DNA from: Octopus vulgaris
Taxonomy: Eukaryota
Assembly: GCA_951406725.2 (NCBI GenBank)
Contig: OX597819.1
Span: forward strand, 101,928,001 to 101,992,000
Length of the DNA stretch: 64,000 nt
Direction of reading: 5' to 3'
Part shown: positions 1 to 64,000 of the stretch, one piece after another
How positions within the stretch are numbered: position 1 is the first letter of the stretch
How the letters are laid out: every line of letters begins with the position of its first letter
Notes under the pieces: model-generated
The model's database searches: none
Told to the model about the DNA's origin: nothing
The model's input: only the letters and a program-made list of their open reading frames with translations
Made by a program: the position numbers and the translations under genes

Positions 1-246
1 AAAATTCTTCGGAATGATTGTAATTAGCTGTTTCTAAAAAGAAAAGAAATAAGGCATTATAAACTAGTTGAAAAAAAAAGGGTTGTATTAACAGGATCAA
101 TGAAGTTGCTCGGAGGTGGGGTTGAACGGTTTCATTTCATCCTTCATTTATAAATTTATTCCTTTCATTCGTTTTGCTTTGTTTTGTTCCCACCTTGTGC
201 TGTCTTCTCTACGTAAGGCCTTCATGGCCAATTTCATAAAATAAAG

Positions 247-412
247 AAGCTTGCTTCTCGACCTCATGGTTCCGCGTTCAGTCCTAGTCCGTGGAACATT
301 TGGCAAGTGTCTTCTACTATAGCCTCGGCGACCAAATCCTTGTATGTGGATTTAGTAGACGGAAACTGAAAGATGTCCGATGTATGCACACACACATACA
401 TATAAATATACA

Positions 413-457
<45 letters not shown>

Positions 458-464
458 ATATATG

Positions 465-499
<35 letters not shown>

Positions 500-746
500 A
501 CGTATGTGTGTATGTATGTATGTATGTATGTATTATGTATATGTGTATGTATTTTTATGCTGGTGTTTGTCACCCCACCATCGTTGGTGTGTTTTTATGT
601 CCCCCGTAACATAGCGGTTCGGCAAAAGACACCGATTAGAATGCATACTTAGGCTTACAAAGAATAAATCCTGGGGTTGATTTGTTCGACTAGAGGCAGT
701 ATTCCAGCATGGTCGCAGTCAAATGACTGAAACATGTAAAAGAATA
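247..746 (+). mobile_element. tRNA-derived SINE (family A), 5'-eroded, with internal (TA)n/(TG)n microsatellite
   Basis: Shares blocks GGCAAGTGTCTTCTACTATAGCCTCGG, GTAGACGGAAACTGAAAGA and CCAGCATGG.CGCAGTCAAATGACTGAAAC with the complete copies at 10831 and 55689. Confidence 0.85.
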
Positions 747-949
747 TATATACACATATATGTGTGTATGTGTCTGTGTTTGTGCGCGTGCGTGTGTGTA
801 TGTATATATGTATGTATTACTCTTTTCCTTATTGCAAACAAATACTGGTAACTGGATTAAGAAAATTCTAAACGGTATTTTATTATGTAATGCGTTACGA
901 ACGACATGTAACCTATTTTTTCTATTCTTTACACTCTTTCAATTATATT

Positions 950-1440
950 TGCATAATTAGCAATTTTCGTTGCTCAAGTGTAAGTTGTACAGTGGTGGTT
1001 TTCGTATTGAAATTTCTATCAGTTTCAATATGAGACGAAGTGTAAGACATACGCCGGGTGCGAAAATTTGATGATCGAGTATTATCTGCTTTTTTCATAT
1101 GTACAAGTCGTGTACATACTTGATGTTTACGCACTTCGTCTAGCAAGATCTTCTCAGACTGCACAATTCTATCACCATGTACATGTGTGTATGTATATAT
1201 ATATAGGTTCTGACAAATTACTCTTTCTTTGTCAGTTACAATGCTCATGTCGAATGTTATACTTAAGTCTCGCCAATGATTTACAAAGAAATCCACAGAT
1301 GCTGCATTTATTAGGATTATAGGTCACTGCATGTGTTATATTTGCAGCCGTTTTTCTCCTTTACTTTGAAATCTTAACCCTGTTAATGCTGGTTGGAACA
1401 AATTTTTTCATATCATTTTGATGCAACGATCTCCATTTTA
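950..1440 (-). pseudogene. Possible highly decayed Dong/R4-type LINE RT remnant
   Basis: Minus-strand fragments EKNGCKY...LINAA...RDLSITFD loosely resemble the R4/Dong EQKGC...LLIN...RNLS...AFD region. Many disruptions. Confidence 0.25.
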
Positions 1441-1454
1441 TATAAGTGTGTGTG

Positions 1455-1730
1455 AAGTGATGATGCATGGTCTTAAGGTTAGGGCGTTACACACACGATC
1501 GTGAGAGCGTGGTTTCAGTTCCTAGACTGTGATCTTGAGCAGAACGCTTCATCTCACCTTGTTCTGCGATCGCTTCGACACTTAATACGTGGTACTCCGG
1601 GAACCTGTTCGGCCAACGTCAAGAGTGAGCGAATATAGAACACATACATTTGATCGCTATAAACAGATCATTTACGCAGTTCGACAAAAATGCTAAACAC
1701 CCATACACCGCAATCGATTTAAGAGTCCAT
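1455..1730 (+). mobile_element. Decayed tRNA-head SINE
   Basis: Head (TGGTCTTAAGGTTAGGGCG...CACGATCGTGAG...GGTTTCAGTTCCT) resembles the head of the SINE at 17190, but the body differs. Confidence 0.45.
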
Positions 1731-1929
1731 TGTGTGTGTGTGTGTGTGTGTGTGTGTATTGTTCGCTAGAGTCTTCTGTCACATTCTTTGGCATGATCAC
1801 TTTGGCAAGCATACTTTCGGTAAAATAAGCAATAATTTGTACAATATAATTTTCGTTTTTCTTTCTTTGAAGGTTATGTTATACCTTAACGGTTAAGTCC
1901 TTAATGATTTTAACGGTTTAAAACGAACT

Positions 1930-2580
1930 TTTATCAGCCGCATATCAGATACTGCACGCTGTACGAATTGAAAAAGAGCTCAGCAATAACAGCGAAAAAA
2001 AAAACATTCGTTCTGCCTATGGAAACAAAGCTTTAACTGACTTGACATTCCATCGAATGTAAGGTCAGTTACTCTCGTGATATTTTTCTCTCGTTGATTC
2101 CCCTCAATCTGGGCAACTGTTATATTGTATATCCGTTGCGATATGAAGTGGGTCGTCTGTCAAGTAGAGCTGAACTAAAACAAAACTGTTAATGTAGAGA
2201 AGTACTGTCGTCATTTGGTAGCATTGCACAAACATCGGCGGGAAAAGCACGCATCATTGCTCAGTCATAAATAGATGTTCCTCTTTCACGATTATGCAAG
2301 ACTTCATATTGCTTGCAGCACTCAGGAAAAGTTTATGGCACTAAATATGGAAGTTATGCTTTATCCTCCCTACAATTCTGACCTTGCTCCACCTACCTAT
2401 AAACTTTGACTATTCCAACATATTTTTGCGATTAAAAAAAAAATTTAATTCAGAAAAATTAAAAATGATATTGAAAGTTTCTTTGATTTCAAATCTGAAT
2501 AATTTTATGCTCGTAGAATGAAAATTTGCCAAATAAATCGGATTATCTAATCTATAGTGAATTTAAAAAAATGATTTTGA
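1930..2580 (+). mobile_element. Decayed mariner transposase remnant
   Basis: Translates to LFHDYARLHIA...EVMLYPPYNSDLAPPTYKL, matching the mariner HDNARPH and HPPYSPDLAPSDYHL motifs. An N-terminal LYE...SAYG segment is also present. Confidence 0.75.
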
Positions 2581-2649
2581 TTAAATATAACAATTAAGTA
2601 CATCCTTAAATGTGACAGGAAATTCTTCCAATGTAAGATATATGTATAG

Positions 2650-2760
2650 GCGCGCGCGTGAGTGTATCCACAAGCAAGCTGAGTCCTCAACTTGTTCCAT
2701 TTGCCAAAAGGTGTGCAAGGCACCAGAAGGCCTCAAGAGACACATTCGTGACAATAGAAC
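2650..2760 (+). pseudogene. Isolated C2H2-like finger, probably an RTE-clade LINE C-terminal remnant
   Basis: CSICQKVCKAPEGLKRHIR: a single finger with no TGEKP linker, no second His and no visible exon context. Confidence 0.35.
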
Positions 2761-3514
2761 TTCATCGATGTTTTATCTTACTGAACCCTCATTTTCCGTT
2801 CACCACAAGAGAATCCAGTATATATAAATTTATATATAATACATTTAAAGTGAAGTTCAATCGTACTTGTTTGCTTGCAATGTTACAAACCCAAACTGGC
2901 GGACAATGGGAAAATACTTTGAAAGTAAAGTGCCACTGAAATGTGAATACAACAAGATTCACGTAAATCAGACCAGTAGTTATTGAGATATTCTGGGTTT
3001 TGGGGTACAAATATCCAAAATGGTGCAGAATGGGAAAATACTCCGAAAATAACTTAACCCCGAAAGGGAACGAACTCTAACCATTCCATTAGACACTTTA
3101 TGACAGGCAAATATTTTAAAGTGAAAATGTTTTTAAAAGCACGGAAAATATTTCGTAAAAGTCACATTCGTAACCTTTTTGTGAAATGTTTTTTTTTCCA
3201 TAGGTTTCTTTCGAGTGCATTCAACGTATCTCACCTCCTAAGATTTGGCTGCTATTTCTAGCACACTATCCTACTACGTAACAGCCTTTTGCTATAAAAG
3301 ACCCGAAATATGTTATGCGGTAGTAGGGCATGCAAGAATTAGCAGCCAAATCTTTCCTTTTCTGGGAAAAGGAGCCGTTTACGCGTGATGTCGATGTCAC
3401 ATTCGTTGAAAACGTGCGAAATAACAGAGAAAAGGGAAAACAAAACACGAAATAAAACTCCGTTACTAGGAAACTCAGACTTTGCTGGTATCTCAACGGA
3501 TCACGAGTAGTCTA

Positions 3515-3670
<156 letters not shown>

Positions 3671-3888
3671 AGGCAGATAAAACGGGTGCAGTTGCTGATA
3701 TAAAGACCAATATATACGCAAACAGGCATAGCAATACTCGGTGAATAATGAAGTCCTTTTCAACAAGAAAACATTGAGATTAAGACTATAAAGTATAGAA
3801 AAATAACATAGTAGGTATTACAAGATAATTACAGAATTAATTACAGAAATAGAAAATTAACGAACCTAACTACTTCTTGAAAGATATA

Positions 3889-4449
3889 CACCGACATGCA
3901 GGAAGTGAATAGACACCTTTAATTTTCAAAATCTTTTGATATTAATTGGTTATGGAGAGCTTTTCTTCTAGCAGCTTCTCCATATACCCAAGCTTATGCA
4001 GATATGTTACACACGTTCTTGGACTAACGTCTAGCTATTTTGCAATGTCTGAAGCCTTCGAACGGGGTTCGTTTTCCACAATTCTCTTCAAACAGCGAAG
4101 TTTCCTTTCCGAGGGCCCTGGTCGGCCGGGACGAGAATCTGTTGATTCTTTTCCTTGGATTTTGAATTGCCCTATAATTCTATTAACTATAGCAAGGAGA
4201 ATTTGAAGATTTTTCGGCAACTTTTCGCTGGCTTAGATCAGCCTCAGATTGCTCTCTTTGAAAATTTGACAGCTCTGCTGAATTTTTTGTGAGTGGCATG
4301 GTTACTCTTCGCAGATGTTTAATGTAATGACACCTGGAATGAAAAAGAATAATTACATTGTAAATTCTACACCGCTGAAAACATATTAAGGCGGTTAGAT
4401 CAGACATTTTGAAAATTATATGTGTCTATTTACTTCCTGCATGTTTGTG
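3889..4449 (-). mobile_element. Internally deleted Tc1-like transposon
   Basis: Imperfect TIRs of about 45 bp (CACCGACATGCAGGAAGTGAATAGACAC... / ...GTGTCTATTTACTTCCTGCATGTTTGTG), with TA on the left. The minus strand encodes a Tc1 N-terminus: ELSNFQR...IVNRII...RPGRP...LKRIVENEPRSKASDIAK. Confidence 0.8.
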
Positions 4450-5981
4450 CATATAATATAGAGGAGTAGCGAAATTGCTTAAACGGTTAAAGAACAAGTG
4501 AGATGGAGATTAAAGTACGCAACGTTGATAGTAGAATAATTAGTTTAATATAAATGAAAGAATTCTACAAGGAAGTGAGAGTTATTATTCAAATAGTTTG
4601 TGCTATGTTTTACAGTAGAACATAATCAATAGGACACGGCTGATCTCAGGATCATGTGGCTGGGAAGCAAACGTCTTACTTCACACAGCTATACACTGGT
4701 AAAGAGGTATATAGTAATATAGATGTAAAATTGTGTGAAGCGTGCAGGAGGATTGAAATGAGCGAAAGAAGTCTTTTTTTTTGTTTTGGAAAAAGTGGAC
4801 ATTTAAGCAGATGTAGAGGAAAAAGTAATGATGGCTTCGAGATCAATATGTATGCTTGCATGCATTTATGAATATGTATATTAATTGCATTTGCACGCAT
4901 AGATGTATAAGTATATATATATATATATATATATGGGTGTGTTTCAGAGAAAGAGAGAGAGAAATAGGGAGAGAGAGAGGGGGAGGGGTTATGTGTAATG
5001 AATAGGAGAAACAGAAACTAAATACTAGCAGTATAATATAAATATTTTAACCCAGTCACCCATGACTGAAGAAACCTGTTACATTTGCATGTGGAAACTG
5101 GTAGTTTCGGCCTACAAATATGCATATATGCATGCATATACACATACATATATAGGCATATATATACATACATACACACACATACACACACACACACACA
5201 TATATATATGTACATACATATATGAGCACAGACATACATATACGAACAAATACATTTAGGTGTGTTTTTTTGTGTGATTTGGAAGCATGGGGCATCTTAG
5301 GTGCAATGTACCTAAAGACAGCAAGAGAATAGACTTGAAGAAAATTTACGCCGCAAACGAAAAACAAGAAAAAACGAAAGCAAGAAAGAAACACCGCAAC
5401 AATCTATAAAATAGGTTAATACAGCAGATAAGTCAAAGAAGACATTTGAAAACTAAAATTTCCATAAATGCTGTTAAAAGTCATGGCATAGCTTTTGATT
5501 CTGTTTAAGCAGTGCATAATTTTTAATGTTGATTTCATTTGAGATTCTATTTATGTTTCCATAGCAAACAAAGACAGCGCTATTATTTCTATCTATCTGA
5601 CCATTTCTTTATTTTATTCTTTATCTATTTTAAATAAATACTGGTTTCCAAACACCTATAATTTATAATGATTTGTAGCCATATATTTTTTTTATTGTGC
5701 TTTGTTCTTAAGAAATAAATTACTATAAGTTTTGATTTAATTCTCTGGCATAGACTGTCAGATTGTTTCTCTTTATCTTTCTGTATATCTATCTGTGTCT
5801 TTGTCTCCTGCTGCTTTCACTCTCTTTCTCACTCTCTATGTATCGACCTCTTTCTTTTTCACTCTCTCTCTCTCTCTCACCCTACATCTATATAATTGTC
5901 TTCTCTTACTCTATATTGATGTCTCTCCACTTTCTTTCAAAATTTTTTCTTGCTCTGGCTTTATGTTAGTTGTCATCTACT

Positions 5982-6115
<134 letters not shown>

Positions 6116-6375
6116 TGCAAGCACATATTCACATACATGCACATATCGCAAAATCGTTCTCCCTTTCTCCCGCTCTGTATCTCTTTATTTCTTTCTACCA
6201 TGTAACTACACACACATATATATACACCCGCAATTATGCCCATTGAAACAGACATATTTATGTATATAGCTTTATAACCAAAGACTCTTTCTATATACGT
6301 ATTTACGATTTTACCAACTGTTGTAAATAAGTAAATGTTAGTGTATATTATTTTGCATGTATATATGTATATATG

Positions 6376-6443
<68 letters not shown>

Positions 6444-6746
6444 GACACAGAAAGCACAAACACAGACAGCTATAGAGGTGTACGTGGAATGGATTTCATT
6501 GTAACGTTACCTATAAACAAAGCGCATAGATATTGGAAGGGGTCAACACTCACACTCATACACACATATAAATACAATATATACATATGTGTAAGTAACA
6601 TACATATATAAGTATATAAGTAAATATATATACATATACATATACATACATATATATATATATATACATAGACATATATACATATACATACATATATATA
6701 TATAAATATATATATGCATATATATATGTATATATATACATAATAT

Positions 6747-6815
<69 letters not shown>

Positions 6816-7031
6816 CATATATATATATATGTGTATATATAGTCTCTGTGTCTTTGTGCTTGTCTGTGTATGTATTTATGTATGTATATATATATATTAT
6901 GCATACACATATGTATACACACATACATACTTAAAACATATGTGAAAATGAGAATGTATGTTTATGCAAACGACTGAGCTGTATAGGCATACACGCACTC
7001 TCATACACTCGCCCACAGAAGAACACATACA

Positions 7032-7079
<48 letters not shown>

Positions 7080-7477
7080 TTCACATACACACATTTATAC
7101 ACACAATGGTGTTTATACATAAACGACGTAAATAGATGATTTATGTCAGCTGAAACAAATATCGACCAGACAATGAATAAAGTTGAATGTGAGAAATATA
7201 TTTGCCGGCGTGTGTCAGCTGATGTCTGTATATATAAGCATACACATTGTGTACACAATGCATACTCTCATATTTATACCCGTAAACGAATATATCAATA
7301 GTGTGTTTTGATATATGGTCAACATAAAGATTTGAGACATGTTACCTTAGACAAAGAAGAGATTTAATCGCTGCAAAGCCATGTTACTTCCATTTCCCTA
7401 GGTGTATTTTGCTGTGAATATTTATTTAATACCAGTTGTGTGATTCTGTATTTATTTCTCTGTGTTCCTATCCAATG

Positions 7478-7575
<98 letters not shown>

Positions 7576-7585
7576 GATGATGATA
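7478..7585. repeat. (AAT)n(GAT)n microsatellite
   Basis: Read directly from the sequence. Confidence 0.95.
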
Positions 7586-7675
7586 AAAATAATAGATTCT
7601 AGCCATGCATGCACACTTATAAACATTCACATAAGCACCTACATGCACATATATATGTGTGTATATATGCGTGTA

Positions 7676-7708
<33 letters not shown>

Positions 7709-8584
7709 GTGTGTGTATATATGCGTATATATATATATATATATATACACATATATATATATATATATATGTATGTATATATATATATACATATGTGTAT
7801 ATATATATGTGTACATATACATGTGTGTGCACGTTCATATTCACATGTGCATAAAACATACGCATCTACATACACGTATACTGTCATACATATTTGTATG
7901 TGTACAAGTAAGTATATGTACACTCATATATAATTACATATACATGTATACATATACAAATGTATATGAATTTATATATATATATATTGTGTGCGAGTGA
8001 GTGTGTCTGCGTGTGTGTCTGTATATGTGCATCTGTGTGTGCATGTGTAAGTGTGTATATGTGTAAGCTTGTGTGCATCTGTTTGGTTTAGTCGTTTACA
8101 TTTAAATATATTCGACTTTTTTCCATCGAAGGGAATTTTATCCCAATCGTCTACTCGCTGTCATATATAGCTTTATCTACCTCGAGTTCCACAACTAATC
8201 TAGCTCGTGATTACACACAAGCGCGCGCGGCACACGTTATAAAGATTCGTTCAGAATCACTGCACATTAACAGGTAAGACGCCAGAAAATGTCCAGGTGC
8301 AAACATAGAACTCTCTATGAAGTAAAACAGCATTGCGGACTTTAAATCTTGGGAGGACACTGTAAATAAGCAAACACCAAATCCAGTTCGTAACCATCAA
8401 TGCAACTCATCGGTTGACTCTCGTCGTGCCGTGCCATTCCTGTTAACTATTTTATATTCTCCTTATATATATATATATATATATATATTCATAAGATACA
8501 TGTATAGGGTAGCGAGTATTCGTTATAAATATCACTACAAGTGGTCTAACAAGTATAAAGAGTCAATAGATAACATATTCATAT

Positions 8585-8813
8585 TTTAAAAAAGTGTACA
8601 TTTAAACTCAAGAGAAAACTAACTTTTAATAGGTAATTTTTACATGCTAGAAATAGCAACCAACACGACCTAAAACACGATTTAATAGCAATTTTCGAAG
8701 CGATTGAAAAATAAAAACTTTTACCTTGTTATTAATTATCGGTTATAACATGGTTTCGAAATTACCTATTAAAAGGTAGTTTTCACTTGTGTTTAATTGT
8801 ACACTTTTTTAAA
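8585..8813. repeat. 55-bp inverted repeat between TA tracts
   Basis: 8585-8639 is the reverse complement of 8759-8813 with 4 mismatches. Confidence 0.85.
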
Positions 8814-10476
8814 GTATATACATATATATATATATATGGGGAGGTAAAAGTCGTGCAACATATTTTTATATGATCAAGCAGCTGAATACTGGTTATGCCA
8901 TATAACTGGTCAGAATGTAACCGTTGGTTTTGCTAACGATTCTTTAGCTGAACAGTCGTCAATGTTTCAAAGTGCAATAGTGGCACTAAAGCGACGGTAA
9001 CATTCGGATCAGTTATATACCATAACCAAATATTCCTTCAACTAGTCTTTAAATTTAGTTTAGAAATATATAGTTTTAAGCCATTAACAGTTTTAGAGCT
9101 TCTCAATTTGTTAATGAAATAGCAACGATTTGTTGCAACGTTTTGCCGTTGGCATCTAATGATCATAGGAATAAGCGTGGTAAAATATGAATATTTATTT
9201 ACTCATAGGTACTCCTAGTATTTTTTATTTTGTTTCCTTGTGAAATTAGACGATGAAGGTACTTTTTATCGGTATACGTTAAGGATCGAATCAAGTGATT
9301 TCATTTCTTTTGTTTTAGCAATCCAGTTCGCTCAATTCTCCCAATCTGAAGTATTGTTAATAGTAGCTGAAGGCAAGTAAATTTCTGAACAATTTTCTGC
9401 GTAGGCATTCATACATACACACGCACACACACACATACACACAAGCACAGACACGCACGCACGCACAACACACACACGCAAACACACTCACAAATACGCA
9501 CACACATACACAAAGCAGCATGAGGTCGACAGCCTGAAAATAATAATTACTAGAATAATTACTATAATAATTATTCATTTCACATCTAAACACATGGACA
9601 TGTGTATATATGTATGTATGTATGAACATATATATACATATATGTATACATATATATTCATATATATGTATATGTATATATGTGTATATATATATGTATA
9701 TGCAAATATACATGTGCATGCTTATACATATGTATGCATCTATGAATATATGTGTGTGTGTACACACATACACACACCTATTTATTGTGTATGTGTGTGT
9801 GTAACGATATTCATAATCCATATTGTATTCGTGCAATAGCACTTAATGACTGGCTGTTGACCTTCTATCATTATTTAAATGACAATATGCCTAGACACAT
9901 ATTTCCGCCTCTGTTATTGACTTTTTGTGAGGGAAATACGTACGAAGCCACATAAATTTCATTTAAATTTTAACCGGTCCATTCGATGTTAAATTCAAAA
10001 TTTGTGAAAAGCTCATATAAATCCAGCTGTCAGATTGTAAGTGAACAAATGTATCTCTATTCACTTGTTGAAAGAAAATAAAGAAAGCTTTCACTATATT
10101 GTCTACTCAACTACATTTAAAGAATTGTTTTAATGGTTGTAGTCGACCTTCAACCTGTTTCAACTGAATGTTTTCAAATTGCTGATGCAAGTACACAATA
10201 TCTTTCTCTTATCTGAATAGCCGAAAGAGCCTGAAGACCGAGAATGTTATTCATGGAGGTCTTCTGCACACGAAAGCTCGTGTTTGGTGCAAAACATGAC
10301 TAGATTCGACACACACTCAGCGTACGGCAAGTAGCTGACGCCGAACATTGACGGGTGTGATCTTCACTCAACCCGAGTCACTTGTGTTTCAATGCTTCTT
10401 CCAGGCAAATTTACCTCTGCTGTTCACTGATATTGTTTTAACTCCCTGTGATTTTGTTACTTTGTGGAGTGTGAAA

Positions 10477-10996
10477 ATGTCACAAAGATTTGCAGATTTC
10501 TCTATGGGTAACAGTGAGAAGCAAAAAAGGAAGCATCTGTCATTGCCTATAGCACAGATTATAGCGTTACCTCAAAAGGTGGATCATGATGTATCCGTGC
10601 CACGTCTTTCAGAAGATTACGGTGTAGGAACAGAAGTGGGTTGCTGAAGTTTTGCTGTGATAGGGATGACGAGTAAATAATGAAAAATTGCAAAAAAAAA
10701 TTCCATAGGGTAAAACAATGAAGATCTTGATCGTACGCTGACTGAGTTCGTCTTCAAAAAACTGAACGTCGGCCACTGAGTGGACTGAGGATCATGAAAC
10801 AGGCTGAGCGTTAATATAGAAAAGTAAAACAGGCGTAGGAGTGGCTCTGTGGTTAGTAGCTTGCTTACCAAACCCATGGTTCTGGGTTCAGTCCCACTGC
10901 GTGGCATCTTGGGCAAGTGTCTTCTACTATAGCCTCGGACTGACCAAAGCCTTGTGAGTGGATTTGGTAGACGGAAACTGAAAGAAGCCCGTAGTA

Positions 10997-11053
<57 letters not shown>

Positions 11054-11510
11054 TTGTCCCCCCCAACATCGTTTGACAACCGATGCTGTTGTGTTTACGT
11101 TCCCGTAACTTAGCGGTTCGGCTAAAGAGACCGATAGAATAAGTACTAGGCTTACAAAGAATAAGTCCTGGGGTCGATTTGCTCGACTAAAGGCGATGCT
11201 CCAGCATGGCCGCAGTCAAATGACTGAAACAAGTAAAAGAGTAAAAGAATAAAGAATTTAAGGCACTTGTCAATATTCAGAAAGCTGGTTGCAGAAATTT
11301 AAGAACTATGGTTTAAAATATATAAATCTGTGGTGAAAAAACTTGTGATTGTGAAGATTTGCATCTGCTGAAAATCCTAGTCCAGAATAAATTTACAACG
11401 CAGATGAAACAGCTCTCAACTTGCTCTTCGTTCCTAGTATAACAGTAATGGTTGATGAAAAAGTAGCCACATATTTCAAAGATGCTAAGAACAGGATGAC
11501 GTGTTTTGTG
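10477..11510 (+). mobile_element. Decayed Tigger/pogo (Jerky-like) transposase, interrupted by a SINE
   Basis: MSQRFADFSMGNSEKQKRKHLSL...VSVPRLSEDYGVG (CENP-B-type HTH), then NEDLDR, IMKQA, WLQKFK and IYNADET, continuing across the SINE at 10831-11256. Confidence 0.8.
10831..11256 (+). mobile_element. tRNA-derived SINE family A, full length
   Basis: A-box-like TGGCTCTGTGG, B-box GGTTCAGTCCC, internal (TA)n(TG)n, and a 3' tail of GTAAAAGA repeats. Confidence 0.92.
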
Positions 11511-11644
11511 TGCTAATTATTTCCATATTCAACATTTTTGGCACAAGTAATGTGCTAGTCATTTACATCGAACTTGGTGTTTCATTGGTTCTTGTTTTAT
11601 CAACCCCGCAATGATAAAAGACAAAGTCCACCAGGGTGACATTT

Positions 11645-11934
11645 TGTTTGTTCCTTCTCGAGCCATGCCTGGTTTCCTGGTTTCCTTGGCGTATAAGTTC
11701 CCCACCTGGACGGGACGCCGGTCCGTCGCAGGTGAGCTGCAAGATGCAGGAAGAAAGAGTGAGAGAAATTTGTGGCGAAAGAGTCAGCAGAAGTTTGCCA
11801 TTACCTTCTGCCGGAGCCGCGTGGAGCTTAGGTGTTTTGCTCATAAACACACACATCGCCCGGTCTGAGATTCGAACCGACGATCCCTCGACCGCGAGTC
11901 CGCTGCTCTTACCACTAGGCCATATGCCTCCACA
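11645..11934 (-). mobile_element. tRNA-derived SINE with V-domain-like block (family C)
   Basis: Minus strand has TGGCCTAGTGG and GGTTCGAATC boxes and CTGCGACGGACCGGCGTCCCGTCCAGG. Flanked by the near-identical TSD GGGT(G/C)ACATTT. Confidence 0.82.
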
Positions 11935-12039
11935 GGGTCACATTTGACTAAGAATGAGTCTCTTTCAATAATAAACATTATAATGTGTACAACTTCTGGG
12001 TTCAAAATAAATGCCTTTAAATAACCAATACCATTGGAG

Positions 12040-12350
12040 TAAAATGGTTTATAAATATGTTCGCCGTTCTGTGTGCACCCATTGAATAATTATCTCTTCG
12101 GTAGACATTTACACACAACCCAAATATTTTATTTGCAGATTCTAATAAACAAGAGCTCGTACTATAATGAGATATTCATGGGTCAGAGGTAGCTTCGGCT
12201 GAAGAGATGCAAAACGAGGTCGAAACATCGCAGTGCCTCGAAGTCCGCTTACACCGGCGAATCTCACGTGTTGTCAACAGGTATTACTTTAAAGGAGATG
12301 TTCTCCGATAGCGAGTGACATCAGCGGTCACCATGTTCAGGTTCGAATCT
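12040..12350 (-). pseudogene. Decayed Penelope-like RT remnant
   Basis: Minus strand gives NLNMVTADV... and, about 80 codons later, SMGAHRTANIFINHF. These resemble the PLE RT motifs LVTADVxSLYxNI and AMGxxxAPxxANIFM in the correct order. Confidence 0.4.
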
Positions 12351-13083
12351 GCTTTAAATATTAAGACTAACTAGATACCTTGTAGTTTGGATTCTTGCAG
12401 TTCTGCGTGTGCCCATGTATAACGCGCTCGTGCACACAAACACACACATACACAAGTACGCATACATACACACACACACTCACACTCGCACATACAAGCA
12501 CACACACACAAAACATATATATTCAGTAACTTCTCCTCCGTTAATGAACCCTTGCTCATATTTACTCATCACAATTATATACATACACCTAGGAAGTTCT
12601 GTACCTTTAACCTCTGCAGATATGTTTAGCCATACAGATCATTTCTCTCTCTTTGTTTCTCCCTCTCTCCATCTCCCTCCCTCTTGCTCTCTCTCCCTTT
12701 CTCTCCCTATCTCTCTCTCTCTCTCTCTCTCTCACTTTATCTATCTCTGAATCTGTGTATCGCTCTATCAATTTATCTATCCCTCTCTTTCTCTCGCACT
12801 CTTTCTCTCACTCTTGTTTATTTCTTCTCATTTTATTTCCTTCACATTCACCTGATGTTTCTCAATCCCGTTCTCTGTGCTTGTAAAGAATTTATTATGA
12901 GTGAAAATTGCTAATACCATGTGTTGAATATATGAATACGACCGAATGTAATGCATGCTTGTACCTTAATATATAAGCATATGCATATATGTGTGTTTAT
13001 ATATATATATATATATATGCACAATATATACACGTACATACACAGACGTATATGCATACACACACATATGCATATGTATATTC

Positions 13084-13132
<49 letters not shown>

Positions 13133-13244
13133 TATGTTATACATACATATATGGGAAAATGTTAATTCGTGGATGCGTATATTATATATCTAATGCATGG
13201 TTTGCGCATATATATGCGTTTAATTTTCAGAAGATCTAAGGCGC

Positions 13245-13356
<112 letters not shown>

Positions 13357-14099
13357 TAACAAACATTCACATATACCTTTCTGAGAAAATTTAAGTTCGT
13401 GTGTGTATGTAAATTGCTGTATGTTTTCAATGTATAAATTAACATTTATGCACATGCGTGTGTGCATGCATAGAACTCTGTGAACGTGTATGCAAATTAA
13501 TATGTAAATTACGTATGCAAATTACAATGTGTATGTGATTTTCGTATTAGTGTGCTGTATATAATGTACACGTATATACATAAATATGCATACATCCATA
13601 CATGTATCTGTTTATGTATATATGTATGTACGTGTGCAAACAGGCATATACGTGTACGTATGCGTGTGGGTGCATATGACCAACGTGCACGTGAATGTGT
13701 GTCTTTTGGTGTTAGCGAAAGTGCAAGGGAAGGTTGGGTTTGAAACTACCGTTTCCCTACGAAGATATTACATCTAAAGTATTATATTTTAACACGAAAT
13801 CTACGTGGAACTTTCGCACGTTTGATGGTTGCCAGAAAATACTTGTAAAAAACAAAAATGATGAAACAAAACGAAAAACGAAATGGAAAGAGAAAAATAA
13901 ATGAATAAATAAATAAACAAATATATTCCTCAAATATAATCCAGCATAAACTGCTCTAGTATGATGTTTTATAATTACAATGTAACGGGTATTGAATTTT
14001 AACTCGTAATTACCATCGCTCACTTTCTCCTGCTATACCCCATTCAGTTAAATAATACATCTTTCTTGCGTCTTTGTCCATTAAGGGAAAGAACAGCAA

Positions 14100-14160
14100 T
14101 GATTATAGTAACAACAACAACAACAGCAACAGCAACAACAACAACAACAACAACAATAAC

Positions 14161-14238
<78 letters not shown>

Positions 14239-14311
14239 AACAACAACAATGGTAAAAGTAAAACCAATAATAATAATAGCAAAACTAATGACTGTAATAA
14301 TAATAACATAC

Positions 14312-14394
<83 letters not shown>

Positions 14395-14398
14395 AATA

Positions 14399-14431
<33 letters not shown>

Positions 14432-14446
14432 ATAATGGTAATAATC
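14100..14446. repeat. (AAC)n/(AAT)n/(GAT)n compound trinucleotide block
   Basis: Read directly. The (AAT)n(GAT)n module occurs twice. Confidence 0.95.
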
Positions 14447-15047
14447 ACAATGTTGCATTCCATTGTCTGCATATATGAATAGAAGTCTAGCTTTATGGTA
14501 AAGCGCTATGGTTAAGAACCAATCAAGTGTTGGTAACATTGTATTGCATGTGTGTGCCAATATGTGCATGTATTGCATATTGCATTGTATTTACAATATG
14601 TGCGTGTGAGTGCCTGTGTCTGTGCGCGTGTGTGTGGTTTTTGTATGTGTATATTTACTAAATTCTCCCATATATATTCGTTGTGTCATTGTCAGATGAA
14701 TAGGTTTTAACATGTATTCTTTGATACAGGTGTGCTTCCTCTCTTGTTGATATTGTCGCACTTCAAGTAGTAGGAGTAGTAGTGGTGGTGATGGTAGTGG
14801 TTATGTTGTGTAGCTTGTAAGACTACAGATATTTTTATGTTTTGCTCAATAGATGATTGTTCAGGATATGTCATGCACCTAATGACGTTTTACGTTTTTT
14901 TTTCTTATATTTCAGGATACTTCAAACTATTTGAAGAGATTTCAGGAATATATGAATACATGCACAAATACACAGACTATACGCCGTCGCACAACGACGC
15001 ACACTTACTCATATACAAGGATATAGACAGATAGTACATGGATGCCT

Positions 15048-15102
<55 letters not shown>

Positions 15103-15239
15103 TTACACCAACACAAATATAAACATGTACATATATATATATATATATATATAAAACACATACATACACACACGCATACTTTCTTGAGAGGGGGAGAGAA
15201 TAATTTGCTGATCTCCTACATACGGTCAAAATAGAATAT

Positions 15240-16400
15240 TCTGGTTGACGCTGAAATTATATGGGCGATAAAAGTGTTGAGAAGAATGATATTCAGCTTG
15301 AGATTCGAAACACCTTCTGTTGACTAATGTATGCTAGCTGGCTTGAACCTCTAGTAAGACAACAAAGCAATGAAAATCCCGATGAATAATCACTTATTTT
15401 TTAAAAAGGGAGGTAAGAGAGTGCTCCATTTATAAAGGAATATTCCTGGTGAGTCTTTCCTACGCTTAATGTATGGTAAAGAAAAGTAGGATAATTATCG
15501 AGCCCGAGATCATCTGGCTTCCGTTCTGGACGCAGCATAACCGACATGATATTTATTGTACAGTTGGTCTTTAAGAAATTGCAACATTGCTGCCGAGCCC
15601 TGTATGCTTGATTTGTTGACTTCGGGTGCCACAACACCTGATCAGGAGGATTTTAGTAGGAGTTTAAGATTAAAGGGCAACTTCTGCTTTCCGGGAAGTT
15701 CCTATACGAGCGCTCAGATTTTTGTGATATGGTATATGGTTGTACGACGAAAGATATCTTGTGGGTGTTCGACTTCGTATGGGATAGGTATTATCACCTT
15801 TCCTCTTCATAATTTTTTATATACTGTATTGCTATATATCACAGTCGCGGTGTTTATGATCGAATGGTTGATATCCACAGATGACATGGTGCAGCTCATT
15901 TGAATGTGATCTTAAGTAAAAACTGAACAAGTTCGTTGCCGTGTGCTGTAAAACAGCATTGGAAGATAGACATTGCACCACTTAAGAAAGTTTTTCAAGG
16001 CGCTCTGCATGTTAGCTGAACATCATTGATACAAGTGGAAGAATGTAAGTATTAGGTGCTTTATTCACGACTGATAGGAAACAGGAGGTTGAATTGGAAG
16101 CTAGAATTTCAGGCACTGGCACAGCAATCTTCAGCATTCCACCTGAGAAAGGGTTAACCGATATAGAGTTTTCTCCGAAGAGTCTCTAGAGTAAAGTTAT
16201 TCGAGGGTATGCGCAGCTCGCAAATAAAACATCTCATCAGGTCGAACCATTACTTCTCCCCGATCAGAGATACAGTCACGTGTTTAGAATGACGCAGCAG
16301 AGAATTGCAAGACAGATTTTTCAAGCCGTGCCAATCGGCAGGAGACACCAAAAGGTAACCAAACATGGGAGAGTTGGGTAAAATCCACTGTCTTAGTTGG
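15240..16400 (+). mobile_element. Decayed RTE-clade LINE RT remnant
   Basis: YKGIFLVS...SGFRSGRSITDMIFIVQLV matches the RTE YRGISLLS...CGFRxGRSTxDMIF motif. Multiple stops and frameshifts; right boundary uncertain. Confidence 0.55.
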
Positions 16401-16559
16401 CCCTGAGTAAACACTATGTACGCATGTAAGTTTGTATGTACGTATAGACTTATGTATGTGTATATACATAAGTGTGCGTGTGCATAAATGTACTTCTATA
16501 TAAGAATATAGAAATATGTACACACACACACACACATATATGTAACCATATATAGATCA

Positions 16560-16757
16560 TTGGCGATATTTTTCATCCGTCTTCCTTTTCACTTGGACTT
16601 TCCTCCGTCTCCTGACGAACAGCTTTGCTCGAAACGTAAAACTGCCTTTCTTTCCTCCCCTGAGCGTCTGCTAAAAAATTGCATATACCACGTACTCACG
16701 TTGTTATTTTTTCTTGTGTTTGTTCTTCGCCTTTTTTTGGTGGGGGGGATTTACTAC
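16560..16757 (+). mobile_element. Penelope-like terminal fragment with degenerate ultra-minimal HHR
   Basis: CTGACGA (16612) - ACAGCTTTGCTC - GAAA - CG - TA - AAAC. Helix I is disrupted, and the fragment ends in (TA)n. A related decayed motif lies on the minus strand near 28900-28940. Confidence 0.5.
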
Positions 16758-16798
<41 letters not shown>

Positions 16799-16924
16799 TA
16801 TAGACTGTGCATCATCTTTAAAGAACTTTAATGAACTTTGGAAATCTGTTTATGTTACTTAATTATCTACATTACTTCATGAGTATAGCCTCAACCACTA
16901 AGATGTCTAGAGAACTCACATGTA

Positions 16925-17015
16925 TTTTAGCTGATGAGTACGGGACACGTTTATATGCTGCAATTTTTGCAACTTTTAATAAAGCCTGTCTTTGTATGAA
17001 ACGATTGTACTAAAA
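16925..17015 (+). ncRNA. Type I minimal hammerhead ribozyme, canonical core
   Basis: TTTTAG - CTGATGA - 60-nt helix II (GTAC...GTAT) - GAAA - CGATTG - TA - CTAAAA. Helix I is 6 perfect bp. The host fragment is flanked by TA tracts on both sides. Confidence 0.8.
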
Positions 17016-17093
17016 ACTTATCCATTCTTGTTGCTTCTTTCTCGTGTATATATATATACATATAAACATATATATGTATATCTATCTCTCTCT

Positions 17094-17128
<35 letters not shown>

Positions 17129-17189
17129 TAAATTTGTATGTTTGTGTGTGAGTGTGTATGTACATATGTAGGCATGTACAATTAACTCC

Positions 17190-17517
17190 TGTGAAGGCGC
17201 GAGGCTTAGTGTTTAGGGCATCCGGCTCACGATTGTAAGGTCGTGAGTTCAATTTCCGTCGACGCGTTGTGTCCTTGCGGAAGACATTTTATTTCACATT
17301 GATCCAGTCCACTCAGCTGACAAAAACGATTTGTACCTGTATTTTAAAGGGCCGGCCTTGTCACACTCTGTGTCACGCTGAATCTCTCTGAGAACTACGC
17401 TAGGTATACACGTGTCTGTGGATTGCTCAGTCACTTGCACGTTAATTTCACGAGCAAGCTGTTCCGTTGATCGTATCAGCTGGGACCCTCGTCATCGTAA
17501 CCGCCAGAGTGCTCCCC
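17190..17517 (+). mobile_element. tRNA-derived SINE (family D; head and core shared with the 23232 copy)
   Basis: Head GGCTTAGTGTTTAGGG...GAGTTCAATTTCC and CCAGTCCACTCAGCTG core. Imperfect TSD ACAATT(AA/CT)CTCCT. Confidence 0.8.
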
Positions 17518-17949
17518 ACAATTCTCTCCTAACCCAGTTTTTATCATTATATATTAAGACATTTAATTTTCAATAGAATTGCCCCATCTAACTGCTGTAA
17601 AAAGATATAAGGGTAGTTACGAAACACATATGTTGCATAATATGCACGATGTTCCTCTTTCAAGCAGCTATAGCAGTCAACTACCATTTCATTTATTTAC
17701 GAACTTGACTATCGCATAATAACCAACAGTTGTTGCTTTGGAACTGGAATTGTATTGTATAAGCCTCTAAGTAGAATTTTCTGTCTCAATACGGGATGAA
17801 GAGTACTAGAGGTATTATTTAACGAATTTTAATAATCAATTACCACGTCTAATCAATAAATATCCGAACTGTTACCATAGTAACAAAGTTAAAGCATGCA
17901 GATTAAAACCGTCAACTCTGTTGTCCATGCGCACGAAGTTTTAACGTTC

Positions 17950-18245
17950 TAGCTTACTTCCGCTATTTACAGCAGTGCTTGGCAGGAACGTGTGTAGCGT
18001 GTAATTGTCGCATTGGCAATGACAGAGAAAGTTTTTATGTCGACACCTGCTCAGAAGCCTTCAAAAAATTACAGAAAGTGTATACAGAGGAGTGTATGAG
18101 CGGCACACAAGTATACGAGTGATACATACGTTTCCAAAAAGGCCGCAAAAATCTCGATATTGACGAACGTTCTGGGAGGCCTGCACCCAGCAGAACTGAG
18201 TTAAAACATCGCAGAAGTGGGGCAGCTTTGAGGGGAATCGTCGAA
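17950..18245 (+). mobile_element. Mariner 5' fragment
   Basis: SEAFKKLQKVYTEECMSGTQVYE*YIRFQKGRKNLDIDERSGRP, a mariner N-terminal HTH. Confidence 0.72.
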
Positions 18246-18249
18246 TTGT

Positions 18250-18982
18250 TTTTAGAAATTCCTAATAAGTTATGAATACAAAAATGGTGAAGTCAGTTAT
18301 GTAATAACATGAAATTAGTTACCCGATAGTAAGAATTCACATAGAGTAGCCCCAAAAATGCGTTCTCAGAGTTTATAGAACATAGGAAGAAATACTAATA
18401 AGGTATGTATACTAAAATCGTGATGCATGTTACGTAATAAGATATGAGATAATAACAATTTGAAGTTAATAACTCTGAAAAGGGTTTTTGTTGGTTCCCA
18501 GAGAATATTACCATCACGGGCGCTAGTGCTTCAATATTCGGGAATACATCACTAACCGAAATAAGTGCATCTATTGTTTAGGAAAATACTATTTATTTGT
18601 TTAAAGGTCGTACTGGATAAATTGTGAAAATAACTCTAACATTTTAAATACTAAGATATAAGCATACTCAATTTCATATGTAACAAATAATTTTGGAAAA
18701 TGAAAGTGTTATTTCCCATGACTATATATAAGGATCCCTTCTAGGGGCGAATGGGTTATTTCCCTTGGTTTTTCAAATAAAATACGTTAGATGTATATAA
18801 AGATCCCTTCCAGGGCGCTATTATCAATTTTTTTCGTTATCTGAGTATGCCATGTGGTTTCCAGACATGAGTTCTACTCACATGTTAAGTTTCATCGAAA
18901 TCGATAAAACGATGTAGGAAGAGTTAACTAACAACACTACAAACAAATCCACAGACAGAATTTCCTACATATGTTGTAGATA
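18250..18982 (+). mobile_element. Possible Helentron-associated (HINE/DINE-like) element
   Basis: 3' block AAGTTTCATCGAAATCG...ACAGACAGA...TAGAT and a duplicated TATATAA.GATCCCTTC.AGGG block. Confidence 0.35.
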
Positions 18983-19030
18983 TATATAGAGAGAGCATAC
19001 ACATATACATTCAAGTTTTTTATATATATG

Positions 19031-19061
<31 letters not shown>

Positions 19062-19661
19062 GCATATGTGCGTATGGATATTTACACATGCATATATATC
19101 ACATATATATATACACACGCATTCAACATATACAGACGCTTGTGTGTGTGTAAGAGAGAGAGGGGTGTGTGAGCTAGTGAGAGAGAAGGAGAACGCGGAA
19201 TATTCCTTACAAATATTTACGTATTTTACTCAGATCACAGATGATAACGAAATAGTTTAGTCTGAATTGAAGGTCAGCATCTTGATGTGTAATATATAAA
19301 GAATTCAATGGAAACAACAACAATAACAACAACAACAACATCATCAGCAACAACAGCGATAATATGAAGAGTAATAATGATAATAATATCAATAATAATT
19401 GATGCTTTTAGTAAAACCCTTTTACTGCCAGGGATTCCATAAATGGTAACCTGTGACCTACACAATTTGTTGTCTGTTATATTTTCTTATCTTTTATGCT
19501 GAACACAAATGTTTGGTATATTTTTAAGTTATAACACGCAAGAAGGAAACATTGTTGCATACAAATGAACTTATGTATTTTGAAGAAAACTTATATTTCT
19601 TCCAAATTATAGCTTTCTCTACATAAATTACCATTATTCACAGAGGTAGAATCATTGTTCG

Positions 19662-19946
<285 letters not shown>

Positions 19947-19953
19947 CTTCATT

Positions 19954-20084
19954 TAAAAGCATCAGAAAATTCAACAAAACCTGTTACTCTGAGGTTCACG
20001 TTCACGTTCGTCGGACAAACTGTCCGATGAACGGGAACGTGAAACTCAGAGTAACAGGTTTTGTTGAATTTTCTGATGCTTTTA
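19954..20084. mobile_element. Fold-back hairpin element (64-bp arms, 3-nt loop), Penelope-like inverted end
   Basis: 19954-20017 is the reverse complement of 20021-20084 with 3 mismatches. Lies between TA tracts. Confidence 0.85.
20020..20057 (+). ncRNA. Minimal type I hammerhead, U4C core variant
   Basis: CTGT - CCGATGA - ACG GGAA CGT - GAAA - CTC A GAG - TA - ACAG. Confidence 0.72.
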
Positions 20085-20221
20085 GATAAAGCATATTACT
20101 CTACCACTGGTATTTGAGTACTCTTTTTTCCACCTTGTTTCACATTTATGTGTTTACTCCGGTATATATATATAAGAGAAAAAAATATATCAGAAAGGAG
20201 CTCTATCTCTCTTAAAAAATA

Positions 20222-20335
20222 TCTTTTGATAAGCATAACAAATGCGCAACCGGTAAAAAGAACTTTCACCTAATTAAATACACTCTCCCTTACTTAAATT
20301 ATTTTGTCAGCATTTTCTTCATTTCCTTTTTTTAT
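20222..20335 (+). mobile_element. Short TA-embedded element with HHR-like motif; second, 5'-truncated copy at about 30000-30085
   Basis: TTGATAA - GCAT AACAA ATGC - GCAA - CCGG - TA - AAAAGA. The block ATGCGCAACCGGTAAAA...TGTCAGCATTTTCTTCATTTCCTTTT recurs at 30000. Confidence 0.6.
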
Positions 20336-20366
20336 ATATCACAACTCGTGTTCCACATCTCCTTTT

Positions 20367-20428
<62 letters not shown>

Positions 20429-20973
20429 CATATATATATATGTTGGGCTGGGTACATGTGTGTTTGTGTGTGTGTCTGTGTGTGTATGTGTGGGTGTGTG
20501 TGTCTGAGTTTAAATGACTAATCAAAAAGTATACAAAACAATCAACTGGGTGGTGGTGAGGACCTTGCATTATCACCACCGATCTGTTAACGCTTTTTTG
20601 CTTTTTTTTTTCGTCTTACTGCACAGAATATATGGGCGTATCGATTACAGTTGGGATTAGTGATTTCCTCAAGTTATTCTAATTCAAAGTTTATTCTTCT
20701 CTACAACTTTGCATGTCAAATGATTTATAATTAAATCATCGTTTCGATATATGGAACTAGGTTGGAGAGGAGAAATATAATGTTTCTGGAAAGATGGTTA
20801 TACTTTGAGTACGATATATTGGTACCAAAAGCAGTCAATTACTCTCTCTCCTCCCTCTCTCTCTCTCTCTCTCTATCTCTCTCTTCCTCTCTTGCTATTG
20901 GTAGCCATATTTGTGAATATTGGTTTCATATTTTGGCACAAATATAACAGTTTCTTGCATGGCACCATCTTTC

Positions 20974-21030
<57 letters not shown>

Positions 21031-21036
<6 letters not shown>

Positions 21037-21450
21037 GCCCTGAAGCAGTACCAAGCAGTGGCTCTCGTGACTTCTGATCTTAACTGATTGGAAGTGTTAT
21101 CATGTACGTTGTTTTGTATTTTTATAAAAGATGGGCTACAGCTAATATTCTGCTCAATACCACAGATTTGCTCGTCAGTTGTTTGACATTAACCAGTTGA
21201 GCATGTTCCGCAGTGGCTGACGATATGTGCATCTCCAACCACGAGCAGAATTAGTGGGGGAGCATCATAGCCATGTGTTGAGAGGGATTCCTTGGGGTTT
21301 GGATAATTCACCTCTGGAAACAAGGGTGTTTCGTTCAACATCCTTCAACAACCTTTAGTCAGGGACCTTTTGAGCGGGATGGAATACTCAACCAGAAGAA
21401 AATTCTAACTTGGCCCCACCTGCAAGGTCATGTGCTGTTTATCTTGATAT
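21031..21450 (+). mobile_element. Interspersed repeat abutting (AAT)n, possibly the 5' region of a Dong/R4-type element
   Basis: A complex, GC-richer block starts exactly at the end of an (AAT)n tract. Dong elements are known to target TAA repeats. No coding evidence. Confidence 0.4.
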
Positions 21451-22062
21451 GGTGGTGATGGTGGTGGTTTGGCGGTGGAGTTGTTTTGTGCTCCAGTTCA
21501 TCACTGACAACGCCCCACTGATCCAATACATTTCAGTCATTACATTAAGCATTCTCTTGAGCAACATGTGACCAAGTCAACATTATAGAATTTAGTCTAC
21601 GCTCTCTACCTCTTTTTAACAGATGGAGTAACCACCAGCAAAGTGGATGTCAGTCATACTGAAGGAAATAGTCTTTAGACAGTCCTTAAGACACAATTAT
21701 ATAATAAAACGGATTTCTTGAAATTTTATAGATATTCTGCAACACATTTATTGCTAGTATGCGTTCATCATGTATAAATCGAGGTTCTTATCGAGCCCTG
21801 ATTAATACAGACTCTGATTCATCAAATTAATGAAATCTAGTGGCATTTTGGAAATCTTTTATCGCAGCAATTAAAAGCAAGCTTATAAATCCATTAACAA
21901 AACGATGCTACCTATTTTCTCTTAGGTGCACACATGGGTATGTGGTTAAGAAGGTCAATTTGGAGCCACATGTTTTTGTGTCCAGTCTTACAGTGCGGCA
22001 TCCTGGACAGATCAGCTCCTTTCGAATGAATTTGGTAGATGGAAATTGTGTGGAAGTCCGTC

Positions 22063-22099
<37 letters not shown>

Positions 22100-22145
22100 T
22101 ATCTGAACGAATGGAGTTGAACGACTGGTTAACAAATATCCTTTA

Positions 22146-22228
22146 TTCTCGACATATGTTTCGAAGGCTGTATATTCCTAATTCCGAAGGAATAAGGAGT
22201 ACATTATGCAGATTTCTCTTCAGGAAAA
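22146..22228 (-). ncRNA. Type I minimal hammerhead (mirror copy)
   Basis: Reverse complement of the 22340 motif, with the core intact. Confidence 0.72.
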
Positions 22229-22339
22229 TCAAAGAAACTTATGTCGACATCAAAATGCACAAATTATCGCCATGGGCTCCTTGAGAGCGGTCAGCTAAAA
22301 GTTTTTTGTGCATTTTGATGTCGACATAAGTTTCCTTGA

Positions 22340-22422
22340 TTTTCCTGAAGAGAAATCTGCATATTGTACTCCTTATTCCTTCGGAATTAGGAATATGCAG
22401 CCTTCGAAACATATGTCGAGAA
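22340..22422 (+). ncRNA. Type I minimal hammerhead with extended helix II
   Basis: TTTTC - CTGAAGA - 54-nt helix II (GAA..CTGCATATT...AATATGCAG..TTC) - GAAA - CATATG - TC - GAGAA. Confidence 0.8.
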
Positions 22423-22627
22423 TAAAGGATATTTGTTAACCAGTCGTTCAACTCCATTCTTTCAGATACTTATAATTTTAAAATAAACATACAAATTTCC
22501 GCACGAAGACACGTAGTCTAGGTCCTAGCGACGTAGCTTCAATCGTGTTCTTTCTGATGTGAATTTGCTACCCAGTTATCGGTTATCTTTCGAATTATCC
22601 TTAATAAGATAATTCATTCAATTACTC

Positions 22628-22669
<42 letters not shown>

Positions 22670-22980
22670 ATGTATGTGTGTATGTATATATGTACGTATG
22701 CATATATACATGTATGCATATATGTACATGTAGTCAGTAATTCATATGTCCGAAAAAGAAGCTCGCAATAATATATTTTTAGGAAGTTAATTGTTATTGC
22801 TGGTCATAGAGTGACCATTGGTTTTGAACCTATTAAAGCGCTGACCGGTATAAGTGACTCGTCAAAATCAAATGGCCGAAGGCGCATAACCTCTGTGCGA
22901 TTAACTTCCCAGGGTATATGTGTGTGTTGTTTGTGTAAGTGTGAGATTGTGTGTAAGTATGGGTATATATGAATGTTTGA

Positions 22981-23037
<57 letters not shown>

Positions 23038-23231
23038 CGTGTGTATGTGTGTGTTTATGCATATGTATGATCTACAAACGTGACCAATAAAATGAGTACC
23101 TAACTTAAAAATATAAGCCCTGATGTCGATTTATTCGCCGAAAACCTTCAAACCGGTGCGTCATCATGGCCGCAGTCCAAGAGGTAAAACCTGAAGTATT
23201 TAGGTTTAATAAAGATCTTATAATATACATT

Positions 23232-23479
23232 GTTCCTTCTCGCGCCATGCCAGGCTCATAAGGGCCGGTTTCCCGGTTTCATTGACGTAGAAATTCCCCA
23301 CCTGGTCGGGACGCCGGTCCGTCGCAGGACTACTCATTTTTGGCAGCTGAGTAGACTGGAGCAACATGAAATGAAGTGTTTTGCTCAAGAACACAACGCA
23401 TGGCTCGGTCAAGGAATCGAAACCACAACCTTACGATCTTGAGTTCAACACCCTAACCACTAGGCCACTCGTCTCCACA
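23232..23479 (-). mobile_element. tRNA-derived SINE with V-domain-like block
   Basis: Minus-strand A/B boxes (TGGCCTAGTGG, GTTTCGATTCC) and the same 3' half as the 11645 copy. Exact TSD TAATATACATT at 23221 and 23480. Confidence 0.88.
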
Positions 23480-24571
23480 TAATATACATTGATCACTTTA
23501 TTTATTGATTTTTAGCCTATATTATGAAGAGGTTTCTGAAAAACAATTGTTGCTATTTGGCACGCGATACCTAGTTTATTTTTCAGTCCTGTCTGCAAAG
23601 CAGGAAATGTTTGACATTCCTGGGGTAGAAAATCTTCTTGTAGTTCGTATTATACCCTATCCCTAATACAAGGCCTTCATTCTCATTTATCCCCTATTTT
23701 AGCTCTGAATATGGAACGAGGAGACGCTCAGCTCACCGCTACGAACCACAGACTTATGATTTTCAGAAGTAGCAGATTTCATTAAGACTAAGCTAAAAAA
23801 AAACCTTTATTGTTACCAATTCAAAGAACGAAACACTTTATCCTGTTCACATGACAGAATATATATCATAACAAGTTCAGAACAGATTCCAAAGACATAA
23901 CAAAGAACAAAACAACTTTTCTTTGGTGTACAAGGGTTCGAATTTGTATGTGTGTGTTTTAAATGGAAAGCTCACAATTTAACTAACACATGTCATACTC
24001 GGTTTTCTTGCAGAGTATATCAGTGTTAATGAAATGTGAGGTATTTCAGATAATCATGCAATTTGATACTTATTTCATGTTTATTTGATATTTGTTTGTT
24101 TATGTTACATGCCTGGGGTCCCGTGTTAAACATATTTTTATTCATACACCCACAGAAATTTAGCACACTCACGGACACACAAGCCAATATTCCCACACAG
24201 AAATACATATATTTATACGTGCATACACAGATCCCAGCACATACAGACACATATATAAATGACATATAATATATTCACTCCCAATAAAAATCAAATCTAT
24301 GTATAGACTGTCCGCTAAGGAAATAGTTAATAATGTAAATACCCATATATATAAATAAACGAGCAGACACACGCGTGCGCACACACACACATAATACAAA
24401 CTCACATATATACATACACGTTTGCGTATATATATATGTATGGTTACAAAACTGTATTACATATATGCACAAGATATGTAATGAATATATTTATTAGAAT
24501 GATAAGCGTATATACAAACACCTAAAAAACCATATGTATATATATATATATATATATATACATCCACACAG

Positions 24572-24900
<329 letters not shown>

Positions 24901-24999
24901 ACACACGGGACATAGGGACAATAAGCGCTATGGGTGTTCAGTTTAGCTTTATGCTTTAATCAGTTGCAAGGAACATTGCCCCTATCTTTCCCAGACACT

Positions 25000-26150
25000 T
25001 CCAAAATGACAAGATTGGTGGGCTTTACGTTCGGTTTGATCTTGTGTAAATCGATGTAGGTGGCAAAGAAATTCTTGAAGACTGGCGCTTAAAAACACAA
25101 GCACTTAATGCAAGATCTATAGGAAAGGCAATACACAATATCGCTGATAGATGGAAAGGAGCTGAATGCGTTGGTAGATGTTGCCTGGATTTGGTTTGTA
25201 ATTAGCTAGCTCTAAGGGATAGAGGCTATCGTAGAAGTTAATGGTTTTCATCAGGAAGAATGGTTTTCTTCAGCAAGAAGTGTTCTCTTCAGCAAGAGGC
25301 CTCAGATATTGTATGCATAAAAGCATTGTTATCCTAAATGTAACAAGCAGTGTTTCATTTTGCGTTTAACTTTCACACTGCTGAAGTATTTTCTTGTCTA
25401 TTTCCGTGATTGCGGTTTTACGTTTAACATCTTCGATTTCTGTTCTACCGAGGTCGACTTTGCCTTTCATCCTTTTGGGGTCGATAAATTAAGTACCAGC
25501 TTCGTACTGGAGTCGATCTAATCGACTGCTTCCCTCCCACGAAATTTCGAGCCTTGTGCCTAGAATAGATTAGAATATCAACGATTTCTGTGATCTAGAA
25601 ATTACTGTGATTTTGAATGTGTTAGGTTTATATTGTTTAAGGCTGAGGGTGTGATATGTGATTGTTTCCTAGGCCTGAACAGTGATAGAACGTTGGAGCT
25701 ATTAAAAGAAATTAAATTGTCCCAACTTAACTGTTCATGGATATTGTGCAGGTTTTACATGAGGTGTCTGGCTTGCAATAATGGCACTTGCGTGCAAGAT
25801 TTTAGGAAGAATGAAGTGTAGTTTCTTGTGCATAGCAACGTATCTATTAAATGTGACATGATACGGATGAATAAAGAGTGAAAGGAATAGGACTGAAGCT
25901 TGTGTTGCAGCGGAGTTGATAGTGAACGGCTTAGAAAGAAACCCATCAGTGTAGGACCTGTGTTGTTGCAGTCTCAGATATGAGAGTTGGGTGAAGGCCA
26001 TAGACATCTGGCTTAGCTTAGAGGCTCATCTTCCCGACACTGTCTAATGCTTTGCTGAGGACAAGAGACCTCTATGGCATGTTATATGTTAGCAAGTCAG
26101 TAATGCATTGGCAAATGTCCGTTCTTCAGCCATTAAAAACAGTGTCTAAA
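25000..26150 (-). mobile_element. Decayed CR1/Jockey-group LINE RT remnant, interrupted by a SINE fragment at about 25445-25575
   Basis: YGLHPTLIS and DGFLSKPFTINSAATQASVLFLSLF (matching the GVPQGSVL motif), plus a C-terminal LELA...IDLHKIKPNV. Confidence 0.55.
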
Positions 26151-28136
26151 ACTTCATTGAACTGTCATTTTATGACATAAATTGCATTTTCCAACCCGAG
26201 TCGTATTTAAATTTACAAAATATTCATATTTTGTAACTGAATAAATTTTTATTGCTGACACAAGAACAAATATTTAGAAGTTGTTTCCTTTTGTTCTCTC
26301 ACAGCTCAAAGAAAAAAAAGAGAAGTCTCACTAATACATAATATTTCATCTGTGTTTATAGCATTAAATTTATAGCTTTAATTTATTTATTTTTTCGATT
26401 ATTTCAAACATGACAGCTACGGCTCAGTGTTTTATTCTGTGGTGACTGTACCATGTGGTTAGTGTTGCTCCTAAAATGACTGTTAATGTTTAAGTTTATT
26501 GATTTCTGTTACTGAAATTCAGTCTATCAATGAAATTGCATAGAGCTTCTAAAGTTTACATTTCCTTTCAATTGGTTGATCCAGAAACCTTGCTAAAAAA
26601 ATAACTACTGATAGTATTTAATATATTCTTCTGCTTCAGTAAGAATAGTGCCAATGTCAATGAAATTAAGTGTCTTTAGGATGAAACCTATAAGATGTAT
26701 TCGAGCTAGAGTCCAACAAGTCGTGGCGGCTTAAAAGACCAGGCAGTCAACAATTTCACATCAGTGCCTAACTCTCAGTGGTCTGTCAGTACGCAGGGCT
26801 CCAACGAGAAATTTTCGAGGGTTCGTGCTCTCACTTGATAGCTTTTGAACCTACATTAAGTTCATCAATCCTTTTGATAGGTCTTTTTTTAAAGTCCTGC
26901 AGGGTTTCTAGCAACCGTCATCAATATGGATATATAACACGCAGACACAAATACATATGTGTGTTTGTGCGTGTGTGGGAGGATGTTATTGTATGTATAT
27001 ACGCAAGCGCACACATTTTATTCGCTGATATCAAAAATTACATATTTTTATAGGTAAAAATGTATGAATACATTTGTTTGTGTTTGTGTGAGCGCATGTG
27101 TAAATGTGAGAGGATTATGTTCTCATTGTGTGTATTTATGTAAGTGAATCTATATGAACGTAGGATAACATTGCGTGTACATGTGTCGGTGTATACATCA
27201 CTGTGCATGTATATGTTTGTGTGAGTGATTGCGTCTATGTACAAGTAATTTTCTAAAATCTACAGCAACATAATGAAAACCGAAATACAACAGCAACAAA
27301 TTAACAGAAAATAAAAACAACAGTAACACGAAAACAAAGAACAATAGCAAAAAATATTCTATTATTAATGCTTTAGGGCTAATTAAAAAATAAAAGAGGT
27401 AATCCGTGAGATAGAAGAAAGGGGCAACCCTTTAAGAGACTATAATATGGCTGTGATTGCAGCCAACAGGGCGAACGAGAGTAGGATGGGTGGTCACGGT
27501 GCTTTGTGAGAACACAAATCTGATTCTGATAGCGGATTGTTTGTTAGAAAAGTGTAATTAAAAACGCTTCTCCCCTCAAGGTCCTCTACGTGCGTGTGTA
27601 TACACGTATATATATGTGTGTGTTTTCTTGTATCTGTGTGAGTATGTGCGTATGTATGAGTGTGTTTGCGTGTGTTTGCGTGTGTATGTGTATGTATGTC
27701 TATGCGAATATATATCCATGTGAATGCATGTGTGTGCGCTAGTTTGGGATAAGTTTGTGTTTGGTGTAATAGTTGAAAGTTGCATATACATATGTTTGAA
27801 TATACATACATATATATGTGTGTGTGTGTGTGTATGTGTGTGTGTACATACATTCACACGTGTGTGTGCATGTGTGTGTGTATGTATGAATGCTTGTGAG
27901 TGCGTGTCTGTGTGGTGTAATTGTTTAATTTGCTTCTTATTTCCAGTAACGGTTGGTATTAGCCAAGCTGGAGCACTATCGTAATGTTCTTCTTAACCTT
28001 ATTTCTAAGTGTTTTTCCTGGAGTTTATGCGATGAAAGTCTAATACAGGTATTTGTACTTCATATTCGTACGTATATCCATACATACATACATGCATGCA
28101 TACATACATACATACATACATACATACATACATACA

Positions 28137-28170
<34 letters not shown>

Positions 28171-28663
28171 CATACATACATATATATATATATTTATACT
28201 GTTAAATTAGATGTAATCTAAATCTAATTTTTCCATGGAAGTTTGGATTTCCTCCCTAATATTATTATTATTATGCATATGAATACATATATATGTATAT
28301 GTGTGTCTATATATATGTGTATGTGTGTGTGTGTATGTGTGTGTTTTTGTCAGTAGAGTGTGATTCGAGATAGATATGGATTCTTAATATTCATGTACGT
28401 GTATGTGCGTAATGTGTACGCGTGTGCATAATACATGAGTGAAGGTAGCGTTTTCAGGTGAGGTACATTGGTTCCATTAATGTGTTAAATGGAAGTGGGT
28501 GAGAATAACAGTAGATATTCTAATTTGATATGTGATATATCTTCTAATACCTGCTTTGCCTTTCTTGATTTAGGAGTTGATAACATAAGTACCAGTAATA
28601 CACCTTATATTTAAATCACTAATGTATGAAACTGTGTATAGTTCTATATTTAAGAGCTGAGGG

Positions 28664-28773
28664 ATTATGTACGTTATTTATATTATTTACATGTGACGGA
28701 TATTTATCCTCGTCTTGTTAACAACAAATAAGATCAAGAAAAATATCCGTCAAATGTAAATAATGTACATAAT
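28664..28773. repeat. Collapsed hairpin element
   Basis: ATTATTTACATGTGACGGATATTT (28682) pairs with AAATATCCGTCAAATGTAAATAAT (28741). Outer pair ATTATGTAC/GTACATAAT. Confidence 0.75.
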
Positions 28774-29055
28774 GTAACTGTGTATGTATCTATATATAAA
28801 ATTATCCAAATAATTTCTTGGTGAAAAATATGTAAAAAAAATAATAAATAAACAATAATACAAAGCAAATACTTACATGCTTTAAGGAAATGAAGAGGAA
28901 AGATTTAACATTTCGGATAGCGGTCAATCATCAAGAGAAAAAATAACGAGATCAGACAGAAAACTACTTTTATACCAGATAACAGTAGAATGTACATAGA
29001 TGTACTTTTGGGTTAAAATTGCTTGTTTAAATAGATGTATATGTGATAAAGAGAT

Positions 29056-29133
<78 letters not shown>

Positions 29134-29399
29134 GTCAGACAGACAACCAGACAAACAAACAAAGACAGAATTTATCACGAGAGCCATGTACGTAAGCGAA
29201 TGTTCATTTTTGAGTATGTGTTTCTGAATGAGGAGAAAACGCATAATACTAGCTCGAGCAGTTTGAAATAGCAATTAAATCTCACTCTACCTTCTTTAAA
29301 TCGAAGGACTAATTCTTGAAATAAATAGATGGTCATCGGTGGAATGCTTTTGAACATGGGGTTAACTTTAAGCTAACAGAGCGTATTTAAACATGTGCC

Positions 29400-29554
29400 C
29401 GCTTCCCAACCACATCGTTCCAGGTACTTCTTTACTGTGTGGCACCTTAGGCAAGTGTCTTCCACTATAACCTCGGACCAATGAATGTATTGTGGGATTT
29501 GGTAGACGGAAATTCAAAGAAGCCCGTCGTGCGTGTGTGTGTATATATACATAT

Positions 29555-29595
<41 letters not shown>

Positions 29596-29765
29596 GTACA
29601 CACATACGCGCGCACACACACACACGCATGTATGTGTGTGTGTATATATATGCGTGTGTGGATGTGTGTGCATGTTTTTGCGTCTGTGTTTGCTCCTGCC
29701 GCCGCCTGATAACCGGTGTTGATGTGTTTACACCCATGTAAATTAGCTGTTCGGCAAAAAAAATT

Positions 29766-29801
<36 letters not shown>

Positions 29802-29925
29802 TCACCGATAGAATAAATAAAAAAACCTAATAAGGTCGATTTACTCGACTAAAAATTCTTCGAGGCGGTGCTGCAGCATGGCCGCAGTCTAATGACTTCA
29901 AACAATTAGAAGACAAAAAGATAAA
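29400..29925 (+). mobile_element. SINE family A, diverged
   Basis: Family A blocks and internal microsatellite. Confidence 0.8.
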
Positions 29926-30077
29926 AAATACATATAAGCACATTCACAGACAAATAGCTGCATATACACATACACACGCATATATATATATATATATATA
30001 TGCGCAACCGGTAAAAGAACATTCACCTAATTAAATTACTTAATTACTTCAATTATTTGTCAGCATTTTCTTCATTT

Positions 30078-30142
<65 letters not shown>

Positions 30143-30144
<2 letters not shown>

Positions 30145-30370
30145 CTCTTAATCTTTTACTCTTTTACTTGTTTCAGTCATTTGACTGCAGCCATGCTGGA
30201 GCACCGCCTTTAATCTAGCAACTCGACCCCGGGACTTATTCTTTTGTAAGCCCAGTTCTTATTCTATCGGTCCATTTTGCCGAACCGCTAAGTAACGGGG
30301 ACATAAAGACACCAGCATCGGTTGTCAAGCAATGCTAAGGGGACAAACACAAACACACAAACACACACAC

Positions 30371-30409
<39 letters not shown>

Positions 30410-30565
30410 TACGACGGGCTTCTTTCAGTTTCCATCTACCAAATCCACTCACAAAGCTTTGGTCGGCCCGAGGCTATAGTAGAAGACACTTGCCCAAGAT
30501 GCCACGCAGTGGGACTGAACCTGGAACCATGTGGTTGGTAAACAAACTACTTACCACACAGCCAC
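30143..30565 (-). mobile_element. SINE family A, young
   Basis: Reverse complement of the 10831 copy with few differences. Confidence 0.9.
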
Positions 30566-30896
30566 ATGTATGTGTGTGTGTGTGAATGTCTGTGTATGTA
30601 AGCACAAGCGATCAGCCACATAACGACGCAAGTAATATATATGACCTTGTGTTGCTGTGTATACGTATATCTATAAGTTTCACAATGCCTACCTATTAAA
30701 TTGACATTTATATATGAAAATTAAGTATAGGTGCATTTATATTCTTAGATCCCAATTTTCCTCGCAGGAACATCTCACACGGCCGGTCGTCTATTTCTGT
30801 CTCACCTTTTATATGAAATTCCTGAACTTTCTATCAATAAACACAGCTATTGAAACGTACCACCATCCCTAACAATCTAACATAAATCATACCCTC

Positions 30897-30947
<51 letters not shown>

Positions 30948-31293
30948 ATATGTGTCTGTGTGTATCTCTCAGTGTGTGTCTGAGAGTATGTGTATGTGTA
31001 TGTGAGTGTGTTTGTGTATATATAAATGTGTATGTATGATGATATGTATATTTTATATATCTGCATAGACACCCACACTAAGCAGTTCTCCTGAGGGAAA
31101 TTGGATATGCATAAATTTAGCATGTATATATACGTGCAATAGATGTGTAAATGTCAGGTGTACACCTGTAAACACTTAAACACCATCAAATGTTTATATG
31201 TATGTATGCATGTATATACGTATGTATACATCTGGGTATAAGTATATATTCACAGTAATATGTAAATATACATACATATATACATATATATAT

Positions 31294-31326
<33 letters not shown>

Positions 31327-31345
31327 TACATATATACATACATAT

Positions 31346-31425
<80 letters not shown>

Positions 31426-31426
31426 A

Positions 31427-31509
<83 letters not shown>

Positions 31510-31959
31510 TTACATGTATATATGTGTTTAATGTCTGAATATATATGCGTGTGCTTGCTATGTGTGTATACGTGTGTATCATCTATCTGCAGAAGCCTGC
31601 GTACTTGTCAAAAGCTAGGTATCACGAGATGTGAAAGAGTCGGTGAATATAGACAGATCAGTTTTGCCTACGTAGAGGTCAGTCGCCATCAGCTAGATTT
31701 CAGTTATGAATATGAAGTTAACTTTCTCTAGGTAGTAAGGTTTTTAAAAAAATGTGTGTGCGCATGTCTGTGTGTCTGTGTGTCTGTGTGTGTGTTTGTC
31801 TGTGTGTGTGTACTTGTGTGTGTGTGTGTGACTGTGTTTGTTTGTTTGTTTGTGTTTTCGTCTGTGTGTGTATTTATGAGCGCATATGCGTCTGAATATG
31901 TATCTGAGTGCCTTGTATTTATCTTTGTGATAGGCGGAAAACTATAAAAGTGCCAAGAA

Positions 31960-32300
31960 AAATGCAGACGCGTGGGTTGGATTAGCCTTGGTGTAGATGA
32001 TATGCCGCTATTCCTGAGGAGCACCATTCTTTGAAGAAGATATAGAAGTGATGAATTGCTTATATCTCTAGATTCGATGTTGAAGTCATTCTTCAAAGAA
32101 TCTTCGGCAATCACGTGTCTGCACATCATATCCAGGATACGTCGTATATAACAGCATTTTCAGATATTTGAGCCGTGCTACAAGATGATTCATACCGGAT
32201 CACTGGTTTAGTCTGCTTCTAAAGCTTCTTATTTGGAGTTCTGAAACTTGACTGGTTCCCTTGATGTTTTATGACAGCTGTCCTGTATAAGGTGAACAAT
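31960..32300 (-). pseudogene. Possible RTE LINE 3' remnant
   Basis: YRTAVI...RRILD...EDSLKNDFNI resembles the RTE C-terminal region. Confidence 0.3.
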
Positions 32301-32376
32301 GGGATCAATTTCCCAAGCGTATTCACCTAATTTTTTTCTCCGTCTAAGGGGTAATTTTACCTGATATATTATAAGC

Positions 32377-33310
32377 CAGAGGTGGTCAAATTGCGGCTCG
32401 CGAGACACATGTAGCTCTTTGACCTTTAATATGCGGCTCGTGAAAATATGTTGGATGAGCTTCTTTTTTCATCATAGTATAAAAGGGAAATAAGAAATAA
32501 TTCAACCTTTATAATTATTTACTGTGTATAAATTGAGAACCCACTGGATTAAAACGTAAGTTTAAAGTTCATGTTTAGTAAAAATTATTTAAATATTTAA
32601 ATCCTAATTTTAATACTAGATCTGAGTGAGGCATTATTCGTTAGGGAAGGAATGGTGGGAGGCAGGGAGATTAAAGAAATTCCCGGTCAGCAAGGGTTAC
32701 AGAGGAATGTCAGAAGTGTGAGGTCATGGGTTAGGGGATTAAAGGCTTCAGTGCACCGGGAGAGTGAAAGTGGTCACATGTGGTTTAATGAGTCTAGTCT
32801 CGACCGCACTTATGTCATGTACATTAATGCAGTGTAACACAAGACACTGAACTTTGCAGACCTAGTTGGTACACTTCGGATACAAGTTTTGTTTCAAGGT
32901 GTCTGTGAAAATTTTGTGAAGGAAGATGGCCTCCTCAAATTGTAAGAAACGAAAAGACGAAGATGAAAACAGAAATTCTAAACACGATGGCGAGGAAGGT
33001 TTTGCATACACCGTCAAAAGAGGTAAACCTGTGTGCTTTATCTGCCCTGTCAATCATTACAAGGCTAGTAACCTGAAACGCCATTATGATTATCCACTTA
33101 AATCAGAATTAAGGAAAAAGAAGATAAATGTTAAAGTCATCACTAAATAGCCAGCGGACACTGTTGACAACGATTAGTTAGGAAGTTGATACAACGACTG
33201 AAGTCACTTTTTTCATGTTATGGAATATTGCTCGTGATGGCGAATTTGTTAAGAAGAATATAGCTGAAATTATTGCAATGTTCATTCCAAATAACACAAG
33301 ACTTCGAAGA
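32377..33310 (+). mobile_element. hAT (Charlie/SPIN/Buster-like) 5' fragment
   Basis: Left end CAGAGGTGGTCAAATTGCGGCTCGCGAG. Decayed ORF KKRK..ENR...GKPVCFIC...YKASNLKRHY...WNIAR..DGEFVKK. Confidence 0.8.
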
Positions 33311-33398
33311 AACCACAGTTACACCCACTGACACACTCAAATATACAAACAGATAGATAATGCACACAGCTATTGGATTTTTATACATTCATTCCAGT

Positions 33399-33522
33399 TA
33401 GCTTACGAATATTTCCAATAAAATGTTGGAGAGACCTCATAGTTACATATATCAATTCATCTATAATTGATGAATTGGAACAAGTAGGGAACGGAAATCT
33501 TCCTTTATCTTCTTCAGAGCTA
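33399..33522 (-). ncRNA. Type I hammerhead-like motif with very long helix II
   Basis: Minus strand: TAGCT - CTGAAGA - 95 nt (containing the perfect stem CAATTCATC/GATGAATTG) - GAAA - TATTCG - TA - AGCTA. Helix III and the base of helix II are eroded. Confidence 0.55.
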
Positions 33523-35311
33523 CAGCGTTCTGGCTGCCTGATAGTCAGAGATATATGTGCGAATGTTTCTCTGAATGTGTGTGTGTTTATGAGAGAGTGG
33601 GTATGTGTGTGTGTTTTTGTGTGTGAGCGAGTGTGTGTGTGAGAGAGTGGATGTGTATGAGTGTTGGTGTATGTGAGAGTGTGCGTGCGTGTGAGAGTGT
33701 GTGCGTGTGAAATAGTGTGTGTGTGAAAGAGTGTGTGTGTGTGTGTATGTGCATGCGTTTTGAAGTGCAGAATTTACCTAGTGTTTAGGAAGATTTACAT
33801 TGAATATATTGAATATACATCGTAAGGAAATCCGAAAAACATTTAATCTGGGGCAGTATATATAATTTATCTTCATTGCAAGTTTCCTGCCAGGAATGCA
33901 ATTATTGATATTTTCTCGTTGGTATGGGGCTAATTTCTGCAAAATATCGCTCACCACGAAGTGATTCGCTAATGAAAGTCAATTCAAAACTGGCAGGATG
34001 ATCTCCACATCGTGGATAATAAAGTTAAAAGAATCCAAATCTAGTTCTTACCGATGTCTATCAAACATGATCAATATTTATAACAACAGCTGTTACAATA
34101 ACATTACAATGATGAACAGAAATAATTACGATGTAATATAAAAATGTAGGTAGCGGGGAAAAGTAGTGAAATATGTTGTAATAAATTAGTGAAGATAACA
34201 ATCATAGCGATTTAATCTAGATAAACTAAATATATTTCGAAATAAAAGGTATTGGAGTATTCGCTTATAGATCCACGCAGTCTGCACATGGCTCATCTGA
34301 ACAATACCTTCCTTCGGAGGAAACAAATGTAATCTATCTAACTTCATATACAATCAAAGTGTATAGTATTATATATTCATCGAGGCCGATCTTGCTAATC
34401 GGTTTCACACCGTATATGAAGTAGAAGCACAGTTACGTAATACCGCGTGCCGTCAGAGCAGGCAGGTAAGGAAACAAATTATAGTGATTAATCTCTGTTT
34501 TTGGAGGTGAAGAACTACATCCGGTTTGTGTCTGCCGTGAAAACAGATGACAAACTGAATAAGGGTTATATCAAGTGCTGTGTGCCTTGACTCCAAAAGT
34601 GCCCCTGATGTTTTCTGAGATGATGTCTATGTGTAGAGAGTTAAGGGTTAGTGCTCGTCTAGGTTTGGAATGTATTTATGGTATTATTATGCGTAAGGCT
34701 TTGGGTGGCTAGGTGCATGAGCAGGTGCCTAAAAGCCAAGGACCATGTTAAGGCGCATATGTGTCTGTTTGTACGTTTGTGTGTGTTTCTATCTCTTTGC
34801 TGGCTTCTCAGGGTATGGTGGTAAAAATCCCGAAGGTGATATTCTTGAGGGGTCTGTTCTGAAAGATTGTTAATATGGTTCTTTTCTCGGCTAAACATTT
34901 AATGCAGTTTCTGCTATACTCAGATTATCCACGTTATGCTGTAGTCAGTTGGGATTTCCTTCAAAGGTCATATGTACCTGGCCAAGTCTGTGGAATTTCA
35001 TCACTCTGGCAGGAGTTAGGAAGACTTAGGTTCATTGAATTTGGTCTTTCGAAGCGTGTAAGGGCGACAATGAAAAGAGAAACACAAAAAATAACAGGAA
35101 TAGTATAAAACAAGTTGAATGAAACTGGTTGCATATTCAAACCAAAACATAGATCAAATGTGTCATATTCTCTGCAATTATTCACTTATTGGAAATCATA
35201 AATATGTATAAACTTACTGAAACTCATGATATGAAGCTATATTGTTACCGCCAGGAAAATCCCCAATGGTGAAGTTTTGCTTTTTGTAAAGTGACTTCCC
35301 TTTCTGAAATA

Positions 35312-35517
35312 AGTACAAGGCTTTAAATTTTGGAGAAGGAGATTTATCAATTACATCGACCCGAGTAATTAACCACTACTTATTTTATCGATCGCCTCCA
35401 AAAGAATGAAAAGCAAAATCAATCACGGTGAAATTTGAACTGAAAACGAAAAGTCGGAAGAAATGCCGCTAAGTGTTTTGCCCTGTGTACTAACGTGTCT
35501 TCCTGCTCTCTGCCTTC
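35312..35517 (-). mobile_element. SINE family B
   Basis: Diverged reverse complement of the 55351 copy. Confidence 0.7.
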
Positions 35518-36933
35518 ATTCAAAGAATAATAATAAAAAGCACATACTCATATACATACGATTGTATCGAGGAAGCACATACAGTTACAATATAAGTAAG
35601 GGCTCTGTTGTTATTCTTAAATTAGTCGCGAAATAGTAATCTTAATTCTAAAATTAAATATATTTATATGAAAGACGTACTAAACTTGAACCCAGGCCTG
35701 AGATATGTAGCATGCCTTTAAAAAATAGAAACCCACAAATATTATGGTGTAGTCTTGCGTATGCACAGCAGACCTGTGTCGCCTTAAAAAACAGAGAGCA
35801 ACATCATGCATTGGTGTAGATTTCTGGGGTTCATTGGAGCTGACTGTCAGGAGTAAAATTATGGTACCCGGATCAATACTTAAGGTGTGAAGGTGTGGTG
35901 TCGTGGTGATGGTCAGAACATAGCCAGTGGTGGAGTACCTGTGATAAACATGATAGTTATTGGTGACTCTCCAGTACTTCTGGATGAAGTACATCTGTCT
36001 GGAAAAAAGAAAATGAAAAGTAATAATAAAAAATCGAATATGATGCAAACATCACATGCATTTCGTGCTTTTGTAATTCGAGATGATGAAGATGATGATG
36101 ACAACAATGAGAAGGATGAGGATGAGTAGGAGGAAGGGTAGGACGAAGACGAGAAGGAGGATGACAGCATCAACATGGGTGGCAGTAGAGAAGGTGGTGC
36201 TAGTAGTCATGGTAACAATGATTTTTGAACCAAGATTGTTGATGAGAAATGAGGTTATCTATCACCAAAGATATTGCTAGTACAATATAGCGAAATTTTG
36301 TTTTTGTTTTCTTTTATTATAAAAAAAAGCATTTAAAAATGCTTAAATAATAAATAAAGTTTGTTTTTTTTTACCAAAAAAAAAAGAAATTAAATAAAAA
36401 ATATAACAATTTATGAGAAATTATCAATAAAAGCAAAACCATCACTTATCAACACCGGCACCGCACCACAGAGTTGAAACGTCGCAATAATAAAATAATA
36501 ATAATAACAACAACAACAAGAGTAACTACAACAACAACAACTATGATAGTAATAATGATAATAATAAATCAAACAATGAAGAAATAATAAACAATAACCA
36601 GAATAATAACAACAGCGCTAACATGATTTCCGTGTGATTATTTTGAGCACTATCAGCTCCATAAAAAATAAATAAATAAATAAAAGTCATTAAGAAGGAG
36701 ACGCATATCATCAATGTCAACGCCATCACCTACATTATAATATGGCAGCGATTATTAAAGATAGGCACAAGGCCGGAAACTTATATTAACACCACTTCTG
36801 ACGTCACATTAACCGCCACCGACGCCATTAACACTGTACATTCTCAGGCAAAAAGTGTCTGCGCGTTTACACATATATGAGTGCGTATACGTATGTATGT
36901 ATGCATGTATGTACTTATGTATATATGTGTGTA

Positions 36934-36985
<52 letters not shown>

Positions 36986-37099
36986 CATATATATATATCT
37001 ATATATATATAATATATATATATACACACATATATTCATATATTCATACACACGTAATATTATTACACAGATTCACACGCGAACATATATGATTGTTGC

Positions 37100-37177
<78 letters not shown>

Positions 37178-37251
37178 GAAAGAACAACATCAACAATTTC
37201 AATAAAAATGAATTAAATAATCTCTATCTATATGAGTGCTTAATTGTATGT

Positions 37252-37325
<74 letters not shown>

Positions 37326-38106
37326 ATATACATACATATATATATTTATATATATTACATACATATATATATGCATATATATATGTGGGCTTATATATAA
37401 ATATATATGTGTATGTGCGTGTGTGTGTGTGTGTTTGCATATATACAAATATATTATGCACACGAACTTATGCATATACACATATATACATATGAATATC
37501 ATAGAAAATAAATGAGTTTTTAATCTAGTTTATTTAGCATGATAAGAAGTTAAAGAAAAATATAAATATATTTATCTATAAAGACGTTTCTTAAATGTAT
37601 TTTTAATGACTTGGCAAATATTTCTGCCAAATACTTTCATACAAGCTGATTTTATTTTCTTTCTATATATCATTTTTACACTTATTTATATATGTATATA
37701 TTTTTTTGCTATTATCATATTTGCTGATGTTGCTGTTTGTATTATTATTGTCGTTGTTAATGTTCTTTTTTATCTTTTTTTTTTTTACTTCTTTCTATTC
37801 TTTTGCCCTTTTTTTTATTTTACTCGTATTTCTTTTCACCTTCCTCTCTCTTTCTTTCTCTTCTTCAAGACGAATGCCAACAAACAAACATAAAGAAAAC
37901 GATATATCATAAGTAGACATTTAGCATGTAATTGTATGTAAATGTGTTTGTAAGTGGTGGTGGTGGTGGTGATAGTGGTAGTTGGGCAGAGTAAGATTTT
38001 GCTGATATGATTGCTCACATATAATATTTATACATAAATTCATAATATATATATACTTATATACACACAAACATATATATATATATATATATATATGTAT
38101 AAATGC

Positions 38107-38138
<32 letters not shown>

Positions 38139-38208
38139 GCGAATATTAAATTACTCAAATATTTACCTATGTGGCCAACAGAAAGAAATTAATACTGTAT
38201 ATATGTGC

Positions 38209-38244
<36 letters not shown>

Positions 38245-38555
38245 GTGCAGTTATGCATATATATATTGATACATACTTAGATGCATAAATGTGTGTGATT
38301 TTGTATAGGTATATACGTTGACACGCATTGTTTATGTATATTATTCAGTTTGCTGCATATGGTCGTACATAAGTATGTATATGTCGTACATACATATATA
38401 TGTATACACATATGCATGTGCACTTCAAGTGTATATATATACATGTATATATGGAGAGAGAGAGAGAAGGGGAGAGAGAGAGAAAGAGATTGAAAGACAT
38501 ATGAATTACACATGCACACATACATAAAATACTCATGATGATAGAAATAATAATG

Positions 38556-38611
<56 letters not shown>

Positions 38612-38829
38612 TAATAATTATTATAATAATAAATAATAATAATAATAATAACAACAACAACAACAATAATAATAATAACAACAACAACAACAATAATAAT
38701 AGCAACAACTACAATAATAATTTTAAATATTGTAATACAAGTACATATATACTTACATCGTTTGACTCCCATCTGTCGGTATTGTTATCCGTTTCTCAAT
38801 CTCAAACTTCGGTTTCATAATGTGCATTC

Positions 38830-39482
38830 AGTGTATATATATATATGCATACGCACACACACACCTATATATTTATATATATATATACATACATATATAT
38901 CTATATCTACCTATATGTATATGTATCAACTGAAATCAAAAACAGAACGCAAAGGGTGTCGTGGATACACACACACAAACACTCACATACACATATACAT
39001 ATATATACATCCGTATGTATGTATGTATGTATGTATGTATGTATGTATGTATGTATGTATGCATGTATGTATGCATGTATGTATGTATGTATGTATGTAT
39101 GTATGTATGTATGTATGTATGTATGTATGCATGTATGTATGTATGTATGTATGTATGTATGTATGTGTAATATACAGAAGTCTTAAGAGGAGTAGGATGG
39201 ACGTGAGTAAGATGAAATATCTATACTGAGATATTATCCAGAAATTATTTAGATATTTCAGTAAAAAATGTAGTAAAATCATTAGTAATAAATTTTAAAT
39301 ATCCGTTAATAAATCATTTAGATGGTTGAAATAAATCTCTCACCATTACTCTGCCCCATCTATATACACCCCTTTGTCTCTACCCACTGATCTCTCGTTT
39401 GCCTTTCTCTTTGTCCATCTCTCGCACTATCTCCATTCCCTGTCTTCACCTATCTTTCTTTCTCTTTCATTCAGTATGTCTG

Positions 39483-39523
<41 letters not shown>

Positions 39524-39679
39524 ATTACTCTAACCCGGTAGCACTATTTCGTAATCATACTATCTTATTTTACAGAGAAAATAGACATAAGGAGCAAATG
39601 TCTTAATTTGACTGGCATACGCATAAGTACACTAACAAACGCCCTTACACGCACATACCTCCTTAACTCACTAACACAA

Positions 39680-39722
<43 letters not shown>

Positions 39723-39798
39723 GTGCATACATATATGTGTGTGTATGCACGTATATATTAATATACACACACATACATACACACACACACATACACAC

Positions 39799-39830
<32 letters not shown>

Positions 39831-40074
39831 CTGTGTGTGTCACTTTATATGTGTGCAAATTTGTGAGTGGATGTTGTAGTCTGTCTGTATGTCAGTGTAT
39901 GGGTGTGTGTTTCTATGTTTGTATGTCTACTAGGTACTTTACAACCTTGTTCATCCAGCGTGAAGACCATCGAAAGTCTAAGTAGGGTGGATGGGTGGTT
40001 GTCAGAATTAAGTAGCATCTATTAAATTACCATAAATTTGGATATATAAATATAGAAATACAAAATTATGTGTC

Positions 40075-40131
<57 letters not shown>

Positions 40132-40599
40132 CAAGAGCTATTGGATATCCAGAACACCTATGAGATTTGCATGCATAAGTGTTAAGTGCTTTCAAGATGT
40201 CACTTAATTTTCTGCTCTCCATGATCACAGATAAGCTTACATCTGGATGGCAAATAATTGAAATATGAATGTATATCTTTCAAAACCAACTACATAAGAA
40301 CGGCCATCCAAAATGTTATGAAACTGGCGGTACCAAAGCGTGGCCGTAGCCTCAAGGCTAAAACACGTTGAAGAATAGTAGAAAAGTAGAGTAAAAGAAT
40401 GTACATATATATCAGTGTATATCTATGCATACGCACACACACACATATATATTTATATATATTTACATACGTATATATCTATATCTACCTATATGTATAT
40501 GTATCAAATGAAATCAAAAACAGAACGCAAAGGATGTCGCGGATACACACACACAAACACACACACACACACACATATACATATATGTATATATATACA

Positions 40600-40667
<68 letters not shown>

Positions 40668-40690
40668 CGTATGTATGTATGTATGTATAT
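38830..40690 (+). repeat. Local direct duplication (about 38830-39030 and 40413-40690)
   Basis: Both copies carry TATCTACCTATATGTATATGTATCAA.TGAAATCAAAAACAGAACGCAAAGG.TGTCG.GGATACAC...ATACATCCGTATG. Confidence 0.85.
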
Positions 40691-40728
40691 GGAATATACC
40701 AGGATGAATACACGGGAAACTTCATTGC

Positions 40729-40832
40729 TCACAACGATCGTTTCGATACATCCTGCATCAATCCCCACCGGGGGGAAAATTATACACAAAGTTGAAGTGC
40801 ATCCCTTGGTGATGAAGTCTATCGTCAGGTGA
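40729..40832 (-). ncRNA. Type I minimal hammerhead with long helix II
   Basis: Minus strand: TCAC - CTGACGA - 77 nt - GAAA - CGATCG - TT - GTGA. The closing pairs of helix II are imperfect. Confidence 0.62.
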
Positions 40833-41462
40833 CGTAATAAGAGGTATCTTGTTAAATGAACTCTGTTTCGCTCGGATTTAATGCACCATGTTTTTAGTCC
40901 CCGTAGGCTTAAGCCGTTGTCCCATACATAAACATGTAATTTAAATCGTAGATATGCTATAACTGAAACAATAAAGAACAAAATATTTCATCTTAGATCT
41001 GTAGGATCAGTGCTGACCTCTGGATTAGCACCACCAGCAATAGTAACATCAACAAATATAATGGGAAGGACAACAAAGAAGCGTAACAAAAACCCAACAG
41101 CTACAACAGCAATGAACAAAGGAAAGAAAGACAGCTACAGCAATAAACAGAATAATCACGATAACCGCGCATACGCATAATAATGGCAAAAATAGCTTCA
41201 AAAACGACAGCAACAACAACGATAACAACAAAGACGGCCATAATACATAAAACTAGAAAACCCGAAAAAAAATAAAAAACAAGAGAAAAACAATGAAAAA
41301 GCGAAGTAATATTAGGATAATCATAACGACACAAACAAGAAGATACTTTAATAGGTCAAATGTGACTTTTATAGGTCAGTAGCTTGAAGATTGATAGACG
41401 AACAGACAGATAAATAGATAGATGAATAATCATATAGGCATACATGCATACATACATACGTG

Positions 41463-41502
<40 letters not shown>

Positions 41503-41535
41503 TATATATATATATATATATACACGTATACACAA

Positions 41536-41576
<41 letters not shown>

Positions 41577-41730
41577 TATATACATACACGTATGGGTGTA
41601 CAAACTGAGTTACGTAGACAGATATGAAGCGAGTGAGCGAGGGTCAGATATGACGATAGAGGAGAGAAAGGGGTGTAGAAAGAAAGCTGTATGAATAAAA
41701 CATAGATGAATAGATGTATACACAAATCTC

Positions 41731-41791
<61 letters not shown>

Positions 41792-41901
41792 GCACGCACG
41801 CACGCACACATATACACATATATATATATAAGAAAAATAGCTCGAAGTCTCAGTGCTTCATGAACATTTTATATGCAGGCACATCTATCTTTCTATCAAT
41901 A

Positions 41902-41933
<32 letters not shown>

Positions 41934-42039
41934 TCTATCTATCTATCTATCTATTAATCTATATGACTATAAACTCTCTCTGTATGTATCTGTTACCGTG
42001 TCTCTTTCATTTGTTTCAGCCAAACATTGAGGCAAAACT

Positions 42040-42452
42040 TGACCACAACCTTTCAGTGTGCTGGGTTTCTATTTCGTATTATTTCTGGGGAAGTAGTGAA
42101 CTGCACAGAGCTGCTCATCCCGCAGCGATGTGGGTTCACCTAGTATCTTAGATAAAAGTCTTAATGATATCCACACCTACAACGTGCATATATCTCATGC
42201 TCTTTCGCAGAACAGTTGTAGACCCTTTAAAATCAAGCTGTTACTGTACTGCGTACTTATTCAAGACGGAGAAGACGGAATATTTAATACTATGCAGTGC
42301 GTTCCTGCCCGGCGGCTGAAATAACTCTCAATTCCATAGATGGGTCCTAGATTTTCCAGGATCTTCCTTATGTACATAACTGCATTTCTTTCACAACTTC
42401 TTACTTGGGAGTAAAGTTTCAGTTCCTTTAGCGTTACCCAATAGCTTGTCAT
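42040..42452 (-). mobile_element. CR1-group LINE 3' remnant
   Basis: SYWVTLKELKLYSQVRSCERNAVMYIRKILE is homologous to DYWDRLKALKLYSLQRRRERYII in the 50-51 kb LINE. Confidence 0.75.
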
Positions 42453-43257
42453 ATGTGCATATATAAACGCTCATAAACACATACACGCATATATACATGC
42501 ACATACACATATGCAGACACAGTGCAAAGGGAATGTGACAAACGTTTAAACTAATAAATGCGACTTAAAGCTATTTAATAAATAATACTGCATAAATATG
42601 CATAAATGCATACGCACACAGACATAATCACTTCCACTTACATGCTTACTCGGACAATCCACCACACACATACACAACACCCACATACATACACACACTC
42701 ACAAAGAACAGACAAACACATATATATATACAGACGTGTGTACGAGTGAGCGTCCATGAGTTTCTGGGTATGCGCATATATTATATAGTTTACTTGTATA
42801 TATATGTGTGTGTGTGTGTGTGTGTGCTTGTGTGTGTGTGTGTGTGCTTGTGTATGAGTGTGTACGTTTGTGTGTGAGTTTCTGTGTACATGTCAGTATG
42901 TATGCAGATGTAATATACGTAATATGTGTGTATGTGTAGACGAAACTACGTAATTTCCTGGAGACTGAAAGCTGGGTTTAGTAAAAACAAAATGGCCGCC
43001 ACCTATAATATATCGTGGGAAAGTCTAGGAGTAAAATGGAAATTACAATCTGTAATCAACTGTCACTATGTGTTGCCGACATCACATCTGCTTTACACGG
43101 CCGGAAGACATTCAGATAATTAGCATATATGTATGAAAGAGCAGAGGCATAGCTATATTTCCCTCTGTGCCTTTGTGCGATATGTATTAGTATCCATATG
43201 TATATATTTATATACATATGTATGTATATGTATGAGTATATGTATATCTATGTATGA

Positions 43258-43312
<55 letters not shown>

Positions 43313-43328
43313 CATATATATATATATA

Positions 43329-43373
<45 letters not shown>

Positions 43374-43604
43374 ATATATGTATGTATATATATATATGTA
43401 TGTAGGTATATATGTATATACGTGCACAAATATGTATAAATGCATACATATATGTCTACATATATATTGGCGTACACACAAATGCACACGCACACACACA
43501 CATAGATATATGATAATAGATTCAAATCATTTTAAAAAACTGTTGCGGAAAAAAGGATATATTTGAAAGTTAATAATATATATGCATATAAATATATGTG
43601 TGTG

Positions 43605-43638
<34 letters not shown>

Positions 43639-43674
43639 GCACACATACGTATATATACTCACACACACACACGC

Positions 43675-43708
<34 letters not shown>

Positions 43709-44696
43709 GTATGTATATACACATACACACACATATATACCAACACGCATACACATACATATGCATGGATATAAATATATATATATACGCACTCTCTCTC
43801 ACGCGCACACGCACACACACGCACACACACGCACACATATGTATGTATGTATGTATGTATGTATAATTAGCAGGGATAAATATTACCTTTTGATATATAT
43901 ATATATATGCATACGAGCGTCAGTGCACGTAATTATTATGCTTCTACGTATGACTAAACACATACAAGAAAGAGGAGAGGAGAGAGGAGAAGAAATGTAT
44001 GAGAGGGAACGAGAGAGAGAGAGAAAGAGAAGACGAGTACAAGAGAGACCAGAAGTGTAATTTTAGCCATTTAGAAACAAAGAAATGTTTGACTCAATAT
44101 TCATTTATTTTTCCCTAGTACACTCTATTATGATGTGTCAACATGTTTCGTCACATGTCTGCGTCTTAATTTCCATTTCGTTAGTTACAACTTGTTTACC
44201 GTCAGCTTTTATAAAACTAAATTGTTTGCTTTTCTTTTTCTTCATTTTTCTTTTTCTTCATTTTTGTGGTCGCTTGTTTTTCAAAATAACAAACCAATTT
44301 GAAAACCAACAAATAAAAGAAACAAGTGCTGTGTAGAAAATTACCATTAACCCCTAACCCACCCCAAAAAAGAAAAAGCAAATAAGAAAAAATGGAACTA
44401 TATTGTATTCGTCTGGACTAAATATTTATTTGCGACAGATATAGTAGAACTATAGGACTCTCCATATTTCATTACTATGGAGAATCTGAAAAATTGTGAA
44501 ACCGGTTCGGCAATTATAAAAGAACTTTCTGAAAGTGTATATTCAACTACGTTTCATTGCTTTATGACTCTACTATGGGGAAAATACTTATTCTACTCTG
44601 TGTGTGCGTGTATGTGTGTGTGTGTGTTTGTGTGCGTATGTGTGTGTGTGCGTGCGTCATTGTGCGTGTTTTTATGTGCGTATATATCTATATACA

Positions 44697-45862
44697 CACG
44701 ATGGGGTACCCTAAAGTAAACGTAAACTTTCTCTGTGGTACAAGCCCATTGTAGTTCATGCTTCCTCTGCTAGAAGCTACTGGATGCAAACCTCAGGCAC
44801 CAGTATGCCGACCGGCGTCGTCAACTGAATTCGTACTGCCACGTAGTCTGTCTTTGTTTTGCAGTGTTTCTTTCCTGATCGTCGATTTTTGCTGATGCCA
44901 TAAAACGAAGAAAGAACGTGCGTCTGTGGGATTCTGTTCCCTACTGGGGAAAATGGTGGTCGGAACCAATGCCATACTGCAAACAGCTTACAAGGGCGCT
45001 GCCATGAGCAGAACACACGTTTACGAGTGGTTTCCATACTTTAGGAATGGTCACTTATCACTTGAAAATCAATTTCGTTCAGTGTGATCGTCGACCTCCC
45101 GAACGAAAGAAAATATCATGAAAATTCCTGAACTGTCTTTGGATAACCGTCACCGAAGCATTGACGAATATGCTGATATGACTGGTGTGTCCTGGATCTG
45201 CAAGAGCAAACGGCAGCCGAAACTGTTGTCATGCTTCAAACAGCTTACAAGGGCACTGCCACAAGAAAAACACATGTTTACGAGTGGTTTTCACACTTCA
45301 GAAATGGTCACTTTTCACTTGATGACCTACCTTGTGCATTACGGCTGTCGACCTCCCGAATGAATGAAATTATTATGAATAAACAAGAACCGTTCTTGGA
45401 GGACCGCCACAGAACAATTGACGAACATGTCGATATGACCGGTGTGTCCTGGAACCCCTGCCAACTGATTTTCAGCGAGAAATTGCGAATGAAAAAATTG
45501 CAACAAAATTTGTGCCTCGCTTGCTCGCGGAAGATCAAAAGCAGTCATGATGAGAATGCGTATCGTGAACTGAAAGAACAGTTGGAAGTTGGTCCGGACC
45601 TTTATTCGAGTCATCACTAGTGACGAAAGGTGGTGCTACGGAATCTGCAGATGTGGAACTGGCGAAGAAATGATCGACTGTGGTGTTAAAACACATCACT
45701 GCCCAAGAGTTCCATCATTACTTTCAACAGTGGAAAACGCATCTGGACCAATGCTTTGCTTCAAATGGAGAATATTTCGAAGGCGATAAAAGTGTAAGCA
45801 TGTAAAACTGAGCGAACAAAATAATATTGCAAAATTTCAGTTTCGACTGGGTTCGTCTTCGT
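44697..45862 (+). mobile_element. Decayed mariner with duplicated N-terminal segment
   Basis: LQTAYKG...THVYEWF..FRNG...DMTGVSW occurs twice, followed by KFVPRLL and RVITSDERW. Eroded TIR-like ends. Confidence 0.8.
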
Positions 45863-45939
45863 ATATCAAAAATAAATTTGAACTCATGCTTGTACAAAAT
45901 CAAAATGTACTTCAAAAACTATATTCTCTAATTTCAAGG

Positions 45940-46612
45940 TGGTCGCTCATGACATCTAACAATATCAGGTTCTTAGAAATAATTGATGATGAAAGCCTCA
46001 TTTAGAACGCTCGCTGTAACAACAAACTGAGGTGGCCACATCTGGAATACCGTTACTGCCGCCCCCATACTAGGCCTATACTAAACAGAAGATAATTAGA
46101 GTTAATTAAAAATAAACAGAAATTCTAAAAAATTAATAAATGACTGACAAGTCATGATTTTTTAGATGAGCTCTGTTCCTTTTGGCGTTGCTGTGAATGT
46201 AACACCCTCCGCATTATGTCGAAAATATGTCAACCGTGTTGTTAGAATGACCTTTCAGAACACGCATGAATATATTGCACAGGGTTGGGAGTCTGTTCCA
46301 TATGCCTTTTATAAAAATAAGATTAACAGCAGAAAATAACATACTGTGACAGAACTAGACGGCTTCAACGACGCAAATCAGGAAAGAAAATGGTCCCAAA
46401 TCCTCCAAATTCTTTCAAGAATACCAGAAATTCTGGACAAATTCTTTGAAGAATACCAGAAAACCATCTCATCGAAAAAAAGTGTGACCAAAAGCAAATC
46501 TAACTGGAATATGGTGACAAAACATGACTTAATCATAACTTCAATCCTTTAACAGATGGTGCTAATAGCTAGACATGGTCTGAGCTTAGAGAGACCAAAA
46601 CATATTTAGGTC
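45940..46612 (+). mobile_element. Decayed CR1-group LINE 3' portion
   Basis: RPHLEY at about 46030 and LDKFFEE. The 3' UTR CAGATGGTGCTAATAGCTAGACATGG...AAACATAT matches 50643-50700. Confidence 0.65.
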
Positions 46613-46847
46613 ACATACACACACACACATACATATACATGTGTGTGTATAAAAGAGACTCTTACTATACTCAGCTGAAGAGATGCATCTGCCGGTATCG
46701 TTCAATGGTAGTAATCAACACTGTCTGCTATTTATACTACATGGAACATTCACCAATGAACAGCGGGTAATGATTTATTGAAACAATTATAGTAATATGT
46801 AATAAAGAATATTCGACCCATTTTCTCCCATTAATGTTTATATAGAG

Positions 46848-47430
46848 AGAAAATAGTCTAATATTGGCTCACATAAGCCCTCAGTGAGGAGGACTCGAAC
46901 TCACACATCTTATCCTCGCGATAAGTGTGCTATCCAATTACAACAGCCTACCCACCAACTTCTTTCCGCTAGATTTAAGAGATATAATTTCATAATTTTG
47001 TTTTTAAATAAACAAATATGTGCAGTCACTGTGTTAACTGGAAAAGCAGTGACGAGTGAAAATTCTGTAAATAATAATAATTATTATAAGCTTTTAAGCT
47101 TATAATTATTATTATTAATGGTGATAATCATGTATCGTCTGAAGGAAATTGTCTAATACTGGGGGTATATAATACTAGGGTATACTGGGGTATATATAAT
47201 ATTGGGGTTATATATAATACTGGGGTATATAATACTCGGAGTATATAAGCCCTCAACGGAAAAGTGAATATTACTACGCATGAGAAAACAGTAGTATGAA
47301 ATTATCTAATAGAAGGGTGTTGGTGTTTAGGTTCGTGTAATCGGTTAACGCACTTCTAAGTTCAATTCCCCTGCGTTCTAATACCCACTTCATTCCGTCG
47401 AGGGCTTACATGTCCAAATTTTAGGTTGTT
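46848..47430. repeat. Diverged inverted repeat with tRNA-like arms and a central ~16-bp minisatellite
   Basis: Arms share TAAGCCCTC, CACCAAC and ATAATTTCATA in opposite orientations. TAATACTGGGGTATA variants lie at about 47154-47245. Confidence 0.55.
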
Positions 47431-47663
47431 TTTTGGGGGGTGGAGGGAGCAATACACAATTATCGCTTTTAAGCTTATAATTATAGTTTACGGAATGTGT
47501 GTGTAGAGAGAGAGAGAGGGGGGCGAGAGACATGTACGTTTTTTTAATGTCGGACGAATAAGAAAGGAGTGCTCAAGAGATATTGTAGAGGATATGGTCT
47601 CTATTTAAATTGAAACTGAGAGCTTGTCTCGTGACTCTAATTTCACGCTACAGCATGTACACT

Positions 47664-47732
<69 letters not shown>

Positions 47733-48109
47733 TCACACACACACACACATACACACACACGCACACACACACTAATACACGTAATTTGCTTATTCTTTGA
47801 AATGCGTGTTGCCAGCGTATTAAAAACATACAAAAACAGGATCATAAAACCTGTATTTCGAAATGAAGTCCCTTGAGATTCAACAATTAAAACATCGTCC
47901 CTTATCACAGTTTCCGTCAAAAATTATATTAAGTGAACTAAGGATTGGTCTCTTAGAAACCTGTTAACCACAACATGGATGTATGTGTGTGTTTCTGTGT
48001 GTGTATGTGCGTGTAAGTGTGTGTGTGTGTATTGAACGATGGTATTTATTATGATTGTTTTGGCGATGAGAATCGTGATCATGCTACTTTTAATATAGAC
48101 TGGTGTTGG

Positions 48110-48282
48110 TGACGGTGGTGGTGGTACTGGTGGTGGTGGTGGTGGTGGTTGTGGTGGTGACGACGCTGATGATGACCATGGTGGTGATGTTGATAGTGGT
48201 TGCTGATCTTGATGGTGGTGATGGTAATGGAAATGGTGGTGTGGATGGTGGTGAGTGTTAGTGATGAAGATGATGTTATGAG

Positions 48283-48313
<31 letters not shown>

Positions 48314-48400
48314 GGTGGTGTTAGTGGTGGTGGTGGTGGTGGTGGTGGTGGTGGTAGTGGTGGTGGTGGTGGTGGTTGTGGTGGTTGTGATGATGGTAAT
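48110..48400. repeat. (GGT)n/(GAT)n/(GTT)n low-complexity block
   Basis: Read directly from the sequence. Confidence 0.9.
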
Positions 48401-48813
48401 ATTTTTGTTATTATTAGTCCCCATCAATGCCAGGATTAACCTGATTCTCAGCATTAACCTACTAACGTAATCGATTTAAAAACAACAACAACAACTGTTA
48501 AATAAATAATGAAAGAAAAAAAAAGACATACACAAAACAAAAGAGTGTGGAAACGGCAGGGTTAAGATAGAGGGGTGTAATGAATGATGACTGACAGCCA
48601 TACAGACAGACTGACAAACTGCAGAGGGACTGACAGACATACAAGAGAGAGAAGAGGAAAGATAGAAGGGAGAGAGAGAGGGAGAAGAAAGATGAGGAGA
48701 GAGAGGAGGCGGATGAGAAGTGACCTGTTTCTTCTTGATCGATACCGAGTTCATTACTGACAGCAGAAGTGTGTCAGTGGTTAATATGATATTTGAGTGC
48801 GTGTCACAGTGAC

Positions 48814-48941
<128 letters not shown>

Positions 48942-50208
48942 CAGTGGTTCGACAAAATAATGGAATTACCAAGCATTATAGCATCATAATTTTGAAATAT
49001 CGATAAAACCGTCAAAAGCTTGTTTATTTTTGTTGTTTTTTATTCATTATTAGTGTTGTTTAATTTGTTTTGCTAAAATTACTGTTTCTTTTCAGATATC
49101 ATCAGAAAAAGGTAATTACAATTCATTAAAATGACAGATCTGTCGAACTTTCAAAGAGGTCAAATTGTTGTTGCTCGTACGACTGGCGCTAGCGTAACGA
49201 AAACAGTTGAAATGTTTGGTGTATCAAGAAGTACTGTCTCAAAAGTAATAACAGTCTTTGAGAAAGAGGGAAAAACTTCCTCGTCGAAACAAAACTCCGG
49301 AAGAAAAGCAAAACCTACAGATAGGGATAGTCGGACCTTACGCGAAATGTTAGAAAGGATCAGAAAAGGACAGCTCCCAAAATTACTGCGGAGCTTAATG
49401 ACCACCTCGAGAACTCAGTTTCCGCAAAGCTGGATTTCACGGGAGGACTGCAATCAGAAAAACCACTACTTTTAAAGACAAATTTTGCAAAGTGTTTAGA
49501 TTGGAGTAAAAACCTACAGAATTGGTCCCTAGAGCAATGGAAGGATATTATTTTCTCGGACGAGTCATCCTTTGCCTTATTTATGACTACCGGCCAAGTA
49601 TACGTGTGGAGACAGCCAAAAGAAGTATTTGACCCAGACGGCCATCATCCAACTGTTAAACATGGAAGATGATCTGTAATGATCTGAGGTGGGGTGGGAG
49701 CTACATCTTGGAAATCCACCGGCCCAAAGGTTTCCCTTCATGGCATTATTAATAGCCATGACTTTTTAAGCATTTTATCTGACCAGATTCATCTAATGCT
49801 TCTGGAACTGTTTCCAGGGGGGGAAATGCAATCTTTCAGGATGATAATGCACCAATTCACACAGCTAAAGTTGATGCTGAATAGCACGAGGAACACTAGT
49901 TAAGTTGAACATCTTATCTGGTCACCACAGTCCCCAGATCTCAATATTATTGAACATTTATAGCGCATTTTCGAAAAACAAGTAATGAGTCAATATTCAC
50001 CATCATCATCTCTAGAAGACCTGGAGACTGTTTTAATTGAAGAATGGAGAAAAATTCCTTTGGAAACAATTCAAACTGTGTACGAGTTCATACCTCGTTG
50101 AATTCAAGCTGTAATTACTGCCAAACGATGTCCTACGACATATTAAAAAAATTAAAATAATTTTGTTTTGAAATGTTAAGGTGTTTCCATTATTTTGTCG
50201 AACCCCTG
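48942..50208 (+). mobile_element. Full-length but inactivated Tc1 (DD34E) transposon
   Basis: TIRs CAG(T/G)GGTTCGACAAAATAATGGAA, with TA on both sides. Transposase MTDLSNFQRGQIV..., FSDES, QDDNAPIH and SPDLNIIE, broken by frameshifts and stops. Confidence 0.93.
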
Positions 50209-50218
50209 TATATATGTA

Positions 50219-50716
50219 TATTGGGATCGCCTAAAAGCCTTGAAACTCTACTCTCTCTCCAGCGTCGCCGTGAGCGGTACATCATTTGTACGATGTGGAG
50301 AATATACCGCCAACTTTGCCCAAACGACCTGAACATTAGCTTCAAGGTTCATCCAAGACTGGGACCACGGGCCATACGTCCCCTGCCAAATTTAAGATCA
50401 CAGAATATATGTACACTGCAACATTATTTCTTTTCCTCAACAGGCCCTGTCCTATTTAACAGTGTCCCGAAAGGAATCAAAGAGGAAAAGGATCCCATCA
50501 ACTTTAAACGGAGTCTGGATAGATTCCTTCAAGGAATTCCAGATGAGCCACCCATAATTGAATACAACTCACCCAACAAAAACTCACTACTTGAATGGAC
50601 CATAAAAAAAACTTGACTTAAACAGGATTTAGATAACCTTATCAGGTGGTGCTATTAAGTTAGACGTGGCCTGGACCAATCTTTGGTCGAAACATATCTA
50701 AGTTTTATCGAAGTAT
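50219..50716 (+). mobile_element. CR1-group LINE 3' end (ORF2 C-terminus and 3' UTR)
   Basis: LQRRRERYII...GPVLFNSVP...FKRSLDRFL..IPDEP. Terminal hairpin GACCAA-TCT-TTGGTC. Confidence 0.88.
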
Positions 50717-50763
50717 TATATATATAGGCATATATATATGTATGTATATATATATATATATAT

Positions 50764-51452
50764 ATTCAAGTAGTGAGTTTTTGTTGGGTGAGTTGTATTC
50801 AATTATTGGTGGCTCATCTGGAATTCCTTGAAGGAATCTATCCAGACTCCGTTTAAAGTTGATGGGATCCTTTTCCTCTTTGATTCCTTTCGGGACACTG
50901 TTAAATAGGACAGGGCCTGTTGAGGAAAATAAATTATGTTGCAGTGTACATATATTCTGTGATCTTAAATTTGGCAGGGGACGTATGGCCCGTGGTCCCA
51001 GTCTTGGATGAACCTTGAAGCTAATGTTCAGGTCGTTTGGGCAAAGTTGGCGGTATATTCTCCACATCGTACAAATGATGTACCGCTCACGGCGACGCTG
51101 GAGAGAGAGTAGAGTTTCAAGGCTTTTAGGCGATCCCAATAATCGAGAGCAGCCATGCCTTCAATTCGTTTAGTGAGTGCCCTCTGGGGTGATTCAATCC
51201 TCGAGATGTTTTGTCTTGTATGAGGAGACCACAGTGGGCAGCAGTATTCGAGGTGTGGCCGTACAAAGGAGGAGAAAAGTGGTATGATGACACCTTGTTC
51301 TCTGGACCGGAAAGTACTTAAGATCCAGGAACTCATTCTACGAGCTATATCGGCCTTATTGTTGATGTGTGCACTCCAACTGAGATCGTCATCAACAATT
51401 ACACCCAGGTCTCTGATATTGTTAGAGGCTGTAAGCGGTTCCCCTGGAGGAA
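50764..51452 (-). mobile_element. CR1-group LINE fragment, inverted relative to 50219-50716
   Basis: IRDLGVIVDDDLSWSAHI...VRPHLEYCCPLWSP...YWDRLKALKLYSL. 50764-51141 mirrors 50219-50596. Confidence 0.9.
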
Positions 51453-51806
51453 TATATATATATATACACACACCTGTCGTTGTCTATTTACAATACTTTT
51501 TTATTATTATTACGTAACAGGACGCAACGCAACCCGATTCTTATTAATGATAGGTTATATATATATATATATATTTATATATGAGGATAATATCGATATC
51601 TAAGTGTCGAAATTATCAAGTGGCCAGCATGAAAGAAATACCTTAGAAAGGTAAAAAATTTTAACAATTAAAAATGAGGGTGTCTAAAAGACACCAACAT
51701 GCCGAAATAGCAGTCGAAACTCTGACTGTAAAACCACGTTAAATGTTCATATCGCACCATGAGGCAAAGCGGAGGGACAAAACATACAAGCAAAAATTAT
51801 TGAATA

Positions 51807-51866
51807 ATTCAAGATCCAAGGATTTCTGGTTCTGCTTTAGATAAGCTTTACCGTCATCAATTGAAT
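51807..51866 (-). ncRNA. Minimal hammerhead, C3U variant (inverted copy)
   Basis: Reverse complement of 52200-52259. Confidence 0.65.
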
Positions 51867-52199
51867 ATATCAAGGGTACATAAATACAGATATATATATG
51901 CACAGCAAACGATATACTTACATATACGAGCGTCGTACATACATACATATGCACGTATGGACACAGCCAGTTTGAATCGTCCGCCAAATCACCGCATAAG
52001 TACGAAATGGTTAAAATAAGCACCGTTATTATATTCACTGCGGTGCTTATTTTAACCATATCGTACTTATGCGGTGATTTGGCGGGCGATTCAAACTGGC
52101 TGTGTCCATACGTGCATATGTATGTATGTACGACGCTCGTATATGTAAGTATATCGTTTGCTGTGCATATATATATCGGTATTTATGTACCCTTGATAT

Positions 52200-52259
52200 A
52201 TTCAATTGATGACGGTAAAGCTTATCTAAAGCAGAACCAGAAATCCTTGGATCTTGAAT
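52200..52259 (+). ncRNA. Minimal hammerhead, C3U variant
   Basis: ATTCAA - TTGATGA - 27-nt helix II (GGT..GCTT..AAGC..ACC) - GAAA - TCC TT GGA - TC - TTGAAT. Confidence 0.68.
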
Positions 52260-52681
52260 TATTCAATAATTTTTGCTTGTATGTTTTGTCCCTCCGCTTT
52301 GCCTCATGGTGCGATATGAACATTTAACGTGGTTTTACAGTCAGAGTTTCGACTGCTATTTCGGCATGTTGGTGTCTTTTAGACACCCTCATTTTTAATT
52401 GTTAAAATGTTTTTTACCTTTCTAAGGTATTTCTTTCATGCTGGCCACTTGATAATTTCGACACTTAAATATCGATATTATCCTCATATATAAATTTATA
52501 TAATTCGTTATTATATTCACTGCGGTGCTTATTTTAACCATATCGTACTTATGCGGTGATTTGGCGGGCGATTCAAACTGGCTGTGTCCATACGTGCATA
52601 TGTATGTATGTACGACGCTCGTATATGTAAGTATATCGTTTGCTGTGCATATATATATCGGTATTTATGTACCCTTGATAT

Positions 52682-52741
52682 ATTCAATTGATGACGGTAA
52701 AGCTTATCTAAAGCAGAACCAGAAATCCTTGGATCTTGAAT
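52682..52741 (+). ncRNA. Minimal hammerhead, C3U variant (tandem copy)
   Basis: Identical to 52200-52259, 482 nt downstream. Confidence 0.68.
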
Positions 52742-52871
52742 TATTCAATAATTTTTGCTTGTATGTTTTGTCCCTCCGCTTTGCCTCATGGTGCGATATG
52801 AACATTTCAGTCAGAGTTTCGACTGCTATTTCGGCATGTTGGTGTCTTTTAGACACCCTCATTTTTAATTG

Positions 52872-52910
<39 letters not shown>

Positions 52911-53179
52911 TCATGTGTTTGTGTGTATGTGTGTGTGCAATGACTGGAACAATAAAAAGGGCATGTGTCACGTTTCTACTCTATTTCAGTCTATCAAATT
53001 CACTCAGAAAGCATTGCTCGACACTGTGTTTACCATGTAGCAGAATTGAACCCGTAAATACATAGTGGTGAAGTGAATTTGCGAAGAACACATGATATGG
53101 CTGTTTACAAATTTGTAATGCCCTTTAGATCTACGATCATACTACTTATAATCACACACTAATATTGATATCAAACTTC

Positions 53180-54035
53180 TTGGTACAAAGCCAGTAATTT
53201 CGGGTCTAGTGATAAGTCGGAAACATCGACCTCTGTGTCCAGTTGCTACTTATTCTTTTGAGCCCACGAAAGAAATAAAAGGCGAAGTTGAAACCGGCAG
53301 CATTTGAATTCTGAACGTAATGTCGGACGTAGTGCCACTAAGCATTTTGCCAGGTATAGTAACGATTCTGCCAGCTCGTCGGCTTTACATCCATTAATAT
53401 TAAAGGTTAAATCAAGTCAGCGATCTAGCAGAACTGTTAGAACGTTGGGCGAGATGCATTTCATCCGGCCTAACGTTCTAAGTTCGAATTCAACCGGCGC
53501 CGACCTTGTATTTCATCCTTCCGTGCTTGTTAAAATATATACCAATTGATAACTCGGTCGGTGTATTCGACTTCACCGTTCCAATGAAACCGTTTCCCTG
53601 GTGTCAACATTTTTGAAACCAATAAGCAGCATTTCGTCCGTCTTAAATTTCTGAGTTCAAATGCCACCAGCGCTGACTTAACCTGTCATCTTTTGCGGAT
53701 CGATAAAATAAGTATCAGTTGAACATTGGGATCAATGTAATCGATTTACAACCACCACCGAAACTACTGGCATTTTGCCAAAATTTGAAACCAATATTAA
53801 AGTTAAATTAACATACACACCTAGGTTTAAAATTTTTACACAAAGTGAGCAATTTAGGGTAGCTAGGTAATTTGATTTCATCGACCCCAGAGCTCAACTG
53901 GTACTTATTTTATCGACCTGGAAAGGATGAAAGGCAAAGTCGACCTCAGCTTAATTTGGACTCATAACATGAAGTTGGACAAAAGGCTGCTAAGCATTGG
54001 GTCCGGCGTGCTAACGATTCTGCCGACTCGCCGTC
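53180..54035. mobile_element. Cluster of four family B SINE copies (-,+,+,-)
   Basis: Blocks GAGTTCAAAT.CC.CC...TTTCATCC...GATAAAAT and their reverse complements at about 53180-53385 (-), 53420-53620 (+), 53625-53795 (+) and 53830-54035 (-). Confidence 0.72.
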
Positions 54036-54436
54036 TAACCGCTTACATAAACATTAACTGGCTGTACATCATAAACACAAACATAAATTCATATCTGAAA
54101 ATAGTCTTATATGTGCGCGTGAGTGTCTGTGTTTGTATTTGTGTCTCGTTGAGTGTGTTTATGATTTATTTATGTTTCGTTCTCTACTGTATTTCCTTTT
54201 TTTTATTACATCCTGTTGCATCAAAGCCAAATATGAGTAAATATTTACTTATATGTAATATATAGCAGGGAGCTGTCACAATTTGTATTTTAATTTCTGA
54301 ACAGCTAATGGCTATTGATTTTTTATGTTGTTCGTCTTCTTCTTCATATAACCATGTTTTCATAAGTGTATATATGTATGTATGTCTGCATGTACGTATG
54401 TCTGTCTGTCAGTCTGTTTATATGTATGTATATATA

Positions 54437-54472
<36 letters not shown>

Positions 54473-54591
54473 TGTATGTATGTATGTGTGTGTGTATGTA
54501 TGTGTGTATGTATGTACGTAGAAAGACCAGTGTCTAAGAATGGGCATATTATGTAGGTAGGTAAATAGTTACGTATGTACATATGCGTACG

Positions 54592-54631
<40 letters not shown>

Positions 54632-55350
54632 ATATCGTGTGTGGAGAAGAACCATATAGTTACACACCACTCTTACTGACAGAGATATTATTGTACAGAT
54701 AGGTCAAACCTGTTCTTATTTTGATTTGTGGGACTTTGTTGTCTAATTTTCTGCACGTTGTGTCCAGAAAGCATTTTGCCAGATGCGGGTTTAGTTGACT
54801 GCACTTTAGATACATTATTTTTTTTTTTTTTTCATTTTTATCAGAACAAGTAATTATTTGTTAAGTCTTTCAACAATTTCCATGGTACCACTCCCTGCAG
54901 TAAACTTAAGGGTGAAGCTACTGTTGGAAATATATCGAGTTTCTATCACCATAACCACTTAAAATCAATGTTGGATCTTCAAAACTTTAACTTCAAACTA
55001 CTGACAAACGCTAACCTTAGCTGAAGCAGTTGGAGAAACGTACGCGTGTGCAATAATGAAATAACGCCTCTTCGGTCATTTCATCACACAGATGTAGTGT
55101 GCAGTCGCCGACATGGTTGCAAGGCGGAAGTGGAGTCTTGGTCATCTTCGAAAACGAAAATGGGATATACATTAAGCATGATAATCCTCATGAATGTATG
55201 CATATATGAATGTGTGTGTGTTTGTGTGTATGTGTGTGTTTATGTGTCTATATGTGTGCATGTTTGCGTGAGTGTATGTTTGTTCTGATTTTATTTCGTT
55301 AATTCGTTGCTAATAGGGAAAGACCCGCTTTCATATCACATCTCAGCTTG

Positions 55351-55560
55351 AAGGCGGCGAACTAGCAGAAACGTTAACACACCGGGCGAAATGCTTAGCG
55401 GTAGTTCGTCTGCCGCTACGTTCTGAGTTCAAATTCCGCTGACGTCGATTTTGCCTTTCATCTTTTCGGAGTCGATAAATTAAGTACCAGTTACGCCCTG
55501 GGGTCGATGTAATCGACTTAATCCCTTTGTGTGTCCTTGTTTGTCCCATCTATATTTATG
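55351..55560 (+). mobile_element. SINE family B
   Basis: Head GGCGGCGAACTAGCAGAAACGTTA, B-box GAGTTCAAATTCC, and GCCTTTCATC...GTCGATAAATTAAGTACCAG core. Confidence 0.85.
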
Positions 55561-55688
55561 TATACCCCTTCATGTATATGTGCATGTGTGTGTACGTATG
55601 TATGTGTGTATGTGTGTGTGAGTAGGATAACGTGTATGTGTGTGTGTGTGAGTGTATGCATGTATGTATTGCATATTGATGAATAAAT

Positions 55689-55922
55689 ACTCTTTTACTC
55701 TTTTACTCTTTTACTTGTTTCAGTCATTTGACTGCGGCCATGCTGGAGCACCGCCTTTAGTCGAGCAAATCGACCCCGGGACTTATTCTTTGTAAGCCCA
55801 GTACTTATTCTATCGGTCTCTTTTGCACAACCGCTAAGTGACGGGGACGTAAACACACCAGCATCGGTTGTCAAGCAATGCTAGGGGGACAAACACAGAC
55901 ACACAAACACACACACACACAC

Positions 55923-55985
<63 letters not shown>

Positions 55986-56151
55986 TACGACGGGCTTCTT
56001 TCAGTTTCCGTCTACCAAATCCACTCACAAGGCTTTGGTCGGTCCGAGGCTATAGTAGAAGACACTTTCCCAAGGTATCACGCAGTGGGACTGAACCCGG
56101 AACCATGTGGTTGGTAAACAAGCTACTTACCACACAGCCACTCCTGCGCCT
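55689..56151 (-). mobile_element. SINE family A, full length, young
   Basis: Reverse complement of 10831-11256. Confidence 0.92.
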
Positions 56152-56929
56152 ATGTGTATCTTTGCTTGCTTTCCTCATCCACCTTCACTCTCTCTCTTTC
56201 CAAATTTCTCTCTCTTTCTTTTTTCTTAATACCACGCGTGCTCACCTTCTCCTCGCTTACCTACTTCCAGTCTTTCTATTAAATATATTTTCCACCTTTG
56301 TCTGCCAGTCTCTTACTTTCTCTGTCTAGCATTCACTTATTGTCTACCATTAACTCTTCCTCCATCAAATCTCTCTTTCTACTCTTCTGTATTTACTACA
56401 ACCGCCACGTTTCTCCCCCTCTCTCTCTCTCCCGGTTTTTTCTTCCCTTTCCCCCACCTTCCTCTGTCTTCTTCCCAATCTTTCCCACTGTCTCTCATTC
56501 CCAATATAACCTCTCTCTCTTCTTCCTCTCTCCCTCTGTCTCTCACTCTTCATCTCTCTTTCTCCCCCTGTCACCACTTCTCTCTCTCACTCACACACAC
56601 ACGCACACGCACACACACTCACATGGAATTGTGTGATTTAATTCATCTCATCCTATCTCTCTCTTATACTCTCCCTCTCTATCTGCGTCTCCATCTCCGT
56701 GCCGCTCCATCCTTTTCTCTCCCTTTCTTTTTTCCTTTTTCCTAGACTCTTCCTCTCGCTTGTCATATTCTCTAAAAGATGCAGTAGGATTTCCCAGCCA
56801 GGATTAATACTAATTCCTTAACGAGCGTTATAAATCTTGTTGTCGGATAAGTAACGCACTAAATGGCTTTTTTTGTTGTTGCTGTTTTTTTTTTGCAGCA
56901 GCTCACAGAAACCCACATGCACACAAACA

Positions 56930-56976
<47 letters not shown>

Positions 56977-57334
56977 GTACGCACACAGGTGCGCATGATG
57001 ACATTCGCATGCACACGCACGCAAGCACGCATTCATAGCCATAAACGCAAATAGAGAAGTAAGTAACGTTTGGATACATAAAAACACAGACATAATCAAT
57101 CATATAGTTAAGAATGAGTAATAGCATGTGAATGAAATTCGGTAGTCGAAAACTGTACAGAAGCCTACCGTTGAAATGTGTGTGCGTGTATGTGTGAGTC
57201 TGTGTATGATTGTCTGTGTGTGTATGTGTGTGCGTGTGTGTATGATTGTCTGTGTCTATGTCTGTGTTTTTTGCTGTGTTCCTATAGGAGCCTAAACCTA
57301 GTGTTTCGTCAAACAGCGACCGATAGTATTCATT

Positions 57335-57529
57335 TATTCATTTATTCTTTTATTTGTTTCATTCATTTGACTGTGGCCATACTGGAACACTGCTTTATGT
57401 CGGACAAATCAACCCTAGGACTTATTCTTTGTAAGCCTAGTACTTATTCTATCGGTTGCTTTTGCCGAACTGCTACGTTACGGAGACGTAAACACACGAA
57501 CATCTGTTGTAGAGTGATGGTGGGAGGGA

Positions 57530-57563
<34 letters not shown>

Positions 57564-57588
57564 CACACATACACACACACATACACAC

Positions 57589-57631
<43 letters not shown>

Positions 57632-57765
57632 CGACAGACTTCTTCCAGTTTCCGTCCACCAAATCCACTCACAAGTCTTTGGTTGGCTCGAGGCTACAGT
57701 AGAAGGCACTTACCCAAGGTGTCACGCAGTATGACTGAATCCGGAAGGATGTGGTTGGTAAGCAA
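57335..57765 (-). mobile_element. SINE family A
   Basis: Family A blocks on the minus strand. A decayed plus-strand copy lies just left, at about 57125-57330. Confidence 0.85.
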
Positions 57766-58484
57766 ATTAAATTAAATATATGTACAGAGGTCAATGGGAT
57801 GGGCTAGCGAAGCGATGACTAAAACTATTTAAAGAATAAAAGACTACAAAAATAGATATTAGTTCAAAGGATCTTCGGAAAGGGCTCAAAATAATTCTAT
57901 AGATTTATGCTTAGAGCAATAATATAACAAACTGTAATGGTAGTTAAAAGGAATGCTCAGGGGAAAGGAAAGTAATGTCGTATATACAACAAGAAGGTAA
58001 ATATATGAAGATGTGACATATTTTTTCAGGATACAAAACTATGTGTCGAGCGTTAGCTAAAATGTTTGGTGATACCGTCATAATCGGAAAGCAAGAAACA
58101 TTGTAAAAGAAATCGCGGCTTATATACATACCAGTAGATTTCAAGAATTAATAATAGAGGGGAACATATAATGTAGAAAATGGCGAGTAACCAATTCTAA
58201 TTTTTTTCTGTTAATGAAAAAATAAAGTTAAACACGTTTAATAAAACGCGATATTTTATGTGTGTGTGTGTATGTGTACATGCATGCTGTTGGGCACAAA
58301 AGTACAGTGACTAGTAATGCTGGAGTTTCCATGTTTTGTAGCAATACTTGAACTGTCTGAGTTGTCTGAAGAATCTGTTGTTCACTGTCGAAATCTCAGA
58401 TTAACAAGACATTCAACCTCTTCAAATAAACTATTTCTTTCCCTCCTCCCTCACTCTCTCTGAGCCGCCTGTATCGTAAGAAAT

Positions 58485-58613
58485 TTGCCTTCCAACCTCA
58501 CAGCCCCGGGTTCAGTCCGACTGCGTAGCAACTAGGACAACAGTCCTCTACAATAGCATCGGACCGACCAAAGTCATATGAGTGCATTTGGTAGACAGAA
58601 ATTGAAACATATA

Positions 58614-58702
<89 letters not shown>

Positions 58703-58955
58703 ATGTATCTAAGAATGTGGGTGTTTTCGTTTTTATGTTCTTTTACCACAACCGCTTGACAACCAATTATGGTGTATTTACGTTCCTATTGCATTAGCAG
58801 TTCCGCAAAAGAAACGGATAGAATCAGAACGCTGCATTAAAAATGAGTACTGGGGTCGATTAGTTCCACTAAAAATTCCACAAGGCGGTGTCCCAGCATG
58901 GCCGCAGTCTAATGACTGAAAGAAGTGAAAGACTAAAAGAAGAATAAAAGAATAC
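58485..58955 (+). mobile_element. SINE family A, diverged
   Basis: Family A blocks. Followed by a minus-strand head half at about 59017-59160. Confidence 0.8.
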
Positions 58956-60183
58956 GCATACATACATACAAACTAATACACACACACACACACACACATA
59001 TAAATATATATATACAATAGGCTTCTTTCAGTTTCCGTCTACGAAAACCTCTCACAAGGCTTCGATCGGCTCGAGGCTATAGTAAAATATACTTGTCCAA
59101 GGTGTCACGCAGTGGGACTTTACCCGGAACCATGTGGTTACTGAAGCCACTCCTGCACTTATATATATATATATATAAAGAGAGAAGGGGCGAGAAAGAG
59201 AGAGTTACATACATATATTTATGCATATGTATTTACGCACACATGTACATGGATATGTGTGTATGTGTACGTATACGCAGAAATGTATAAAAAAGCAGAA
59301 AACATATGTCATCGTATGCTCTATATAATATACACGTGTTTCGGTATATTACTGCCAGGATTGATTATTGGCTGTTGAGAATTTATACAATCTTGTTAAC
59401 GCACTTTTTCGGTGTTTAAGCATAAAGTGCCACATAGTTTCTTTGTATTTTATTCAGCTTTTACGTGGTTCATATTCCAAACCCTGGTTTATTACGTAGT
59501 TTGTTGCTCTTCGTCGTAACACACTATAGTAGTGAAGTGCGGGATTTACTACAATAGCTGAAATGTGTTTGCGTATAGCACTTTATAGTACATATGTGTA
59601 TGAGTATGTATTCGTGAGTTTGTGTGTGTGTGTGTGTGTACACAAAAGTAAAGATCAGATTATTAGTAATATTAATAATAAACTATAATATTAGCAGCAA
59701 ATCGACAAGGACACATATTTTCTTGCGTGAATATGCATTTATTTTTCTTTGCCTGGGAAACAATAAAATTCATCTGTTATTAATTTGGGGCAAGAAAAAC
59801 TGCTGTAATATATTATATGCGAAATATAAAGTCAACTAATATTCTATGGATAGTCTTGCTAGGATGTAGGGTGGAGCACTACAGGATGCAAGAAACAGTT
59901 GGATATAAATGGATATATTTATAAGCATATATATATTTATATGTATGAATATAGAAATATATATGTACATACATACATATATATATACATGTGTGTGTTT
60001 ATGTGTGTGTATATTCATAAATTAAAACTGTGAAACATAGTGATGAAAAAATGAGATTTAAGATTATATCTTGGCTAAAATAATTGAGTTACGTATTCTT
60101 TTGTTTAAGTCTCAACTTTCATGAGAATGTATGAATAAATAAATATGGTGAAATAAAATATTTAGCCTATTTGTGATTGCTGA

Positions 60184-60186
<3 letters not shown>

Positions 60187-60241
<55 letters not shown>

Positions 60242-60406
60242 GTTGTTGTTGTTGTTGTTGTTGATGTTTTGTTGTTGTTCTTGCTGTTGTTGTTGTTGTC
60301 ATCATATTGTTCTTGCTATTATTCTTGTCGTCGCTGTTGTTTTTCTTGTTGGTGTTTTTGCTTTCGGCGTCGTCGTTGACGTTGCTTTCGCCATTGTTGT
60401 TGTCGC

Positions 60407-60487
<81 letters not shown>

Positions 60488-60545
60488 CATTATTATTATC
60501 ATTATTGTTATGATTATTATTGTTATTATCATCATCATCATTATT
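60187..60545. repeat. (ATT)n/(GTT)n trinucleotide block
   Basis: Read directly from the sequence. Confidence 0.95.
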
Positions 60546-60840
60546 AAGTCAGTGAGCTGGCAGAATTGTTTCCACGTCGAGCAAAATATTTAGTAGCATG
60601 TCTTTCGACTCTTTATTTATGGAGTTCAAATCCCGCTGATGTCGATTTAGCCTTTTACCCTCTCAGGGTCAACAAGATGATTACTAGTTGAGTAATACAT
60701 GCGATCCCCACCTCAGTTTCCTACAATACAAGTGATACAGTATTCTTACATTTGCTATCACTTCAACATCATTCCGACGTTGGATTCGTTAGGTTCGGTG
60801 TATGGAATTTCACCTGTTCCAGAAATTACCTGCTTAAAAT

Positions 60841-60918
60841 TTCATCTGAAGATGGTGAAATTTATGTTTTTATGTAATCAAAAAAATATATATATCTACT
60901 GAAACAGCTATCGTAAAT
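60841..60918 (+). ncRNA. Degenerate minimal hammerhead
   Basis: TTCAT - CTGAAGA - 48 nt - GAAA - CAGCTA (one change from the palindrome CAGCTG) - TC - GTAAAT. Confidence 0.45.
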
Positions 60919-60966
60919 CTTTAGCGCCATTTGAGTTCTCTTCACATATATGTGTGTGTGTGTTTA

Positions 60967-61371
60967 GGATAACCACTAGGTGGATACCCAATATGCTAGA
61001 AGATCACGTACGATCTAACTACAAAGAGATGCAGAATTTAGCGCGCCAGAACATAGACATTTGAAAATAACCCCAATGTAATCGGTGGAGCTAAGCACAT
61101 GTTTTATAAGAACAACTAGTGTTTAGTTTTACAAATTATATTGAATTGGAACGATCGTACTGACGAGTCTGCGGACGAAAAAATTACGTAATTTATCGGT
61201 AATTGACAAAACCGGTCGACGATTAATTTTTGATTTTTATATATATTCATCTGTCTTGCCCGCTTATGTTGTGGTGTTAGCTAAATTTCTCTAGAGAACA
61301 TTCTTTTTTTTGTAGTTAGATTCGTATGTGACCTTCTTCTAGCACATTGGTTATCCACCTAGTGTTTATCC
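60967..61371. mobile_element. Inverted-end element containing a degenerate hammerhead (61154-61223)
   Basis: Arms of about 60 bp (GGATAA.CACTAGGTGGATA.CCAAT...CTAACTACAAA). Internal ATCGTA - CTGACGA - GTC...GAC - AAAA - CCGG - TC - GACGAT. Confidence 0.7.
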
Positions 61372-61488
61372 ATAATATACGCATGTATTGAAATTTTTCT
61401 GATTTTTCAGATTTTTTATATATGCTAGGCTACTGGTTTTAATTTGATATTAATTAAATTAATATTCAATTTATCACCCTCGTAATTT

Positions 61489-61523
<35 letters not shown>

Positions 61524-61797
61524 CCTGATAGACACAGTACGTGTTTTTATATGCTACTAATAGTTTCATATGTTGAGAAATCCTTCAAACATATTCACCA
61601 GGCACAAACCACGAACTAAAATTGAATAAGAGAAGTAGCATATAGAAAATGTAGAAGTTTAAAACAATTTAGTACCGAAAAACACGTATTTTGTCTATTA
61701 AATAATATTTATCTCTTATCAGATGGAGTACTTTTTGTTTATCTTACCATCACGAAGCAGTTGATTACACGCACACACACATAATTATGTATGAATG

Positions 61798-61841
<44 letters not shown>

Positions 61842-62129
61842 TACACACACAGGTATGAGTGAGCAATGAAAATTGTAGCACTCAATATACTTGGTTGGAG
61901 TTACATGTATTAAATACTTTCATTCTCTTCCGGACAATTTCATATTAGGTGAACACGTAGGATACATACACTTCATCGGATGTTCGGGGACAGAGTAGAG
62001 AGTTTCAAAGAAACTTAGACGGACGTTTTGTTGTTGAAGTCTCTGTAGGTCAGTTCAGTTCACGTGATTGTAATGCAATTAACACAACATTTGTTATTTG
62101 CTATAAGTTTGAAGTCCACTTACTGCGCA

Positions 62130-62600
62130 TTAGATGTTGGTAGAGTGTTCAAAGAATATGGTTTAAATATGATTGTTACCACCTACTCGACAAAGGTTGA
62201 ATTCCTAGACGTAACTCGAAACTGCCGGACGAGCAATTTTGATCCCTACAGGAAGTCCAATGACAAGGCAGTTTGTTTATACACAATTTAACCTAGTCAG
62301 ATATAATTCGTAATCTATTTGCTGTTATCAGCAATCTCTCAACGGACACAGAGATCTTCAATAGGACCGTGCCACTATAAAGAAAACCATGCCACTATAA
62401 AGAAGAGTGGTTCTAACGACACAAGTATTGCAGAAGAATCCGAGGGGAATTTCAAAGATTTCCATTCAACCTAGAATTTTTTTACTGATATCGGTAAGAG
62501 CTTGTTAACATTACTTAAAATCTATTTCCTAAGAACTCATAGATATAAACTCTTCAAGTTGCTGAAAGTCAAATTAAGTTACGCTCCAAACATTGTACGG
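62130..62600 (+). pseudogene. Decayed Penelope-like element ORF (RT thumb/linker)
   Basis: VFKEYGL...KVEFLDVT...DPYRKSND, IIRNL...TEIFNR and TDIGKSLLTLLK.YF..THRYKLF...VKLSYAPNI follow the PLE consensus order FLDVTL..PYRKPN / EIFN / TNIGK.FL.L..KHFP..H..KIFN...VK.SYS..PNI. Confidence 0.72.
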
Positions 62601-62697
62601 TGTAGTAGATCTTAAAAATTAATCTTATTTTATGCTAAAAACACCTTTGCAATGGTTTTATGAAGCTACAAGATTTGATAACGTACGATTTCAATTA

Positions 62698-62910
62698 AGG
62701 TGGCGCACTGCCAGAATCGTTAGTACGCCGAGCAAAATGCTTAGCGGCATTTTGACTGTCTTTACGCTCTGATTTGGTACGCCACCGAGGTCGACTTTGC
62801 CTTTCATCCTTCTGGGATTGATATATTGAGTACCAGTTGAGAACTGATGTCGATGTAATCGACTTAAATCTTACACGAATTTGCTGATATTTCGCCAAAA
62901 TTTGAAACCC
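62698..62910 (+). mobile_element. SINE family B
   Basis: Homologous to 55351. Another decayed copy lies at about 60548-60720. Confidence 0.8.
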
Positions 62911-63705
62911 GTATTTGATATTAGTCACTATTAAAGACAATTTCAATTATGATTTATTAAGGGCTGCTCAATATATAGGCAATTATAGTACTGTTATTTC
63001 TATCAAATGTAGTGGCCTGCGAGAAATAGCGGTCATATCTCTCTCAAATCGTTCCCTATAATCTTGACGAAATTCATTACGCATTGGGTTACATATTAGA
63101 TAATCTTTATACGGACATAATAATGAAAAGTCGAGATGAAGATGGTTATACCACTTTTAAACCTAGTCTGCTTGATCAGGATTAACCTGAAGCTGAACGA
63201 TAAATACAACGACGATCAAAAGCAAATTTTATTTAAACGGCAGCGATATATCAAAAAATATTGAAAAGAAAAGAAAATATGATTTTTAGATTCCGCATGT
63301 ACGTCGGTGCCTGTATGTGTGTGTGTGTGCGAATGTGATTTTTCTGTATGGCTTTGTCTTTTGCCTGTTTCAATCTTTTCAGTTTTGTGTAAATGGAAAA
63401 AAAGATGGCCGAGATGATAAAACAAAACAATTTAGATTGTAACAAAATGGCGTCATCATTGTTGTCATGAATGAAATGAAAAGAAAACATTTAAATTTAT
63501 GTAAAATAATGTTTTAAATATAAATCAACAATTTCATACACACACATTTATATACGCATATGCTATCATAATGCTTCCATTTACATTTATACATATAAAT
63601 GTATACATATGTATTTTTTATATACATATATATATATATACATATGTATTAAAATATACATATATATGTATTCATGTATAATTTATACATAATATACACT
63701 TGGGC

Positions 63706-63783
<78 letters not shown>

Positions 63784-64000
63784 TACATACGCATAAATAT
63801 GTGGACATATATGTGTGTGTATGTATAAATAAACCTACATACCAACATATCTATATATATATTTATACATGTATATACACAGATAATTATATAGACACAC
63901 ACATATATATATAAACAATGTTTCATAAACATTCAATCCTCACCACCCACGAATTTGTATACATACTTACATGCATATATTTGCATATATGTGTGTGCGT

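Follow-up and report, generated by a model that had tools for sequence, protein, structure and literature searches.

Penelope elements and their non-autonomous retrozymes carry hammerhead ribozymes (HHRs) as a conserved motif. Penelope insertions are described as biased to microsatellites, with copies in partial tandem, another one inverted next to them, and typically palindromes at the junction (PMC8557442, PMC3846280); (TA)n is preferred by nearly all Hydra families (PMC8557442), and PMC4209133 reports pairs of HHRs on opposite strands at a distance of 100-700 bp. For the anole element PAc, PMC11167929 reports reverse transcription from two internal sites in vitro, cutting of AT-rich DNA, an HHR whose cleavage requires protein, and normal insertion in vitro of HHR-dead PAc RNA, uncut RNA being the main substrate. 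In metazoan non-LTR retrozymes, 10.64898/2026.07.22.740005 reports no cleavage in eight of nine Xenopus dimers. Here, we report a 482-nt hammerhead family from a 64-kb stretch of DNA (the window, whose positions are used throughout). At a probability of about 0.6, we consider the locus to be one insertion event of a non-autonomous retroelement of Penelope type (non-LTR retrozyme kind) that was copied in trans into (TA)n, with uncut multi-unit RNA as the template; its ribozyme is predicted to be slow, as the core is altered in both forms of the family. The geometry is already known; the new part is that both abundant family forms are without the canonical core.

The locus holds three copies of one unit. 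Copy B (52024..52505, plus strand) is one full 482-nt family unit with a GC of 35%. Copy C (52506..52874, plus strand, 369 nt) follows in tandem at a period of exactly 482 nt (starts 52024 and 52506), stops at unit position 52404, and is identical to B over the 369 aligned nt except for a 12-nt deletion relative to B (52326-52337), an identity from which a recent formation of the copies is plausible. Copy A (51566..52025, minus strand, 460 nt) is inverted, corresponds to unit positions 52041-52502, and meets B head to head with a 2-nt CG overlap. A preliminary description of this DNA spoke of three 482-bp copies, which is right for B and not for A and C; its near-perfect hairpin with a 15-nt loop is borne out, with arms at 51566-52025 and 52041-52502 that differ, in B coordinates, by five substitutions (52060, 52086, 52178, 52468, and 52496) and one 2-nt indel. 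The loop (52026..52040, no strand) is the unit start and recurs in C at 52508-52522, i.e., by comparison with copy C it is not foreign DNA. Both ends lie in (TA)n, as was also described: on the left, the end of copy A runs into a (TA)9T tract (51556..51574, no strand, (TA)9 itself being 51556-51573), which is likely one half of the target, and on the right is a (TA)18 tract (52873..52908, no strand). A 16-nt AT palindrome at the unit end (52487..52502, plus strand) is the common 3' end of the family against (TA)n. Within it, TATAAA stands 30 nt upstream of an initiator-like TCACT (52517-52521), and copy A begins 4 nt past the TCACT point; to call this site at the unit joint a promoter is a weak guess in such AT-rich DNA. 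A MITE or foldback DNA element was ruled out, since the family unit is head-to-tail and C extends past the hairpin. The earlier statement that there is no credible ORF agrees with our analysis: none of the three open frames tested reaches the Pfam cut-off (the best is a sub-threshold DUF3112, E 0.007), and the locus has no ORF with RT and GIY-YIG endonuclease as in an autonomous Penelope-like element (PLE). By eye, intron-like signals are seen 3' of the HHR at 52279-52340 (a GT donor-like hexamer, a branch-like hexamer, and TTTTACAG), and the 12-nt deletion of copy C takes out most of the branch-to-acceptor stretch.

The combination of an inverted copy, a tandem copy, and (TA)n reads, by analogy, as the standard Penelope insertion pattern, which the preliminary description missed; the partial tandem and the adjacent head-to-head inverted copy are both present in the 64-kb window. 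Hydra-clade PLEs, as described in PMC8557442, likewise have (TA)n targets and an inverted 5'-truncated copy with a partial tandem; unlike them, the 482-nt unit has no RT or GIY-YIG ORF. The solo or trans-mobilised pLTRs of Adineta vaga Penelope (PMC3846280) show the same two direct repeats and one inverted repeat, head to head with a short inversion overlap, and a TATA-like box about 20 nt before TCACT; there, however, the direct repeats flank an ORF or a captured gene, whereas the units abut here, and target duplications are visible, whereas (TA)n hides any at our locus. With the Poseidon element PAc of Anolis, the locus shares AT-rich targets and two recurring 3' ends downstream of the HHR, but PAc is autonomous with a canonical C3-G8, and its start spacing is 30-40 nt versus about 98 nt in the 482-nt unit (PMC11167929). 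Compared with the metazoan non-LTR retrozymes presented in PMC7229834 and 10.64898/2026.07.22.740005, the family likewise consists of non-coding units joined head to tail, each with a single type I HHR, a low GC, and a dimer-dependent helix III; it is perhaps also alike in being present in RNA, X11 being a probable RNA run. Its 482 nt fall inside the 51-972 bp retrozyme range of 10.64898/2026.07.22.740005 and exceed the roughly 220-390-nt units tested in 2020 in PMC7229834, and a copy in inverted orientation sets it further apart from the latter, whose main text nowhere uses the word "inverted". It departs from these retrozymes as described by its core, UUGAUGA or CCGAUGA versus CUGANGA.

The region was searched in public sequencing runs: of 24 runs listed, 20 contain some of it; they come from 11 studies and several organisms, with a best share of 0.56 of the sampled words. 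The family data are contigs of X1, X2, and X11 (organism A) and X5 (organism B) placed on unit B; X17-X20, with small shares, and 16 other listed runs were left out of the evidence. Contigs matching unit B number 883 in X1, 194 in X2, 1106 in X5, and 57 in X11, and 29 of 29 bins are covered in each, i.e., other genomic copies, on which the preliminary description had made its proposal depend, exist as a multi-copy family in all four runs. The head-to-tail joint 52505->52024 is found in four of four runs, with a summed depth of 6808 in X1, 476 in X2, 26 in X5, and 14 in X11, where contig depth is not equal to copy number; X5 has mostly a variant joint (depth 3266). The joint 52505->52024 sets the family period at 482 nt and shows that the B|C joint is not peculiar to this locus. 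Just 0-12% of the contigs per run continue into unlike sequence, so no abundant ORF-bearing form is apparent. Among the 24 loose-end rows listed out of 273, ends into (TA)n occur after 52502, which is the end of A, in 21 contigs of X5 and two of X11, and after 52397, near the end of C, in two contigs of X2; insertion in a microsatellite with recurring 3' ends, by which a non-autonomous Penelope-type element is recognized, is thus found here. In X2 and X5, the 3' half of the unit is deeper, which might reflect 5' truncation, although contig depth cannot rank parts.

These joints and ends also bear on a reading in which the family is satellite-like DNA with a relic HHR that spreads at the DNA level, the local inversion and duplication coming from repair at fragile (TA)n. 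That A, B, and C share bases unlike the family majority (all three, e.g., at 52301; A and B at 52422) would fit such a history, as would the 378-nt, 99% inverted duplicate of a LINE piece 400 nt away and the unequal crossover proposed for retrozyme arrays in 10.64898/2026.07.22.740005. We nevertheless regard it as improbable: the B|C joint is shared with the family and is no local product, the 3' ends of A and C are seen again elsewhere, the helix around the HHR described below is specific to the HHR strand, and an unrelated second HHR element beside (TA)n has the same head-to-head geometry.

The inversion joint of this locus was found in the contigs of none of the four runs, so the local three-copy arrangement is seen in the 64-kb window only. 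X1 and X2 lack the G52178 that is private to B and C (contigs drop rare variants), copy A has the family base at 52178, and the four runs may come from other individuals or species than the window source. An assembly artefact, with the family real and the arrangement not, could account for the missing inversion joint and for the best run holding only 0.56 of the region's sampled words, and inverted plus tandem structures are known to trouble assemblies (PMC8557442). Such an artefact would, however, have to produce arms that differ at five sites and an indel, a deletion of its own in C, flanks that are not mirror images, and two ends that match family-type ends, in a window without N; we consider it very improbable.

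Each copy carries a type I HHR fold with a helix I of 6 bp, the UUGAUGA core, a C.A mismatch, a helix II of 3+4 bp, GAAA, a self-complementary helix III, and a predicted cut that follows UC. The motif of copy A lies at 51807..51866 on the minus strand (core start 51860, predicted cut after 51813), that of copy B at 52200..52259 on the plus strand (core 52206-52212, predicted cut after C52253), and that of copy C at 52682..52741 on the plus strand (core start 52688, predicted cut after 52735), and the earlier account of two same-strand HHRs 482 nt apart and a third one antisense, all with UUGAUGA, is accurate (cores 52206(+), 52688(+), and 51860(-)). In B, the core bases are U3-U4-G5-A6-U7-G8-A9 with a C.A mismatch at 10.1/11.1, GAAA is at 52240-52243, the self-complementary helix III is at 52243-52252, and the predicted cut site follows UC. 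The HHR motif is not chance: a relaxed HHR descriptor, which allows one change at core position 3 or 4 and was drawn up after the motif was seen, matches only copies A, B, and C in the real window; it matches none of 20,000 dinucleotide-shuffled units and nothing in 40 whole-window shuffles. Rfam reports no hammerhead in the whole window at gathering score, nor at E<=10. Its miRNA matches, all below gathering score, come from the long hairpin and were set aside. The folding of a single HHR is unremarkable (z -0.14 to -0.40). A full monomer HHR fold is impossible, as it would have a 2-nt loop, and the dimeric HHR is the minimum of the two-copy co-fold (-23.5 versus 2 x -9.0 kcal/mol); the HHR therefore forms only as a dimer. 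In a B+C transcript, the minimum is 7.9 kcal/mol below the forced dimeric HHR.

The C.A at 10.1/11.1 is not counted as a defect, because mismatches of this kind are common among Hydra-clade HHRs: by our count, File S2 of PMC8557442 has a 10.1/11.1 mismatch in 15 of 25 Hydra-clade HHRs, and C.A itself in one non-Hydra PLE. The Hydra-clade pLTR HHRs described there also resemble ours in a helix III that is self-complementary, 3-4 bp long, and closed by a loop of 1-3 nt, and in their place near the 3' end. As such a mismatch and a short helix III are ordinary for Penelope HHRs, only U3 is unusual in the window HHRs. The HHR here matches neither the Hydra-1_Obim HHR nor the other rows of PMC8557442 that were compared, and the HHR cores listed in that source, unlike those of the 482-nt family, all have C3 and U4, as its descriptor demands.

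UUGAUGA is also the majority core of the family, with 71-91% of summed depth in the contigs of the four runs, and CCGAUGA is the minority, i.e., the U3 that the preliminary description had wondered about is indeed the family consensus. T>C at 52206/52207 amounts to 17/16% in X1, 19/19% in X2, 29/30% in X5, and 9/9% in X11, and both changes stand together on one contig in X2 and in X11; from their near-equal depth and co-occurrence, the family has two forms, a UUGAUGA majority and a CCGAUGA minority. Each is one step from CUGAUGA, and neither has the canonical CUGANGA core with the C3-G8 pair. As an upper guide to canonical CUGAUGA, C3 exceeds C4 by 0.4% in X1, by 0.2% in X5, and by 0 in X2 and X11; since contigs drop rare variants, rare canonical masters may exist. 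A-to-I editing was rejected as the source of the CC core, there being no signature of it and the transition types being balanced. U3.G8 is expected to lower hammerhead activity; our search of open-licence papers found none on its effect. PMC3088659 describes C3-G8 as a pair covarying to U3-A8, and U4C as weaker in vitro but sufficient in a viroid.

What had been proposed from this locus is a candidate retrozyme. Its kind stands, i.e., a head-to-tail family with a dimer-only HHR, whereas the release of a 482-nt monomer or circle is weakened because U3 opposite G8 is the family majority, and by the 7.9 kcal/mol cost. In an active retrozyme, the dimeric HHR would cleave in spite of U3 or C4, the 482-nt monomer would be closed into a circle, and B+C would stem from rolling-circle reverse transcription; this reading is in our judgment unlikely. 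In its favour, B and C differ over 369 aligned nt by the deletion alone and have the private base at 52178 in common, the dimer fold is the co-fold minimum, and none of the 40 difference rows listed out of 60 places a substitution in helix I, helix III, or GAAA. U4C is reported to be active enough in vivo in a viroid (PMC3088659), C.A-like mismatches are common in PLE HHRs, and, since the anole HHR needs protein to cleave (PMC11167929), weak cores may receive help in vivo. The probable RNA run X11 contains, furthermore, the unit with its joint (57 contigs, 29 of 29 bins); however, the RNA status of X11 is our guess and it may hold DNA, the joint seen there is the unit joint, which is also in DNA, and contigs cannot show RNA ends or circles. 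Against activity, besides the energetic cost in the B+C transcript, stand the majority core with U3 opposite G8, where the natural covariation described is U3-A8 (PMC3088659, PMC4209133), and the eight of nine uncleaved Xenopus dimers. The stability of a circular monomer (z -6.5) was dropped as evidence, since 6 of 25 control stretches of the window are as low. Because the core is not canonical and cleavage and circles are putative, we file the family as a retrozyme variant and not as a proven member.

It is possible, though we would put it forward only tentatively and below even odds, that two subfamilies each broke the canonical core by a different single change (C3U; U4C) while keeping the dimer fold and the enclosing helix, selection having tuned the ribozyme down or made it dependent on Penelope protein, because uncut RNA is the insertion substrate. 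If true, the family would be a natural experiment on the role of the hammerhead in Penelope elements. In any case, it brings two natural core variants together with the inferred canonical ancestor in the same backbone. The 482-nt family would escape searches that require CUGANGA. In the open-licence papers searched, we found no description of the 482-nt family or of UUGAUGA/CCGAUGA cores, and a metagenome scan for the HHR pattern gave 0 matches.

A long G.U-rich helix is predicted to enclose the HHR, with its 5' strand at 52057..52100 and its 3' strand at 52275..52318 (both plus strand). It amounts to -40.8 kcal/mol on the HHR strand versus -22.7 antisense, and none of 108 shuffles equals it in strength; among control stretches, 9 of 40 do, and of those low in microsatellite, 2 of 24. 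On one X11 contig, 1 of 10 changes breaks the helix (P=0.017); in two X1 loose-end stretches, none of 14 changes breaks it and there are two compensatory pairs (P=0.005, unphased and by eye), the two stretches separately being not significant (P=0.17 and 0.26). As family changes respect the long helix, the sequences suggest that the RNA of the HHR strand is under selection. Taken over the unit as a whole, unpaired positions are not clearly richer in variable sites (of 38, 18 are unpaired, 10 kept, and 10 broken; P=0.054).

For a non-autonomous Penelope-type element, we propose the following course of insertion. A transcript would cover two or more units, perhaps from the weak TATA/initiator-like site at the unit joint. 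A Penelope RT-endonuclease, probably of the (TA)n-targeting Hydra type, would nick (TA)n, and reverse transcription would start inside the RNA at either AT-rich point, at unit positions of about 52404 and 52502. Copying through intact HHRs would give C+B, and a second priming or fold-back would add the head-to-head copy A; the HHR, formed only as a dimer, would cleave little, by which whole-unit copying would be favoured. Copy A probably comes from a different template unit than B/C, or was changed by later conversion, as the five substitutions and the indel between A and B, together with the family base of A at 52178, make one RNA an unlikely source of all three copies. As to an autonomous partner, the unit motifs have no match in the Penelope consensus supplement of PMC8557442, in which line breaks could hide matches.

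The window, which looks octopus-like, is microsatellite-rich, with 197 tandem-repeat rows and a GC of 27-42%, and contains further inverted and hammerhead-like structures. At 22094-22474 is an unrelated head-to-head inverted pair with 170-nt arms, four mismatches, a 41-nt spacer, and its left end in (TA)n; each arm has a canonical minimal HHR with a CUGAAGA core, G10.1-C11.1, and a palindromic helix III, and the pair is likely the ends of another Penelope-type family. With this second inverted HHR pair in the window, the inverted geometry is ordinary in this genome. An isolated CUGAUGA...GAAA at 16931-17009, with a 60-nt helix II region, matches a loose descriptor and not the stricter one and is probably chance. 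Directly beside the locus, 50219-50710 and 50764-51450 are two LINE-like pieces, tail to tail, with 378 nt in common at 99%; we take them to be LINE from a protein motif, Pfam being without a match. At 48940-50210 is a decayed Tc1/mariner-like DNA transposon in (TA)n, with terminal inverted repeats and an HTH domain match, and at 44970-45617, a 257-nt tandem duplication lies within a mariner-like transposase relic. Finally, an element with 60-nt terminal inverted repeats occupies 60967-61371, and near 61160 within it are CUGACGA, a short hairpin, and a GAAA core (helix I not evident by eye), then a 14-nt palindrome.
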